Assembly (NCBI GenBank): GCA_023264635.1 | Contig: JAHFLT010000001.1 | Location: forward strand, 35,307 to 99,306 | Length of the DNA stretch: 64,000 nt | From: Candidatus Woesearchaeota archaeon | GTDB lineage: Archaea; Nanobdellota; Nanobdellia; Woesearchaeales; JAGVYF01 | Direction: 5' to 3' | Shown here: one piece after another, positions 1-64,000 of the stretch | How positions within the stretch are numbered: position 1 is the stretch's first letter | Layout: every line of letters begins with the position of its first letter | Program-made: the position numbers and the translations under genes | The notes under the pieces: model-generated | Seen by the model: only the letters and a program-made list of their open reading frames with translations | Databases searched by the model: none | Told to the model about the DNA's origin: nothing

Positions 1-774
1 TTTTTGGGCAGAATCAGTCTCAGCATTAACGAGTTGGTAATGTACTCCGAAAAATGATATCTTTGCCCCCAACAGATCATCAAGTTTGTTGTTCGCGCTT
101 ACCTTACTCTCCCATCCACGGCTGAAATCAACGACATATTCCAGAATATCGTCACCTTGTACATACTTCAGATAATCACCAATCCTGCTCGTACGATCCT
201 TGCCATAATAGACTTCTCCAGCTTCAATCTTATCATCAACATCCCCGCCAAACCGCAGGAGATATTTAACGTCAGTTATGCCGTTTGCAGTGTTTGTGCG
301 GGTGGTGGTCAATGCCTTCATATCATTCTCAACAAGCACTTGCTTCCTACTGCCCAGGGTTTTACCGATAGGCAAGTCGCTGAATACAAATTCTTCCTCT
401 GTCACTTCTTTCGAGACGCACTTTCCATCCTTACACATATCAGAACACGTGATGTTATACAAAGCCTTCTTGAGCAAACATTTCTGTAAGACATTGCCTA
501 TACAGATATCTTTGTCACAGACAGTCTTTTTACTGTCCTCCGTTTTCACTTCCTGCTTCTCTTCTGCTCTCTCTCCTTTTTTCGGTTCTTCCTTTTTCTC
601 TTCTTTCGTTTCCACTTTTTCTACGACTTTCTCTGCGGGTTTTCCGATCTCAGCGGATTTCTTTGCGACTTCTTTTTCCTCTACCCGAATTGGTTGCTTT
701 TCTTGCTTAGTCCAGCAACCAACGAATAGCATTGTAACGAGCAGGATAAAAACAAGTGACCACGATTTTAGCAT
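1..774 (-). CDS. Partial CDS (C-terminus runs off window start): putative secreted lipoprotein with Lys/Glu-rich linker
   Basis: Reverse-strand translation from ATG at 774 gives MLKSWSLVFILLVTMLFVGCW (signal plus lipobox-like FVGC), a KE-rich spacer and a Cys-containing domain. No stop before position 1. Plus-strand ORFs 157..489 and 278..937 are antisense to it. Confidence 0.45.
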   Translation of the reverse strand, partial: MLKSWSLVFILLVTMLFVGCWTKQEKQPIRVEEKEVAKKSAEIGKPAEKVVEKVETKEEKKEEPKKGERAEEKQEVKTEDSKKTVCDKDICIGNVLQKCLLKKALYNITCSDMCKDGKCVSKEVTEEEFVFSDLPIGKTLGSRKQVLVENDMKALTTTRTNTANGITDVKYLLRFGGDVDDKIEAGEVYYGKDRTSRIGDYLKYVQGDDILEYVVDFSRGWESKVSANNKLDDLLGAKISFFGVHYQLVNAETDSAQK

Positions 775-1030
775 TATTTCACCCACTTTTTTTTCTTTTT
801 CTCCTTTTTGTTTCTACGTTCTCTTTTCTTTCTCCAGCCTCTCTCCTTTCTCCTGTCTCTATAATTCTATCTTATCATCTCTCTCTGTGCCATCTCTAAT
901 ACGCATTCTGTTTATCACCATATGCTTCTGCATTTAAATGCTTTTTGGAGAGAATGCGTACAATCTCTCTTCACCAGTTTTAAGCAGTCTTTACGCAATC
1001 TCCAAGCAGTCTCTAGTAAAGATGCCATAT

Positions 1031-1292
1031 GCTCTGTAGAAAGTCTCGCTCTCGCTAGCCATTGCACCTCAGCTCGCATGTGCTGTTAATCTGCAGAGTG
1101 ACACAAAGGAGAACCGCTGTTCTCCTTGTGCAAGAAGCCTATGGCTTCTTTGCATTTCCCGGATGGAGCACAAAGAAATCTCGCAGATTTCTTGTGCAAG
1201 TTGCTTCGCAACTTTGCATCCCCTTTGTCACTTTTCCTGACTCTTGAAGGTGCTCGCCCTTAAGAGTGGCAATGGTACACTTTTTACAGAAC
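1031..1292. mobile_element. MITE-like non-autonomous element, type I, copy A
   Basis: About 262 bp, near-identical to copy at 5769..6030. Terminal inverted repeats GGCTCTGTAGAAAGT / ACTTTTTACAGAACC (right end has 2 mismatches). Flanking direct repeat GATGCCATA(T/G) at 1021-1030 and 1294-1302. Internal nested hairpins. Confidence 0.7.
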
Positions 1293-1338
1293 CGATGCCA
1301 TAGTAAGTTTTTTAATAGAATCAGATTTCCCATTATCC

Positions 1339-2106
1339 ATGAACATACCGTGCCCATACTGTCGCTATGATATAAGCGAAAAAGATATGCATCATAATAA
1401 TTATGCTCAGTGCGAGAAATGTCAGCTCCCTTTCCACAGGGAATGTTATGAGCTTAATGGAAAATGCATGTGTTTTGGCTGTGGAGGTAAGGCAGCTCTC
1501 CCCATTACGCAAGAATCGCAAAAATTACACCAAGAATCTGTAGACATCGTTGTGAGAAATCACTTTCTTGCAGCTCCAGATAAGGCTATCACAGCACACA
1601 TGCGTATTCTAGAGGATATTGTTACTGCCTATACAAAAGCAAGTGGAGAACATAATGCTAAAGTGCAGCATGCCATACAATCAGTCTGCAGTAATGCATT
1701 TCCCTCAACAATAACATCTCTCTACGTTTCTTATCTCACAGAATATAATCATTGTTGTGATGCGTATCAGAAGATAGCGACGAAAATGAAAGATGTAAAG
1801 CAGCCAGCAATTTTGGGAAATCCGTGCGATGTTTATTCAATGGGAGCCATGACAGGAGCAGCAGTAGGAGCTATTGTTAGTGCCTTGTTTGTCGGAGGAG
1901 GGGGATATCCCGCGTGGGACTATCTTATAAGTATGTTCATGGGCGCAGCTGTAACATGGTCTATGCGGCATCGTGCCAAAGAGTGGTATTCTGTAGAGAA
2001 GCTGTCAGCCGATTACCAGAAAGCTCACTTGCAGAAAGCGTATAAAAAAAAGCTGCTGAATCTTACTAAAAGATACGAACAAAAATTTCTCACTGCCCTT
2101 CCATAA
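1339..2106 (+). CDS. Zinc-ribbon (multiple CxxC) protein with C-terminal Gly-rich transmembrane segment, function unknown
   Basis: N-terminal CPYC...CEKC...CFGCGG motifs. C-terminal GAMTGAAVGAIVSALFVGGGG hydrophobic stretch. ORF of 255 aa. Confidence 0.45.
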   Translation: MNIPCPYCRYDISEKDMHHNNYAQCEKCQLPFHRECYELNGKCMCFGCGGKAALPITQESQKLHQESVDIVVRNHFLAAPDKAITAHMRILEDIVTAYTKASGEHNAKVQHAIQSVCSNAFPSTITSLYVSYLTEYNHCCDAYQKIATKMKDVKQPAILGNPCDVYSMGAMTGAAVGAIVSALFVGGGGYPAWDYLISMFMGAAVTWSMRHRAKEWYSVEKLSADYQKAHLQKAYKKKLLNLTKRYEQKFLTALP

Positions 2107-3460
2107 CCTTCATTACCGTCACAAGCACATCTTCTTTGAAATTACCCGCATAGAGTTGGACGCCTACAGGCACCCCATCAATCTTCCCAGCAGGTACAAC
2201 ACCTGCGCAAATCCCGGCAAGATTAGCAGGGATAGTGAATGCATCATAAGCATATGATGCTTCCGGGGATGGTATCTTTCTTAAGAGATGCGGCAGCTCT
2301 GGCGTTGTGGGCAATGCAATCACGTCTACTTCTTTGAATGCTTTCTCAAATTCTTCTTGTATTGCACGGCGTACTCGTAATGCTTTGCGGTAGTATCTCC
2401 CTTCATACTCTGCACAGCTTATCATCCTGCCACCTATGATGCGTCTCAGTACTTCTTCTTTGCATGATTCTTCAATGCGTTTCCCATATCTCCTTCCATC
2501 ATATTTTCTTGTCCCTGAGAAGAATTCTGTATACACAATGGGATAATACGACTCTACTGCCAATGCCACATACTTAAGGTCAATCTCTTTTAGTATAAGC
2601 TTCTGTTTCTTTGCAAAGTCCAGCACTTTTTCTTTGACTATCTTATAGATTTTTTTATCCTTGCATAGTTCCTCAAATACAGGAGAAAGCGCAATGGTCT
2701 TTGGTTGTTTTCCGAAGTGTGTGAATAGTGGCACCGACAGAGGATACATCATTGGATCATTGTCACTATATCCACTTATAACCTCAAGTAACAGTGCACA
2801 GCCATCTGTGTCAGGTGCGCATGGCGCAATTTGGTCAAGACTCATTGAAAGGTCTATAAGCCCATACCGCGACACTCTACCATATGATGGCTTTATGCCA
2901 ACAATACCACAATGCGATGCTGGATTTCGTATGCTTCCCCCAGTATCAGAACCCAGCGCCACATCACATAGCCCTGCAGCAACTGCGGCAGCGCTTCCTG
3001 AAGAAGAACCACCTGGAACATGCTTTGGTGATGTTGGATTTATTGTTGGGCCAAATGCACTTGTTTCTCCGGAGATACCACAGGCAAATTCATCCATATT
3101 AGTTATTCCTATAATGATTCCATCCTCTGCGAGTATTTTTTCAATCACATCTGCATTATATGTCCCGTAATAATTTTCGAGCGTTTTCGACGCACATGAT
3201 ATAGGCATTCCAATGACATTAATGTTCGCTTTTACTCCTACTGTCAGTCCGAATAGTTTCCCCACCTTTCCCTTTTTCCTCTTCCCATCAAGAGCGCGTG
3301 CTCTCTCCAGCGCTTCTTTCTCTGCTGTATAGAGAAATGCATTGATACGTGGATTCTCTTTTTTGATGAGTACAAGCTGCTGGTTCACATGCTCAATGCA
3401 TAACAACTTGCCTTCCTGTAATTGTGTGAGTAACTCTTTGGTTGCCATTAGTGTTACCAT
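2090..3460 (-). CDS. gatA: Glutamyl-tRNA(Gln)/Asp-tRNA(Asn) amidotransferase subunit A
   Basis: 456 aa. Amidase signature GGSSSGSAAAVAAG. Overlaps upstream gatC stop by 7 bp. Confidence 0.9.
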   Translation of the reverse strand: MVTLMATKELLTQLQEGKLLCIEHVNQQLVLIKKENPRINAFLYTAEKEALERARALDGKRKKGKVGKLFGLTVGVKANINVIGMPISCASKTLENYYGTYNADVIEKILAEDGIIIGITNMDEFACGISGETSAFGPTINPTSPKHVPGGSSSGSAAAVAAGLCDVALGSDTGGSIRNPASHCGIVGIKPSYGRVSRYGLIDLSMSLDQIAPCAPDTDGCALLLEVISGYSDNDPMMYPLSVPLFTHFGKQPKTIALSPVFEELCKDKKIYKIVKEKVLDFAKKQKLILKEIDLKYVALAVESYYPIVYTEFFSGTRKYDGRRYGKRIEESCKEEVLRRIIGGRMISCAEYEGRYYRKALRVRRAIQEEFEKAFKEVDVIALPTTPELPHLLRKIPSPEASYAYDAFTIPANLAGICAGVVPAGKIDGVPVGVQLYAGNFKEDVLVTVMKVMEGQ

Positions 3461-3750
3461 TTTTTTTTCTCAGCAACAATCTGGTTTTCTCTTGTTTTGG
3501 GGGCATTCTTCAACATACGGGAACTGAATTCTTTGTCGAACTCTTCGTCTTTGCTTTCTCTCGGATATTCTTCTTTACATTCTCTCTGGTTTTCTTTTTT
3601 GCATTCTATATTGTATTCCCTCATGTACGCTGGTCTCTCTGTGCCAACCTCGTATGGCAAGTGCTCTCCATTTCCTAAAGCGTTTAAAAATGCATCCATT
3701 ATCTGTTTTGCCTGTTGTTCAATTTTAGCTTTATCCATTATTTTATCCAT
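3454..3750 (-). CDS. gatC: Amidotransferase subunit C (divergent GatC)
   Basis: 98 aa between gatB and gatA, overlapping gatA start. C-terminal LKNAP motif and PAYMRE resemble GatC MKNAP / MRED motifs. Confidence 0.5.
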   Translation of the reverse strand: MDKIMDKAKIEQQAKQIMDAFLNALGNGEHLPYEVGTERPAYMREYNIECKKENQRECKEEYPRESKDEEFDKEFSSRMLKNAPKTRENQIVAEKKKW

Positions 3751-3754
3751 GAGC

Positions 3755-5140
3755 TTAGCATATCCTCCTTTTCAGCAGCTCCTTGACAGTGTCTGCTTTT
3801 GCTTTTCCTTTTGTCAAAGCCATGACTTTACCTATCAAGAAATTTAATGCCTTTTCTTCGCCAGCAAGATAATCCTTTACTGCTTCTGGATGTTCAGAGA
3901 CCACCTTTTGCGTAAGTTTACCTAACTCTTCTTCACTGCTTATAATGCCTAGTCCTTTTTGAGCTACGTATGCTCTCGGACTGAACGATTTCTCAATCAT
4001 CTGCTTGAGAAGCCCTTCTGCAGTCTGATCAGTAATTTCTTTTTTTACGACCATCTGCAGCAGCTCTGCAATATGTTTCTCATCAAACTCTACTTCCTGC
4101 AACGTTCGTTGTGTTACATTCATTATTTTCAGCAGCTCATGCCTGAGCCACTTTGCTGCGAGCAATGGGTCTACTGTCTTTGCAAGTTTTTCAAACAAAT
4201 CCGCAAGTGCGAGATCGCTTGCCAGGATTTTAGCATCCGTTGCTGATACTTTCATATTCTTGTATCGCTCAATCTTGATGTGCGGCTTCTCTGGAAGCAT
4301 CTTCTGGATGTTTTCCACAAGCGCATCAGTTATGTGAATTAATGGTAGATCTGGTTCCGGGATAAACATATAGTCAAGTGCAGTCTCTTTGGAGCGCATG
4401 AAGTGCGTCTTGCCATAGGTATCAGGAGGGCTTCTTGTGTGGGCAAAAACTTTTTCTCTCTGAGCTACTACCTCATGCTGCCTTTTTATTTCCCCGTCTA
4501 TTGCAAGCACGATAGTCTTAATTGAATTAACATTCTTGATCTCAACACGTGGGTGGTGCTCTGTGCTTACATTCACATCACATTTTATTCCCGCATTCTT
4601 ATTGACCGCTTTGAGATAAGATAATGTGGTCAGAAGGCTCTCCAGCCAATCTTTTACTTCTCCTGCACTTGTAAAATCAGGTTCAGTGACAATTTCAATC
4701 AGAGGATAGCCACTTCTGTTGTAATCCACAAGTCCTGTTTCAGGATCCCAACGTGCAGGATCCTCTTCCAAGTGACACTCCGTGATACCGACATCCAGAT
4801 ATTTCCCATGCTCACCTACTGGATGCGAGTACGTTCCCGAAATGGTGATCTGATATCCTTTGGGTAAATCAGGCCAGTCATAATGTTTTCGTTGAAAGAT
4901 AAGCTTTTTATTAATACTGCAGTCCAGCATTAATGCGCAAGTGACTACTTTTTCCACTGCTTCTTTGTTAGGCAACATGGGTTTTGAACCTGGCTGCCCT
5001 GTGCAGCGCGGGCAAACAGTTGTATTTGGTGCAGCATCTTGATCAACTGTGCATCGACAGAATAATTTCTGGTGAGTTTTGTGCATCGCCAGATAACCAT
5101 GAATCTCAAGCCCGATTCTTGCCATGACACTTTTCCCCAT
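3755..5140 (-). CDS. gatB: Glutamyl-tRNA(Gln)/Asp-tRNA(Asn) amidotransferase subunit B
   Basis: 461 aa. N-terminal MARIGLEIHGYL typical of GatB/GatE family. Start abuts stop of upstream gene at 5140. Confidence 0.9.
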   Translation of the reverse strand: MGKSVMARIGLEIHGYLAMHKTHQKLFCRCTVDQDAAPNTTVCPRCTGQPGSKPMLPNKEAVEKVVTCALMLDCSINKKLIFQRKHYDWPDLPKGYQITISGTYSHPVGEHGKYLDVGITECHLEEDPARWDPETGLVDYNRSGYPLIEIVTEPDFTSAGEVKDWLESLLTTLSYLKAVNKNAGIKCDVNVSTEHHPRVEIKNVNSIKTIVLAIDGEIKRQHEVVAQREKVFAHTRSPPDTYGKTHFMRSKETALDYMFIPEPDLPLIHITDALVENIQKMLPEKPHIKIERYKNMKVSATDAKILASDLALADLFEKLAKTVDPLLAAKWLRHELLKIMNVTQRTLQEVEFDEKHIAELLQMVVKKEITDQTAEGLLKQMIEKSFSPRAYVAQKGLGIISSEEELGKLTQKVVSEHPEAVKDYLAGEEKALNFLIGKVMALTKGKAKADTVKELLKRRIC

Positions 5141-5721
5141 TACACCTTCTCTTTCAGCTTAAGCTCAAAACAGACATCTTCCAGTTTCTTGAGGTCATAT
5201 TTGATGGAGTCAAATTTTCCGCGGAGTTCCCCATCCCTAATATCGAACTTCAAGAGCAGCTCATATAAACTGTCAAGAAAATCCTTTATGACAAACGGCT
5301 CTTTGTACTTTCCTTTGCTTGCTGCAGCGATTGCTTTCCGCGACAGTTCACCGGAAAGATCACACAGTCCAAGGAGATAATAATCGGTCTCTACTCCAAG
5401 CTCAGATCTCGTCATTAATTTGTGGTCTCGCACAAAGTGGTAGTAAAGCATTGCCTCTACATATTCCTGGATTGCAACCTTGTAGCTGCCTTGATGATAC
5501 ATTTTCTGATTCTTTTTAACATACTCATTCAAGGTCTTGAGCTGTTTCTGCATCTCTTTGACAAGCGTCTCTGCATCTTTCATATCATCACGATGCACAG
5601 CGTAAATTGTTTGTTTTGTCAGTTTAAGCACATCGCGGGATTTCTTGATTAGTTCCTCTCTCTGGCTGTCAAACTCCTGCGACTCTGTCAGCATATCTTC
5701 GAAATCATGTTTAGTTATCAT
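5140..5721 (-). CDS. Translin-family-like helical protein (start trimmed to first ATG outside the MITE)
   Basis: Listed ORF 5140..5817, but residues 1-16 are encoded by MITE copy B, so the first non-element Met at 5721 is taken as the start. YYHFVRDH...LLGLCDLSGEL resembles the translin YYRFHEHW core. Stop shares a base with the gatB start codon. Confidence 0.4.
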   Translation of the reverse strand: MITKHDFEDMLTESQEFDSQREELIKKSRDVLKLTKQTIYAVHRDDMKDAETLVKEMQKQLKTLNEYVKKNQKMYHQGSYKVAIQEYVEAMLYYHFVRDHKLMTRSELGVETDYYLLGLCDLSGELSRKAIAAASKGKYKEPFVIKDFLDSLYELLLKFDIRDGELRGKFDSIKYDLKKLEDVCFELKLKEKV

Positions 5722-5768
5722 GCAGAGCAACAGAAAAAGTGCATTATATATAGGTTTCTGTGGTGGAG

Positions 5769-6030
5769 GCTCTGTAGAAAGTCTCGCTCTCGCTCGCCAT
5801 TGTACCTCAGTTCGCATGTGCTGTTAGTCTGCAGAGTGACACAAAGGAGAACCGCTGTTCTCCTTGTGCAAGAAGCCTATGGCTTCTTTGCATTTCCCGG
5901 ATGGAGCACAAAGAAATCTCGCAGATTTCTTGTGCAAGTTGCTTCGCAACTTTGCATCCCCTTTGTCACTTTTCCTGACTCTTGAAGGTGCTCGCCCTTA
6001 AGAGTGGCAATGGTACACTTTCTACAGAGC
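5769..6030. mobile_element. MITE-like non-autonomous element, type I, copy B
   Basis: 262 bp. Perfect 15-bp terminal inverted repeats GGCTCTGTAGAAAGT...ACTTTCTACAGAGCC. Perfect 10-bp target duplication CTGTGGTGGA at 5758-5767 and 6031-6040. Confidence 0.8.
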
Positions 6031-6143
6031 CTGTGGTGGATGCTATGCGTGATGAGATGTTGGATGTGGTGGTGCTCAGTGATGATGCTGTGATAACGAC
6101 TCTGAGCAAAAGTTTATATCATACACCATGAATCACCAAGTGC

Positions 6144-6740
6144 ATGCAATTTTATAATGTAATAAGAGAATTCGTACTGACACTCGGTCTTTGCGAACCA
6201 GAAATAGAAGCAAGTGCGCCAAAAGAGAATAACAAAAAGAAGATATATCGATTCGACGAGAGTGAGGCACGCATCCGTGATACTGGTCTTCGTCGCCATC
6301 TCAGGCCGGTAGAGGCATTCTCTGAAATTTTTTCGGGAACCTCTATTGGAAAAGATATGCTTGAAGATTCTGGTGAATGGCTAAGCCTCGCATTTGAACG
6401 GACAGGAGAGAGTGTTACACTTTATCTGGATCCGAAAGGAATTAAATGGTGTGGTGAGGGGATTGAATGGGGCGGAGGAAAGTATACAGTTAGTGACAAA
6501 ATAAGCTACTCTAAGAAATACTCTTTCTCCATCCCGGAAAAATCGCTGCAAGTAATGCAATGCCCTAAAAATCTAGTCTCCCTTCTCTATGGTCACCATT
6601 TTGATGACTTTCCAGAGGAAGTGAAAACAGCAAAGATTTATTTTCCCCTGGATGGAATCTGGCCAGTTTGTAGAGGAAGTAATAATGTTAGCTATAACTT
6701 ATATTGCGCATATCTGGCTGCTTCTCGTGGGACAAGGTGA
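6144..6740 (+). CDS. Hypothetical protein
   Basis: 198-aa ORF with no recognisable motifs. Codon usage consistent with neighbours. Confidence 0.35.
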   Translation: MQFYNVIREFVLTLGLCEPEIEASAPKENNKKKIYRFDESEARIRDTGLRRHLRPVEAFSEIFSGTSIGKDMLEDSGEWLSLAFERTGESVTLYLDPKGIKWCGEGIEWGGGKYTVSDKISYSKKYSFSIPEKSLQVMQCPKNLVSLLYGHHFDDFPEEVKTAKIYFPLDGIWPVCRGSNNVSYNLYCAYLAASRGTR

Positions 6741-7056
6741 ATTGGTTGCTTATCTAAAATTGTCGGGTTTAATACCTTTAACTTTAGTTCGACAATTTTC
6801 TATCCAAAGAAATGCGAAGCATCTCTTGGACAAAGAAATCCATTCTGGATTTCTTTGTCCCGAAAACTCGCCTACAAAAGAGGAGCGAAAACCACGCACT
6901 TTAATGCGTGGAGAGTTCTGAGTCGGCGAGTTTTCGTTATTCCACTGCTTGCTCATGGTGATTCAATCCTTTTACTCTGTGAAGGAGAATTACCAGCAGA
7001 GTAGTAACTGAAAATTATTCCCACTTAAAATTTACCCAACATGAACTGACATGAGT

Positions 7057-7512
7057 TTACTCGACATACATTCTCAGTTTCGTTTTGTCTAACTTCCAGT
7101 CAGAAGGTAGTTTGTGTGTTCTCTTGCAATAATCAATAAGTCTGTTAAGCTTGCTTTGGGTTAAGATCAGACCACGTTGCGCTGGCTCATCATGCTTGTT
7201 CATTTCAAGATGAGCGGTGACATTCAGAATTTTTTTAATGAGTGCACATATGTCTTCAGGCAGCTGTGGGAGCACATTCTTTTCTTTTAGTATCTGTGAG
7301 AGCTTCTTGCCAGTGACTGTTTTAACATCCGGAAGCCCGTATGCATCACGCAAGTACAACCCAATTTGAGAAGGTGCCTTGCCTGCTTTTGCCAGCTTTA
7401 CTGCCAACAGCTCTATTTCCTTTGGCTGATAACGTTGCCATGCTGGATTGCTTTGTGTAATTGGTTTTTTTGAACCTGACTTGCCTCTTGCCTTAGAATA
7501 CATTCGTGCCAT
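7057..7512 (-). CDS. rps15: Ribosomal protein uS15 (archaeal S15P/S13e)
   Basis: 151 aa beginning MARMYSKARGKSGSKKP. Typical archaeal S15 length and N-terminus. Confidence 0.88.
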   Translation of the reverse strand: MARMYSKARGKSGSKKPITQSNPAWQRYQPKEIELLAVKLAKAGKAPSQIGLYLRDAYGLPDVKTVTGKKLSQILKEKNVLPQLPEDICALIKKILNVTAHLEMNKHDEPAQRGLILTQSKLNRLIDYCKRTHKLPSDWKLDKTKLRMYVE

Positions 7513-7683
7513 TGTATTTTCCTCCAGTCTACGTAAGCCTTGACCGGCGTAGCTGTTAATGTACAGAAATAGGGACTCTTTTAAAAATATTACTCTTTTT
7601 TTTACCTATACTCATTACAAGTACTTACATATACCACATATACGTGAGATATATATTATATCTTTGCAAGAAATAAGGAAGTT

Positions 7684-9990
7684 ATGAACCGCGAAAAGTG
7701 GGAAGTTTCCTTAGAAGACTTAGTCTGGATAGCAGATCCAACAGAGTTCACATTTGCAAATACAGTTGAGATACATCCACCTGTTAATCCTATTGACATT
7801 GTCAAAGGCCAACATGATGCCAAACAGACGCTTCTGTCAGCAATAAAACTTCGCCAAAATGCAATCCTTATAGGGCCTGCTGGGTGCGGCAAATCACTGC
7901 TGGCAAAAACAGTGGCTGAACAATTCTCACTGGAAAATGCGAACAAGATAAAGCTCTATGACCAATGCCTCATCTATAATTTGGAGAATGAATTTGAACC
8001 GGATGTGATTAGCCTTCCGACGCCACTCGGAAAGCAATTTGCCGAAGACTTCAGGACATTCATAAAATATATTCGTGCAGGTGCCCACTACAGGCCTACT
8101 GGCCATGGAAATCCTCAGGATACGAAAATAACGTTCCGCACACATTCATTTTTTTCCACAACTGAATATTCAGGAACGCTAAAGCAACTTTTGGAAGGTG
8201 TGGCCAAGCAGAATGGGTTGACTATAGTGCCTGATGCTGATGTACTTTTCAAACATAGTATCAGGATGCTTGATGCGCCAGTGCTTACTGATGGAAAAGA
8301 TTACTTTACGTTGCGAATCTTGTGCCCTCATTATGAATTTGACGAACCTCGCAATGGAAAATCATTTATCCTCGACAATTTAGTGCAGACCTATAAATAT
8401 TATCCTAAAGTGCTTCGCTATTTTGGTGATATGGCTCGTGAAGTTCGTGAAACTGAAGAAATGAAAGGATTATTTGACATGGAGCAGCCATTTATAAAAA
8501 AAATGCGCGAAGAGAAATACATGATTAACGTTATTGTCAATAACGCTGAGACCGTTGGAGTCCCTGTGGAATATATTGAGAATCCGAGTATACAGAACAT
8601 TATCGGAGAAGCTGGCCATGATGCATATAATCTCCGCCCAATGCATATGCGTATCAAACCAGGCAAGCTCCATCGCGGTAATGGGGGTATCGTCATTATA
8701 GATGAGCTTATCACTGTCTTGCAGGATCAATACATGCGTAACTTTTTGCTTACTGTACTTAACGACAAGCAAGGCCGGATCGGGGGTGGCGCTGGCTTGA
8801 GTGGTGGAGGGACAAGCGCTGGCGTTGAGACAAAGCCTGTTGCAGCGGATTGCATCGTCATTGGATGCGCAAATGACGATGTATTCAAGTACATGACAGA
8901 CAAGATTGCCAGACGTTTCCAGCACAAGGTGAAATTCCATACAACTATGGACAACACATTGGAAAATAGGATGGGATACGCAGAATTTATTGCTTATGAA
9001 ATCAATAAATACAATAATGACTCCTCAAATCAAGTAAAGCTTTCTCATTGTACTCCTGAAGCAGTTGCTGCTGTTGTCGAGTGGGGCGTTCGCTTTGCCC
9101 AGAATGCTGCGCATGGCAAGAAAAAGCTCACTAATGTGCTTGATCCAGTGGCATTACTTGTGAAATCAGCAGCGATGAAGGCATCACAAGAGAATGCACC
9201 ACTTGTTGAGCGTATCCATGTCCAAGCTGCTCGCGAGGAGTTGCGGCGGTTGTCGACACAGATGCAGACAGACTATCTTACTTATATTAATGAGGGTCTC
9301 ATATCCATAGAGGTGGATGGTTTCCGAGAGCGTATAGTTAACGGGCTTGTTGTTATTAAAGATAACTATGGACTTGTTGCATATGGATTTCCTACACGAT
9401 TAATAGCTACAGCATCGCAAGGCAAAGGCGGATTTCTCAGCAGTGAAAAGGAGGCCGGGCTTTCAGGAAAAATTATGCTGAAAACGCATGAAATAATTAA
9501 GACTTACTTTAATGCAACCTATGGGAAAGCATTGGCAAAAGTAAATTTATCAGTCAGTTTCGCACAGAGCTATTCATCGATAGATGGCGATAGCGCATCG
9601 ATAGCGACTGTCATCGCACTTAAAAGTGCTCTTAGTGGCATGCCTGTAGATCAAGGACTGGCTGTTACAGGTTCGATGAATGAGCTGGGAGAAATCCAGC
9701 CAATAGGCGGCGTCAATGAGAAGATAGAGGGATTCTATGCGGTTTGTAAGCAAAAAGGATTCACCAGAAAGCAAGGTGTCATCATTCCCCCGAGCAATGT
9801 TCCGGATCTAATGTTAGCAAAAGATGTTATAGATGATGTCTGCGCTGGAAACTTCCATGTGTATTCTGTCAAACATCTGGATGAAGCAGTGGAGCTTATG
9901 TTTGCCAAGCCAGCACAGGACGTTGACAGATGCATACGGAAAAAGCTTGAGGAATACTGGAGGGAAGACAGTGTCACGGGTAAACGCTGA
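7684..9990 (+). CDS. Soluble LonB-like AAA+ serine protease with about 250-aa insertion between Walker A and Walker B
   Basis: Walker A GPAGCGKS, Walker B GGIVIIDE. C-terminal Lon protease domain DGDSASIA (Ser) and GGVNEKIEG (Lys). No hydrophobic transmembrane segment in the insert, unlike canonical archaeal LonB. RBS-like AGGAAG upstream. Confidence 0.8.
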   Translation: MNREKWEVSLEDLVWIADPTEFTFANTVEIHPPVNPIDIVKGQHDAKQTLLSAIKLRQNAILIGPAGCGKSLLAKTVAEQFSLENANKIKLYDQCLIYNLENEFEPDVISLPTPLGKQFAEDFRTFIKYIRAGAHYRPTGHGNPQDTKITFRTHSFFSTTEYSGTLKQLLEGVAKQNGLTIVPDADVLFKHSIRMLDAPVLTDGKDYFTLRILCPHYEFDEPRNGKSFILDNLVQTYKYYPKVLRYFGDMAREVRETEEMKGLFDMEQPFIKKMREEKYMINVIVNNAETVGVPVEYIENPSIQNIIGEAGHDAYNLRPMHMRIKPGKLHRGNGGIVIIDELITVLQDQYMRNFLLTVLNDKQGRIGGGAGLSGGGTSAGVETKPVAADCIVIGCANDDVFKYMTDKIARRFQHKVKFHTTMDNTLENRMGYAEFIAYEINKYNNDSSNQVKLSHCTPEAVAAVVEWGVRFAQNAAHGKKKLTNVLDPVALLVKSAAMKASQENAPLVERIHVQAAREELRRLSTQMQTDYLTYINEGLISIEVDGFRERIVNGLVVIKDNYGLVAYGFPTRLIATASQGKGGFLSSEKEAGLSGKIMLKTHEIIKTYFNATYGKALAKVNLSVSFAQSYSSIDGDSASIATVIALKSALSGMPVDQGLAVTGSMNELGEIQPIGGVNEKIEGFYAVCKQKGFTRKQGVIIPPSNVPDLMLAKDVIDDVCAGNFHVYSVKHLDEAVELMFAKPAQDVDRCIRKKLEEYWREDSVTGKR

Positions 9991-10003
9991 TGAAATTGAA
10001 GGA

Positions 10004-10543
10004 ATGGAGAAGCAATCAAAATTCCATACATTCCGTTTTCTTCTGGTTGCGTTCACAGCATATTTTGCAATAAATTGGTATGTTAAGAAGAGCGATGAGC
10101 CGTATAAAGAACCAGCATCGTTGTATGGCAGTCTTGAAGAAGCTATTGCTGGCCAGCTGCCCAGATATGGTTATGCTGCGGTGAAGATAGATGATACTAT
10201 TGGACCATATGACCCAGTCATAAAGGGAAAACAGATGCTCGGCTATGTCCATGATGATGCAGATACATTGCAGCTAGATGGGAAAGATATAGGCTACATC
10301 GTTCACGGTGTTGTCTATAATGCTGCTGGTAGAAAAGTGGCAAGATTGACAACAGGAGCTGTAGGTTATGAGATTTATTCCTATGATAACAAGAAACTGG
10401 GAACACTGACAGAAAAAAAACTTTTGAATTCTTCTGGTGCTGTGCTCGGAACGCTAGGTCCAAAGGCTGCTGTCGTTATGGACAATGGAGATAACTTAAC
10501 AGGGATTATCACAGGATATGATTATTCACGGAAGAATCTGTGA
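10004..10543 (+). CDS. Membrane-anchored protein with Tyr/Gly-rich repeats, co-operonic with Lon-like protease
   Basis: ATG 13 bp after the Lon stop, in frame with listed ORF 9833..10543. N-terminal FRFLLVAFTAYFAINWY transmembrane helix. Repeated G-Y/V motifs. Stop lies inside the target duplication of MITE copy C. Confidence 0.45.
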   Translation: MEKQSKFHTFRFLLVAFTAYFAINWYVKKSDEPYKEPASLYGSLEEAIAGQLPRYGYAAVKIDDTIGPYDPVIKGKQMLGYVHDDADTLQLDGKDIGYIVHGVVYNAAGRKVARLTTGAVGYEIYSYDNKKLGTLTEKKLLNSSGAVLGTLGPKAAVVMDNGDNLTGIITGYDYSRKNL

Positions 10544-10549
10544 GAGAAG

Positions 10550-10690
10550 GCTCCATCCAAAAATTCTCGCTCTCACTCGGCTCAGCGGCTTCTCGCCTTT
10601 GCATTTCCCAGATATCATCCCTTTGTCAGCACAAAATGAGCTACTGCTAAAGCTCGACCTTAGGCTGCTGAGCGCTTTTTTGGATGGAGC
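10550..10690. mobile_element. MITE-like non-autonomous element, type II, copy C (shares termini with the IS at 26799..27981)
   Basis: 141 bp. Termini GCTCCATCCAAAAAT...TTTTTTGGATGGAGC match the IS terminal inverted repeats. Perfect 10-bp target duplication GTGAGAGAAG at 10540-10549 and 10692-10701. Confidence 0.8.
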
Positions 10691-10849
10691 CGTGAGAGAA
10701 GAAACGAATAATGGGGAGAAACAAACTTTATTCTAATAGACAGCTTACACTAAAAAAAATCCCTCCCCGTTTGGGGAGAGTTTTTTCCTCAGAACTCAAA
10801 TCGGGGGTAAGAGGAGGAACATGAAAAAAAAAAGGAAAAAAAATTCCCA

Positions 10850-11917
10850 TTATCGCACTATCTCTATGCCCAGCTCGTGGCTTATCTGTCGTGATTCATA
10901 CTGCTGGTTGCGCTTATCCATTTTGCCCAGAATCCAAGGCGATCTCACTCCAGTGATGATAGTCATCACCGTGATCTTGCCTTTCATCTCATCGACAACA
11001 CGCGCGCCCCAGATGACATTTGCATCGTCATCCATGCTCTCTGTGACAAGCTCACCTACTTTGTTGATGTCAGCCAGCGTCATATCATGGCCGCCAACAA
11101 CGTGGATGATAGCGCCTGTTGCGCCTTCGTAGCTTATGTCCAAGAGTGGGTTAGACAATGCACCCTTTACCGCTTCTTCCACTCTATTGTTGGTATCTGA
11201 CGAGCCAACACCGATAGCTGCGACTCCACCATTTGTCATTATTGCCTTAACGTCTGCATAATCCAGGTTGACTAATGAGGGGATTGCAATGGTCTCGACA
11301 ATGCCTTTTATCATTGTAGATACAAGTTCGTTTGCCACTGCAAATGCCTGTTGCACTGGCAAGTTTCCAGCAATCTGCACAAGGCGGTTATTATCAATCA
11401 CCACAACAGTATCTGATACTTGACGCAGCTGTTGTAATCCAAATTCTGCTTTATCTACACGTGCACGCTCTATTTTGAATGGCATCGTTACAGTGCCGAT
11501 GACAATAGCTCCCAAATCCTTGGCTACCTGCGCGATGACAGGTGCACTTCCTGTTCCTGTGCCACCACCCATGCCTGCACACACGAAGACCATGTCCGAG
11601 CTCTTCAATGCTTCTTTTATTTCAGATAAGCTTTCTTTTGCAGATTCCGCTCCTTTTTCTGGGAACCCACCGCAACCAAGACCTCTGGTTGTGTCCTTGC
11701 CGAGCAGGAACTTCCTGTCTGCCTCTGTGAAACTCAAATGTTGAGCATCAGTGTTGCATGCGATTATTTCAGCGCCTTTTATTCCTTTCTTGTAGAGCCA
11801 TGCGACCATATTGTTGCCAGCGCCACCGCACCCTATAACTTTAATATTCGCTTGGCCAATAAGCCCTTCGAATTCATTGTCTTGTTTTTTCATTGCATTT
11901 TCGACGATATAATCCAT
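10850..11917 (-). CDS. ftsZ: Cell division GTPase FtsZ
   Basis: 355 aa. GGGTGTG tubulin signature (GMGGGTGTGSAP). N-terminal KVIGCGGAGNN. Confidence 0.92.
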   Translation of the reverse strand: MDYIVENAMKKQDNEFEGLIGQANIKVIGCGGAGNNMVAWLYKKGIKGAEIIACNTDAQHLSFTEADRKFLLGKDTTRGLGCGGFPEKGAESAKESLSEIKEALKSSDMVFVCAGMGGGTGTGSAPVIAQVAKDLGAIVIGTVTMPFKIERARVDKAEFGLQQLRQVSDTVVVIDNNRLVQIAGNLPVQQAFAVANELVSTMIKGIVETIAIPSLVNLDYADVKAIMTNGGVAAIGVGSSDTNNRVEEAVKGALSNPLLDISYEGATGAIIHVVGGHDMTLADINKVGELVTESMDDDANVIWGARVVDEMKGKITVMTIITGVRSPWILGKMDKRNQQYESRQISHELGIEIVR

Positions 11918-12272
11918 TTTCTACCCCTCCTTTCCTCCATTTTTGTTTCGCTAAACATAACTAACATCAACATAACTAACACCATCACCCTATTCATCAT
12001 ATGGTTGAAGTTGTCAAGTTGATGTTATCACTACCAAAAGCTTTAAATATATGTTTAGCCTAATCTTTCTCTAGAAAACAGCAAGTGTCACGCCAATGAC
12101 CTTGTATGCCTAACACCAATGTCAAATCAAGTTTTCCGCCAAGAGACTTGATTTTTTCTCAATTTTTTATGACTTCTTAAAGTAGAAAGTAATATTTAAA
12201 TATATCTGTGATAGGATATATAACATCTTGTTATTGAAAATAATTATAAAGGATTAATTTTTCCTCGATGAA

Positions 12273-13037
12273 ATGTTATGCTTAATCGGAATTGGATTAC
12301 GCGATGCGAACGATATCACGCTCAAAGGACTTGAGCACATAAAGAAAGCTGATGTCATCTACCTTGAAGGCTATACGTCGCTGATGCAATGCTCTGTAGA
12401 TGATTTGTCCACAGTATATGGAAAAAAGGTTACTCCATTGGGAAGACCAGAGATAGAAAGCAGCTTTATCCTCGATGAAGCGGAGAAAAAAAAAGTTGCC
12501 CTTCTCATCATTGGGGATCCATTTGCAGCTACCACGCACAGTTCCCTCGTCATGGAAGCGCGTGACCGTGGCATTTTTGTCGAGATTGTGCATAATGCAT
12601 CCATTCTTTCTGCCGTTGGAGAGACTGGGCTTTCGTTGTACAAATTTGGACGTGTTATTTCTCTCCTCTTTGGGGCATTGCCGGAATCAGTATATGATGC
12701 CCTATGTGCTAATCAAAAATGCGGTCTGCATACATTATGCTTGCTCGACATAAAAGTGGATGAGAACCGGTTCATGACGGTAAATGAAGGCATCCGGGCA
12801 TTGTTAGCATTAGAAGAAAAATGCAAAAAAAACCTTCTTTCATCAGTAATGCTCGCACTTGGTATTGCTCGTCTCGGTGGCAATGGCCAAGTCATAAAGG
12901 CAGGCACGTTTACAGAGTTGGAAAAAGTAGACTTTGGTCCTCCACCTCATTGTATTATTATTCCTGCATCAGAGAGACACTTTATAGAGGAGGGATGGAT
13001 TAGTCATTGGAGAAAGTATACTAGCGGTAGTAATTGA
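12273..13037 (+). CDS. dph5: Diphthine synthase (tetrapyrrole-methylase-fold methyltransferase)
   Basis: 254 aa. MLCLIGIGLRD...YLEGYTS N-terminus characteristic of Dph5. Confidence 0.8.
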   Translation: MLCLIGIGLRDANDITLKGLEHIKKADVIYLEGYTSLMQCSVDDLSTVYGKKVTPLGRPEIESSFILDEAEKKKVALLIIGDPFAATTHSSLVMEARDRGIFVEIVHNASILSAVGETGLSLYKFGRVISLLFGALPESVYDALCANQKCGLHTLCLLDIKVDENRFMTVNEGIRALLALEEKCKKNLLSSVMLALGIARLGGNGQVIKAGTFTELEKVDFGPPPHCIIIPASERHFIEEGWISHWRKYTSGSN

Positions 13038-13717
13038 TAGATATCACTTTCCGCTATTCTATTTGAAGGAACAAACAATTGGGATTATAGTAAATCCACT
13101 CCATCATGAAACTAATTCAGTGGATTTGCTAGATAACAAGTTAATTATTAGACAGTTCCAATAATTCATGAACTTGCTATAATTACTTTGTTTCTTTGTT
13201 ATAATCATTCTTGCAAAATTTTCATGTACTTTTGTTTACATGTTTGCAGTTCTCTGTTTTTTTCTCTCTCCCAGCTACGTTTTATAAAGGGATGAATAAG
13301 GATGCACAAACCATAACCAATGCCAAAACCAAGAAAACCTCCTGTGATTACTCCTCACAAAAAAAGAAGGCTGTTGTACTGAGAAGGTGCTATTCCTGCA
13401 CCAGGAAGTCCACCAAGTAAAGCCCCAACAAGCGAAAATGGTCTTGCACAAAAAACATAATTGATGTCATATTCTCAATAGTTTATTTTTATTTTTTCAT
13501 ATTCAATTAGATACTCACCATATTGTTGTTTTTTTTTTGGAAGAGATAGTGTTATCCCATGTGCTTGTAGTTGCTTTTTCTCTTAAAACTGTTTTTTCTA
13601 AAGGGGATTTTTTGTGCTGTACTCTTCATAGTATTTTACGATCACATCAAGTGATTCACGTTGGTTCATTTTTTCTTCAAAGGGATGTTTCATTTTTAAT
13701 TTTTGCTTATTTTTTAC

Positions 13718-14482
13718 TTATATAAAGTACCTAACTGCATTTGTGAAAATCTGTAAACCGGCACCTTCTTTTGGCAGGTTTTTAGTCCACAGAGGATGTT
13801 GGTATGTGTCAATGAATCGCTCAGGATGTGGCATTAATCCGAAGATTCTGCCACTCTCATCACAAATTCCGGCAATATCATCTAATGAGCCATTAGGATT
13901 ATAAGGAAATTCTCCTTTGGCAGAAAATCCATTCTTCGCATAGCGCAGGGCAATCATATCACGCTTAGTCAATTCGTTCACTGTATTATCTGACGCATAG
14001 AATCTTCCTTCTCCGTGTGCAATCGGTAACTCTATCTTGTCTATTCCCTGCGTAAAAATGCACTTTGATGAGCCAATGAGCTCAACCCATCTACATTCAT
14101 ACCGTGCACTTGTGTTGTGCGTCAATGCCACAGTCCGTGCGCCGTATTCCCCAGTAATGGCAGGAAGCAGCCCGAGGTTAGTCATCACCTGAAATCCGTT
14201 ACATATACCTATGATTAATTTGCCTACAGCAATGAACTGCAACAGTTCCTCCCACATAGTGTTGCGCAATCTGTTCGCCAAAGCCTTGCCTGATCCAGTA
14301 TCGTCTCCATAAGAAAATCCTCCGGGAAATGCTAAGAGGTGATATGTCTCTAATTTTTTTTTATTCTCGATTAATTCGGTGATATGCATCTGTTCTGTCA
14401 GAGCTCCAGCTCGTTCGAAGGCATATTTGGTCTCTTCATTGCAATTGATTCCATACCCAGTTAGCACAAGTGCTTTTACCAT
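13718..14482 (-). CDS. purQ: Phosphoribosylformylglycinamidine synthase, glutamine amidotransferase subunit
   Basis: 254 aa. Class I glutamine amidotransferase (ICNGFQ Cys, HPER His region). Overlaps purL stop. Confidence 0.85.
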   Translation of the reverse strand: MVKALVLTGYGINCNEETKYAFERAGALTEQMHITELIENKKKLETYHLLAFPGGFSYGDDTGSGKALANRLRNTMWEELLQFIAVGKLIIGICNGFQVMTNLGLLPAITGEYGARTVALTHNTSARYECRWVELIGSSKCIFTQGIDKIELPIAHGEGRFYASDNTVNELTKRDMIALRYAKNGFSAKGEFPYNPNGSLDDIAGICDESGRIFGLMPHPERFIDTYQHPLWTKNLPKEGAGLQIFTNAVRYFI

Positions 14483-17343
14483 TTATTAAACCTAACCTTA
14501 TACACCCTTTCAAGTGCAGTTAGAGTGGTATTAATGACAAGCTTGCTTCCATCGCGTACAAAAAACATATGTGGCGTAACGTACCCTATACGGAAATACA
14601 TACACTCGAGCATTTTCTCAAAGGCGCCTGCATTCTTCTGTGAAACACTTACAATGAATCGCCCGGGTGATTCTGAGAATAGTGTTTTATACTGTGGCAA
14701 ATGTAGTTGGTTTATGTCACCATGAACGCCTTTTCTCCCAGCGATTGCACATTTTGCCAGACTTACAGCCAGCCCACCTAATCCAACAGCGTGTGCACTT
14801 TCAACCAGACCTTGCTCGATTGCTTTCTCGAGTTTGCCATAAAGTTGAATTGTTTCATCTAACCTGACCATTGGAACATTCTTGCCGACAACATCATTCA
14901 TTGCATAATACTCTGAGCCGCCCAATTCATCTCTTGTTTTTCCGATAATATAAAGGACATCTCCTGATTTTTTGAAATCCATACTGATACATTTTCTGAT
15001 ATCAGAAATAATACCGATAGAGGAAATAAGTATCGTCGGTGGGATAGAAAGGGATATTTTATTTTCATATTCATCAAATCCTCTGAAATCATTATGCATG
15101 CTGTCCTTTCCGGATATGAAGGGGGTACCATACATTACAGCAGTATTATAGCATGCTTCAGCTGCACGTTTCAGCTGGCCCAATCTTTTTGGATCGTTAG
15201 GACTGCACCAGCAGAAATTGTCCAGCAGTGCTGTCTGTTCCAGCTTTCCACCAACAGCAATTATATTTCTAACTGCATAGTCAATGGCACAGGCAGCCAT
15301 CCAGTATGCGTCTATATCCCCATACGATGGAAAAATGCCCTGTGATAATGCAATTCCTCGATAGGAATCTAATAACGGCCTCGCCACAGTAGCATCCGCA
15401 TTAACCCTTCCTTTTCCAATGAGTGGTTTTAGCACAGAGCCACCCTGAACTTCATGATCATACTGCCGAGAGATAAATTCACGGCTGCATATGTTTGCAC
15501 GGTTGAGCATTTCTGTTAACACGTGTGTCAAATCTTTCGGCACTTTCAGTATGGGCTCTCTGTGCCTCGCAAGTTCATCGGTAGAAGCTACTTTCTTTTT
15601 GGGTAATCCATTGTGCAGAAAATCTAGTTCGAGGTCCATCACTGTTTCATTGCCATACTTTACAGTACATTTTCCACTGTGTGTAAATTTCCCGATAGTC
15701 GTTGCCTCTACTCCGTGCTTTTTCATTACACTAAGAAATGCCTCTACTCTCTCAGGAGGCACAGCAATTGTCATACGTTCCTGCGATTCACTCACCCAGA
15801 GCTGCCATGGCGCCATGCCAGCATATTTTGTCGGTATATTTTCCAATTGGACAAAGCAGCCATTGCTCTCTTTTGCCATCTCTGCAATAGAGCAGGACAA
15901 TCCACCAGCACCGTTATCTGTAATGCTATTATAAAGTCCTCTTGCTTCAAGCAAGGCGTCTGCCATTTTTTTCTGGGTGATTGGGTCTCCTATTTGCACT
16001 GCAGTAGCTGGACTTCCTGCATTGAGCGCTTCTGAAGAGAATGTTGCACCGTGTACCCCATCCACTCCAACTTTACCCCCTATCATCAAGATGTAGTCTT
16101 CGGGCAGTGCCTTTTTTTCGTGACTTGGTTTTCCTGCAACAGTTCGCGGGATGAACCCCACAGTACCTACAAAAACCAATGGTTTTGCACGATACTGTTC
16201 ATTAAAAAGCATAAATCCCTGTGTAGTGGGAATGCCTGAGCAGTTTCCACCAACACGCACTCCTTCAATAACTCCTTCCATGATTCTTTTTGGTGATAGC
16301 ATCAGAACATTTTTTGTGCGATAAAGTTTTTTATTATCTTCGGGTATTCCGAAACAGAAGCCGTATGTGTTGATAATGGGTTTTGCGCCAGTTCCAAAGC
16401 CAAGACAATCACGATTAACACCAAGGATACCTGTGATAGCACCTCCGAAGGGATCCAATGCAGACGGACTGTTATGGGTCTCTACTTTATGTGTAACAAG
16501 ATACTTGTCATCAAAAACTAGTGCGCCGGAATTGTCAACGAAAACAGATGGACAAGTCACATGTCCCCACTTCATGTTCAGTATCCTTTCTGTTGCTCCT
16601 TGGATATACGTCTTGAACAATCCTTCTCTATTATTCATTTGTGCTGCAAAAATTCGGTGCTTACAGTGCTCAGACCATGTTTGTGCAAGGGATTCAAGTT
16701 CAACATCAGTTGGCTTCCTTCCTTTGTTTCGGAAATAGTTTTGAATGGCTTTCATCGCATCTCCATCAAGAGCAAGAGGACCATTGATTCCCTTATTGCC
16801 TATTGCAACGAGTGCAGCATCGCTCACGTCCAAGTCAATGAGTGCTGCTGCAGTGGATTGTAATGGCATTTGTAAAGATACTTTTGGGATAGTAATGCAC
16901 AACGGCTCGTTTCTCTTCCTTATCGTAATTTTGTTAATAAGCGGATTGGCGAATTGGGTAGCTATTTTTTGGATCTCACTATATGTTCCACCAACAAGAT
17001 ACATTGTTTGTGAAGAATAGACATTCACTGGCATGCACAGGCAATCCTCAATTGTTTGGTGTGCAGTGGCGCCAATATTATCAGTAACTCCGGGCAAGAA
17101 TCCAACATCTACAACCCATTCAAAGTTGTGTATGCAGTAGTCATCAATGCTATACTTTTCTATAACCGGATTAATGAACAGCAAAGCACATTGCTCGAGT
17201 TGTTCCTTGAAGAGATTTTTATCTATTGTATATGTATCAGTCAATGCGATGATTCTGGCTTCTATGCCCAAACCAGTTATCTTTCTTTCTCTCATTGCTG
17301 CACGTGTATCTGTAATTATGGGAAAGACTTCAATACGGTGCAT
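14476..17343 (-). CDS. purL: Phosphoribosylformylglycinamidine synthase PurL with two N-terminal PurS-like domains (PurS-PurS-PurL fusion)
   Basis: Listed ORF extends to 17490, but its first 31 codons are MITE copy D, so the start is taken at the next ATG, 17343 (MHRIEVF). N-terminal about 150 aa carry two PurS-like units ending NPVIEKYSI and NPLINKITI. PurL core follows. Confidence 0.8.
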   Translation of the reverse strand: MHRIEVFPIITDTRAAMRERKITGLGIEARIIALTDTYTIDKNLFKEQLEQCALLFINPVIEKYSIDDYCIHNFEWVVDVGFLPGVTDNIGATAHQTIEDCLCMPVNVYSSQTMYLVGGTYSEIQKIATQFANPLINKITIRKRNEPLCITIPKVSLQMPLQSTAAALIDLDVSDAALVAIGNKGINGPLALDGDAMKAIQNYFRNKGRKPTDVELESLAQTWSEHCKHRIFAAQMNNREGLFKTYIQGATERILNMKWGHVTCPSVFVDNSGALVFDDKYLVTHKVETHNSPSALDPFGGAITGILGVNRDCLGFGTGAKPIINTYGFCFGIPEDNKKLYRTKNVLMLSPKRIMEGVIEGVRVGGNCSGIPTTQGFMLFNEQYRAKPLVFVGTVGFIPRTVAGKPSHEKKALPEDYILMIGGKVGVDGVHGATFSSEALNAGSPATAVQIGDPITQKKMADALLEARGLYNSITDNGAGGLSCSIAEMAKESNGCFVQLENIPTKYAGMAPWQLWVSESQERMTIAVPPERVEAFLSVMKKHGVEATTIGKFTHSGKCTVKYGNETVMDLELDFLHNGLPKKKVASTDELARHREPILKVPKDLTHVLTEMLNRANICSREFISRQYDHEVQGGSVLKPLIGKGRVNADATVARPLLDSYRGIALSQGIFPSYGDIDAYWMAACAIDYAVRNIIAVGGKLEQTALLDNFCWCSPNDPKRLGQLKRAAEACYNTAVMYGTPFISGKDSMHNDFRGFDEYENKISLSIPPTILISSIGIISDIRKCISMDFKKSGDVLYIIGKTRDELGGSEYYAMNDVVGKNVPMVRLDETIQLYGKLEKAIEQGLVESAHAVGLGGLAVSLAKCAIAGRKGVHGDINQLHLPQYKTLFSESPGRFIVSVSQKNAGAFEKMLECMYFRIGYVTPHMFFVRDGSKLVINTTLTALERVYKVRFNKW

Positions 17344-17398
17344 ACCCACCTGGGGAAGAACAACTACATAAAAATTGTGGATTTCAGAGGTAAAACAG

Positions 17399-17538
17399 GT
17401 TCCATCCAAAAAAGCGCTCAGCAGCCTAAGGTCGAGCTTTAGCAGTAGCTCATTTTGTGCTGACAAAGGGATGATATCTGGGAAATGCAAAGGCGAGAAG
17501 CCGCTGAGCCGAGTGAGAGCGAGACTTTCTACAGAGCC
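17399..17538. mobile_element. MITE-like hybrid element, copy D
   Basis: One end GGTTCCATCCAAAAAA (type II / IS-like terminus, 1 mismatch). Other end ACTTTCTACAGAGCC (type I terminus). Imperfect flanking repeat TAAAA(A)CA(A)G. Lies 55 bp upstream of purL start. Confidence 0.65.
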
Positions 17539-17636
17539 ATAAAAACAAGTAGATTTATAAATAGCACATTATTCTCTGCTCCCATAGAAGGTTTACGAAT
17601 TCTTCGTAAATACCTTCAAATTAGGTGAAAAACAAC

Positions 17637-17810
17637 ATGGGATTTGGCGGACAAGGTGGTGGCGGTTTTAGACGCAGCTTTGGTCCTCGTGAAATGCATC
17701 CAGCAACATGTGCTGCATGCGGTCAGGAGACTCAGGTGCCGTTTAAGCCATCAGGAGATAGACCAGTCTATTGCCGTGATTGCTATCAAAAGCAAAAAGC
17801 GCAACAGTAA
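17637..17810 (+). CDS. Small RGG-box / zinc-ribbon protein
   Basis: MGFGGQGGGGFRR Gly/Arg-rich N-terminus followed by CAACGQ...CRDC zinc ribbon. Listed ORF starts 17625 and an internal Met at 17637 also fits. Confidence 0.4.
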   Translation: MGFGGQGGGGFRRSFGPREMHPATCAACGQETQVPFKPSGDRPVYCRDCYQKQKAQQ

Positions 17811-17896
17811 ACGATAACGAGTCATTTTTCTCGTAATCACTGGTACATTTTTTTTTATTTTTTGTTTTTATTCTAGGTGCATATTGGTACCTATTT

Positions 17897-19657
17897 ATGG
17901 CAAAGAAGCTAAATTTATGTCCATTTGTAATCGTGGCATTTTTTGTTTATATTGCCTTTGCATGGCAAGTTTCTTATCAACCACTAAAATATGATGAAAT
18001 CTGGTTCTTGGAGAGCGCGCATACCATAAACAGGTTTGGTATTCCTTTATATTATTGGGGAGAAGACACTTCATACAAGTATGAAAATAATGCTTCATCT
18101 TCTTTAGTTTCTGGGCTAGTACATCCGCCACTTTATCCTTATGCATTAACACTTTTTTATAACCTCTTTGGTTCAAAAACCCAAACATTGAGACTCTTTG
18201 GCATGGTTTTCAATCTAATTTCTGTTTTTTTATTGTACTCCATTGCTCTTTCTCTTTGGGGGAAAGAAAGAGGGAAAAGAATCTGGTACATTGCAGCGAT
18301 ACTTTATTTTATCAATCCAGCACAAATATACCATTCATTAAATTTGGCAGTTGATACGGGTCTCTATCCCCTTTTCATTAATCTTTTTATTGCTGTATTT
18401 GTATCACAAATATCAGAAAAAAAAAAAATAACTATTCTCAGCATTATTCTATGGCTTGGGTTACTATCAAAATACACAACAATCCTCTTCCTGCCTATCA
18501 CGATGTGCATTTTCTTTCTCATGAAAAAAGAATGGAAGAAGATATTCTCTTTTGTTTTGCCGATCACGGGAGTTGGCCTCATCCTATGGATTACAACTTT
18601 TTCATTGTATGCACTACTATTCAATCAATCCTGGCTGTTCGTCCTGAAATTTACTTTGTTGAGCAGAATAATAGAAGCCCCGCTCACTCTGACTCATGGA
18701 CTTTTTAACATGGTGAAAAGTATAGCTTATAACACTTTATTGTTGACACCCCCTTTTTTTCTTCTTCTGTGTATGACTTCAATTAATCGGTTGGCCGCAA
18801 TCATTAAAGAGAAACTTAGTCCATTTGACTATATTACACTATTTAGTACTCTTGTTTTATTGGCGTATTCTCTAAAAGCTCCCAATTTTTATTATATTTA
18901 TCCATTATTCATTAGTTGGTCATTGATTATCGCTCATTATCTCGAGCCATATGTGCAATTCTCATCGAGAAAACAAATATGCTGCGCTATGCTTTACATA
19001 TCCCTCCTAATTACCTTCTTCGGTTTCTTATTCGATGATCCTTTGCTTTTGCTTCCGCGTGTGCTGCCTCTTAATCACAATACAGGTAGTCTTCTTCTCT
19101 ATCTCATTATGTATGTCATGCTCGCAGTTTTGCCAGTAGTTGCTTTTTTTTTTACGAAAGCAAAAAAAAATGTGCAGTGGTTGTTTTTTATTGCAATTGT
19201 TGGAGTATCATTAGGCGTTATTGTCCAACACTATTTTGCAGACTATTCAACGATTAACATCTATGGAGAAAGGGGGTATGAACAAACAATAGGATTTATG
19301 AAAGAGAGAGTCAATAAAAGTGAGGTGATTATTGCACGGTGGGATATTGGCTACCTTATTGGTACAAAATTTTATAGCGACGATGAATTTACCACGAAAA
19401 ACCTATGCGGCATTGATAACAAACAAACGAGGCGGCATACAAGCACTTGCGGGATTCTTAATGTCACATACCACCTAAACCAAAAAGAAATACTCTCTTA
19501 TGATAATGTTACGTATATAGTCCATTCAAAATTTTTTAGAGAACTTGATGGTGGGATTGAGCCGGAATTACAGAAAATAATTGATAGTGAGTATCAAAAA
19601 GAAGCTGTCTTTGGAGACTTTACTCTCTTTAAGAAAAGGCAAGAAAAGAATAGTTAG
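17897..19657 (+). CDS. Polytopic membrane glycosyltransferase, GT-C fold (ArnT/PMT-like)
   Basis: 586 aa with more than 10 hydrophobic segments. N-terminal region resembles the glycosyltransferase family 39/83 loop (YDEIWF...HPPLY). Confidence 0.5.
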   Translation: MAKKLNLCPFVIVAFFVYIAFAWQVSYQPLKYDEIWFLESAHTINRFGIPLYYWGEDTSYKYENNASSSLVSGLVHPPLYPYALTLFYNLFGSKTQTLRLFGMVFNLISVFLLYSIALSLWGKERGKRIWYIAAILYFINPAQIYHSLNLAVDTGLYPLFINLFIAVFVSQISEKKKITILSIILWLGLLSKYTTILFLPITMCIFFLMKKEWKKIFSFVLPITGVGLILWITTFSLYALLFNQSWLFVLKFTLLSRIIEAPLTLTHGLFNMVKSIAYNTLLLTPPFFLLLCMTSINRLAAIIKEKLSPFDYITLFSTLVLLAYSLKAPNFYYIYPLFISWSLIIAHYLEPYVQFSSRKQICCAMLYISLLITFFGFLFDDPLLLLPRVLPLNHNTGSLLLYLIMYVMLAVLPVVAFFFTKAKKNVQWLFFIAIVGVSLGVIVQHYFADYSTINIYGERGYEQTIGFMKERVNKSEVIIARWDIGYLIGTKFYSDDEFTTKNLCGIDNKQTRRHTSTCGILNVTYHLNQKEILSYDNVTYIVHSKFFRELDGGIEPELQKIIDSEYQKEAVFGDFTLFKKRQEKNS

Positions 19658-19679
19658 GATATGGCTAGAGCTACTGTGT

Positions 19680-21182
19680 TCATGCAGCATTTTTGGTATA
19701 CTTCGATGTTATTTTTATCATCCTTAGTGTATTCAGGGGATATTTCAAAAAAACCATTACGTTTTGTAGAAGTTTTATTGGATCCTGTATCATCTGCAGT
19801 ACATACAGAGCCCTGACTCTTTTGTAAAAGGTAATTGAAAGAATTTTTAGATCTTCTGGAGTAAAATGTTCTGTCCTTAAAGCGCTCATGCCAAATATTC
19901 TGCCTTTGGTGTATTCTTCATCAACGAGATATCCTTTTGCTTTTGCTAGAGCATACATTTCCGTCCCAATAAGTGGCATTGCGAAATTTACGTGTGGTTT
20001 TACAAAGTATTCTTTCATCATCTTATAGGCAAAGTTCAACGTTTCTTGTATGTTTTCCTTAGTTTCCCCAGGAAAACCAATAATGTAAAATGCACTAAGT
20101 GGAATCTTCAATTCTTTACAGTTTCTTGCAGTCTCAATTACTTTATCTAGTTTAAGCCTCTTCTTGATGACTGTATTCAGGAATTCTTCATTGCCTGATT
20201 CAATGGCAATTCTAAGATGTTTCAAACCTGTGCGTTTTGCTTTCTCAAGAAGACTAAAATTAAGAGCATCTGCACGAACGCCATTTGGTGTATCCCAGCC
20301 AAACGTGAGGTTTTTCTTCAAAACAAGATCAAGAATTTTCTCAAACCTGGGTTGATTAAGGGTCAAATTGTCATCTTCAAAATGGATAAAATCAACATCG
20401 TATTTTTTGATGAGAAGTTCTATATGGGCAACAACATATTCTGGAGAATGATATCTATACTTGTAACCCATTGTTGGGTGTATGGAACAGAATATACACT
20501 CATAAGGACAACCCCTACTTGTTATCATTGTCACTTCTTTCATAGGCTCGTAAAAAACATCATAATATCGAGATCCCCTTCCCGACCTTGCGAGTTCAAA
20601 ATATCTTTTTATATCAACAAGGTGATATGCTGGATATGGTAATGCATCCAAATTCTGTATGTATTCCGAAGGAGTAATTTTTACTTTTCCCTCGTGTATG
20701 TAAGCAACGCCTTTCAGATCACTGAATTTTATCTTCCCCTCATAGAAATCAATGATGTTCGCCAATGTAATTTCACCTTCTCCAACACAGACCATATCTA
20801 TACCGGATGAAGATACCAGGAAATCTTCAGGTTTAGCTGTAGCATGCGGTCCACCAACAATTATTTTCGCTCGAGGGTATCTAGCTTTTATGTATTCTGT
20901 GATACGAAGAGCCCGTTCCATTTGAGTAGAAAATAAATTTGTTACTCCAACGATGTCTGGTTCACACTCTTCGATTACTTTACCGATCGTATCAAATGAT
21001 GCACCAAAATGAGCTATGTTTTCAGTTTTATCGGGATAAAGCAGTGAATCAAAAATTTTAACATCGTGCCCCTTTTTCTCTAGATATGCAGCTATGCTAA
21101 GTGTTCCGAGTGGTATCCCAACCGCTGTATGGGGAAGAGAGTCCATATCCAATTGAGGTGGTCGCAATAAAAGTACTTTCAT
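19680..21182 (-). CDS. B12-binding-domain radical SAM enzyme
   Basis: 500 aa. N-terminal cobalamin-binding-like domain. CPYECIFCS CxxxCxxC radical SAM cluster motif. Confidence 0.75.
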   Translation of the reverse strand: MKVLLLRPPQLDMDSLPHTAVGIPLGTLSIAAYLEKKGHDVKIFDSLLYPDKTENIAHFGASFDTIGKVIEECEPDIVGVTNLFSTQMERALRITEYIKARYPRAKIIVGGPHATAKPEDFLVSSSGIDMVCVGEGEITLANIIDFYEGKIKFSDLKGVAYIHEGKVKITPSEYIQNLDALPYPAYHLVDIKRYFELARSGRGSRYYDVFYEPMKEVTMITSRGCPYECIFCSIHPTMGYKYRYHSPEYVVAHIELLIKKYDVDFIHFEDDNLTLNQPRFEKILDLVLKKNLTFGWDTPNGVRADALNFSLLEKAKRTGLKHLRIAIESGNEEFLNTVIKKRLKLDKVIETARNCKELKIPLSAFYIIGFPGETKENIQETLNFAYKMMKEYFVKPHVNFAMPLIGTEMYALAKAKGYLVDEEYTKGRIFGMSALRTEHFTPEDLKILSITFYKRVRALYVLQMIQDPIKLLQNVMVFLKYPLNTLRMIKITSKYTKNAA

Positions 21183-21363
21183 TTTTTCAATACAAATAAT
21201 ATATGAAGAGAAGATAAAAAGGTGTGTATATAAATTTTTTGTGATTGATGAAATCTAACGGTGAAAGTATAGCAAGCTCATGAAATATTGAACCTGTCAA
21301 ATAGTAAACTTGCTATATAGCAAATTCACAAAAATTGTTTCACTGTTTGGTGGATTGTTCTGT

Positions 21364-23946
21364 CTATTGTACCATCTTCTTTATTACTATTCTAGCTGCG
21401 AGAGACCCTAGCACAATTCCTACTACCAACACAAAAAGGATTATCCAATCACTTGTTGTCAATGCGATGAGTTTAAAATAAGTAGAGAGTGATGTGTACA
21501 AGAGCAAATATTGTAGTAAGACAGCAGCCCCGACCGCCATCAACAGCCACATATTAACAAAGAGAGGAGTAGCATACTCACGCCTAACCATGAACAAGCG
21601 CACAAACTCTCCAAGGATAATCCCCGTGAATGCCATTGTCTGCGCATGCCGAAGGCCATTTGGCAAGTCAATGACAAAGACAGCAAGCGTGCCCAAGCCA
21701 ATAATAAGTCCAACAACAATTAATTCCAGCAGCAAAGGCTTTGGCAATAATGCCTCATGGGGACTGCGTGGTGGCCGTTGCATTACACCCGGACTTGCAG
21801 GATCTACAGCTACAGCCAACGCAGGTAATCCATCCGTTACTAGATTTATCCACAGAAGCTGCACAGCTGTCACCGGCAATGGCAGCCTGGTCAAAGATGC
21901 CACAAAGACCAGTACCACCTCCCCAAAATTACATGATAAGAGAGTATCGATGAATTTTTTGATATTATCATAAATCCGTCTCCCTTCTTGCACTGCATTC
22001 ACAATTGTACTGAAGTTATCATCTGTCAGCACAATGCCAGATGCCTGCTTTGCCACTTCGGTGCCGCGCATGCCCATTGCAATCCCTATATCTGCTTTCT
22101 TAAGTGCTGGTGCATCATTCACCCCATCACCAGTCATAGCCACGATATGGCCAATAGCCTGCAGTGCACTTACAATCCTGATTTTATGGTGAGGCGTGGC
22201 ACGAGCATAAACAGTCACATGACCTGCATGTTTGCGCAATTCTTTATCAGACATTGCCTCAAGCTCTTCTCCAGAAACTGCCTCTCCCGCCATATCCAAG
22301 TCATTAGCTATAGCGGTAGCGGTTGTCTTATTATCGCCAGTTATCATAACAACTTTGATTCCCGCTTGCTTGCAGAGTGCGATAGCTTCCTTTACGCCTT
22401 CCCGCGGTGGATCCATCATCCCCTGTAACCCAACAAAGATAAGGTCATTTTCTATGATTTTGCTAGTCATTGGTTTGTAAGCAAAAGCAAGAACTCGAAG
22501 CGCATGGCTTGCCATGGTATTTTCATGCTGTACCACTTTTGCTTTTATGTTCTTTGTCAACGGCATTACCTTTCCATTCCCAACATAACGGCTACACTTC
22601 GCCAAAACAGCATCGACAGAACCCTTGGTATATGCCTCTGTCCCATGCTTCGTTTGATGAACAGTCGTCATCATGGCTCGTGTAGAAGTAAATGACACAA
22701 CATTCGTTCTCTTATAATCATGAGCAAGTTTCTTTGTTCCTAATCCTCCTTTTGTTGCGCTGACGAGCAATGCAACTTCAGTTGGATCACCAATCATTTC
22801 CCCATTTGCTATTGTCGCATCGTTGCACAAAGCTCCAATACGCAATAATAATTCAATATCTGGATGATTACCTTTCTCTGTGAAACCTGCAGCGGTAAGA
22901 TGTACGACTACATCGTCTACGGACAATTGTACAACAGTCATCTCATTCTTTGTCAGCGTTCCGGTCTTATCAGAGCATATAGCAGTACATGAGCCAAGCG
23001 CTTCCACTGCAGGCAACCTCCTAACAAGTGCTTTTTGCTGCATCATCCTAAATATGCCTGTTGCAAGTGCAATTGTGACAACAGCCGGCAACCCTTCAGG
23101 TATGGCTGCAACAGCCAGACTCAAAGATTCGAGAAATGCATCAATTACGCGCAAACCATCCAGCATTTCTGTCACAAATATGACTCCACACAGAAGCAGA
23201 ATTCCCTTGCCAAGCAGTTTCCCAAAATGCTCCAGTCGTTTCTGCAGTGGCGTCTGCTCTATTACTACTGTCTCAAGCATTTTGGATATCTTTCCCAGTT
23301 CAGTTATCAACCCCGTTGCAATCACCACGCCAGTTGCTGAGCCACGCGTCACAAGAGTCCCGGAAAATGCCATATTTTTCTGAGCAGTAACAAGCGCACC
23401 ACTGTTTACTCCTAAGGTCATTTTGCTGATGGGTGCTGACTCCCCGGTCAGCAATGCTTCACTCACTTGGAGGTCATAAACTTCAATTAGTCGCATATCT
23501 GCTGCAATGCTATCCCCTTCTGCCAATACAACAATGTCCCCAGGCACCAGCTCGAGAGAAGATATTGTATGTTTACTACCATTGCGGACAACAACTGCGC
23601 TCGGTGTCAATAACTTTTCAAGCGCTTCCAGAGAGCGTTCTGCTTTGTATTCCTGAAAGAATCCAAAAATTGCATTGAAGATAACGATAAGCAGAATCAG
23701 CAATGCGTCAAAGCGTTCTCCAACAAAAAAAGAGATTATTGCTGCACCAATGAGAATAAGCACTAGGGGGTCAGTGAATTGGTCAAGGAACAGCATCCAT
23801 GAGCTTGCCTGTTTGCGTTTGGGGAGTGCATTAGGTCCATAAGTACCTAGTCTTGATGTGGCTTCTTTTTCTGTCAAACCGTCTTTTTTTGTCTTCAAGG
23901 CAGCAAGCACCGCCTTGGGAGACATTGTGTAGTACTCCATATGCAC
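21364..23946 (-). CDS. P-type cation-transporting ATPase (Ca2+/P2-type-like)
   Basis: 860 aa. DKTGTLT phosphorylation motif. TGDGVNDAPALKKADIGIAMG hinge motif. Multiple transmembrane helices. Confidence 0.88.
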   Translation of the reverse strand: MHMEYYTMSPKAVLAALKTKKDGLTEKEATSRLGTYGPNALPKRKQASSWMLFLDQFTDPLVLILIGAAIISFFVGERFDALLILLIVIFNAIFGFFQEYKAERSLEALEKLLTPSAVVVRNGSKHTISSLELVPGDIVVLAEGDSIAADMRLIEVYDLQVSEALLTGESAPISKMTLGVNSGALVTAQKNMAFSGTLVTRGSATGVVIATGLITELGKISKMLETVVIEQTPLQKRLEHFGKLLGKGILLLCGVIFVTEMLDGLRVIDAFLESLSLAVAAIPEGLPAVVTIALATGIFRMMQQKALVRRLPAVEALGSCTAICSDKTGTLTKNEMTVVQLSVDDVVVHLTAAGFTEKGNHPDIELLLRIGALCNDATIANGEMIGDPTEVALLVSATKGGLGTKKLAHDYKRTNVVSFTSTRAMMTTVHQTKHGTEAYTKGSVDAVLAKCSRYVGNGKVMPLTKNIKAKVVQHENTMASHALRVLAFAYKPMTSKIIENDLIFVGLQGMMDPPREGVKEAIALCKQAGIKVVMITGDNKTTATAIANDLDMAGEAVSGEELEAMSDKELRKHAGHVTVYARATPHHKIRIVSALQAIGHIVAMTGDGVNDAPALKKADIGIAMGMRGTEVAKQASGIVLTDDNFSTIVNAVQEGRRIYDNIKKFIDTLLSCNFGEVVLVFVASLTRLPLPVTAVQLLWINLVTDGLPALAVAVDPASPGVMQRPPRSPHEALLPKPLLLELIVVGLIIGLGTLAVFVIDLPNGLRHAQTMAFTGIILGEFVRLFMVRREYATPLFVNMWLLMAVGAAVLLQYLLLYTSLSTYFKLIALTTSDWIILFVLVVGIVLGSLAARIVIKKMVQ

Positions 23947-24104
23947 TCTTATTCCCTACTCATTCCCATTCTCCATTATGTCTCTTCCGCTATTATATTT
24001 TCCAGGGGATAGTATTTTATCTCTTACTATGAAAACACCTATTTGAATGTTATGCCCAATATAGCATATTTTTTTAAAGCTGCAGAATAATATAATTCCC
24101 TTAT

Positions 24105-26561
24105 ATGATTCCTGTGAAGGTAATGGATTATAAGGTTCCGGTAGAAAAGTTACGTATAGAGGTCGACAAACAAGAATTCGGACTTAAAGGCCAGACGACC
24201 AGCGTACTACCAGTACCGAAAGGACTGGAAGTTGTGGTAGGTAATGAAGAAGCAATCAGCACAGTCCTCAGAGGATTAGAGGACAAAAGTCCGACAACAA
24301 ACATCATTATCACCGGAGATCCTGGCGTGGGAAAAAGCCTTTTGACGAATATACTTCTGGAAGATTATTGTAAAAAGCAGCCGAACGATCATCTGACAGA
24401 TAAAGTCGTGTTCTATAATTTCAAGCACGAGAAACAACCGATTATTGCGGAATTGCCGAAGGGGACTGCTTATCAGTTTGCAAAATCAGTAGATGATACG
24501 TTGTCGCAACTGGTAATTGAAGCAATGACTATTGGGCAGAATTACATGATAAAAAAGAACGTAAGCCAAGTCAAGTATAGGATTATGGAGAAGAAAGTTA
24601 TCGATGACCTTGAGAAGAAGTACAAAATTCCAAAGAAACCAATACTGGATAAAAATAATCAGCAGAGAGTAGACAAAAACGGTCAGCCACTCTCAGAGTA
24701 TGATCCAAAAACCCAACAGGATTGTGATAACCTTGTGCAAATGCTGCATGATTTGTCGATTGTACAATCCACCAACGATACTGCTTGCAAGAAAGAGTCA
24801 CGAACATTAACATCCCAAAAAAAGAAAGAGTTTGGCAGCTGTATGGGAAAAGCATTAAAAGAACTCCATACAGCATATGGACAGAACCTTCTCATTAAAG
24901 AGTACCTGGATGATTTCGTAATCAACGCAAAAGAGGATTTTGACCTATTTTTGGGGGAGGGACTAAGTAAAGATGCCCCACAAAATGATTACGGAATAGA
25001 AAAATACCGTGTCAATGTTGTCGTGGACCATACGCATACAATAGGCATTCCTTACGCAAAGATAGAGCGTCCTGATGAGCGAACATTACTCGGAGAAATA
25101 AAGGGAGACAACCTTAACGAGGAAAGCAAACCACCACAGTTCTGTGTGGATATAGGAAAAATGATAGAATGCGATGGAGGCATTGTTTTTCTTGATGAAA
25201 AATTCACAGGCATATTTCGGCATGGGCTGGGGCTTGAGCAGAGACTCCTGACTATTTTGGAAGAACGAAAGGCACGCGTGAGTGGAAACCAGAATTACTT
25301 ACTTCCAACACAGCAGATAGAGACTAGTGAAGTCAGCGCACAGACGAAGATTGTGGCATGCATGAACTTACCAGATTACTATATTTGCCAAGATTATTTT
25401 CCCCAGTTAATGGAGCGTTTTGCATACAAAGCGCATTTCCAGAGCAGGATGGAGAACAACGTAAAGCACAGAAAACAGGTTGTATCCTTTGTTGCCACCG
25501 AAATAAGGGCACACAACGAAAATGAAAAAATAAAGGTTCCACATTTTTCTGAAGATGGCTTAGCTGCACTGCTTGAGCATATGTCTCGTCAGGAGAATCA
25601 GCATTATTTGACAACACGACTGCGCACAATAAGACAGCTCCTTTTCTCTGCAGCAGAGCTTGCACGGCAAGAGAATAAGCCTGCTATTGAACGTCAGCAT
25701 GTGCTTGCTGCACGGGAGCTGCAAAACAAAGGATGCACATTGTATAAAATAGAGCAAGATATACTAGCAGGATTCGGCGTTGATGGGAGAGTACTACTGC
25801 TTACAACTGGTGAGAAAACCGGTCAAATAAACGGACTACTCTATTACAGCATCAACGCAGAAAACTATGCATTTGGCAGCTCGCAAAGGTACCGTTTTGT
25901 AATCAAACCAGGCTATTATGGCAGGGGATTGAAATTCACCGACATAGAGAAAGCATCTGACTTAACCGGACCAACTCATAACAAAGGAGTAGAACTGTTA
26001 AAATCATTCTACAACAACCTAACTAATGAGCTGCGTGAACGGAAGATGATTTCAGGTTTAGCACCTGGATTAGAGGTTGACATGTCAGTACCAGAAAGTT
26101 GGAGCGGGAGGGATGGACCTTCTGCGACAGCTGCACAAGCATATGCATTCTTATCTGAACTAACTGGAATCCCCATAAAGCAGGGAATTGCTGTTACTGG
26201 TGCAATGGGTCCTGATGGTGAAGTGACTCTTGTTGGAGGCTTAAATGAAAAGATAGAAGGCTGGTACAAGATTCTGGCAAAGAGAGGCCATCTTGGGAAA
26301 GAGGCTGGTGTAATGATTCCGGCTGCCAACATACTGGAGTGTAATCTTTCTGATGACTGTATCAAGGCAGTGAAGAAGGGGGAATTCTCAGTCTATTATC
26401 ACAAGGATATTAGAACTGGTGTTGAAGTAATACTGGGTAAGAGTTGGGATGACGTGCTACAGGGTATCAAGAATACGTTCGACAAGTGGGAGAAAATGCT
26501 GGAAGAAGATGAAGTGAAACGTGCTAAAAGGAAAAAGGAGATAAAAGCAGCATTACCGTAA
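24105..26561 (+). CDS. Second soluble LonB-like AAA+ serine protease paralog with about 300-aa insertion between Walker A and B
   Basis: Walker A GDPGVGKS, Walker B GGIVFLDE. Lon protease domain GRDGPSATAA and GGLNEKIEG. Insert is hydrophilic and unrelated in sequence to the first paralog insert. Confidence 0.75.
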   Translation: MIPVKVMDYKVPVEKLRIEVDKQEFGLKGQTTSVLPVPKGLEVVVGNEEAISTVLRGLEDKSPTTNIIITGDPGVGKSLLTNILLEDYCKKQPNDHLTDKVVFYNFKHEKQPIIAELPKGTAYQFAKSVDDTLSQLVIEAMTIGQNYMIKKNVSQVKYRIMEKKVIDDLEKKYKIPKKPILDKNNQQRVDKNGQPLSEYDPKTQQDCDNLVQMLHDLSIVQSTNDTACKKESRTLTSQKKKEFGSCMGKALKELHTAYGQNLLIKEYLDDFVINAKEDFDLFLGEGLSKDAPQNDYGIEKYRVNVVVDHTHTIGIPYAKIERPDERTLLGEIKGDNLNEESKPPQFCVDIGKMIECDGGIVFLDEKFTGIFRHGLGLEQRLLTILEERKARVSGNQNYLLPTQQIETSEVSAQTKIVACMNLPDYYICQDYFPQLMERFAYKAHFQSRMENNVKHRKQVVSFVATEIRAHNENEKIKVPHFSEDGLAALLEHMSRQENQHYLTTRLRTIRQLLFSAAELARQENKPAIERQHVLAARELQNKGCTLYKIEQDILAGFGVDGRVLLLTTGEKTGQINGLLYYSINAENYAFGSSQRYRFVIKPGYYGRGLKFTDIEKASDLTGPTHNKGVELLKSFYNNLTNELRERKMISGLAPGLEVDMSVPESWSGRDGPSATAAQAYAFLSELTGIPIKQGIAVTGAMGPDGEVTLVGGLNEKIEGWYKILAKRGHLGKEAGVMIPAANILECNLSDDCIKAVKKGEFSVYYHKDIRTGVEVILGKSWDDVLQGIKNTFDKWEKMLEEDEVKRAKRKKEIKAALP

Positions 26562-26753
26562 TGATTCTTTGCGTAGAAGGAAATGATACCCTGCGAAATA
26601 ATCATCATCTTCCCATTCCTGTGCATGTTCAGCATATACAGAATTTTCCATTTCCAGACGGGCAAAACAAATTGAGCATAAGAACATCAAGCTTTCCTCA
26701 AATGCAACTTCTTGGATCGCCTGCCTGCGGCGGCAAACCTGGCAGTTACGCAT
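26553..26753 (-). CDS. Possible small zinc-ribbon protein (CxxC...CxxC)
   Basis: Listed ORF 26553..26810 takes its first codons from the IS terminus. Internal Met at 26753 gives a 66-aa CQVC...CSIC protein. Weak support. Confidence 0.2.
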   Translation of the reverse strand: MRNCQVCRRRQAIQEVAFEESLMFLCSICFARLEMENSVYAEHAQEWEDDDYFAGYHFLLRKESLR

Positions 26754-26798
26754 TTTTCTTACTAGTGGAATGTTGCTTTTAAGGTTTTCTACAGCTTT

Positions 26799-27981
26799 GG
26801 CTCCATCCAAAAATAGATTAACTTCCGAGTTCTAAGTAAAATAAAATGGGCAAGCCGAATATTCGGCTCAACCCACAAGTAGAATCGGTTCGTAACCGAA
26901 TTCTGCTCAATAAGGCCACTGAGATTCTTCTCTCTTGCGCCTTGTTGCTTCCCGAACCTTCTCACGTGGGTAAGGGAAGAATACCATACGATTACCGCGT
27001 CGTATTGGTATTATGTATACTCCGTATCCTGCTCCGCAAGAGTTATGCGGACTATGAAACGGAGATGCGGTCAGATAAGAGGTTGCATGAGATGTTAAAA
27101 ATTGACAAGCTACCATGTAAAAGCACCGTCAATAATTATGCATCTCAATTTACGTTGACCTTCTTATCCGAGTTCAACAAGAAGCTTATAGACAACTGGA
27201 TTAAAAAACCTGTCGATTTGCTTCTTGATGCTTCAGGCATTAGGCTAGTGGGCAGAAGCATCTGGTTCTGCCTCAAAACCAGACAAAAGATTCAGAAGAA
27301 AGACTGCGATAAAATACACATAGCAGTAAGTTTATGCAGCTTACTTATAGTTAACTTCAGAATCTCTAATTCTAATAGGAATGACTCACCATTCCTCAGA
27401 AAACTTCTTAGGCCATTTAGTTCTTTGGGTTTATTTCTCGTCGATAAAGGTTACAGCAACGAAACAAATGCCAATTTTGTGGCAAATAAAAAAGGTGCAT
27501 TCTTTTCACCATTTAAGGTGAATGCAAGACCTTCGGCATTTAGTCTTTGGAAAAAACTATACACACTATGGGAAACCTTCCATAGTCTTTGTGAAGGGAT
27601 TTATCACCAAAGATCCAAAGTGGAAGCTGTTTTTTCCGCATTGAAAAATAGGTATGAAGACCAGCTTTACTCGACGAGATGGTACATGATGAGACGGGAA
27701 ATGGCAATGCGGTTTATTGCCTATAACGTGAGAATTATTGTGGGAATACAAATAGCAAGAGAGAAGAACATACCTTTGTGGGTTAGAGCCTAAAAAAACG
27801 GTTTCTGCCAAGAAAACGTCATAGCGATAGCTCTATTCATTTTGCCGTTACTGGCGCCGTACAGGCAGGAATTGTCCCTTCGGAAATGCTTGCGAGACTT
27901 TTCTACCAGAAAATCCATCGATTACCTATTGCAACGGCAAAACCTTTAACGAAGGTTAGAACTCATTTTCTGGATGGAGCC
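26799..27981 (+). mobile_element. Insertion sequence (DDE transposase, IS4/IS5-superfamily-like) with terminal inverted repeats and target-site duplication
   Basis: Left terminus GGCTCCATCCAAAAAT (26799-26814). Right terminus reverse-complements to GGCTCCATCCAGAAAAT (27965-27981). Flanking direct repeat CTACAGCTTT at 26789-26798 and 27981/27982-27990 (one-base ambiguity). Single transposase ORF inside. Confidence 0.8.
26846..27793 (+). CDS. DDE-type transposase
   Basis: 315 aa. Candidate catalytic residues in LLLDASGIRL, FLVDKGYSNE and VEAVFSALKNRYED. Typical DDE_Tnp_1 arrangement. Confidence 0.8.
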   Translation: MGKPNIRLNPQVESVRNRILLNKATEILLSCALLLPEPSHVGKGRIPYDYRVVLVLCILRILLRKSYADYETEMRSDKRLHEMLKIDKLPCKSTVNNYASQFTLTFLSEFNKKLIDNWIKKPVDLLLDASGIRLVGRSIWFCLKTRQKIQKKDCDKIHIAVSLCSLLIVNFRISNSNRNDSPFLRKLLRPFSSLGLFLVDKGYSNETNANFVANKKGAFFSPFKVNARPSAFSLWKKLYTLWETFHSLCEGIYHQRSKVEAVFSALKNRYEDQLYSTRWYMMRREMAMRFIAYNVRIIVGIQIAREKNIPLWVRA

Positions 27982-28132
27982 TACAGCTTTTTTGTGGGTT
28001 TGCCTTCAGTTCGTTCCGCTTGCAACGGTGAACCCCGGAAAAGACTGAACCGACGTTCTCTGTGTTGAACACAGATGCTTTTTCTTATACCCTCATGAGG
28101 CGTAGACTCCTTCGTTTTTTCCCATACCGAAG

Positions 28133-28396
28133 TTACTTCAGCAAACTCTCAACGCTCTTTCCATCAATCTCATTGAAGTATTTTCGTCCCAAAATCTCAT
28201 AATATACCTCAGGAATTCCGTTGTTGTTGAGATCTTTTCGTTGCAGGACATACCCATATTTTGCTCTCTCTTTCTCTTCCTCATCTTTGGAAAAGAGACG
28301 CTGGTTTTCTAAGTGGACAAGAGATATAAGAATTCCACCCGCTAATGTAAAACCCGCTAAAACATACATTCCTTCAGACACGTTCATAATTATCAC
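28133..28396 (-). CDS. Small membrane protein
   Basis: 87 aa. VLAGFTLAGGILISLV transmembrane segment then charged tail. Confidence 0.3.
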   Translation of the reverse strand: MIIMNVSEGMYVLAGFTLAGGILISLVHLENQRLFSKDEEEKERAKYGYVLQRKDLNNNGIPEVYYEILGRKYFNEIDGKSVESLLK

Positions 28397-28526
28397 CTTT
28401 TCTATTTCAATTCTTCAATTTCCCGGAATCAAAACTGCAACGAAGTCGTAGTGATTCTCTCATTTTTTTCACAGGTTTTTTTTCGTTGAGTCAAGCCAAT
28501 GGCGAAGACAAAACCAAAAAAAAAGC

Positions 28527-28631
28527 CGGGGTGGATGGGATTTGAACCCATGACAAACCGCGCATGGAAGGAAAGCTTCCACACTTCACGGGCTTCAGCC
28601 GTGTGCTCTCCCAGGCTGTAGCTACCACCCC
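28527..28631 (-). tRNA. tRNA-Phe (GAA) with about 30-nt intron-like insertion between anticodon arm and T arm
   Basis: Reverse strand folds as acceptor GGGGTGG/CCACCCC, D arm GCT..AGC, anticodon stem CACGG/CCGTG with loop CTGAAGC, and T arm ATGGG-TTCAAAT-CCCAT. About 35 nt separate the anticodon stem from the T stem instead of about 5. Confidence 0.65.
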
Positions 28632-28656
28632 GTGTACTGTCTCGAGGCGCAATCAC

Positions 28657-29178
28657 CTATGGATTTTTAATTCTTTTGCTCAATATGTCATCCAGATAGT
28701 GTGCTCGTGCCTTTGCTTCATCTTCATATTGCAGCAGGCTCATCGGGGCAAGCAGAACATCTCTGTATGTGCTTGGAATGATCCAGAGCATCAGAAGGCT
28801 TGTGACAGTAGTTGGTATCAAAGGTGCTCCACTCAGATAAGTAATAATCCCCAATAATCCTGTGAAGAAAACACTTTGCTTATGGACAAAGCCAATGAAG
28901 TCCTGCTTTGTCAACAGAGGCAGAGCAAGAAGGTACATCAACTCATTTTTCGTGGTATCTTCTTTGCTTTGGAAGGGAATGCAGCTCCTCCAGGTGTACT
29001 GCTTATCACGCTCTTGGTTAAATAAATGATCAACTGTGGCAGAGAGTGTCGTCTCACCAGTATATACACTTTTGATAAGCTGGCTTGGTGAAGATGGAGA
29101 GAGATAAGTATTTACCTTCACCTCGAGTTGTTCATCTTTTGCATCTTCCAGTTTTTTCAACGCAAGGTATAAGCTCAT
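28657..29178 (-). CDS. Hypothetical membrane protein
   Basis: 173 aa. Hydrophobic stretch VFFTGLLGIITYLSGAPLIPTTVTSLLMLWII. 4-bp overlap with upstream gene. Confidence 0.45.
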   Translation of the reverse strand: MSLYLALKKLEDAKDEQLEVKVNTYLSPSSPSQLIKSVYTGETTLSATVDHLFNQERDKQYTWRSCIPFQSKEDTTKNELMYLLALPLLTKQDFIGFVHKQSVFFTGLLGIITYLSGAPLIPTTVTSLLMLWIIPSTYRDVLLAPMSLLQYEDEAKARAHYLDDILSKRIKNP

Positions 29179-29672
29179 TTTTTAAGGAAAGTGTAAATCG
29201 AATCCACAAGCAGCGCTTCATCCTTCCATGTATTGAAGACACTCATCTGTTTTGTTGTGAAATGGAAATGCCCAATGGAGGATATCATTCCGCTCAGTAC
29301 CAACCCCCATGGCAGCCCGAGAAGCAACGGGCATCCAGCAGCTGCAAAATATGCAGGAAACTGACTAAATGGACGTAACTGTCCATTATTTGGTAGTGGC
29401 ATTATCTCTCGTAAGTCCTGTAGTTTCGGTACAAACTCTTTTTTGTATTGGTAAAACCTCAGAGGATTCAGCTTGCAGAGATACGGTTCGTAATTCACAT
29501 TATATTCCTTTTCAAGCTTAATCACAAACTGCAGTGCCCCCTTGTACATCTTCTGAAGATATTTGTACTGGTCGTACTCAGCGAAACAGCTTTCATATGC
29601 ATCACATAAATCTTTCAGCGAGTCTTTGTGTTGGCTGCTCGTTTCCAGCAGTTTTTCGTATAATGTGCTCAT
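29175..29672 (-). CDS. Hypothetical membrane-associated protein
   Basis: Listed ORF 29175..29804 overlaps the SSB gene by 136 bp. Start taken at the Met whose ATG overlaps the SSB stop (ATGA). Hydrophobic FAAAGCPLLLGLPWGLVLSGMISSIG segment. Confidence 0.45.
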   Translation of the reverse strand: MSTLYEKLLETSSQHKDSLKDLCDAYESCFAEYDQYKYLQKMYKGALQFVIKLEKEYNVNYEPYLCKLNPLRFYQYKKEFVPKLQDLREIMPLPNNGQLRPFSQFPAYFAAAGCPLLLGLPWGLVLSGMISSIGHFHFTTKQMSVFNTWKDEALLVDSIYTFLKK

Positions 29673-30031
29673 ATGTATTCTTCGTCGTAATGTGTTTCTT
29701 CTTTGGGCTCGGGCGCTGTCTCTTGTGCAGGTTGTGCAGTCGCCTTTCCAGTGACTTCCATCTTCCCAAAACGTCCTGCGGACAGCTGTAGCTCTCCTTG
29801 CCATTCTTTGACGTATCCGTTTGTAATCTGGACGATGTCTCCCACACTTATTGCATCCACTTCCTCATTCCATAAAGTGAGTTTTATTTGGCCAGAATCA
29901 TCTTTCACGACGGCATTACAGACTCTCCCTTCCTTTCCGAATTTTGAGAATGTTCTAATAGGGTCTTTGCTTACCACTTCTATTGTAACATCCACTTTAC
30001 CCTGATTGGGCTGCAGTTCTTTCACTTTCAT
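29669..30031 (-). CDS. Single-stranded DNA-binding protein (RPA-like OB fold with acidic C-terminal tail)
   Basis: 120 aa. OB-fold pattern VDV...DDSGQIKLTLWNEE...GDIVQITNGYV. Acidic tail EETHYDEEYI as in crenarchaeal-type SSB. Confidence 0.65.
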   Translation of the reverse strand: MKVKELQPNQGKVDVTIEVVSKDPIRTFSKFGKEGRVCNAVVKDDSGQIKLTLWNEEVDAISVGDIVQITNGYVKEWQGELQLSAGRFGKMEVTGKATAQPAQETAPEPKEETHYDEEYI

Positions 30032-31553
30032 GTTGTATCACCTTACCTTGCTTGTTGAATTGAGCGCCACCAAAGAGTTTTTCAAGAGCACTAATCAGCT
30101 TTTTCTCAGGCACACGTATCTGCATGCCCGTATCTCTGTCTCTTAACGTGACATCTTTGTTCTGAAGCGATTCATAATCTATCGTGATGCAATAAGCTGT
30201 ACCAGCCTCATCCTGTCGGAGATATCTTCTCCCTACGGTACCTGATTCATCGTACTGTGACACATACTGCACATTTATCATTTCATGAATGTGCTGTGCA
30301 TATTCCGCAAGACCATCTTTTTTCATCAATGGAAGGACAGCAACGTTCACAGGAGTCCATGGATACGGAATTTTTAATACAGGTTTCCCTTCTCCTTTTT
30401 CTGCAGGGGTGTAAAAAATGTCAAGCAATGCAAAGACAATCCTATCACTCCCGAAAGCCATCTCCAGTATATGGGGATGTATCGTTGCCCCGTCTTCTCC
30501 CCGCGCATCTAGTGATACTCCTGTCTTCTTTTCATGTTGCTTTAAATCGTAGTCAGTTCTGTCATGAACGCCACAACATTCTGTCCAGCCGAATGTATGC
30601 AGTTCTATCTCAATATCCCATGCATCATCTGCATAAAATGCTTTTTCGTCTTTATGGTGTTGTCTACATCGTATCTTCTCTTTTGGAATCCCTAAGTCTG
30701 CGAAGAATGTGTATGCTATGGAAAGCATACATGAATATGCCTTATTTCTTAGGTAATTCAGTTTGATTGCAGTATCAAGACTCATCCATTCTGGCTCTTT
30801 CTTTGTATCTTGATGCTGATGTGGCCAGAGAGGTAATTTGTTGTCTTTTACTTTTTCATACAGGTAATACTCATTCTTCTGGTGGGGGAAGATGAAAAGC
30901 TGTGCCTCTGCTTGCGTGAATTCACGGCAGCGGAGAACATGCTGTCGCGGAGATATCTCATTACGGTATGCTTTGCCTATCTGGAAGACCCCAAAAGGCA
31001 GCTTCTTCCGGAAAAAATCATAATATCTCGGAAACGGGAGGTATGTTGTCGTTGCAGTCTCTGGGCGATTATATGCCTCGATATCAACACCTATGGTTGT
31101 TCGCATCATCAGATCATGCCGAAGTATGTGCTCATCAAATGCACCTTTGCAGTTCGGGCAGCTAAGAGCATTTTCCTTAAAGAATGTTAGTAAATCCTGC
31201 TCTGTCTTAAACTGGTTGGCATGGACAGCGGGAAACAATTCATGAATAAGCGCATCTGCTCTAAACGCTGCTTTGCATTTGCTGCATTTTATCATCGGAT
31301 CAGTGAATCCGCCGAGATGTCCTGATGCTTCCCAGACCTCTTTCTGCATGATAGTAGGGCATTCTACCTCCCACAGGTTATTCTGTTGGAAATCGTGCCT
31401 CAGCTTTTGTTCGACGTTTTGCTTCAATAGTTTTCCCAATGGACCATAAGTATAAAATCCAGCAAGACCACCATATATTTCCGGACTTGGTCCCCAGATA
31501 AAACCTTTCTGCTGGAGAAAACTCATGAACTCTTTTGTGAAGTCTTCAGACAT
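29997..31553 (-). CDS. glyS: Glycyl-tRNA synthetase (archaeal/eukaryotic type)
   Basis: 518 aa. N-terminal GFIWGPSPEIYGGLAGFYTYGPLG. Class II synthetase motifs. Confidence 0.9.
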   Translation of the reverse strand: MSEDFTKEFMSFLQQKGFIWGPSPEIYGGLAGFYTYGPLGKLLKQNVEQKLRHDFQQNNLWEVECPTIMQKEVWEASGHLGGFTDPMIKCSKCKAAFRADALIHELFPAVHANQFKTEQDLLTFFKENALSCPNCKGAFDEHILRHDLMMRTTIGVDIEAYNRPETATTTYLPFPRYYDFFRKKLPFGVFQIGKAYRNEISPRQHVLRCREFTQAEAQLFIFPHQKNEYYLYEKVKDNKLPLWPHQHQDTKKEPEWMSLDTAIKLNYLRNKAYSCMLSIAYTFFADLGIPKEKIRCRQHHKDEKAFYADDAWDIEIELHTFGWTECCGVHDRTDYDLKQHEKKTGVSLDARGEDGATIHPHILEMAFGSDRIVFALLDIFYTPAEKGEGKPVLKIPYPWTPVNVAVLPLMKKDGLAEYAQHIHEMINVQYVSQYDESGTVGRRYLRQDEAGTAYCITIDYESLQNKDVTLRDRDTGMQIRVPEKKLISALEKLFGGAQFNKQGKVIQHESERTAAQSG

Positions 31554-31594
31554 AGAAACAGGAAAACCATTGAGACATATTTAAATGTTTTCTC

Positions 31595-32038
31595 GTGGAA
31601 TCACATTTTCTCACAATATTTAAATCCACTAGATGTTTCACCTACAGAATGCAAACTATCTCTGCTCTTACAATAGCATTGTGCATTGAATGCATTGGGG
31701 GAAGTGTTTCGTACTCAACACCTCCCTCCATAAGGATTTCATATGATAGCCGCACTATCGGAACATATTCACGTAGATATGATATAATGATAATGACGAC
31801 AAAGAGAAATGCCAGACCGCTTGAATTCATTATCCGGGATGCTGAGGGGATAGCGTTCTACGATGTGCGAAAAAACAACGTTCCCATACATCAGCATATA
31901 TATAAGTCAGGTGAAGAACCGCTCTTTGTGCACTTATCATTATCAGCTATACCTAATGACAGAATAACATTGGAAACAGCAGATGTCTATGATGCAAATA
32001 CCTCTGGTTTGGTAAGGATCATGCGAAAGTCGAGATGA
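31595..32038 (+). CDS. Hypothetical protein, possibly secreted
   Basis: 147-aa ORF. Internal Met followed by hydrophobic ISALTIALCIECIGG. Weak. Confidence 0.25.
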   Translation: MESHFLTIFKSTRCFTYRMQTISALTIALCIECIGGSVSYSTPPSIRISYDSRTIGTYSRRYDIMIMTTKRNARPLEFIIRDAEGIAFYDVRKNNVPIHQHIYKSGEEPLFVHLSLSAIPNDRITLETADVYDANTSGLVRIMRKSR

Positions 32039-32183
32039 TGAAAACTACTCTCTGCCCAAGGCAGCATCTTCTGATGATTATCTGATGGTTGTTCTCGCTT
32101 TTTCTTGTGCCATTGACACAATAACATTCCCTTCTCCAGCTTATGCGGATAGATAATCACCTAAACGTTTGCTGAGGAACTTG

Positions 32184-32963
32184 TCACTGGTACTTTAGTA
32201 CAAGCCCCACTGGTGCATGGTCTGAGCCGAGCACGGATGTTTGGATAAATCCATCTTCAACAGCCTCTTTTAGGTCATCAGTTACAAAGTGGTAATCGAT
32301 GCGCCAGCCAATGTTGCGTTTGCGTGCGTTGAAGCGGTATGTCCACCAGGAATATTCCTCTTTTGCAGGATGCTTGTAGCGGAAAGTATCGATATATCCA
32401 TTGGCAATAAGCTTGTCAATCCAGGCGCGTTCAACAGGAAGGAATCCTGTGTTCTGTTCATTCTCTTTCGGGTTCTTGAGGTCGATTTCTTTATGGGCGG
32501 TATTAACATCCCCGCTGATGATGAGCGGCTTTGCTGTACGCAATTCCTGACAGAACCGTAAGAATGATTCGTAAAATGAGAGTTTGTAGGTCAATCGTTT
32601 CTTTTCACCCTCTGGCCACGTATCTCCACGAGGAAAATACACATTGAGGAGATAAAATTGTGGGAATTCTGTAAGTAATGTTCTTCCCTCACAATCAAAT
32701 TCCGGAATGCCGAACCCTTCTTGCACTCGGATGGGATTTTCCTTCGTAAGCGTCGCAACGCCACTGTATCCAGGTCGTTGTGCAGGATGCCAAAATGCAT
32801 AGTATCCTTTTGGATTACGCAGCTCATCAGGGATCTGTTCTTTTTTTGCTTTGATCTCTTGAAGACACACGATATCCGGATTTGTTTTCGTAAGCCAGTC
32901 CATGAACCCTTTGCGGTGCACAGCACGAATACCATTGACATTCCATGAGATGATAGTGACCAT
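32184..32963 (-). CDS. xth: Exodeoxyribonuclease III (AP endonuclease, Xth/APE1 family)
   Basis: 259 aa. MVTIISWNVNGIRA...CLQEIKA N-terminus. C-terminal SDHAPV. Confidence 0.88.
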   Translation of the reverse strand: MVTIISWNVNGIRAVHRKGFMDWLTKTNPDIVCLQEIKAKKEQIPDELRNPKGYYAFWHPAQRPGYSGVATLTKENPIRVQEGFGIPEFDCEGRTLLTEFPQFYLLNVYFPRGDTWPEGEKKRLTYKLSFYESFLRFCQELRTAKPLIISGDVNTAHKEIDLKNPKENEQNTGFLPVERAWIDKLIANGYIDTFRYKHPAKEEYSWWTYRFNARKRNIGWRIDYHFVTDDLKEAVEDGFIQTSVLGSDHAPVGLVLKYQ

Positions 32964-33062
32964 ACAAAACCAGAACAGAATACTTATTTATGTATTTTTA
33001 TCTATTCTCTGTGTGTATTTTGGAGTGATGAGGTTTAGAATGGTGATATCACCGGCATTGTT

Positions 33063-33869
33063 CTAATGCTTCTCAATAAACTGCTTCATGTGCTCCACAA
33101 AGTCATATGCCTCTCGATACAGCTCTTCGTATTCCTTTCCATGCACATCCTTCTTTTCCCGGGTAATTATCGCTTTGGATAGTCTGTAGAATTTCTCAGG
33201 CACATGCGCATGCTTTTTGTGTATAAGCCCCGGCTTCACCATCTTTTCCACCATGAGCTCTGCGACATGTTCGGGGGAGGGTGGCACAATGCCCAGCTTC
33301 ATCAAAGCTGCATGTGATGCGTCTATAACTGCCCAGTATAAGTCGATAGTCGCCTGCATGATATGCCATCTGCTGTTGACCAATGTCCGCGGAGCCCTGC
33401 CATAGTATGTCCAGATGCTTTCACTTGTTGGTCTTATTCTTCCCATGAAGAGCAATGCCTGTAATGGATCGAAAAAACCTGTATCAACCACTGCAATTCC
33501 ATCACGCAGGATATTCACAGCTACGGGATCAGAATTCCGGACATAATCCCAGAATGCGGATAGTTTCAATGTAGTGACATGAAGCTTTGTGCTTGTGTCT
33601 ATGATTATCTTTTCAGTGATTATGCGGTATGCTTCTACAATCTCAGGAGTGAGCCGCATAGATACATCGTCCACAATAACCATAATATCTATATCATTAC
33701 GCTTCTCTTTTTCCATGGAACGCGCAACAGAACCGAATAATACAATTGCCTTGAGGAATTCCTTAAACTCTTGGTAAAGCCGTTTTGAGAAATCATATGC
33801 TATCTTGAGATCATCTTCTCTATATTTAGAGGCATTCTTGCTGATAACCTTATGAAGCTCGAACTGCAT
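33063..33869 (-). CDS. Nucleotidyltransferase (Pol-beta-like GS...DxD) fused to a C-terminal helical HEPN-like domain
   Basis: LFGSVARS...DIDIMVIV nucleotidyltransferase motif. C-terminal helical region with an R-x6-H stretch (RTLVNSRWH). Confidence 0.55.
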   Translation of the reverse strand: MQFELHKVISKNASKYREDDLKIAYDFSKRLYQEFKEFLKAIVLFGSVARSMEKEKRNDIDIMVIVDDVSMRLTPEIVEAYRIITEKIIIDTSTKLHVTTLKLSAFWDYVRNSDPVAVNILRDGIAVVDTGFFDPLQALLFMGRIRPTSESIWTYYGRAPRTLVNSRWHIMQATIDLYWAVIDASHAALMKLGIVPPSPEHVAELMVEKMVKPGLIHKKHAHVPEKFYRLSKAIITREKKDVHGKEYEELYREAYDFVEHMKQFIEKH

Positions 33870-33986
33870 AACACCTCTCTATGAGAAGTAACTATATTAA
33901 GATTTGTTACTATTGGTGAATAACATTTTTAGGCTAGAATATGTTTATATAGTTGGAAAACACGTAATCATGTAGAAAAAAAGATT

Positions 33987-34030
33987 GTCACATAGTCTAA
34001 ATTGTTACATAGTCTATAGTCAGATAGTCG
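33987..34030. promoter_or_regulatory. Direct repeats in divergent intergenic region upstream of the aconitase-family gene
   Basis: TGTCACATAGTCTA (33987-34000) and TGTTACATAGTCTA (34004-34017) then ATAGTC/AGATAG iterations. About 150 bp upstream of ATG 34175. Confidence 0.3.
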
Positions 34031-34174
34031 GTAATCAGATAGAGAGTGAGATAAAGAAACAGGTAACTATAGGAAAGGAAATTAATTTTCGTATAAATTG
34101 TATTTCCTTTCCTACTAAGCGGAGGACATTTGACCTACGATTATTTGGTTCCTCCGCTATAAGATGGTTTTAAG

Positions 34175-36133
34175 ATGACCCTTTCCCTTACATATAAACT
34201 ATTCAGGGAACATCTTGTTGAAGGAGAATTAGGACTAGGCAATGAAATTGGCCTAAAGATTGATCAAACGCTGACGCAAGATGCCACAGGGACAATGGCA
34301 TATCTCCAGTTTGAAGCGTTGGGACTTTCGAAGGTCATGACAGAACTTTCAGTTTCTTATGTTGATCATAATCTTCTTCAGTCTGGTTTTGAAAACATGG
34401 ATGATCATGTGTTCCTGCAAAGTGTTGCTGCAAAATATGGGATATACTATTCCAGACCGGGAAATGGTATCTGTCATCAAGTTCATCTTGAACGTTTTGG
34501 CATTCCGGGGAAGACACTGCTCGGATCAGACTCACACACCCCGACCAATGGCGGATTGGGGATGCTTGCGATAGGGGCAGGAGGTCTTGATGTTGCAATG
34601 GCTATGGGCGGCCATCCTTTCTATCTCAAGATGCCGAAAGTGGTCGGAATAAAATTACAGGGGAGGCTTCAACCATGGGTCTCTGCAAAGGATGTCATTC
34701 TTGAAATTTTACGGCAGCTTACAGTAAAAGGTGGTGTTGGAAAAATCATAGAATATTTTGGGGAGGGCATTGCTTCTCTCAGTGTCCCTGAACGCGCAAC
34801 CATAACCAATATGGGCGCTGAATTAGGGGCAATGACAAGCATCTTCCCCAGCGATGAGAGAACAAAGGAATATCTTTCCTTACAAAAACGTGTACATGTC
34901 TGGAAATCGTTGCAGGCTGATGAAAATGCATATTATGATGAAAAGCTAGAAATAGATCTCTCCTCATTAGAACCATTAGTTGCTTGTCCTCAGAGCCCGG
35001 ATAATGTGCATACTGTCCGGGAATATGAGGGAATGCCTGTGCAGCAGGTGCTTATCGGAAGCTGTACTAATTCGAGCTTTAAGGATCTTACAATAGTAGC
35101 CAGTGTCTTGAAAGACAAGCACGTTCATCCACACACAACAATGGCAGTAAATCCAGGATCAAAGCAGGTGTATGAAAATATTGCAGCTAATGGTGCGCTT
35201 ACTCATTTTATTATGGCTGGTGCCAGAATGCTTGAAGCCGGATGTGGCGGCTGCATCGGGATGGGGAGTGCACCTGGAACAAATGTGAATTCAGTTCGTA
35301 CATTCAATCGAAATTTTCCCGGCAGATCTGGCACACCCAATGATAATGTATACCTTGTTTCTCCCGAAGTTGCTGCTGCAACCGCTCTTAATGGCGTGTT
35401 GACAGACCCACGCCGTCTTGGTTCTTATCCCAAGATTAGCTGGCCAGAACTACATATAGATGACAGCCAGATTCTCCCCCCACCAAGAGACGCTTCTTCG
35501 GTGGAGATTATCAGAGGACCTAATATCAAGCCATTGCCATACAATGAACGTTTCCCCACTCGATTTGAGAAAGAGGTTATTATCAAGGTTGGTGATAATA
35601 TTAGTACAGACACAATCATGAAAGCAGGCGCTAAAGTGTTGCCATTGCGAAGCAATATTCCAGCAATGGCCGAGTATGTTTTCGAACCACTAGATCCGTC
35701 ATTTGCACGTCTCGCAAAAGAAAAGAAAGGTGGTATTATTGTTGCCGGAGCAAATTATGGACAGGGATCAAGCAGAGAACATGCAGCACTTGCACCGATG
35801 TACCTGGGAATCAAAGCAGTTATTGCAAAGAACTTTGCACGTATCCATAAAGACAATCTCGTCAATGTCGGAATTCTTCCTTTGGAGTTTGTAAACGAAT
35901 GGGATTATGAGAAAGTGGAAAAAGGTGATGTTCTGTTCTTGGATGATGTAAGAGAACAAGTTACCCAAGAGATCCCTATCACGACTATCACTATCACCAA
36001 TAAAACAAAAAACACACTCATCGCAACAAAATTAGATCTCAGTCCTCGACAGAGAAAATATGTTCTTACGGGTGGGTTGTTGAACTATGTACGAGAGAAG
36101 AATATACTGAAAGAACCAAAAGAGCCAAACTAA
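34175..36133 (+). CDS. Aconitase-family hydro-lyase with fused catalytic and swivel domains
   Basis: 652 aa. GSDSHT and LIGSCTNSS cluster-ligand motifs. C-terminal LeuD/swivel-like domain (IVAGANYGQGSSREHAALAP). Confidence 0.8.
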   Translation: MTLSLTYKLFREHLVEGELGLGNEIGLKIDQTLTQDATGTMAYLQFEALGLSKVMTELSVSYVDHNLLQSGFENMDDHVFLQSVAAKYGIYYSRPGNGICHQVHLERFGIPGKTLLGSDSHTPTNGGLGMLAIGAGGLDVAMAMGGHPFYLKMPKVVGIKLQGRLQPWVSAKDVILEILRQLTVKGGVGKIIEYFGEGIASLSVPERATITNMGAELGAMTSIFPSDERTKEYLSLQKRVHVWKSLQADENAYYDEKLEIDLSSLEPLVACPQSPDNVHTVREYEGMPVQQVLIGSCTNSSFKDLTIVASVLKDKHVHPHTTMAVNPGSKQVYENIAANGALTHFIMAGARMLEAGCGGCIGMGSAPGTNVNSVRTFNRNFPGRSGTPNDNVYLVSPEVAAATALNGVLTDPRRLGSYPKISWPELHIDDSQILPPPRDASSVEIIRGPNIKPLPYNERFPTRFEKEVIIKVGDNISTDTIMKAGAKVLPLRSNIPAMAEYVFEPLDPSFARLAKEKKGGIIVAGANYGQGSSREHAALAPMYLGIKAVIAKNFARIHKDNLVNVGILPLEFVNEWDYEKVEKGDVLFLDDVREQVTQEIPITTITITNKTKNTLIATKLDLSPRQRKYVLTGGLLNYVREKNILKEPKEPN

Positions 36134-36193
36134 ATATGGTAATTGGCAGTACTTTGCTATTTGTTATTATCCTGCTATTTATTATACTATTCT

Positions 36194-37819
36194 TTACTCT
36201 AATCTTTTCACTTCCTCATACTCCTTAATGCTCGAAGCCAGAAGTCGTGGAAGCAGCTTTGTCCGAAGCTTACCATACAGTGGCCGTGTCGGTTGCTTCA
36301 AAACCAACTGTACAATCTCATAATTTGCCAGCATCCGTGTCAGCCGTTCAGCGTGATACTGCGTCGTATCAGACCCTTTTCTGTACATTCGATAGAGAGT
36401 CCCCGCAAGCATTCGTTCCATCTTTCCAAGTAATCGTGTATCTGCATTGGGCGACAACATATGTGCGACTCCATCGATGCTGTATCTTTTTACATGGGTG
36501 AATCCATCCTTTGCTAAAAACTTTAGTTCTGTCAGCGCCTGAATCTGGGAAGTTCCTTCATAAATGGGGAACACCAATGAATCTCTGAGAAGCTGTTCGG
36601 GGAGATATTCTTTGATATAGCCATAGCCGCCATGCACTTGCAGTGCGAGCCTGCATACTCTTACACATTCTTCAGCAAGGTAATACTTTGAAAGGAACGT
36701 TAATGAGTTTGCGCGTTTTTCGCTCCATTTTCTTTCTTCCTCATAAGAACAGTGATTCTTCTTTTCCACAGAAAATGCGGCTTCATACAACAGCGCCCGC
36801 ATGCCTAGTAACGTTAGTGACATATCGTCCAAGATATTCTGCATAGCTGGCAACTCGCTGAGTTTTTTTCCGAATTGCTGTCTTTGTCTCGTATACGTAT
36901 TTGCTTCAACAATCGCACTTTGTGCAACACCAAGAGCTTGTGCTGCAACTCCGAGCCGTGCAGTATGCATGAGATGGAGCATGTGCTTTAGACCCTGTCC
37001 TTTTTCTCCAATAAGATGAGCTCGGGCATTATCATAAACGATAGTTCCCGTTATGGATGCATGCAAACCTAATTTCTCCTCTGTTCTGGTGTTCTTCACA
37101 GCATCGTGATTCTCTGCAGTTGCAACAAGGTACATGCTCAGTCCCTTCATTTTTCCTTTTGTTTCTGCAAAAGTATCTGCATCTCGTGCAAGAACCAGTT
37201 GTATCGTTGCATCGCAGTTGGATATGAGTTGTTTTGTGCCACCAAGAAAAGTATCACTTTCATTACTTGTTGCTTTTGTGAGAATACCACCGAGATCGCT
37301 TCCTGCGCCATCTTCTGTAAGGACCATCGCTCCCACGTCATTACCACTAAGCAGCCCGGGTAAATATTTTTTTTTTATTTCCCCAGTTGCAAAACGTTCA
37401 AGTGTTTCAGCTACTCCTGCCGAAAGCCCATAACGAACCATTAATGCGGGATCTGCCTGTGCAAGCAGTTCGTAGGCGCCCATTGCAACGAAGAATGGCA
37501 AATTAAGTTCGCTTTTCAAAGGCAATCCAATAAAGCCATTTTCTGCCAGCACCTTATATGCTTTAATGGTGCCCGGTGCGAGCGTATGATGCTCTTCCCC
37601 ATAACGGTCATTCTCGCTCATGTGCGGAGCAATAATTTCTCCGGCAATTTCTCCGGCCAGTTCCAGCACCATTTTACATTCTTCACCAGTCTTGTCGGGA
37701 TAGTACTTCAGAATTTTGTCCAGATAGCCACTTTTCTCAATGATCCATACCAAGTCATCATTAACCGTATACAGGTTTCTTGGTTTTCTTGGTTGTGGAA
37801 GCGACATGCAACAGAGCAT
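36194..37819 (-). CDS. Acyl-CoA dehydrogenase family protein
   Basis: 541 aa. General ACAD fold pattern (YEGTSQIQ near C-terminus). Confidence 0.65.
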   Translation of the reverse strand: MLCCMSLPQPRKPRNLYTVNDDLVWIIEKSGYLDKILKYYPDKTGEECKMVLELAGEIAGEIIAPHMSENDRYGEEHHTLAPGTIKAYKVLAENGFIGLPLKSELNLPFFVAMGAYELLAQADPALMVRYGLSAGVAETLERFATGEIKKKYLPGLLSGNDVGAMVLTEDGAGSDLGGILTKATSNESDTFLGGTKQLISNCDATIQLVLARDADTFAETKGKMKGLSMYLVATAENHDAVKNTRTEEKLGLHASITGTIVYDNARAHLIGEKGQGLKHMLHLMHTARLGVAAQALGVAQSAIVEANTYTRQRQQFGKKLSELPAMQNILDDMSLTLLGMRALLYEAAFSVEKKNHCSYEEERKWSEKRANSLTFLSKYYLAEECVRVCRLALQVHGGYGYIKEYLPEQLLRDSLVFPIYEGTSQIQALTELKFLAKDGFTHVKRYSIDGVAHMLSPNADTRLLGKMERMLAGTLYRMYRKGSDTTQYHAERLTRMLANYEIVQLVLKQPTRPLYGKLRTKLLPRLLASSIKEYEEVKRLE

Positions 37820-37900
37820 TGCAACGAATTATAAAAATCTTGTTTATTTTGAACGCTGCCTTATTTTTCTATAGCTCCTAGTTTTCTATTATTGTTCTAT

Positions 37901-38203
37901 TTATTGTTCTATATGTCTCTTAATAAAAATAATGATACAAGACAAGACGTAGAGATAAGGAACTACAACAAAAATGAAAATGAATGCTACGGGAATAATA
38001 TTGGCTGCGGATAGTTGTCCTATTTTGTAGACAATAAGTAACCCTGGCCATAAAAGGATCCAGCCTAGAAAAATAAGGTCAAGACTCGCACCAGTCATGA
38101 CAAAAAGAAAGACAATTAGTGTCAGTATAATCAAGAAGATGAAACAATTCTTTTTCGGTCTTTCCCACCAAATGAATTCTTTTATGACAGAGGATAAAAC
38201 CAT
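37901..38203 (-). CDS. Small polytopic membrane protein
   Basis: 100 aa, three hydrophobic segments. Confidence 0.3.
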   Translation of the reverse strand: MVLSSVIKEFIWWERPKKNCFIFLIILTLIVFLFVMTGASLDLIFLGWILLWPGLLIVYKIGQLSAANIIPVAFIFIFVVVPYLYVLSCIIIFIKRHIEQ

Positions 38204-38300
38204 ACCTGAAGATAAAGCACAATTACTTTAAAACTTGTCTGCTTTAATTGCAAGGTTTCCAATAATTTTATATACGCACTGTTTGTCCTCTTCCTGCTTT

Positions 38301-38431
38301 GCAGGGGTAGCGAAGCCTGGTCAAACGCGCAGGACTCAGAGCACATCACCTGGCTGAGTGCGATACTTAAGACCAGGTGTGAGAGATCCTGTCTCTTAGT
38401 GGGTTCGAGGGTTCAAATCCCTTCCCCTGCA
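38301..38431 (+). tRNA. tRNA-Leu (CAG) with about 45-nt canonical-position intron
   Basis: Acceptor GCAGGGG/CCCCTGC. Anticodon stem CAGGA/TCCTG with loop CTCAGA then insertion after position 37. Long variable arm. T arm GAGGG-TTCAAAT-CCCTT. Discriminator A. No encoded CCA. Confidence 0.7.
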
Positions 38432-39144
38432 TTTTTCTCTTTTTTTTCTAAATCTGTTTGTGAATTGTCCTTTATTGCTTTAGGCTGTACGGGAAGGGAA
38501 AGGCGCTGTACGATGGTTTTGTATTTTTCGCTAAGGTGGGATGTTACATCAGCAACGCATTTTACAGGAAGGAACAGCACGATATTAGTGATCCCTTTCC
38601 AACATGTATAGACTAACATAGATAGCATGCCATTTATTACAAGCTGCTCATAGGGAGTGCCATCACGAGGGAAATAAGCTCGATAGTACAAGGTAGCCCA
38701 TGTCAATGCAAACTCCGTCATGAGTTCTCCTGTCAGACCAATCCATCTGCCATAGCGTCGTGGTCCTTCAGGTTCTGCTGTCATTGCGATGATGGACTTG
38801 CCTATTACATTATCTATAGGACAATATAAGAATAATGATACGTTCGTCCGTAATGCAGAGAGCACGAATCCTTCGGGTATCCCTTTAATGACTTGTACCA
38901 ACTCGTCAAGACACTCTTTTCCAAAGTGGTTAAGGACTTTCCTCGTAGAAGGCACAAGCAGTTTTTTATCATAGTGAATTACAGACGGACATGCATATGC
39001 AGAACACTTATCCTCATTGCTTGCAACACAATTGATGTGGTACTTACTTTCACATGTTGGGCATGCGACAAGTGGGATAGTATCTTCTAATGGATACTTG
39101 CAATAGCCGCAATGCAATGTGACAATAGTCTCAAGCTCTCCCAT
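38413..39144 (-). CDS. Zinc-finger (RING/PHD-like Cys/His cluster) protein with hydrophobic C-terminal half
   Basis: CGYC...CPTC...H..C...C....C at N-terminus. Hydrophobic segments later. 3-prime end overlaps tRNA-Leu by 19 bp on the opposite strand. Confidence 0.45.
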   Translation of the reverse strand: MGELETIVTLHCGYCKYPLEDTIPLVACPTCESKYHINCVASNEDKCSAYACPSVIHYDKKLLVPSTRKVLNHFGKECLDELVQVIKGIPEGFVLSALRTNVSLFLYCPIDNVIGKSIIAMTAEPEGPRRYGRWIGLTGELMTEFALTWATLYYRAYFPRDGTPYEQLVINGMLSMLVYTCWKGITNIVLFLPVKCVADVTSHLSEKYKTIVQRLSLPVQPKAIKDNSQTDLEKKEKNAGEGI

Positions 39145-39196
39145 ATTCTCGAGTGGAGAAACAGTATATTATAAAAGTATGGGGGAATCTTACAAA

Positions 39197-39988
39197 TCAA
39201 AGATACGTTATAGCTATGGTCGTTACCTTATCAGCTTCAACACTTACCGTCATTTTCTTTTTCCCAAGAGATTCATGCCATACCGAAAGCTCATATGTCC
39301 CGGAAGGAATAGTGTCGATAATAAAGCTACCATGCTCATCGCTGACAACAAAATAAGGATTCTCTTTGACAATGACATATCCTTTCATCCAAGGATGGAC
39401 ATCACATTTCATGGGATAAAAACCAGGATTGTGAAAAACATTCGTTGTTTTCGCACCTTTCCACGGTAATGCGGCATTTATGTTGCCACCGTGAATGTTA
39501 TGCAGCGTATCATCTGTATTGGTAAAAGTCACTTTTGCATTCTTCATCGCTACGAGAACATGAGGCACATAGGCGCATTGCGCATTCACGACATCGTACA
39601 CCAACACTGCAGTTTTGCCTTCCACGACATTGTCGAGAGAGATAACAGCATTCTTGAGTCCTTTGTCTTTTCCTACAACGAGCAGTTCATGAAAAACCTG
39701 ATGAGGGCAGGCACTATCGGATGTCGAAACGTATCTCTGCTCTGGTGCTTCTAATGCATATATCACTTTTCCATGGAGAGTACCGGGATGTTGAACATCG
39801 ATAACGTGGTATTCTCCATTGTTGTGGTTGTTGTCATTTTGATTGCTGTTCATGTTTTGATTACTGTTTTTATTGGAGTTACTATTGTTTATGTTGTTGT
39901 TATTTTGCGGTATATCACCGCAGCCCAGAATCATTGCAAGTGTACCAACGAATAGTGTATTTTTCGCATTCATCCCTCTCCCCCCCAA
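39197..39988 (-). CDS. Secreted cupredoxin-like (type 1 copper) protein with poly-Asn linker and C-terminal Ig/CarboxypepD_reg-like domain
   Basis: Signal peptide. NNNNINNSNSNKNSNQNMNSNQNDNNHNN low-complexity linker. Copper-ligand-like H..H...C-x3-H-x2-M (HNIHGG...MKCDVHPWM). SGTYELSV beta-sandwich motif. Confidence 0.45.
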   Translation of the reverse strand: MGGRGMNAKNTLFVGTLAMILGCGDIPQNNNNINNSNSNKNSNQNMNSNQNDNNHNNGEYHVIDVQHPGTLHGKVIYALEAPEQRYVSTSDSACPHQVFHELLVVGKDKGLKNAVISLDNVVEGKTAVLVYDVVNAQCAYVPHVLVAMKNAKVTFTNTDDTLHNIHGGNINAALPWKGAKTTNVFHNPGFYPMKCDVHPWMKGYVIVKENPYFVVSDEHGSFIIDTIPSGTYELSVWHESLGKKKMTVSVEADKVTTIAITYL

Positions 39989-40038
39989 AAGGACAATAAA
40001 TCAGAGTATTTACGTACATCTTTATGAGTTATGTACAT

Positions 40039-40629
40039 CTATTTATGTTTATTCCTACCTCGTCCTTCTACTTCGTCCATGCGGGCAAGGACTACTGGAT
40101 AATCAGGATACGTTTCCTTGTACCCATCCAGCACAGCGGTAAAGCATTCTTCGTAGATGTCACAATGTTTTGATTCAAGCGCACAACGCAGCAAATGCAG
40201 GTCAACTGCCTTGTCTTCTGCCTTGTCAGAAAAAAAACTTAAGCCGAAGTCAATGAAGTGCACTTCTCCATTATGGATCATGTTAGACGTTGTCAAGTCG
40301 CCGTGAATGATTCCATGCGTGTGCAAGACGCCAACTTTTTTGCCAATCTCTCGCCCAAGCGTGGGTGACAGAATGTCTCTTACTTTCTGACCATTAATGA
40401 AATCCATTGTGAGTTCCATTTTTTCATCGTCCATCTTTTGAAGATGAGGACATGGGAAACCAAGAACGTTGAGCTTCCCAATAACTTTTGCTTCTCGTCT
40501 TGTCCTGAATTTTCTCAGTTGTTCATCTATCTCGGGATGGCGATAGTTCTTCACGTGCCGTACTTTCACAACACCCTCCCCGGTATGGTAAAGGATGGCT
40601 TCAGCTCCTTGAGCCAGTATTGTTGTCAT
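40039..40629 (-). CDS. bud32: Bud32/PRPK-type small kinase (KEOPS subunit)
   Basis: Start trimmed to MTTILAQGAEAILY, which resolves an overlap with the upstream gene. Catalytic HGDLTTSN and FIDFG motifs. About 197 aa. Confidence 0.8.
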   Translation of the reverse strand: MTTILAQGAEAILYHTGEGVVKVRHVKNYRHPEIDEQLRKFRTRREAKVIGKLNVLGFPCPHLQKMDDEKMELTMDFINGQKVRDILSPTLGREIGKKVGVLHTHGIIHGDLTTSNMIHNGEVHFIDFGLSFFSDKAEDKAVDLHLLRCALESKHCDIYEECFTAVLDGYKETYPDYPVVLARMDEVEGRGRNKHK

Positions 40630-41281
40630 CTTTATTGTCATCTGGTTGGGGAAGGATGATCTTTTTATCAACATATCGGGTAACCTGTTCCATCCCGGGA
40701 AGTTGACGCTTGATCACCTCCTCGATTTTATTGCCTGCTAATAAAAAAAGGTAGTGAGCGAATGCCTGCTCTCTAAGCTGTTGGTGGTTCAGAACAACAT
40801 ACCCTTTTTCCCTGAACAACTCATCATATTGCTCCAAGAAGTATTGCTTCAGCCCCTTGTCATCCAACTGCGTCTTGACTTTAGTAACGATAGTACCTTG
40901 ATAATAGTGATCAACATCTTGCCAAACCTTGTCTGCAATGCTAAGGTATGCCATCATATCAAGCGTCTGTGCTTGATGCAGCAGCATAACATAATATGTT
41001 GCTTGCGCAGGTTCAGTGTGTGAGAGCTCAATTTTTGGAAAGTATGTCCTCGCAATGTCTGAAAAAATAGCTGCAGCACCTTTTCCGAAATCACCAAGAA
41101 AAGTGTAGGTTGGAACTCCATGGTCCAGGAGGTCTGCCTTGTGCTTCGCCATGCCTTCCAACCACAGACGACCGTAGTGATCCTTAAGCTCTGGCTCAGC
41201 TTCTTTACGTTGCTTCAGATACTCAGTGATATCACAGAAAAGCGTCTCTACTCGAACTAATTTACCCAAATCAAAAGCCAT
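40601..41281 (-). CDS. Hypothetical protein
   Basis: 226-aa ORF, co-directional and tightly spaced with bud32. Confidence 0.4.
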   Translation of the reverse strand: MAFDLGKLVRVETLFCDITEYLKQRKEAEPELKDHYGRLWLEGMAKHKADLLDHGVPTYTFLGDFGKGAAAIFSDIARTYFPKIELSHTEPAQATYYVMLLHQAQTLDMMAYLSIADKVWQDVDHYYQGTIVTKVKTQLDDKGLKQYFLEQYDELFREKGYVVLNHQQLREQAFAHYLFLLAGNKIEEVIKRQLPGMEQVTRYVDKKIILPQPDDNKDDNNTGSRS

Positions 41282-41299
41282 ACCAAAAATAAAAAAACA

Positions 41300-41926
41300 T
41301 TACGGCTTTGGAGCCGCTGGTTTATAGGGTTTGACATTGTTTTCGCCAAGCACTTGTGCCAGACCTTCGCTCTGTTGGCTCAAGATGCTGTAGACGCTGA
41401 AGAACTGCTGTGGACCCATTCTTGTCAGATAACCTTTATCAATTTCATATCCCTTTGACTTCGCAAAACCATCAAATTGGGTTCTAAAGTCATCACTGGT
41501 CATCAGGGCATCCTGCAATCTTACCCCAACGTTCTGCTGTTTTGTATCAAGAACGTGTTTAGCTAAAATGTCTTTACCTATCTCTGCAAAATTTTCTACA
41601 GTAACACGTTGGTTCTGTAATCGCAACTTTAGCTCTGTCGAAGTGATACCAAGAAGATTTTTTGCATTTGTATCAATATCAACTATTTGAGGATCTTTGA
41701 TACCCATATATTCTTTCATATATTCAGTAAGTGCAGATTTAATAAGATTCTCTGCAAGCTCTTCTGCCTGTGCAGCGTTCAAGCGATCTCCTTTTTTTAC
41801 GCCGGGATTAGCAGCGCTGAACTTAAGGAAATAATCAACAGCAACTCCTTGGAAAACGGATAATGCTCTCGCATTCTCCTTGGGATCTATACTCTTCGTC
41901 AAATCGTCTAATGTGAATTTTGCCAT
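41300..41926 (-). CDS. Hypothetical protein
   Basis: 208-aa ORF, 18 bp from downstream gene. Confidence 0.4.
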   Translation of the reverse strand: MAKFTLDDLTKSIDPKENARALSVFQGVAVDYFLKFSAANPGVKKGDRLNAAQAEELAENLIKSALTEYMKEYMGIKDPQIVDIDTNAKNLLGITSTELKLRLQNQRVTVENFAEIGKDILAKHVLDTKQQNVGVRLQDALMTSDDFRTQFDGFAKSKGYEIDKGYLTRMGPQQFFSVYSILSQQSEGLAQVLGENNVKPYKPAAPKP

Positions 41927-41943
41927 TTCGTTTCCTCCGGTTT

Positions 41944-42336
41944 TTAGTATCCTGTTCCCATTTCTACTTTTACTTCAAGGTTCTTGTTTTTTGCGTAGTC
42001 TTCGAGCAGTTTCTGTACCAGTTCCTGAGGCGCTTTTCCGTAGTCGATGCTGTAGCCGTAGGCGTAGATTGTTTTGTCAGTGACTTCAATTCTACCGCCT
42101 CCGCTAGGGTAGCCCACTTGTACTCCGTCTGGCAGGTTTCTTTTGTAGGCACTTGCTATATCTGCGTGGGAGCCGTATTTTGGGCTTCCGACCAGGACAT
42201 CTTTGGTGTTTGTTCCATCACTTACTTTAGCTACGATGAACTTGTAAGTGCCAAGTGTTGGCAGTTCGACCGCAGCTAGTTCTTCCAGTGTTTTTATCAT
42301 TTTGTAGTACCTTAATTTGGGAGAGTATCCATCCAA
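41944..42336 (-). CDS. Hypothetical protein
   Basis: 130-aa ORF, Gly-rich core YPSGGGRIEV. 17 bp from next gene. Confidence 0.4.
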   Translation of the reverse strand: MDGYSPKLRYYKMIKTLEELAAVELPTLGTYKFIVAKVSDGTNTKDVLVGSPKYGSHADIASAYKRNLPDGVQVGYPSGGGRIEVTDKTIYAYGYSIDYGKAPQELVQKLLEDYAKNKNLEVKVEMGTGY

Positions 42337-42504
42337 TATTTAAAGCTTTCGTTTATGTTGTCACTTCTTAGTGGTCAAATATATTTTTACTACCTGCTCA
42401 CTGTTACCTTGTCCACCATAAGCACAAGAGTAGAACTGTTATTAAGAGTAAAACTGCTATTTAAGCATTGATGGGGAGAAACAGATAGGTGTGTAACAAT
42501 ATGG

Positions 42505-43251
42505 TCACTTTATTATTCCATACCATTTCAAAAGAAGACGGTCTACTGCTTTAACTAGATTCCAATTATCTCCGGTGATAAGGATACAGTTTCCTTTGTA
42601 CGTGACACTAGTCTCATTACTCTGTCGCAACTCGATGATTGCTCTGTCATGATCAGAATCGCATGATAGGATTGGCTGTTTTGCACAAGGATATGTCTGA
42701 TTTTGCGTGCATGCTGCTTTCAGAAGCAGATTCATTGCCCTCACAAGGGATAAGCTAAGTTCGCCGTTTGCGAGAGCGACGTATGTCAGATTATGATCCA
42801 GCGGATTGAATGCTATGTAGATAAGTCGTGCGTCTGTGAAACGGTTATCCAACTCTCCAAGGAGGGTAATATTTTCTACGTCTCTTGGACTGTAATGGAG
42901 AGGGATCGTTATTTTCTTATCTTTGTACAGCAACTCGGTATACCAAATAGTATCTATGTTCACAAAGTTGAATTCATTATATCTAAATCTTTCATCTACT
43001 ATTCCCTTAATCAGATGGCCGCTCATGTCTTTGACAGTAGCCACTTCTTCGTCACGGAGAAGAGTAAAAGTGATGATAATGAGGAATAATATACCGAAAG
43101 TGCCAGCAAGGATATACATATTTCTACGGCTTTTTTTGTCAGTAACAGGGTCGTGAGGCACCGGCTGAGGTGCCATTTTTTTCTGTATCCGCTCATCGAT
43201 CATTTCTTCTTCTCTTAGTTCTTCTGCAATGTCAGCAACACCTTCTTTCAT
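42505..43251 (-). CDS. Single-pass membrane protein with extracytoplasmic domain
   Basis: 248 aa. Charged N-terminus then MYILAGTFGILFLIIITFTLL transmembrane helix. Confidence 0.4.
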   Translation of the reverse strand: MKEGVADIAEELREEEMIDERIQKKMAPQPVPHDPVTDKKSRRNMYILAGTFGILFLIIITFTLLRDEEVATVKDMSGHLIKGIVDERFRYNEFNFVNIDTIWYTELLYKDKKITIPLHYSPRDVENITLLGELDNRFTDARLIYIAFNPLDHNLTYVALANGELSLSLVRAMNLLLKAACTQNQTYPCAKQPILSCDSDHDRAIIELRQSNETSVTYKGNCILITGDNWNLVKAVDRLLLKWYGIIK

Positions 43252-43341
43252 GTGCAGTCAGCAAACAGGCGTTATTTTTAAATATTATCTCCCTTTTGGG
43301 ATAACATTACAAAAAATGTATATGCAAAAAGATTACCTCCA

Positions 43342-44115
43342 ATGAGAAAATGCTTGGCGTTTTTGATTCTGTTGTTGCTGCTGGTGATTGCTTTTACTAT
43401 TGCGTTTTCCAATTCTTCACTCGTTTTTGACCTTTACAAGATGGAGTACAAATCAAATGGGAAAGAGCTAAAGGAGATTGAGGTAAAAAATACTGGTACA
43501 GATAGAGTGACATTTTCAAAAGCGGTTATTTACGGGAACAATAATGCGAACTTGAAAGAGGTGAAATTAGGAAGTATAAAGATGTGGAGCAATGATTCAA
43601 ATTCTCAACCATTTGGGGCACTTCTCCCTTTGGAGAATGTGTCAATCGCAGCAGGCGAGGATGATGAGCTATCACTGAAATTTGACAATGATGCAACAAA
43701 TCACGTCAGTATGATTGTGTTCGAACTGGGAGATGGCTCCAGTGTTTTTGTTAAAATTTTGGAAGGGTATGTTACTGGAACGCTGGACTACCAGATAAGG
43801 GATGGAAGCAATGTCATTGGAACCGAGTCTGCAAAAAATGCCACAATCTATCTCATACCCTCTGGCTTTGCACTGAGCAACCCTTCACTTCTTTTACCGC
43901 TCCAACTTTATCATAGAAACATTACTTTAGATGCCGATGGAGCTGGAAGTCGCTGCAGCACGCAATTGCATACTACACAACAATATTTTTATGATGACAA
44001 CAATGACGGCAAGAATGCTATAACTGAAAAATTAGTTTATGGTGTTCAGACAAATCAACAAGGTTGCTATGCATTCAATGTGCCTGAAGGGAATTATGAT
44101 ATTTATACGGGCTAA
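43342..44115 (+). CDS. Secreted hypothetical protein
   Basis: 257 aa. N-terminal signal LAFLILLLLLVIAFTIAFS. Confidence 0.4.
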   Translation: MRKCLAFLILLLLLVIAFTIAFSNSSLVFDLYKMEYKSNGKELKEIEVKNTGTDRVTFSKAVIYGNNNANLKEVKLGSIKMWSNDSNSQPFGALLPLENVSIAAGEDDELSLKFDNDATNHVSMIVFELGDGSSVFVKILEGYVTGTLDYQIRDGSNVIGTESAKNATIYLIPSGFALSNPSLLLPLQLYHRNITLDADGAGSRCSTQLHTTQQYFYDDNNDGKNAITEKLVYGVQTNQQGCYAFNVPEGNYDIYTG

Positions 44116-44186
44116 GAAGCTATGTCGTGTCTGCAGCGGTGTGTCAGTAGTGTCTGTTTTACACATCACGATATAATTACATATTT

Positions 44187-44480
44187 TTACACATCAACGT
44201 AAACGTCATCTCCCTTTACTTCAACCTTGTAAGACGGAACAGAACCTCCATAAGGTGGGTTAACCCCGTCTCCTGTCCGCACATCAAATGACCATCTGTG
44301 CCATGGGCAAGTTACCGTAGTTTGTTCAAGTTCCCCATCACAAAGCGGGCCTCCTGCATGCGGGCATGTATTGTCAATGCAATACACTTTTCCATCGATT
44401 AAAAAAAGAGCCACATCCTTTCCGTTAACAGAAACACGCTTTGGTGTCTTAAGTTCACTCAATTTTGCAAGTTTTTGCAT
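44187..44480 (-). CDS. Rieske [2Fe-2S] domain protein (NirD-like small ferredoxin subunit)
   Basis: 97 aa. CPHAGG...CPWHRW Rieske ligand boxes. Confidence 0.7.
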   Translation of the reverse strand: MQKLAKLSELKTPKRVSVNGKDVALFLIDGKVYCIDNTCPHAGGPLCDGELEQTTVTCPWHRWSFDVRTGDGVNPPYGGSVPSYKVEVKGDDVYVDV

Positions 44481-44581
44481 GATGGTTGAATAGATTACAG
44501 CTTATATTTAAGATTTTCCTAAGAAAGCTTTATATACCACAATAAAATTCCAAGAGTCACTTTTTAAGAAGGAGGAAGAAA

Positions 44582-45868
44582 ATGGCAAAAGGAAAACCAC
44601 ACATTAACCTAGTATTTATCGGTCACGTTGATCACGGGAAATCTACAACTGTTGGGAGACTCTTATATGATTCAGGTAATATAGATGAACAGTCCATGCG
44701 CAAGCTCAAGGAGAAGGCAGAAGAGCTTGGAAAAGGTGGCTTTGAGTTCGCATTTGTCATGGACAACTTGAAAGAAGAGCGTGAGCGCGGTGTCACTATA
44801 GACTTGGCTCACAAGAAATTTGAAACAGAAAAGTATTATTTCACTATTATCGATGCACCCGGCCACAAGGACTTCATCAAAAATATGATTACTGGTGCAT
44901 CGCAAGCAGATGCTGCGGTGCTTGTTGTCGGTTCTGAAGGTGTCCAGGCACAGACAAAGGAACACGTTTTCCTTGCCAAGACGCTTGGTGTTGGTCAGTT
45001 GATTGTTGCATGTAACAAGATGGACTTGGCGAAATACAGTCAAGCTACATTCGATAAGTTAAAGGGAGAGGTCCAGACACTCCTAAAAAGCTATGGGTGG
45101 AAGGTTGATCAAATTCCTGTTATCCCTATGGCATCTTTCCTCGGTGAAAATATCATTAAGAAGTCACCTAATATGCCTTGGTATACTGGATCAACACTGT
45201 ATGAAGCAATTAACCAGTTAAAGGAGCCAGTAAAGCCAACAAACTTACCACTGCGTCTTCCTATACAAGATGTTTATAATATTACAGGTATCGGCGTCGT
45301 CCCTGTTGGGCGTGTCGAGACAGGAGTATTAAAGATAGGTGACAAGGTCATAGCAGTTCCAGGTAGAGAAGGCAAAGGTGTTCCTGGTGAAGTCAAGACA
45401 ATAGAGATGCACCATGAGCAAATCCAGGAAGCTGAACCAGGAGACAACGTTGGTTTGTCTGTCCGTGGTTTTGGAAAGAAAGATGTCACGCGTGGTGATG
45501 TTCTAGGTCATCCAGATAAAGTGCCGCCTGTTGTGATAGAATTCACCGCGCAGATTGTTGTGTTGAATCACCCAACAGTTCTCACAGCCGGATACACACC
45601 CGTATTCCACGTGCACACTGCACAGATTGCATGTTCAATTGTGGAGATTGTCAAGAAAATCAATCCAGCAACAGGAGAAACGTTGCAGGAAAAGCCGGAT
45701 TTCATCAAGAATGGGGATGTTGCAATTGTTAAGGTTAAGCCAACACAACCATTAGTTATTGAGAAGCAGTCTGAGAATCCGAAGATGGCACGCTTTGCAG
45801 TTCGCGACAGCGGTGCGACAGTTGCTGCGGGTATGTGCATTGACTATGTTGTCAAGCCGCTGGCATAA
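44582..45868 (+). CDS. tuf: Translation elongation factor 1-alpha
   Basis: 428 aa. [17 protein letters not shown] and NKMD GTPase motifs. Confidence 0.95.
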
Positions 45869-45880
45869 GAAGGGTGACTG

Positions 45881-46189
45881 ATGCAAAAAGCACGAATCAA
45901 ACTAGCAAGCACAGACATAGAAAAGATTAACAAGACATGTACCTACATTAAGGATATTGCTGACAAGACGGGAGTCACCATGTGTGGTCCTATTCCTTTG
46001 CCGACGAAGAAGCTGAAGCTTACTACACGCAAATCGCCGTGTGGCAATGGTAAGGCAACATGGGAACGTTACGAAATGCGCATACACAAACGCATTATTG
46101 ATTTGGGTATGGATGAACGTGCCTTGCGTTTGGTCATGAGAGTACCAATCCCGGAAGGATTAGACATCCAGATTGATATGTTGGAATAG
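45881..46189 (+). CDS. rps10: Ribosomal protein uS10
   Basis: 102 aa directly downstream of tuf, the conserved archaeal tuf-rps10 arrangement. T-rich terminator-like tract follows. Confidence 0.9.
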   Translation: MQKARIKLASTDIEKINKTCTYIKDIADKTGVTMCGPIPLPTKKLKLTTRKSPCGNGKATWERYEMRIHKRIIDLGMDERALRLVMRVPIPEGLDIQIDMLE

Positions 46190-46288
46190 GAGTACACCTT
46201 TTCTTTTCAGTTTTTTTTTCACCCGAAAGAGTTAAATAGTCGGGATATTTAAATTATATAAAAAAGGCTTTTAAAAAAAAGGTGAAGT

Positions 46289-47323
46289 ATGGTCAAACTC
46301 TGTCCACACTGTGGTAAAGAATTCTCTAAGGGTAAGATTTGTCCAATCTGTAATACACCCCTTATTACAGAAAAGGAAGTAAAAGAAGCAAAAACAGTGC
46401 TCAAAAAAGGAAGATGGCACTGGTATGATGCTGTTATTGTTTTAGTTGCTCTGCTTGCTATCTATCTGATTCTTATTAAGGTAACAATAGGATATGTTGT
46501 TGATGAGCCTTACACTGTGCAGGAGCGTTATGAGGAAACTGAAGAATATAACGTCACAGAACCGTACACTATCGTTGTACTATACACAGTGACTCAACTA
46601 GTTGTTGATTACGAACCGTACACACCAGAGAAAACAACAACCAAAGAGACATGCTATTACAAAGACACATCATATACAATCAACTATGAGGGGGGATTAC
46701 AGAATCCGTACAATCCTGCAACTGAAACAGGTTACCGTTTTAAGAACTTAGGGATTTCTGGGGAATACGTACAGAAAGTGGAGATCTGTCATCCGCCAAC
46801 GCGTAAACAGGACACACAATCAGGCTTCCATGCAGTCTTTGCTATCTGCAATTATATGGGTGAGACAAAGGTAGATTGCCCCAATAACCTGATAACAACG
46901 TATGGTGACAGAGCGGCAGGGTACGCTAAGCAAGGGTATATCGAGGATAAAAATTATCCGGGAGTTTACTCAACAAATAAAGGTCTTATATGCATGAGAA
47001 AAGAACCAGTGGTCTGGCAAACAACATACGACGTCAGAAAATCCATACGACTTGAACCACTATCCCTCCCCCAAATCCGAGTCTGTGAAAACGAGGAAGT
47101 ATCGCAAAAGGTAAACCTTTATACCGAGGCTGGTCAGAAAGCAGAGCAGCCCATGCGCCCAGTTGAGAGAGAGATTACAAAAACACAGTATAAGAACGAG
47201 ACACAATTCAAAGACGTTACAAAGACTAGAAAGATTGAGAAATTCCGGGATGTGGCAAAGATCCGTTATAGTGTGAAGCAACGCACGCTTTGGGAAGAAC
47301 TACGGTTGCAATACCATTTCTAA
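46289..47323 (+). CDS. Zinc-ribbon membrane protein with EPYT-repeat extracytoplasmic region
   Basis: CPHCGKEF...CPICNTP ribbon. Transmembrane helix IVLVALLAIYLILI. Repeated (E/T)EPYT motifs. Confidence 0.45.
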   Translation: MVKLCPHCGKEFSKGKICPICNTPLITEKEVKEAKTVLKKGRWHWYDAVIVLVALLAIYLILIKVTIGYVVDEPYTVQERYEETEEYNVTEPYTIVVLYTVTQLVVDYEPYTPEKTTTKETCYYKDTSYTINYEGGLQNPYNPATETGYRFKNLGISGEYVQKVEICHPPTRKQDTQSGFHAVFAICNYMGETKVDCPNNLITTYGDRAAGYAKQGYIEDKNYPGVYSTNKGLICMRKEPVVWQTTYDVRKSIRLEPLSLPQIRVCENEEVSQKVNLYTEAGQKAEQPMRPVEREITKTQYKNETQFKDVTKTRKIEKFRDVAKIRYSVKQRTLWEELRLQYHF

Positions 47324-47350
47324 CTATTTTTCTTACCAATTAAAATTTAC

Positions 47351-48358
47351 TTAGTTTCTTTTTTTTTTGATTTTCTTTGATAACTTTGCTACTTCTTCCA
47401 GCTCTGCTGCTGCCTGCTGGATTGCCTGGTCATTAGCTTCCAATGTCGGAATTGGTTCTGCTCCTTTCTCAGACTCCATAATACCGGGAAGGAATATGTC
47501 TGTAATGCCTTTGTGTGGCTCATCTTCTGCTTCCTCAATGTTCTCTATAAGAAAAAGCTTACGTTTCTCTTCTTCTTTCTGTGTTTTTTTACTGAAAGCG
47601 TGTTTCAATGAAAGCTTTATGGCATGGTCGTTGCATACAGATAAAACATATTTTGGATTATTTTGTTGTTCACGGATGATATGTTTTAGTAGGGCTTCGT
47701 CAAATGGCTCAATGCCATTCCCACCAAGCGCCTCAATCCTAAGTTGCAGGAATTCCTTAGTCTCAGCAAAACTCAGACCATGCAATACGATGCCGAGCTT
47801 ATCTTGTCCTAAGGTAGATACAATGCTTCTACGCATCTCATCTATGGGACCAGCTACAATAAGTTGTGTGCGGAGGGGTGAATCAAAGATATGTTTAAGT
47901 ATCAGAATGTCTGGTTTTGAGATTTGATGTGCTTCATCCAAAAGGATAATCATACTTTTCGCGTGCTGCCGTGGTGTTAGAAACTCAACAACATTACCTA
48001 TATGCAGTTTTCTCCATGGCCTTGTTAACCATCTTTCAAAAAAATTAAGTTGAGGATACACCAAAGTCTTTATGAACTCGTGCTCAGTAAGATTCCTGGC
48101 ATTCACATAAATGACGCAGAATCTGTTCTTGTAATTCTGCAATTGGTTGCGCAGCCAGCGTAATAAGGTCGTCTTCCCAAGCCCTTCCTCACCAAGAAGG
48201 GTACCGTATTTGTAGTTTTCTATGAGAAAAAGATTGAGACGCTGGCGTTCCTTTTCATATCCTACAACAAAATTTTCTACTGGTTCGAATATCTTGTCCT
48301 GGAATGGATTATTACGCCATCCCAATGCCTTATCCCACTCAAGAACAAATTGCCGCAT
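47351..48358 (-). CDS. Archaeal-type AAA ATPase (Arch_ATPase/PF01637-like)
   Basis: FVVGYEKERQRL...LLGEEGLGKTTLLRWL Walker A. ILLDEAH Walker B. Confidence 0.55.
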   Translation of the reverse strand: MRQFVLEWDKALGWRNNPFQDKIFEPVENFVVGYEKERQRLNLFLIENYKYGTLLGEEGLGKTTLLRWLRNQLQNYKNRFCVIYVNARNLTEHEFIKTLVYPQLNFFERWLTRPWRKLHIGNVVEFLTPRQHAKSMIILLDEAHQISKPDILILKHIFDSPLRTQLIVAGPIDEMRRSIVSTLGQDKLGIVLHGLSFAETKEFLQLRIEALGGNGIEPFDEALLKHIIREQQNNPKYVLSVCNDHAIKLSLKHAFSKKTQKEEEKRKLFLIENIEEAEDEPHKGITDIFLPGIMESEKGAEPIPTLEANDQAIQQAAAELEEVAKLSKKIKKKRN

Positions 48359-48402
48359 GTGTCATTAAGCAAATGGGTTTTTATAAACCTTTCCTAGAGG
48401 AA

Positions 48403-48618
48403 GCTCCATCAAAAATTCTCGCTTCCTCCTGGCTCAGCAGCTTCTCGCCTTTGTATTTCAGGCGATAGCTGACACAAAGGAGAACTATTGTTCTCCTTGT
48501 GCGAGAAGCCTATGGCTTTTTTGCATTTCCCGGACGTCGTCCCCCCATTGTCAGCACAAAATGGGCTACTGCTAAGGCTCGACCTTAGGTTGCTGAGCGC
48601 TTTTTTTTGATAGAGTCC
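48403..48618. mobile_element. MITE-like composite element, copy E (degenerate termini)
   Basis: Ends resemble type II / IS termini (GCTCCATCAAAAAT ... TTTTTTTTGATAGAGTCC). Centre carries the type I hairpin core (GTGACACAAAGGAGAAC...GTTCTCCTTGTG). Sits 44 bp upstream of the ATPase start. Confidence 0.6.
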
Positions 48619-48657
48619 TAGGGAAGTAATAAAAAAAAAGAAAAGAGAAAAAAAATC

Positions 48658-49317
48658 CTAAACCTTTCTGCAATCAGATCTTGTTCTGCGTAATTCTCTC
48701 TTTAAGTCGTCTTCCTTTCGTTGTGCATCGCGAAGGTCGTCTTTGGACGTTTTCAACTCATCCTGATCCCTTCGGAGGTCACGCGCGAGGTCACGCTGCT
48801 GGTCTCGCAGTAAGCTCAACTTTGTCGTGTCAGTGGTGTTTGCCTGTAATGCAGACAAACGGCTGATCTCAGTTTGATCCTGCAATACCCTCTCATTATT
48901 ATCATCTACATCATTCTGCGCTTTGTCCACATCATCTGTAGCAGCATCACTTACTTTCTCAAGTCGCTTGACTTTGTCGTCACAGGTTTCTTCCTTAGGC
49001 TTTTCTGGCTCTTTCTGTGCAGTACTCTGCGCATCTTCTATTTGCTTAAGGGCTTCTTCCTGGAGCGCTTTCATCTTCTGCTGGAACTCAGCATCTTTAT
49101 CCTGAAGCTTCTTCTGGAGCTCCTGAATCTTTAGCTCCATCTGCGCCTGTGCAAGCAGTGCTGTATTCAATCCATCATCTTGTGCGCTATGAGCACCAGT
49201 GATGTTTTCGTTGTAAACGTAATAAACACCCAAGACGCCGCCAATAACGGCTATCAAACCCAAAACCAATGTAAAGAGTAACATAACATTCTTATCCATA
49301 GTGGGCACCTCGCTCAC
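48658..49317 (-). CDS. Membrane-anchored coiled-coil protein
   Basis: N-terminal transmembrane LLFTLVLGLIAVIGGVLGVYYV then long charged heptad-like Q/E/K/D-rich region. Confidence 0.45.
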   Translation of the reverse strand: MSEVPTMDKNVMLLFTLVLGLIAVIGGVLGVYYVYNENITGAHSAQDDGLNTALLAQAQMELKIQELQKKLQDKDAEFQQKMKALQEEALKQIEDAQSTAQKEPEKPKEETCDDKVKRLEKVSDAATDDVDKAQNDVDDNNERVLQDQTEISRLSALQANTTDTTKLSLLRDQQRDLARDLRRDQDELKTSKDDLRDAQRKEDDLKRELRRTRSDCRKV

Positions 49318-49459
49318 AGTGCTGGTTTTTTCGTGGATTATATAAATATTACTATTTTAAAGGAGTGAAATTTGTTGTATACTTAATGCCCCCCCATAGT
49401 GACAAAATTAAGGAAATCTTTATATAGTACCTATTGTGGTTTCCAACCAGTGATGAAAA

Positions 49460-49636
49460 ATGGCAAAAAAAATCAAGAAAAAGATAATGAAGAAGGCAAA
49501 GCCAAAGGTCAAGCCCATTATGCTTGAAGCTGAAGCTACTCCACAAGAGAGTGATGAGGACCTGAGAACTATCCTCAACAAATCTGATTTTGACAAGTAT
49601 GAGCTTGACAACTACCTTAATGACTTTTCTGCGTGA
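49460..49636 (+). CDS. Possible small Lys-rich protein (58 aa, below ORF-track cutoff)
   Basis: MAKKIKKKIMKKAKPKVKP... then acidic tail. Stop is 3 bp before next gene ATG. Confidence 0.3.
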   Translation: MAKKIKKKIMKKAKPKVKPIMLEAEATPQESDEDLRTILNKSDFDKYELDNYLNDFSA

Positions 49637-49639
49637 ACC

Positions 49640-50275
49640 ATGACAAAGTATGTCCTTGAGGCGATTGCAGAAAAGGAGTCACATCAGACAAATCACAATC
49701 ATAAATCGCAATCATGGGATTTTGTTACCCTCACCTGCGCCAAGTGTGATACTATTTATCCTGTCATGTGCGAAGAAAAGCCATCGCACTGCACGAAGTG
49801 TGGCACTGCATTGTTTCCACCATCAAGTACATTGTCACCAAGCGGAGTTGAGGGTGTGGTGGAGACTGTGGTAGCTTTCTATGAGCTCTCACTAAAGCAG
49901 TCGTGGAATAATAAAATTCATTCATCTTATATTTCATCTTATCTTCAGCATCTGCAAGCATGGTTTACTATCAATAATACGGGTGTACTGGGTTATGAAA
50001 TTGCCACAAGAGACATTGCCACAAGAGAACTTTATGCGCATACCCTATTGCAATCTAAAAACAATTTATACATTCCAGTGAGTCTCCTTACATGTATAGT
50101 AATTGAAACAAGTATATTCTCATTTTTCCTTGGATATTTAGCATTGCCTTTTGTTGCAGCAAAAAATTTCGGTGCAAATTTCTTTGGTTATCGTATTGGC
50201 AGAGTCGCTAATAAATATGAAAGGGAACGCAAATATGAAAAGAAGTTGCTACCGGAGGTCCATCATGATCGATGA
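49640..50275 (+). CDS. Zinc-ribbon protein with C-terminal membrane segments
   Basis: CAKCD...CTKCG ribbon. Hydrophobic C-terminal third. Overlaps MoxR start by 11 bp. Confidence 0.45.
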   Translation: MTKYVLEAIAEKESHQTNHNHKSQSWDFVTLTCAKCDTIYPVMCEEKPSHCTKCGTALFPPSSTLSPSGVEGVVETVVAFYELSLKQSWNNKIHSSYISSYLQHLQAWFTINNTGVLGYEIATRDIATRELYAHTLLQSKNNLYIPVSLLTCIVIETSIFSFFLGYLALPFVAAKNFGANFFGYRIGRVANKYERERKYEKKLLPEVHHDR

Positions 50276-51284
50276 AAAAAAACTAGACAACGATTGCTTC
50301 CCTGATGTCTTAGGCCAAGAGAAAGTGAAGTATGACATCAAATCAGCAATCCTGTCAAAGAGGCATATCCTTATTGCAGGACCTGCTGGAGTCGGAAAGA
50401 CAACACTCGCCAAAAGCATTGCAAAGGTGCTTCCCTCTCTCTCTGTTATTGCCGGATGTCCATTCCATTGCACACCTGCACAGAGAGTATGTCCAAGCTG
50501 CAAAAAAGCAAAAGAGCTGAAGACAATAACGTTGGTTGGCGAAGAACGTTTTGTCAGAGTGCAGGGAAGTCCGGACTTAACAGTTGAGGACCTTATTGGT
50601 GACATTGACCCAATCAAAGCGCTGCACTTCGGTCCACTGTCTATGGAAGCATTCACTCCCGGAAAGATATTCCAGGCAAACAATGGTATTCTCTTCTTCG
50701 ATGAGTTAAACAGATGTCCTGAGAAGCTGCAGAACGCACTGCTTCAGGTACTGCAGGAAAAGAAGGTTACCATCGGTAGCTATCAGGTGGACATTGAAGC
50801 TGATTTCCTGTTCATCGCTACCATGAACCCAGACGACACGAACACAGAGAAGCTGAGTGACGTCTTATTGGACAGGTTTGATATCATTAGAATGAGCTAT
50901 CCCGAAACTGCAGGAGTGGAGCTGGAGATTATTGACAAATACGGACAGAAGATAGTCGCTGTTCCGAAAGAGATGTCACAGTTCATCGTCTCCTTCATTC
51001 GATTGCTCAGACAAGCAAAAGATATCGAGAGAAAACCAAGCGTAAGAGCAACTCTTGGTTTGTACGAGCGAAGTCAGGCAAATGCAGTGCTGAAGAAGAA
51101 AAAGAAAGTTGATTTAGAAGACATACAGGAAGCTCTCTTTTCTGTTCTCGCACACAGAATCACATTGCGACCCGCAGTGCGCTATGTGCTGGCGCCAGAA
51201 GAGTTCCTGCAGAAGGAATTTACTTCAATGCTCAAAACGGGAATGGGGAGAGAGTTCAGAGAGAATAAAGGGGATGTTCCCTGA
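50265..51284 (+). CDS. MoxR-family AAA+ ATPase
   Basis: Start trimmed to MIDEKK. GPAGVGKTTLAK Walker A, LFFDELNR Walker B. 11-bp overlap with VWA gene. Confidence 0.85.
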   Translation: MIDEKKLDNDCFPDVLGQEKVKYDIKSAILSKRHILIAGPAGVGKTTLAKSIAKVLPSLSVIAGCPFHCTPAQRVCPSCKKAKELKTITLVGEERFVRVQGSPDLTVEDLIGDIDPIKALHFGPLSMEAFTPGKIFQANNGILFFDELNRCPEKLQNALLQVLQEKKVTIGSYQVDIEADFLFIATMNPDDTNTEKLSDVLLDRFDIIRMSYPETAGVELEIIDKYGQKIVAVPKEMSQFIVSFIRLLRQAKDIERKPSVRATLGLYERSQANAVLKKKKKVDLEDIQEALFSVLAHRITLRPAVRYVLAPEEFLQKEFTSMLKTGMGREFRENKGDVP

Positions 51285-52452
51285 TGCTCCGACTGAAGTA
51301 AAAGCATTTTCTGCAATTGAAGAGCTGCAAGGCAAGTTGAGATTTACTGAACTTGATGATGCATTATTGCATACTGTTCTTGACAACGACAAGAACCTCA
51401 TTGAGGAAGGAAGAGTAATCACTGATTCTATTAATAAAGGAGTGCAAGCATTCACCCCCAATATGCTCTTTGAGCAGCTTGTGAAAAGTTATCGTATTAC
51501 TGAAGAACTGTTCGGAGAGAAACTTCTTCGCTACCTCACTGGCTATTCAGGAGACTACATTGCACGCAATATGAATATACCGGAGTTTCAGCGTGATATC
51601 AAGAGAAAGCTTGAGGAAGGATTCCAAAGACTAAAAGACAAGCAGCTCGTTGACGAAGAAGGGTGGACAAAGAAAGGGATTGAGCTTGCATCGCTCATGT
51701 TGTATATGGACGAGCTCGACCATTTGGTTCCTAAGGGAAACTGGGGAGATTATGTGCACAAGAAGAAATCACACCATGGTGTTCCTTTTGAGCAAGTAAA
51801 ATGGCAGAAAGGTACCCGTTACAGGGATATTGCAGTTAAGGGTACGGTAAAGACTGCACTGCGTAGACAGCACAATGAGATACTGGTGGATGATCTTCGT
51901 TCTCATAGACGGGAAAACAAAGGAAAAACAACAATCATCTATGCAATGGACGCTTCTGGAAGCATGAAAGGCGGAAAGATAGAAGCGTCAAAGAAAGCGG
52001 GGATCGCACTCGCATTCACGGCAATCAATAGGAAGGATAAGGTAGGGTTACTTGTCTTCAAAGACAAAGTGGTAGAAGAAGTTTTGCCAACAACAAGTTT
52101 CAGCTCGCTGCTGGAAACACTTATTCGAATACGTCCTGGTAAAGAGACTGATTTTGTTTCTACTGTAAAGCGTGCACTTGCATTATTCCCCAAAGGTAAT
52201 GAGACAAAACATCTCATTGTTTTGTCCGATGCGATACCAACTATTGGCAAAAATCCAGAAACTGAGACGCTGCAAGCAATTGCTGACGCAGCTGACCAGG
52301 GGATTACTATTTCGCTCATTGGTATTTCCCTTGAACCGCAGGGTCTTGCATTGGCACAGAAGATAGTAGAGGTCGGCAAAGGGCGTCTGTATATAGCTAA
52401 GAATATAGAAGAACTGGATAGGATTATTTTAGAAGACTACTCTGCATTGTAG
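51274..52452 (+). CDS. von Willebrand factor A domain protein (MoxR partner)
   Basis: Start trimmed to MFPDAP. C-terminal VWA with MIDAS-like DASGSM. Confidence 0.8.
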   Translation: MFPDAPTEVKAFSAIEELQGKLRFTELDDALLHTVLDNDKNLIEEGRVITDSINKGVQAFTPNMLFEQLVKSYRITEELFGEKLLRYLTGYSGDYIARNMNIPEFQRDIKRKLEEGFQRLKDKQLVDEEGWTKKGIELASLMLYMDELDHLVPKGNWGDYVHKKKSHHGVPFEQVKWQKGTRYRDIAVKGTVKTALRRQHNEILVDDLRSHRRENKGKTTIIYAMDASGSMKGGKIEASKKAGIALAFTAINRKDKVGLLVFKDKVVEEVLPTTSFSSLLETLIRIRPGKETDFVSTVKRALALFPKGNETKHLIVLSDAIPTIGKNPETETLQAIADAADQGITISLIGISLEPQGLALAQKIVEVGKGRLYIAKNIEELDRIILEDYSAL

Positions 52453-52576
52453 GATCACTCATTTCATAAACGGGTCATCCCCACAATATCCTTCTTTAAT
52501 GAGATGTTTCTCATTCTGAAATCCAAGAGCAGATAATGGTTTAGGGAAGTTAGCCGTGATAAGGTCATATTTTTTT

Positions 52577-52895
52577 TTACAGGAGTTGCACAGTGCGCTG
52601 ACATATGCACTTAGCAGGAGATTTTCTGCATACTTTTCCATTACATACAATTCCTTCCCCTGCCAGCAGCTGTTTCTTTTTACTGCTGTGTATCTCCCCG
52701 AAGTATCCACCTACTGTTCCATCAGATGCAACAACACGATGGCAAGAGATAGCAATCGGATTATCATTCCGCCGCAATACTCGGAACTGCACGAAAGGCA
52801 CTTGTCCCAAGCGCAATGGCAATCTCCTTGTACATCATCACCCTGCCATGAGGAATGGTACTCACTACTTCCAGAACACGTTCTGAGAATTTCAT
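52577..52895 (-). pseudogene. ogt: Methylated-DNA-protein-cysteine methyltransferase (C-domain only), frameshifted
   Basis: Frame 1 from ATG 52895 gives MKFSERVLEVVSTIPHGRVMMYKEIAIALGTSAFRAV then stop. A different frame continues LRRNDNPIAISCHRVV (PCHR active site). Frames switch near 52790. Confidence 0.5.
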
Positions 52896-52903
52896 TTGTT
52901 TTG

Positions 52904-54229
52904 TTATTTGTTATTATATTCCTTGAGCTTCTGTTTAGCTATCTTCTTGAATTTCCCGGTCTCATCAAGCCTCAGCACCATCAAAAATGCTGCTTTTGCC
53001 TTGTCACGTTTGCTCAGTTTGTCATACGTCATGCCAAGGTGCAGTTGATATTCTGCTTCCATCAGTGAAGTAACTTTCAGCAATTCCCTCTCAGCTTCAT
53101 TGTATGAGCCGGTATTATAATATGCCCACCCAAGCGTATCGCGGAACGCATCCTGTGCTGGTTGTTTAGTGCATGCCTGCTTTGCAAGAGTGAGGGCACG
53201 ATCTACATGTTTTCCTGCTTCCAGATAATCATAAGCAAGATTGTTCTGCAGTGCTGCATATGCAGTACCTATCTGCAATGCTTTTTCATAAGCCTCAATC
53301 CCGTTTTCTAAATCTCCTTGATGTGTGCATATTTCTCCGACGGTAAAGTAAAGGTATCCTTCCTGTGGATATTTCTGGAGAAGGCTTTGTGCTATTTTTC
53401 TTGCATCTGCCCAGGCTTCCTTACCCATCAAGCGATGAAGGCCTTTCAGTTGCTTAGAAGAATTAGTATCCACTTTTTTGATCAATGCATATAAGCCTTT
53501 TATCTCATCAGCGGTGTCCCATGATCTATATTTTTGTAATAGTATAGTTCTTTTGCTTTGAGAATCCCACTGTGCATCTTCTTTTACAAATGGGTACATG
53601 ATAGAACTCTCATCATCGACGTGCCCCACACCAAAAATATGCCCCATCTCATGAACATATATCTGTGCTGTTGGTTCCGCGGGGGTGAATGCCACAACCA
53701 TATGATTCCCTTGTAATTCCGCTATTCCTAACGTCTGGTCAAAACTAAACTGAAAAAAACTGTCTATAAGAATCTCCCCGTTGCTCTTGCTGGTTAACCC
53801 AACAACGACTGCAGCATCTTCTGGCGGTATAAACTTTAGGTCATACAATAGCTCATCTAGAGAACCGTTCTCATGGTACCACTCCTCAACCTTCACCACG
53901 TCAAGGCATATCTTGAAGTTCTGAAGATACTGTTGCTGCACTGTTTTGGTAACATCATTTACATTATGATACCAATGACCACCGTTCCTTTCCATGTTTT
54001 GCTTTACCTTGTAATCTATTACTTCTATCAATTTCACATGCACATCGACATCTTTATACCGGTTATGGAAAAAATGATTAGTATCAGCTGCAATAGTCTC
54101 CAATGCCCGGACCTCTTTTCTGAATTCCTTTTCATCTTCTTTGGAATTTTCTTTAGAAGAGGGAATATCTATACAGGACGTGAGACCTACGGAAAGGAAA
54201 AAAAGGCTGGCGAGGAGTGGTTTAGACAT
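52904..54229 (-). CDS. Lipoprotein zinc metalloprotease (metzincin-like HExxHxxGxxH) with C-terminal TPR repeats
   Basis: Signal plus lipobox LTSC. HEMGHIFGVGH motif. C-terminal tetratricopeptide-like repeats. Confidence 0.65.
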   Translation of the reverse strand: MSKPLLASLFFLSVGLTSCIDIPSSKENSKEDEKEFRKEVRALETIAADTNHFFHNRYKDVDVHVKLIEVIDYKVKQNMERNGGHWYHNVNDVTKTVQQQYLQNFKICLDVVKVEEWYHENGSLDELLYDLKFIPPEDAAVVVGLTSKSNGEILIDSFFQFSFDQTLGIAELQGNHMVVAFTPAEPTAQIYVHEMGHIFGVGHVDDESSIMYPFVKEDAQWDSQSKRTILLQKYRSWDTADEIKGLYALIKKVDTNSSKQLKGLHRLMGKEAWADARKIAQSLLQKYPQEGYLYFTVGEICTHQGDLENGIEAYEKALQIGTAYAALQNNLAYDYLEAGKHVDRALTLAKQACTKQPAQDAFRDTLGWAYYNTGSYNEAERELLKVTSLMEAEYQLHLGMTYDKLSKRDKAKAAFLMVLRLDETGKFKKIAKQKLKEYNNK

Positions 54230-54378
54230 TTCATTACTTACCCATTGAGTGATATATATACGTTAAGGATATATCCCATATACCTTTTCTCATATATCTT
54301 TGGGGAAATGTAACAGAGGCGAGCAGGGAGTAAATAATATCCATAAGATATAAAAAAGAAGTATGAAATACAGGTAAT

Positions 54379-54762
54379 ATGCACCCCTTCATTGAAAAAA
54401 CAATCCAAGAGCTACAGGCAACTCCCGGTTTGGCCAATGTTTGTGTCTTGGGAGAAAATGATAAAAAGCTGATAGCTGCATTGGAAGAGAAAGAGAATAA
54501 AGGTGTGCATGCATGCTTGGCTAAAAGCATCACGCTTGCGTTGACGCATGATTCACAATTTCGTAATCCAGCAGCGCCGATAGTATTAAAGCAAGATGAG
54601 GGATATGTTTTTCCGCCAGTTCCATTCCCTGAAGTAAAACATGCAGTCTCATCCTCTCCCAGCAGAAAGGTGCATGACTTCCTGGTAAACCTACTGAACA
54701 TCCATACTAATGAGAAAGATGCTACGCTGCTTATTGGTTTTGATGTAAAAGATTTTAAATAG
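54379..54762 (+). CDS. Hypothetical protein
   Basis: 127-aa ORF. Antisense ORF 54234..54887 judged spurious. Confidence 0.3.
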   Translation: MHPFIEKTIQELQATPGLANVCVLGENDKKLIAALEEKENKGVHACLAKSITLALTHDSQFRNPAAPIVLKQDEGYVFPPVPFPEVKHAVSSSPSRKVHDFLVNLLNIHTNEKDATLLIGFDVKDFK

Positions 54763-54783
54763 GTACGTCGTGTAAATGGACAG

Positions 54784-55326
54784 ATGCACTGGTTGCTGGA
54801 AAGAATAGAAAAAAGGGTGGATGACCTTATTCCATATGCACTTCTTGTGCTGTTGGTCATTGTTATTCTCGAATTTACAATAAACACTGCTCGTTATGAT
54901 AAACTGATACAGATAATTGATGACATCATCCTCGGCATTTTTACCCTAGACCTTTGCTTCAAATATTATCGTATAAAAACAACTGCCTTATTCTTTAGAA
55001 CATACTGGCTTGAACTTATTGCAGTCTTTCCGTTCTATCTCTTAATTAGAGCGTACACAGCCCTCATTGAGCTCAGCAGAGGGGTTGAAGAAACACAGAA
55101 AGTGCTGCATGAAGCTGCACTCATCAAGGAAGCGAGGTTTTTGGAAGAAGGAAAAGTGCTGCGCGAGGCACGCGTGGTAGAAGAAGAAGCACGTCTCTTG
55201 CGTGAAAGTAGTACCCTGATGCGAACTGTACGACTCATACAAAAAATGCTGAGACTGTTGTATGCACGTATGGTGTTCGCAAAAAATCTTCTTTTCCATG
55301 TACGGAAGAAAAAACGGGTCAAATGA
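54784..55326 (+). CDS. Membrane protein resembling a voltage-sensor/ion-transport fragment
   Basis: Two or three transmembrane segments then Arg/Glu-rich helical tail. 180 aa. Confidence 0.3.
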   Translation: MHWLLERIEKRVDDLIPYALLVLLVIVILEFTINTARYDKLIQIIDDIILGIFTLDLCFKYYRIKTTALFFRTYWLELIAVFPFYLLIRAYTALIELSRGVEETQKVLHEAALIKEARFLEEGKVLREARVVEEEARLLRESSTLMRTVRLIQKMLRLLYARMVFAKNLLFHVRKKKRVK

Positions 55327-55394
55327 AAAGTGATTTGACCAATAGGAGGTGCTCTTAAGTGTCATTAATGAGGATATAATTAGGGAGTACACCA

Positions 55395-56258
55395 TTATTT
55401 GCATTTCTGCGCCAGAAAGGTTAATGCATCAGTCAACACATCATCCATTGTTGGACAATATCCGTGACACCCATTGGAAAGAGTATAGAGTTTCTTAGGT
55501 GCAGCTATTTTGTCATACGTCTGTTTCCCGAGAGAAAAAGGAATAGTAGGATCTTTGGTGTCGTGAATAAAGGCAATGGGATTGGTGAGTGATGGCGCAT
55601 ACTCATCTGGGTTTATGGAGGCAAGAAAGCGCCGCACGTCAAAGAGTTGATGATCTATCTTCCCATAGCCAGCAGTGCTTATGAGTAGGGATCCGGAGAT
55701 TGTCTTGTCTACAGCAGCTGCAATCAGCGCGATTCTTCCACCATTGCTTTCTCCACCAATGAGTGTACACGTCACACCACGTTCACGCATTGCATCAATT
55801 GCACGTAGTGCGTCCCAGACAACAAGATGATTATAAGGTTCTTCTCCTTTTGAGAATACAGTATAATCATCTTCGAATGAATGCACTTGCCCAGTTGTCT
55901 CTCCCAAGCCACGAACATCCACAATCATAGCAGCATAGCCACGTGATGCAAATGCAATGCCCCTATCTTCTGCATTCCTTCTTGTCTTGCCAGCTGCTGG
56001 AATCCAGACAATGCCTATCTTCGCATTTCGCGGGTAATAGTAATCAGCTGCTATCTCTGTTCCCTTGCTGGGAAATGTTACTCCATCCCGTGAGAAGTTA
56101 CCGAAGCCTTTTAGTTCAAGAACTGTTACAGGGATACCGCCGCGTTTCTCTGGATAATGTAAAAGCTCCTCATGATCAACTGGCTCGGCCAGGGAACAAC
56201 CAAATAGTAACAGAAACGCCAACGTTATTACGGCTATTACGATGTGTATTGTGTTCAT
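55395..56258 (-). CDS. Secreted alpha/beta hydrolase (dienelactone hydrolase / S9 peptidase-like)
   Basis: Signal peptide. GGESNGG nucleophile elbow. 287 aa. Confidence 0.65.
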   Translation of the reverse strand: MNTIHIVIAVITLAFLLLFGCSLAEPVDHEELLHYPEKRGGIPVTVLELKGFGNFSRDGVTFPSKGTEIAADYYYPRNAKIGIVWIPAAGKTRRNAEDRGIAFASRGYAAMIVDVRGLGETTGQVHSFEDDYTVFSKGEEPYNHLVVWDALRAIDAMRERGVTCTLIGGESNGGRIALIAAAVDKTISGSLLISTAGYGKIDHQLFDVRRFLASINPDEYAPSLTNPIAFIHDTKDPTIPFSLGKQTYDKIAAPKKLYTLSNGCHGYCPTMDDVLTDALTFLAQKCK

Positions 56259-56352
56259 TAGTTTTTATCATCTCATGACAAAATACAATTAAAATATAAT
56301 AATGGTACGTATAAAAAATAGTGGTTTATTTCTGGCATATAAAATGCTCCCG

Positions 56353-57687
56353 TTAAAATGCTCCTGTCTTTTGAAGATAGTCTGTTACATTCTGCGGATT
56401 ATATTGCGCTACCCTCGCGTTGTCAATCCGTTCTTTTCCACCCTTTATCTCATAAGGCACCACTTTGCCAAAGACATGGAATTGGGAATTATAGCCAAGA
56501 GGGCGTTGGTAGATGAGTATGTTCCTGTCTGCGTCAACAGCAGAAATCCCATTTAGTGCCTTGAAGTCACGCACGAGGACATCTGCGATAGCCAAAAACT
56601 GCTCCTTCGGGAATTGGAGAATATCCGGCATATGCTGCTTAAAGTAGAAAATGGTCTCGAAATTAGTCTGGGGGGAAGGATTCACGTACAACACCACAGA
56701 CTCATTCTCGTAAAGAAAAAAATCAGCAATGTTACTTTTTTTCAGGTTGCAGAAGAAGCACCCTCCGTGCCTCTTCTGGAATTCAAATGACTGAAGGATT
56801 TCTTCCATTGTCCTGCCATGGCCATCCTGATTAAGGTCAACATAGGTCTGTGAATGTATCCACTTTAAGCTGCCACCCACCTTTGGCCCGATATTGAAGA
56901 AAAGATCAAATGGCATATAGCGTATTCCATCACGATTAGCGTGGCGCTCAATATTTTGCATTGCAACTGCTTGAGAGGAGAACATCTTGCTTAACGTCTC
57001 TAGTGGCATATCCTCTATCCGTTCATAATATTGCGTGGGGAATGTGACAAGGTTTATGCCTTTGGATATTCGTGTCAGCTCTTTCTCGATTAGCGGCCTA
57101 ACTTTTCTGATGACGACCTCATCGATTACTCTCCCATAGGAAGGGAACCTGTTGATGAGCGTAGCGACAGTACAATTAGTGAGTGTCTCCAGTCTAGGTT
57201 GGTCACTGAAAGGATCATGGTTGCGGACCTCGTCTTTGCTGATGACGATGGAGTAATCCTTTCCGGCGATAATCTCCGGAAACACTTTCGGTGGCTCTTT
57301 TTTTGTGTCGTGCGGTGTTATCGTTTTGATAACTTCTACAACACCTTTGTGTTCTGCTGGCCTTTGGTCACGGAGTGCGCTAATGAGTGTATATTCTCCT
57401 GCGAATTTGTCTGGAAGATGTGTTTCAGTGCCTTTGGTCAAGTCTATATGGTTAGTTGTTATCGGATCCCACCGTTTCTGGAATACCTTCCTTACAGCAA
57501 GATCAAATCCCTCTGTCTCAACGAGCCGTGCAAAAGCCTCTTCTGTGATAATGCCCCAATGACCAAAAGGTATCTTGTCCCGTGATAGGATCAACGGCTT
57601 ATCTTCACATGGCTTATTGTCACTCACGTACATTCCCCCCCCAGTTTTTTTACAGAGATACCTCATTAATAAATATTTCGAGAGCAA
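56353..57687 (-). CDS. Hypothetical protein with HIT/GalT-like CxxC segment in C-terminal third
   Basis: 444 aa. HGGCFFCN resembles the GalT zinc-site DCFLCAGN but lies about 300 aa from the N-terminus. No clear HxHxQ motif. Confidence 0.35.
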   Translation of the reverse strand: MLSKYLLMRYLCKKTGGGMYVSDNKPCEDKPLILSRDKIPFGHWGIITEEAFARLVETEGFDLAVRKVFQKRWDPITTNHIDLTKGTETHLPDKFAGEYTLISALRDQRPAEHKGVVEVIKTITPHDTKKEPPKVFPEIIAGKDYSIVISKDEVRNHDPFSDQPRLETLTNCTVATLINRFPSYGRVIDEVVIRKVRPLIEKELTRISKGINLVTFPTQYYERIEDMPLETLSKMFSSQAVAMQNIERHANRDGIRYMPFDLFFNIGPKVGGSLKWIHSQTYVDLNQDGHGRTMEEILQSFEFQKRHGGCFFCNLKKSNIADFFLYENESVVLYVNPSPQTNFETIFYFKQHMPDILQFPKEQFLAIADVLVRDFKALNGISAVDADRNILIYQRPLGYNSQFHVFGKVVPYEIKGGKERIDNARVAQYNPQNVTDYLQKTGAF

Positions 57688-57720
57688 AGATTTATAATCC
57701 TACAGCTCTGACCAGACACC

Positions 57721-58080
57721 ATGACAGAACGACCACGGTGGGTAAAAGACAAGACGCTGCATAAGGACTTTGAGGCTATCCAGTGCAAAACATATGACGA
57801 TTACAAAGACCACAAGAACGATAACAACTGTTATACACTCATCAAAGTAGACTTTGAATCGTGGGAGATCCACGTTGCCATTTGCAACTATCACCATGAG
57901 ATTCTGAAGGTATTCATGGGAAGAAGGGCTCAGGACATCTACAACGCAATCTTTGATTATGAAAAGGAACATAACGTGCAGTGGTTTGCTGAGAAACAAC
58001 ACGTCGCTTATCTCGGCAAGGAATTAAAGAAGGCCGAAATTTCGCTTGCACTGGGAAATAGTGGATATTATCAAGAGTAA
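57721..58080 (+). CDS. Hypothetical protein
   Basis: 119-aa ORF, Lys/Asp-rich. Confidence 0.3.
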   Translation: MTERPRWVKDKTLHKDFEAIQCKTYDDYKDHKNDNNCYTLIKVDFESWEIHVAICNYHHEILKVFMGRRAQDIYNAIFDYEKEHNVQWFAEKQHVAYLGKELKKAEISLALGNSGYYQE

Positions 58081-58121
58081 TAACCAGAATATATATAAGT
58101 CACTCTTAACAAAATTATGAT

Positions 58122-59360
58122 ATGTTCCGCTTCGCCCATCTTGCAGACATTCATATAGGTGGATGGAGGGATCCTAAGATGAAGGACCTCTCCACGCAAG
58201 CGTTTGGTGCAGCAGTTGACAGAATCATTGCTGAAAAATTAGATTTCATGCTCATCTCCGGAGATATTTTTAATACAGCTCTACCTGCTATAGATAAAGT
58301 AAAAGAAGTCACGAAAAAATTAAAGGAGGTGAAAGATGCAGGAATCCCAGTGTATATAATCGCTGGGTCTCATGATTTCTCCCCTTCGGGAAAGACCATG
58401 CTGGATGTGTTAGAACATGCTGGTTTGTGGAAAAATGTTGTTCGGGGAGAAGTGGTTGACGGTTTGCTGACGTTGTCTTTTACCGTCGATCAAAAAACCG
58501 GTGCAAAGATTACAGGCATGTTAGGCAAGAAAGGGATGCTTGATCGGGCTTACTATGAAAATCTGCAGCGCCAGAATCTAGAAGCTGAATCGGGGTATAA
58601 GATTTTCATGTTCCATACTGCGCTCTCTGAGTTCAAGCCAAAGGATATGGAGATGATGGAGGCGCATCCCCTTAGTTTATTGCCAAAGGGTTTTAATTAT
58701 TATGCAGGCGGACATGTGCACTACATCTTTTCTAAACATGAGCAGGAGTATGGATTCATTGCGTATCCAGGTCCGCTTTTCCCAAATAACTTTGCAGAAC
58801 TAGAAAAGCTTACATGTGGAGGATTCAACATAGTTACCGTAGATGGAGACAAGACGACGCTGGAATATGTTGCACTGCAATTGCATCCCTGTCTAAGCAT
58901 CAGTATTAGTGCGCAGCATAAAACACCTGCAGAAGTGACAGATGAGTTATATGCAGAATTAGCAAAGCATAATCTTGAGAATGCGCTTGTGACAATACGT
59001 GTTGAGGGTGTGTTGTCACAAGGAAAGCCGGGAGCAATACAATTTGAGTCAATCTTTGACGGACTCTACAGGAGAAATGCTTATTTTGTGATGAAGAACA
59101 CAGCCAAGCTCACTGCAGTTGAGTTCGATGAGATAAAAGGTGATGCCCAGCAGGTGGATGATGTTGAGGAGAAAGTGATTTCACAGCATGTCGGAAAAAA
59201 TTCGCTCTTCTCTGCTGAGGAAGAGAAAAAGTTAGTGCTTTCGTTGCTTCAGGCATTATCTATGGAGAAAGGAGACGGTGAACGTACAAGTGATTTTGAA
59301 GAACGTCTCATCAAAGATGCAGAAAAGATATTGCTTATGAATAGACTATCCATTCATTAA
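58122..59360 (+). CDS. mre11: Mre11/SbcD-family metallophosphoesterase nuclease
   Basis: Phosphoesterase motifs I-V (HLADIHIG, GDIFN, GSHD, FHTAL, GGHVHY). 412 aa. Confidence 0.68.
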   Translation: MFRFAHLADIHIGGWRDPKMKDLSTQAFGAAVDRIIAEKLDFMLISGDIFNTALPAIDKVKEVTKKLKEVKDAGIPVYIIAGSHDFSPSGKTMLDVLEHAGLWKNVVRGEVVDGLLTLSFTVDQKTGAKITGMLGKKGMLDRAYYENLQRQNLEAESGYKIFMFHTALSEFKPKDMEMMEAHPLSLLPKGFNYYAGGHVHYIFSKHEQEYGFIAYPGPLFPNNFAELEKLTCGGFNIVTVDGDKTTLEYVALQLHPCLSISISAQHKTPAEVTDELYAELAKHNLENALVTIRVEGVLSQGKPGAIQFESIFDGLYRRNAYFVMKNTAKLTAVEFDEIKGDAQQVDDVEEKVISQHVGKNSLFSAEEEKKLVLSLLQALSMEKGDGERTSDFEERLIKDAEKILLMNRLSIH

Positions 59361-59390
59361 TTTTAAAAATACACTTATCTTCACTCGTCT

Positions 59391-59852
59391 ATGTCAAAGA
59401 AACTTCCAGGAGAAGACTTGGAGCTCATACTTGCTGAATATGACAGTCTCTTACTGGGTGATGTGTATGACATCGCTGTGAAACAAGAGGAACGTGGTAA
59501 TTCCGGATTAGCATTGAAGATATATGAATATGCTGTTAAGCGATTTAAGGTATCATGTAATGATACGACCTATGAAAGATATATGGGTGCTGTTATGTAT
59601 ACTGCACTTGGAAAGTTGTACTTTTTCAAAGAAGAGTATGATACTGCAGAAGTAGCATTATACAAAGCAGGCGAATTAAATGCGGGTAATCTTGAAGCCT
59701 TTTATTGGGAAGCGGAAATCTGTGCTGCCAAAGGGTTTATTGATAACGCAAAAACACTTTTTCGGCTTGTTCTCGAAAAAAGCAATAACAGTACGTTGAT
59801 AGCTCAAACACAACGTCGCTTAAATGATTTTGAAAAGAAAGTTATCAACTAA
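59391..59852 (+). CDS. TPR-repeat protein
   Basis: 153 aa. Tetratricopeptide-like helical repeats. Confidence 0.45.
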   Translation: MSKKLPGEDLELILAEYDSLLLGDVYDIAVKQEERGNSGLALKIYEYAVKRFKVSCNDTTYERYMGAVMYTALGKLYFFKEEYDTAEVALYKAGELNAGNLEAFYWEAEICAAKGFIDNAKTLFRLVLEKSNNSTLIAQTQRRLNDFEKKVIN

Positions 59853-59866
59853 TGGAAAGTCATTGA

Positions 59867-61162
59867 CTAAGGCGTCTTCCTCAGCATCGTTCTCGGAAAT
59901 GGAATTGCATCCTTAATGTTGTCCAATCCGCATACCCATGCAATGACTCTTTCAACTCCAAGCCCGAATCCTCCATGCGGAACACTCCCATATTTCCTTG
60001 TGTCAAGATAAAATAGGTACTGATTTGGATCTTCTCCCTGTTCCCTCAGTCTTTTCTCTATTTGCGTGATATCTGATTCTCTTTCGCTGCCGCCAATGAT
60101 TTCACCATAACACTCCGGCGCAATAAAATCACATCCATGCACGACGGTAGGATTTTTTGAATCTTCCTTCATGTAAAATGCTTTGACTGCTTTGGGATAA
60201 TTTGTTACTATTATTGGCGTATCAAACATTTTTGAAAGCTCATCTTCCTCGATAGTCCTCAAATCTTTACCCCATTCTATTTCTATCTTGCATTTGTCTT
60301 TGAGTATATTGAGCACCTCATCATAAGTCATTCTAACAAAAGATTTTTTAACAGCAGACTCTAATTTTTTTATGTCCCTCTTTAGTATCCTGAGCTCATC
60401 CTGATTTTTCTCCAGCACTCTTCCGACTATGCATTTTAAAAGCCCTTCTCCATAATTTTGTATATCATCAAATGTAGCCCAGGCAGCTTCCATTTCTGCA
60501 TGCCAGTATTCTGTCAAATGTCTTGATGTTTTCGATTTCTCTGCCCTGAAACTTGGTGCAATAGTGTATATTTTTTCCAGTGCAAATATTGCTGGTTCTG
60601 CGTACAGCTGCCATGTCTGCGCCAGGAAAACATCTTTTTGACCAAAGTAATCCACTTTGAACAAAGTTGAACCACCTTCACATTGGACTGATTGGAATAG
60701 GGGAGAATGATATTCATAGAACCCATTCTCTCTGAAATAGTCGTGTATTGCACCAAAAACAGTGCTTCTTATCTTAAGTATTGCCGTCATCTTTCTGCTT
60801 CTTAACCATAGATGTCTCATATCTGCCAAAAATTCAATTGATTGGTCCTTTGTAATGGGAAACTCGTGACTTTCACCTATTATTTCTAAATCAGTAATAT
60901 CAATCTCATACTCAGAAGGCGCACGTTTTTCTGGTCGAATTGTGCCATGCACGATGACGCTTGCTTCAATAGTGGCACGTTGTATTGCATCCTCCCAAAG
61001 CCTTTGCGGCACTTTATCTTTCTCGACAATGCATTGGATTATATTGGTACTGTCTCTTACGATGATGAATGCAAACTGATTGCTCTTCCTTTCCCGGTGA
61101 ACCCAACCGCGAATAGAGACTTGACCAGTTCCTTGCTCCATCGCTTCTTTAATAGACATCAT
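59867..61162 (-). CDS. asnS: Asparaginyl-tRNA synthetase (class IIb)
   Basis: 431 aa. N-terminal OB anticodon-binding domain. FRAEKSKTSRHLTEYWHAEME closely matches the AsnRS motif FRAENSNTSRHLAEFW. GLGVERV motif 3. Confidence 0.7.
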   Translation of the reverse strand: MMSIKEAMEQGTGQVSIRGWVHRERKSNQFAFIIVRDSTNIIQCIVEKDKVPQRLWEDAIQRATIEASVIVHGTIRPEKRAPSEYEIDITDLEIIGESHEFPITKDQSIEFLADMRHLWLRSRKMTAILKIRSTVFGAIHDYFRENGFYEYHSPLFQSVQCEGGSTLFKVDYFGQKDVFLAQTWQLYAEPAIFALEKIYTIAPSFRAEKSKTSRHLTEYWHAEMEAAWATFDDIQNYGEGLLKCIVGRVLEKNQDELRILKRDIKKLESAVKKSFVRMTYDEVLNILKDKCKIEIEWGKDLRTIEEDELSKMFDTPIIVTNYPKAVKAFYMKEDSKNPTVVHGCDFIAPECYGEIIGGSERESDITQIEKRLREQGEDPNQYLFYLDTRKYGSVPHGGFGLGVERVIAWVCGLDNIKDAIPFPRTMLRKTP

Positions 61163-61196
61163 GTTACAGCGGAAGTGCTACTGCGGTTTATAAAAT

Positions 61197-61589
61197 TTAG
61201 CTGCGTGTATAACAGGAACTCTTTTTTGTCATCTTATAATCCATAACAGCATTTATCAGAAGGACACCAGCTCCACCATATAACATGGGAGAATATTCAC
61301 CTATATACCGTGCACTAAAAACAGAAAACGATGCAAGCAACCCTACAAAGAGATATCTTTTCTTACCATGCTTTCGTGCATTGACATAAAGTCCAGCTAT
61401 ACCTATACCAAGTAAAAGTAGTGTGAGCCATTTTAGTAGTGTGAAATTGACAAGAAATCCCAATCCAATGGCAGAGAATAATGCGCCTACTGCTGGAACG
61501 CAGGCAGGACAGGCTACGCTAAAGAAAGACCCTAAACTGCTCCCTATTCCACCAACACCACTATATAAAAAAGTAAGCTTTTCTTTCAT
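61197..61589 (-). CDS. Four-transmembrane-helix membrane protein with intramembrane CPAC motif
   Basis: GVGGIGSSLGSFFSVACPACVPAVGALFSAIG. 130 aa. 4-bp overlap with upstream small gene. Confidence 0.45.
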   Translation of the reverse strand: MKEKLTFLYSGVGGIGSSLGSFFSVACPACVPAVGALFSAIGLGFLVNFTLLKWLTLLLLGIGIAGLYVNARKHGKKRYLFVGLLASFSVFSARYIGEYSPMLYGGAGVLLINAVMDYKMTKKSSCYTRS

Positions 61590-61777
61590 TGGTTGTTACC
61601 TCCATGTGCTGTCGGACATTTTCTGTCTCCATAATCGCAAAAGACACAACAACTCTTTTGTGCTGCAATGATTTTTTTGCATCCTTCGCAACGATAAAAT
61701 GCCTGACAACTTGATGTTGGTGTCTCCATTTTCTGTTTATGCCCACATTCAGGACAGGTTATTTTACCAGTAGTCAT
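61586..61777 (-). CDS. Small Cys-rich metal-binding protein (multiple CxxC)
   Basis: 63 aa with CPECG, CEGC and CCVFC...C clusters. Confidence 0.4.
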   Translation of the reverse strand: MTTGKITCPECGHKQKMETPTSSCQAFYRCEGCKKIIAAQKSCCVFCDYGDRKCPTAHGGNNQ

Positions 61778-61795
61778 ACTACGTCTCCTTGATTT

Positions 61796-62158
61796 TTACT
61801 CATATTGCTCAGCCCATTGACTTAGTGGGATAATCACACTATAGAGTGTGCTTCCTTTTTCGGTGAGAGAGTATTCGACACGCGGTGGTCTTTCCATGAA
61901 AACTGTCCGTTTGATGAGATACTGCTTTCCAAGTTCATTTAACCTTTCGGATAACATCTTAGGACTAATGCCTTCAACTTTGTCCAAAATGCCATTAAAA
62001 CGGAGTGTAGTAAAGTTACCAATCGTTACTAAAATTGATAATGTCCATTTTTTGCTAAGGAATGCTGTTGCGCATTCCAATGGGCGTGGACAATAACCTT
62101 TCCCTTTCATCTTGCAGCCTTGCGGCAAAACCTCTTTTGTTGTTGTTTTACTTACCAT
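61796..62158 (-). CDS. HxlR-family winged-helix transcriptional regulator
   Basis: CPRPLECATAFLSKKWTLSIL...PPRVEYSLTEKG is the HxlR signature layout. Confidence 0.7.
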   Translation of the reverse strand: MVSKTTTKEVLPQGCKMKGKGYCPRPLECATAFLSKKWTLSILVTIGNFTTLRFNGILDKVEGISPKMLSERLNELGKQYLIKRTVFMERPPRVEYSLTEKGSTLYSVIIPLSQWAEQYE

Positions 62159-62453
62159 TTTGAAACTGTCTCCTTTAAATAATATGGATAATTTACTAAG
62201 TATATATTAGTAAGTATTAAAATCTTTCGGAGGTGAAAAATATGCCAAAAACAAAATCACGTTGTTGTGCAAGTGGAGTCTGTCCCTGTTGTCCATGCTG
62301 CATTTGCACGAAGAAATTAAGTCCACAAGCACGACAACTACTCAGTGAGGATAGAGAATAGAGGAAAGAAAATTTTGGTTCCTCCGCTATAATTTCTTTT
62401 TTTCTCTTCTCTTAAAGAAAAACTTTAATAAGACGGCATCCCTCTTTTCTCTA

Positions 62454-62819
62454 ATGAACTTGCAAGATCTGGTGAAAATCACAGGGTTACCTGTTTTTAT
62501 TGCATCTTTATGTTGCTTAAGTTCAGTTATTTTAGTTTTATTTGGGTTAAGCACAGTGAGTTTTGCAGCGTCGCTTGCAGATACATTTTATGGTTCTTAC
62601 AGATGGCTCTTTCGCAGCGTAGGGCTGCTTTTGCTGGGTTTGAGTTTAGTAGTATACTTCCGTCAAAAGGGGATTTGTACACTAGACGAGGCGAAAAGAA
62701 GAAAAAAGATGATTATTAACACGATAATCATTAGTTTGATTACTGCTCTTGTTGGGTATCTGTTTTTTCTTTACGTTGTTGTGGAATATCTTGGTATCAT
62801 TTTTCATATCTGGGGGTGA
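62454..62819 (+). CDS. MerT-like small membrane protein (vicinal Cys pair in first transmembrane helix)
   Basis: 121 aa. FIASLCCLSSVILVLFGL resembles the MerT ILASACCLGPLVLIALG. Cytoplasmic-loop Cys (GICT). Confidence 0.4.
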   Translation: MNLQDLVKITGLPVFIASLCCLSSVILVLFGLSTVSFAASLADTFYGSYRWLFRSVGLLLLGLSLVVYFRQKGICTLDEAKRRKKMIINTIIISLITALVGYLFFLYVVVEYLGIIFHIWG

Positions 62820-62823
62820 ATAC

Positions 62824-63887
62824 CTATCTGGTGGTGAAGATCACCTTCTTTGTGTACTCCCATGCAAGCTTCCACTTGGGCAATAAACCAACGATTTTGA
62901 ATAGATAGATTGTTCTCTTCAACCACCATGCAAAGAACCCGAAAAAAGTAAAACCATTTATTTCTCCCACACCACAGAATTGACCAGCAGAAAGCAAAAA
63001 TCCTCTGCACCGGAATGAAAAAGGCACAAGTGGTTTTCTCTCTACTACTCTGATAATATTTATTGCTACCACTCTTGCCTGTTGTTCAGCAGTTTGTGCA
63101 ATTTTTGGTGCAAAAGTTGCAGCACAATCTCCTAAGGAAAAGACATTTTCTGCAGTTTTTACACGTAAATTTTTGTCAACAAGAACCTCGCCACTGATGG
63201 TGGTGATAGACATATCTGTAGGTGGTAACTCTTGTTTTACTCCTGTACACCAAATAAGGTAATCCACTCCTTTGGGTGGCGTATCCCAATGGGCATTGAC
63301 TATTATGTTGATTTTTCTTTTTTTCAAACAGTTTTCTACACTGTGTCGAAAGTTGGAAGAGGCTGTTGGCAAAATTGTGGGAGCCCCTTGGTAAATGGTT
63401 ACCTGGAACTTATTGGCTAATTCAGCTGCTAATTCCACTCCAGTTGCACCACCACCTAAGATGCCGATATGTGCAGAATGCGGAAGTACAGCTAATTCTT
63501 TTCTGATGTGTAATGCATCAGCAAGTGATTTCAATGTCACTTTTCCCGTTTCCCGCGCTTTTGCACCTAATGCAATAACTAAAATATCATAAGATATTGT
63601 CTGATTTCGCAGAGTAACTGTTTTGTTTTTTAGAGAGATATTACCTATTGACTCCTGAATAAATACATAATTTGTGAGAGAGAGAGCAAGGTGTGTAATC
63701 CTACTTGTATTACTTCTGGATCAATAATGCCCACAGCAACTTCATGAAGCAATGGAGAAAAAATAAAGGTTGGCTGCTTAGCAATAAGCGTTAGTGTATG
63801 TTCGGGGTGTCTTTTTAGATATGGTTGTAATCTTTTTGCTGTGTACACTGCTCCAAAACCGCCACCGAGTATAACAACATGGACCAT
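62824..63887 (-). pseudogene. Type II NADH dehydrogenase / SQR-family flavoprotein, interrupted by a frameshift at a (GA)n run
   Basis: N-terminal ORF 63645..63887 has VVILGGGFGAV FAD motif and FIFSPLL. A second frame continues NYVFIQESIG...YDILVIALGA...ILGGGATGVELA...GDCA to 62824. Frames change at GAGAGAGAGAG (about 63676-63686). Confidence 0.55.
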
Positions 63888-64000
63888 GGAATATATTTAG
63901 GGAAGAACTTTTCTGACAGTGATTAAAGAGTAATTGCTTATATAGCAAAGAAATAATTTTATAATTAAACAAAATATTTAAAAATAGGTAAAAGAAACAA

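Follow-up and report, generated by a model that had tools for sequence, protein, structure and literature searches.

The 64-kb stretch of archaeal DNA analysed here (the window) contains a group of cysteine-rich genes arranged on both sides of a divergent control region (Table 1). Four open reading frames, which encode an HxlR regulator, a small cysteine-rich protein, a membrane protein with a CPAC motif and a membrane protein with a CC motif, occur where the original prediction had placed them, and the gene for the CPAC protein overlaps that of the small protein by 4 bp, as it had also stated (ATGA, with the start codon over the stop of the small gene). The prediction was incomplete in that it overlooked a conserved gene for a cysteine-rich peptide and an operator-like palindrome. 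Homologs of MerR, MerP and MerA are all missing from the window, which bears out its view that the locus is not a canonical mer operon; ArsR and heavy-metal efflux genes are likewise absent from the 64 kb, and a tblastn search with a true MerA (that of locus L016) as query gave no match in the window at E ≤ 0.01. The cysteine features of the module, judged from sequence, are far above chance. Regulator, peptide, small protein and a Cys-motif membrane protein co-occur in six independent loci with varying gene orders, and the order regulator, small protein, CPAC protein is identical to that of the window in L001, L013 and L018.

Table 1. Features of the cysteine-rich locus and its neighbour, with positions in the window
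Feature	Position	Strand	Size and remarks
HxlR regulator	61796-62158	(-)	120 aa
GDCCVxC-family small cysteine protein	61586-61777	(-)	63 aa
MerC-family CPAC membrane protein	61197-61589	(-)	130 aa
Divergent control region, HxlR/Cys-peptide	62159-62241		
Cysteine-rich peptide gene	62242-62361	(+)	39 aa, 8 Cys; previously unannotated
Hairpin and T-rich run 3' of the peptide gene	62361-62405	(+)	possible terminator
MerT-like membrane protein	62454-62819	(+)	121 aa
Frameshifted NDH-2-like flavoprotein (neighbour)	62824-63887	(-)	Pyr_redox_2

Regulator, control region and cysteine-rich peptide

The regulator matches Pfam PF01638 with 81.6 bits (cut-off 20.8), and its NCBIfam matches, both weak, are the redox factors RrpA and RrpB alone. 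HxlR-family regulators are electrophile or oxidant sensors (YodB, HypR and RrpA/B types); to our knowledge, they are not known as metal sensors. The N-terminal motif C15-x7-C23-P reads CKMKGKGYCPRPLE, and both C15 and C23-P are kept in seven of eight module-linked orthologs. Orthologs with 50–77% identity adjoin GDCC, MerC or MerT-like genes in L001, L011, L013, L018, L034 and L042. A literature search combining HxlR, MerT and mercury found nothing.

Between the regulator and peptide genes lie a TATA-like box (TTTAAATA, 62175-62182), a perfect inverted repeat (TTACTAA-N7-TTAGTAA, 62193-62213) and a second TATA-like box (TATTAAAA, 62216-62223) followed by a ribosome-binding site (GGAGGTGA). Between HxlR and the peptide gene, L011, L013, L018, L034 and L042 have the same layout of box, TTACT/AGTAA-type half-sites and box, and we infer that the palindrome is the HxlR operator. 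A bacterial promoter scan is uninformative here, the host being an archaeon.

The peptide (MPKTKSRCCASGVCPCCPCCICTKKLSPQARQLLSEDRE) contains the motif CPCCPCCIC, and in the list of open reading frames its frame begins with a GTG at 62233. Its orthologs are confined to the HxlR-linked loci L011, L013, L018, L034 and L042, every time divergent from HxlR. Codon differences over 15 pairs (181 synonymous against 107 non-synonymous, with TGT/TGC swaps at conserved cysteines) indicate that the gene is under purifying selection; in a collection of 15 billion proteins, two of the six orthologs are called as genes and none is named. The peptide has sequence features expected of a metallothionein, being short and free of aromatic residues, with more than 15% cysteine and CxC/CC clusters, and shows no homology to known metallothionein families. 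It resembles the bacterial metallothioneins SmtA/BmtA and MymT in its shortness, 21% cysteine content, CC/CxC motifs and lack of aromatics, but differs from them in having no Pfam or NCBIfam similarity (no match at E ≤ 10) and a conserved basic, amphipathic tail (TKKLxPxAKxLL), and it lies under an HxlR-type regulator whereas they are under SmtB- or CsoR-type regulators.

Located 3' of the peptide gene are a hairpin (GAGGAAAGAAAA/TTTTGGTTCCTC) and, after it, a T-rich run, which from their sequence may be a terminator; if so, the MerT-like gene is a separate transcription unit. TTTAATAA at 62424-62431 is about 23 nt before the ATG of the MerT-like gene, which seems to be served by a promoter of its own. 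In L034, a MerT-like gene immediately follows HxlR in the same operon.

Mer-family membrane proteins, GDCCVxC protein and their gene neighbours

The small protein had been credited with eight cysteines and actually has nine (C8, C11, C24, C30, C33, C43, C44, C47 and C54). With 67.8 bits against NCBIfam NF041374 (GDCCVxC; cut-off 40) it is, on this profile match, a member of an already curated but uncharacterised family (GDCC below), the NCBIfam name of which includes "(seleno)protein". All nine cysteines are invariant in 22 close homologs and each is more than 90% conserved over 150 representative clusters; the window motif reads KSCCVFC where the family consensus is GDCCVFC. The architecture consists of an N-terminal zinc ribbon (C8/C11/C30/C33) and a CCVFC...C cluster. 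Profile comparison gives a match to the TFIIS zinc ribbon 1qyp (E = 4e-4) that is confined to the N-terminal half, and a PDB fold search with an AF2 model (pLDDT 81.7) gave no significant match. An AGGAG precedes the ATG by about 12 nt. The family comprises 1873 representative clusters and includes 352 plasmid records, among them clinical IncP-6 KPC plasmids. Literature searches for the "GDCCVxC" motif returned nothing, and no metal-binding measurement was found for any GDCC protein; Haft and Gwadz (2022) do not mention the family.

A DsbD/CcdA or YeeE affiliation had been suggested for the CPAC protein, which belongs instead to the MerC family: it matches Pfam PF03203 above threshold (43 bits, cut-off 27.6) over profile positions 6-107 of 108. 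Scores against the NCBIfam MerC equivalogs (organomercurial transporter) lie below their cut-offs (NF033784, 32.8 of 140 bits; NF010318, 29.3 of 170), and these profiles make it a member of the family and not an equivalog. The hydropathy profile has four hydrophobic segments with C27-P-A-C30 inside the first. CPAC is kept in all close relatives, and CPACVP occurs in P0046, P0047, L013, L018 and L001. The C-terminus bears a single cysteine (C126) and no pair, and relatives carry CC, CxxC or CTTCC. Neither membrane protein matches DsbD_TM (PF02683/PF13386) at E ≤ 1, nor does GDCC match YHS/TRASH models at that level; the candidate assignments TRASH/YHS, DsbD/CcdA and YeeE/YedE were rejected as Pfam searches gave no matches.

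The 121-aa protein, the first helix of which had been likened to MerT, is indeed a MerT relative (Pfam PF02411, E = 1.6e-4), though the match is sub-threshold (22.1 bits, cut-off 32.9). It contains ASLCCLSSVILVL. Many relatives at 60–68% identity have a precomputed PF02411 match, and NCBI annotates relatives as "mercuric transporter MerT family protein"; against the NCBIfam MerT models the window protein reaches about 24 bits, below cut-offs of 130–150. The 573 homolog clusters listed are mostly from CPR bacteria (58–76% identity). All of 44 sequences retain C75 and the vicinal pair of helix 1 (C20, C21). In this clade C75 is single in a K/R-rich cytoplasmic loop and the second loop Cys pair is missing; another archaeal MerT-like type (L003, L006 and L029) has CC in the loop. 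Three helices are predicted, and the AF2 model has long helices at low confidence (pLDDT 66). Loop 2 has a mean K+R count of 6.6 compared with 0.2 at the C-terminus, which supports an N-in, C-out topology. The original prediction was to fall if the membrane proteins hit unrelated families or if the cysteine motifs were not conserved in orthologs; both proteins match Mer families and the motifs are conserved.

A scan of genomes for GDCC neighbourhoods gave 40 loci, of which 37 are archaeal, mostly DPANN. GDCC is fused to MerC in P0131, where 163.6 bits against the MerC equivalog (cut-off 170) are combined with a C-terminal GDCCVxC domain (96.5 bits), and in P0132 and P0071; in P0080 it is fused to VKOR. 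Methylobacter has merR/merT/merP/GDCC synteny, and merP-GDCC occurs in Tn5563-like elements, which make up many of the 352 plasmid records. Other annotated bacteria have merF-GDCC, MerTP-GDCC-CadD, or CadR-x-GDCC adjoining a heavy-metal P-type ATPase. Gene fusion and synteny thereby show, at the level of gene organization, a partnership between GDCC and these importers. L003, L006 and L029 have ArsR-(Grx)-GDCC-MerT-like-HMA, and the genes next to GDCC include some for copper-binding proteins, HMA proteins or P1B-ATPases. Redox genes also occur beside GDCC: YruB-type glutaredoxins adjoin it in about 17 of the 40 loci, thioredoxin reductases are near it in L021, L030 and L031, it lies beside a DUF3179/thioredoxin cluster in Thiothrix, and MsrA, a MerT-like gene and GDCC all lie within 2 kb in L076. 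One archaeal locus has GDCC adjoining a true MerA (L016: ArsR-GDCC-MerA, with 538 bits against TIGR02053, cut-off 454). A 160-aa CxxC membrane family that adjoins GDCC was considered as MerC and set aside, having no Pfam match and only a local profile match to the MerC CxxC helix (hhalign probability 83%).

Neighbours of the MerT-like clade are of another kind. Of 69 metagenome loci, 25 have it next to, or in fusion with, extracytoplasmic MsrA/MsrB; CcdA is adjacent in six, DUF3179 in five and a TlpA-like redoxin in four, with thioredoxin reductase nearby, and neither merP nor merR adjoins it in any of the 69. L051 encodes a MerT-like-MsrA-MsrB fusion (Pfam: MerT, PMSR, SelR), in which the Msr part would lie outside the cell since the C-terminus of the MerT-like protein is predicted to be outside. 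Stand-alone MsrAB neighbours bear N-terminal membrane anchors. DUF3179, which elsewhere is fused to Redoxin and to DsbD_2, adjoins MerT-like genes in L008 and L048, and L073, L094 and L105 hold CcdA plus MerT-like genes. Literature that links MerT to Msr was not found. This company of MsrA/MsrB, CcdA, TlpA-like redoxins and DUF3179 suggests a thiol-redox role for the MerT-like gene.

The adjacent flavoprotein, taken here as a neighbour of the module, is broken, as had been supposed, but it is not a MerA-type disulfide reductase: it is NDH-2-like, its N-terminal part lacks the CxxxxC redox disulfide, and it reaches 30.5 bits with the MerA model (cut-off 454). Its two pieces (63645-63887 and 62824-63540) are read in separate frames and are also split relative to an intact ortholog in L036; the shift in frame is located between 63729 and 63672, next to the run CTCTCTCTC. 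Weak matches ("Nterm_to_SelD", selenoprotein-type SQR) raised the idea of a selenoprotein with an in-frame UGA, which was dropped because the halves do not share a frame and are separated by a frameshift next to a (CT) run. An assembly error may lie behind the break: the independent L041 assembly has the identical frameshift, but it is probably from the same population as the window, since the DNA is 100% identical over 4200 nt. In L048, an intact ortholog of 375 aa faces a MerT-like gene (76% identity) in convergent orientation, with DoxX/HFX_2341_N as neighbours just as in the window; the intact flavoprotein ortholog has conserved synteny with the MerT-like gene alone.

Soft-metal uptake weighed against other readings

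The best explanation of the region is a conserved "cysteine-relay" module of DPANN-type archaea. In the form that we tentatively favour, and that comes close to an even chance without reaching it, the module is controlled by HxlR, a MerC-type protein brings in a thiophilic metal and hands it on to GDCC, and the peptide is a sink. An HxlR dimer on TTACTAA-N7-TTAGTAA would repress both the HxlR-GDCC-MerC operon and the opposing peptide gene, until a thiol-reactive soft metal, such as Hg(II), Cd(II) or Cu(I), reacts with C15/C23 and frees the repressor from the DNA. By analogy with the accepted MerC/MerT model, the MerC-family protein would use ligand exchange on its intramembrane CPAC pair to bring the metal through the membrane, and the MerT-like protein may likewise move metal. 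Metal would then pass to cytoplasmic GDCC, in which the invariant CC-x2-C...C cluster is the likely acceptor, and the 39-aa metallothionein-like peptide would serve as metal sink or buffer. As MerA is lacking, the module would import and sequester the metal or pass it elsewhere, rather than reduce it. Support comes from MerC and GDCC matches above family cut-offs, from fusions and mer/cad synteny, from conservation of the peptide and of the control region, and from the co-operonic MerT-like and HxlR genes of L034. Several observations weaken the proposal: import of a toxic metal wants explaining when the window has no reductase, HxlR relatives are known to sense electrophiles or oxidants, not metals, the MerT-like clade is tied to Msr, CcdA and redoxin genes and not to mer, the glutaredoxin, thioredoxin reductase and DUF3179/thioredoxin neighbours of GDCC suit a redox role equally, and the MerC-like protein is far under equivalog cut-offs with one C-terminal cysteine. 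The original prediction of a thiol-based metal or reactive-sulfur unit therefore holds as to a thiol-based module and, for most of its parts, as to soft-metal handling; it fits less well the MerT-like clade, which elsewhere accompanies MsrAB, CcdA and thioredoxin-like genes.

A rival to the metal reading is a thiol-disulfide relay, in which a thioredoxin or glutaredoxin reductant would feed GDCC, then the membrane cysteine motifs and finally extracytoplasmic MsrAB or surface thioredoxins, with HxlR sensing oxidative or electrophile stress, as its relatives do, and the peptide acting as a ribosomally made thiol buffer. The Msr, CcdA, redoxin, DUF3179 and thioredoxin reductase neighbours described above, the L051 fusion, the anchored MsrAB proteins, the L076 cluster, the glutaredoxins beside GDCC and the VKOR fusion all favour it, and so does "(seleno)protein" in the family name, selenocysteine being typical of redox sites. 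Extracytoplasmic repair by CcdA/DsbD-Etrx/TlpA-MsrAB pathways is a precedent from S. pneumoniae, S. gordonii and F. nucleatum (PMC3914529, PMC7034828, PMC9239216). The MerT-like clade occupies the usual neighbourhood of CcdA (anchored MsrAB, TlpA-like redoxins, thioredoxin reductase), but DsbD_TM/CcdA has six helices and two cysteines whereas the MerT-like protein has three of each and no sequence relationship to it in Pfam, and no Msr gene is near the MerT-like copy of the window. Msr, CcdA and TlpA genes do not adjoin the module in the window or in DPANN loci, and the partners of MerC and GDCC are overwhelmingly mer/cad genes under MerR, CadR and ArsR, a true MerA included. Only three conserved cysteines are present in the MerT-like protein, we know of no MerT or MerC protein that carries out disulfide exchange, and the MerT-Msr connection is absent from the literature searched. 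By analogy with these pathways a relay of this kind is conceivable, and on balance we think it rather unlikely. A combined reading is also doubtful, to much the same degree: the MerT-like clade of CPR and DPANN would be, instead of a mercury transporter, a new kind of membrane partner (three helices, three cysteines) of extracytoplasmic MsrAB, possibly a reductant conduit, and the peptide a new thiol buffer or metallothionein; peptide and GDCC could then replace low-molecular-weight thiols in organisms unable to synthesise them. Acquisition and buffering of an essential metal, Zn(II) or Cu(I), through MerC/MerT-type importers, with GDCC as zinc chaperone and the peptide as store, is improbable. 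The classical zinc ribbon in the N-terminal half of GDCC, the copper-binding/HMA proteins and P1B-ATPases among its neighbours and the lack of a reductase or efflux pump in the window, which suits a wanted metal better than a poison, speak for it; zinc- or copper-specific regulator and transporter families are not present, Hg(II)- or Cd(II)-type MerR regulators head bacterial GDCC operons, and vicinal CC motifs are typical of Hg(II)-handling proteins (MerT, MerF and the MerA C-terminus). This reading pictures the host as an organism with few transporters. That the genes are chance neighbours, with structural zinc sites of no common function, is hardly credible: an apparent promoter of its own and an upstream terminator-like element would set the MerT-like gene apart, and L048 has it without the HxlR-GDCC-MerC operon, but the co-occurrence in six independent loci, the 4-bp overlap (translational coupling), the MerC-GDCC fusions and the HxlR-linked MerT-like gene of L034 all stand against it.

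Relation to mercury systems and wider meaning

The favoured soft-metal module shares with the canonical mer operon (Tn21/Tn501: merR-merT-merP-(merC)-merA-merD) the intramembrane cysteine pairs (MerT CC, MerC CxxC), cytoplasmic Cys-rich acceptors and the logic of stepwise thiol ligand exchange. It differs in that the 64 kb lack MerA, MerP and MerR, the cytoplasmic loop has a single cysteine in the MerT-like protein against two in canonical MerT, the C-terminus of the MerC-like protein bears a single cysteine, and both membrane proteins are far below the NCBIfam equivalog cut-offs. The archaeal mercury locus merRAHI of Sulfolobus reportedly includes a small cytoplasmic cysteine protein, the TRASH-domain metallochaperone MerH, with a proposed role in Hg(II) traffic; that locus is said to have MerA, which the window lacks, and YHS/TRASH models leave GDCC unmatched. 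Partial mer loci (Tn5563 relatives and a Methylobacter plasmid) are similar to the window in having a Mer-type Cys-pair importer followed by GDCCVxC, the same nine-cysteine pattern in GDCC and no MerA in the cluster, but they have MerR and MerT+MerP where the window has HxlR, a MerC-like importer, an extra cysteine peptide and an archaeal host. The Tn5563 locus has been treated as a partial or defective mer operon, and its GDCC gene was not discussed (PMC4133298, PMC4785139).

GDCCVxC proteins are widespread and occur within such loci, which the literature calls "defective" mer operons. The combination of importer and GDCC without MerA recurs, now in archaea under a different regulator, which suggests that such loci are functional units. 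If they are, there are implications for how microbes in groundwater and sediments take up, hold or pass on mercury and other soft metals, and also for what plasmid GDCC loci contribute. What the archaeal variant contributes, in small-genome symbionts, is a new family of peptides together with a candidate pair of regulator and operator. The link between MerT-like proteins and MsrAB in CPR bacteria, if functional, would change the assignment of a family that carries the NCBI annotation "mercuric transporter MerT family protein" and would fill a gap in how CPR bacteria power the repair of their surface proteins.

Layout and conservation of the cysteine-rich genes

All four genes of the original prediction lie where it placed them: an HxlR-type regulator, a small Cys-rich protein of the GDCCVxC family (GDCC), a hydrophobic CPAC protein and a divergent MerT-like protein (start ...FIASLCCLSSVILVL). 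Its single operon also fits, as the ATG of the CPAC gene overlaps the TGA of the GDCC gene by 4 bp, 18 nt separate the regulator stop from the GDCC start and AGGAG precedes the GDCC gene, an arrangement that suggests one operon for the three minus-strand genes. The small protein, credited with eight cysteines, has nine. The regulator matches Pfam HxlR (81.6 bits, cut-off 20.8). The CPAC protein belongs to the MerC family by its Pfam MerC score (43 bits, cut-off 27.6), but at about 30 bits against the NCBIfam MerC equivalogs (cut-offs 140-170) it does not rank as an equivalog of the organomercurial transporter. GDCC has no family in a Pfam search and matches NCBIfam NF041374, 'GDCCVxC domain-containing (seleno)protein' (67.8 bits, cut-off 40). 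The MerT-like protein matches the full length of Pfam MerT (E=1.6e-4) at 22.1 bits, below the 32.9 cut-off. MerC, MerT, HxlR and GDCCVxC are already catalogued families; a literature search found no description of an HxlR-headed archaeal importer-GDCC unit. The window is archaeal by its tRNA genes, LonB-like proteins and GlyRS (see below) and by the module genes, which have their nearest relatives in MAGs of Woesearchaeota and other DPANN archaea.

Neither membrane protein matches an unrelated family, and the Cys motifs are conserved, as the original prediction needed. GDCC has 44 close homologs (59-76% identity), and its nine cysteines and CCVFCDYGD are invariant. An exhaustive profile search returned 1873 representative clusters (428 at E<=1e-10) with the broad consensus TCPxCGH..MP...C..FY.C..C...L.P..GDCCVFCSYGD..CP, and each of the nine cysteines occurs in >90% of the best 150 clusters. 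The N-terminal half of GDCC resembles zinc ribbons, among them TFIIS 1qyp (E=4e-4). A structural zinc is probably bound by C8, C11, C30 and C33, in which case C24, C43, C44, C47 and C54 would make up a second site. AF2 models GDCC fairly confidently (pLDDT 81.7), with no significant structural neighbour in the PDB. A search with the MerT-like protein yielded >573 clusters, and C20, C21 and C75 are invariant in 44 sequences. The database has few MerC-like relatives; in each of them the first helix retains CPAC (or CPxC) and the C-terminal tail at least one cysteine.

The neighbouring NDH-2-like flavoprotein is indeed broken, into 80-aa and 238-aa pieces in different frames; MerA-type disulfide reductases have a CxxxxC that its N-terminus (GGGFGAVYTAKRL...) lacks. 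When aligned with an intact ortholog, the gene shows one frameshift, located between 63729 and 63672 next to CTCTCTCTC, a (CT) dinucleotide run. L041, a second assembly of this population, has the identical break, which may be a sequencing artefact. At L048 (76% identity), a locus from a relative of the window's genome that is without the HxlR-GDCC-MerC operon, the MerT-like gene is convergent with an intact 375-aa flavoprotein. DoxX/MauE-family and HFX_2341_N genes follow the flavoprotein both there and on the contig beyond the window end. Elsewhere in the window, Rfam identifies two tRNA genes, presumably intron-containing, and an ARAGORN scan reported none; a dimeric GlyRS and two paralogous LonB-like proteins, both well below the LonB equivalog cut-off, are also encoded.

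Coordinates of features in the window and in compared loci (L-numbers)
Feature	Locus	Coordinates	Strand	Size or remark
CPAC protein	window	61197-61589	-	130 aa
GDCC protein	window	61586-61777	-	63 aa
HxlR-type regulator	window	61796-62158	-	120 aa
Inverted repeat	window	62193-62213		TTACTAA-N7-TTAGTAA, perfect
Cys-rich peptide	window	62242-62361	+	short ORF
Hairpin + T-run	window	62361-62405		after peptide gene
MerT-like protein	window	62454-62819	+	121 aa
NDH-2-like flavoprotein	window	62824-63887	-	split
tRNA	window	28527-28631	-	105 nt
tRNA	window	38301-38431	+	131 nt
LonB-like protein	window	7684-9990	+	768 aa
LonB-like protein	window	24105-26561	+	818 aa
Peptide ortholog	L011	5323-5445
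Peptide ortholog	L013	5425-5556	-
Peptide ortholog	L018	417-590
Peptide ortholog	L034	5351-5473
Peptide ortholog	L042	5961-6089
CxxC membrane protein	L007	4245-4724
CxxC membrane protein	L011	5458-5964
CxxC membrane protein	L012	6790-7266
CxxC membrane protein	L032	1040-1549
CxxC membrane protein	L034	5495-5983
DUF3179	L118	48-1454
DUF3179	L128	2388-3992
DUF3179	L137	2420-3349
DUF3179	L048	6878-7849
DUF3179	L008	about 4288-4539
DoxX + HFX_2341_N	L048	5686-6725
MerT-like/PMSR/SelR protein	L051	4001-5266		421 aa
GDCCVxC gene	L131	4977-5189		Enterobacter plasmid pWW19C-KPC2
GDCCVxC gene	L135	3477-3692		Methylobacter

A divergent peptide gene and a recurring gene set

Between the regulator gene and the MerT-like gene, 295 nt apart, lies an ORF for a Cys-rich peptide, MPKTKSRCCASGVCPCCPCCICTKKLSPQARQLLSEDRE, after a GGAGGTGA ribosome-binding site. 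Orthologs of about 40 aa, always divergent from an HxlR ortholog, occur at L011, L013, L018, L034 and L042, and a six-frame regex search of 130 loci plus the window found no others. They share the motif CC.GG[VI]CP.C.CCIC[IV]CTKKL.P.A[KR].LL, and the family carries CPCCPCCIC. Codon differences are mostly synonymous (181 versus 107 non-synonymous in 15 pairwise comparisons over 27 codons) and conserved cysteines use TGT in some orthologs and TGC in others, which indicates a protein-coding gene under purifying selection. No Pfam or NCBIfam model matches the peptide at E<=10, gene callers largely miss it and the family is mostly unannotated; no description of it was found in the literature.

The HxlR-peptide spacer (68-84 nt) has the same layout in six of six loci: a TTTAAATA box, an inverted repeat with TTACT/AGTAA half-sites and a second, TATTTAAA-like box. 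From this arrangement we infer two archaeal promoters that would share one HxlR operator. The hairpin and T-run behind the peptide gene and a TTTAATAA box about 23 nt upstream of the ATG of the MerT-like gene suggest that this gene may be its own transcription unit.

Conservation in other archaea, which the original prediction proposed to look for, extends to the whole HxlR/peptide/GDCC/Cys-membrane-protein set. GDCC and MerC genes follow HxlR on its own strand in the window, where the MerT-like gene lies beyond the peptide, and at L013, which has no MerT-like gene. They instead follow the peptide at L018, and MerC alone does so at L042. Behind the peptide at L011 and L034 stand a CxxC protein (168 and 162 aa, respectively) and then GDCC, with a MerT-like gene after HxlR at L034. 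Membership is thus constant though gene order is shuffled, which argues for a functional module.

Genomic company of the GDCC and MerT-like families

Among 40 genome loci with GDCC (37 archaeal, mostly DPANN), an ArsR/SmtB regulator lies directly upstream in 14. About 17 of the loci have a YruB-type glutaredoxin-like gene, about 9 encode MerT-like proteins and 4 encode MerC-family proteins. HMA/MerP-like proteins and P1B-ATPases are nearby at L003, L006, L014, L029 and L032, thioredoxin reductase at L021, L030 and L031, and a bona fide MerA (TIGR02053, 538 bits versus 454) immediately follows GDCC at L016. In 5 of the 40 loci GDCC adjoins a member of an unclassified four-helix family, about 160 aa long, whose proteins carry a CxxC within the membrane (CPAC/CPVC/CLSC) and a pair of cysteines at the C-terminus. 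The family has no Pfam match, its local profile match to MerC (hhalign probability 83%) covers the CxxC helix and nothing more, and no published description was found. Among proteins from the GDCC profile search, P0131 comes close to a canonical MerC (163.6 bits versus the 170 equivalog cut-off), with a retained C-terminal RRCADGSC pair followed by a GDCCVxC domain; MerC and GDCC are fused in P0132 and P0071 too. Other GDCCVxC fusions involve an ArsM-like methyltransferase (P0078), VKOR (P0080) and a PAS-GGDEF diguanylate cyclase (P0184).

GDCC also occurs in 352 plasmids (tblastn versus PLSDB) of Pseudomonas, Klebsiella, Aeromonas and others, where NCBI annotation gives the family name alone. 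Its contexts include merP-GDCC-Tn3 transposase (Tn5563-like elements, clinical IncP-6 KPC plasmids), merT-merP-GDCC divergent from merR (Methylobacter), merF-GDCC (Agrobacterium), MerTP-GDCC-CadD (Hymenobacter), CadR-x-GDCC beside a heavy-metal P-type ATPase (Thauera), a small 'mercuric reductase' fragment-GDCC adjoining copper/RND genes (Sphingobium) and GDCC-DUF4395-thioredoxin protein divergent from DUF3179 (Thiothrix). Published accounts of the Tn5563 locus call its mer operon partial or defective and leave the GDCC gene undiscussed (PMC4133298, PMC4785139). Together these contexts show that a Mer-type importer combined with GDCC, with no MerA, is a design that recurs in nature. The GDCCVxC genes of L131 and L135 come straight after merP and their products end in a GCCS/GCCG vicinal Cys pair; merT of L131 is truncated by IS4321.

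MerT-like relatives (58-76% identity) are mainly from CPR/Patescibacteria. A metagenome scan returned 80 loci, 69 of them analysable, and in 25, mostly from CPR bacteria, MsrA, usually in the form of an MsrA-MsrB fusion, either directly adjoins the MerT-like gene or is fused to it. L051 joins MerT-like, PMSR and SelR (Pfam) in one protein, and L104, L052, L055, L056, L060 and others are further MerT-like/MsrAB loci; a CPR locus, L076, holds MsrA, MerT-like and GDCC within 2 kb. No report linking this clade to MsrAB was found. CcdA is adjacent in six of the 69 loci, DUF3179 in five and a TlpA-like redoxin in four, TrxR is nearby in five, and neither merP nor merR was seen next to the gene in any. 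Uncharacterised DUF3179 is fused (Pfam) to TlpA-like Redoxin in L118 and to a DsbD_2/CcdA domain in L128, and these fusions, with its MerT-like and GDCC neighbours, tie it to an extracytoplasmic thiol network. The MerT-like charge distribution (6.6 K+R in loop 2, almost none at the C-terminus) suggests that C75 is cytoplasmic and the C-terminus outside, which would make the fused Msr extracytoplasmic; stand-alone MsrAB neighbours carry N-terminal membrane anchors.

Proposed metal import and possible thiol exchange

The best-supported mechanism for the HxlR-GDCC-MerC operon and the peptide, held at somewhat under even confidence, is that a soft metal would be imported and then captured in the cytoplasm, with both the substrate and the direction of flow inferred. 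It draws on the partners of MerC and GDCC in bacteria and archaea, which are metal genes under metal-sensing regulators, and on the near-canonical MerC that bears GDCC as a cytoplasmic tail. The window itself has no gene of MerA type, in agreement with the original view that this is not a canonical mer operon, and none of Msr, CcdA, TlpA, DUF3179, Grx, TrxR, ArsR or HMA type. Acquisition of an essential metal is improbable, and a chance neighbourhood, which the constant membership speaks against, very much more so; both are less likely than metal import or the main rival, a thiol-disulfide relay.

That relay, itself rather unlikely, is favoured by the HxlR type of the regulator, by the Grx, TrxR and DUF3179 neighbours and, above all, by the MerT-like clade's association with Msr. 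A role for the MerT-like protein as partner of an extracytoplasmic Msr, plus a ribosomal thiol buffer, is likewise a doubtful though real possibility. Soft-metal import and the relay are chemically close because both rely on Cys-pair exchange, and separate genes of the cluster may serve metal handling and thiol exchange, respectively.
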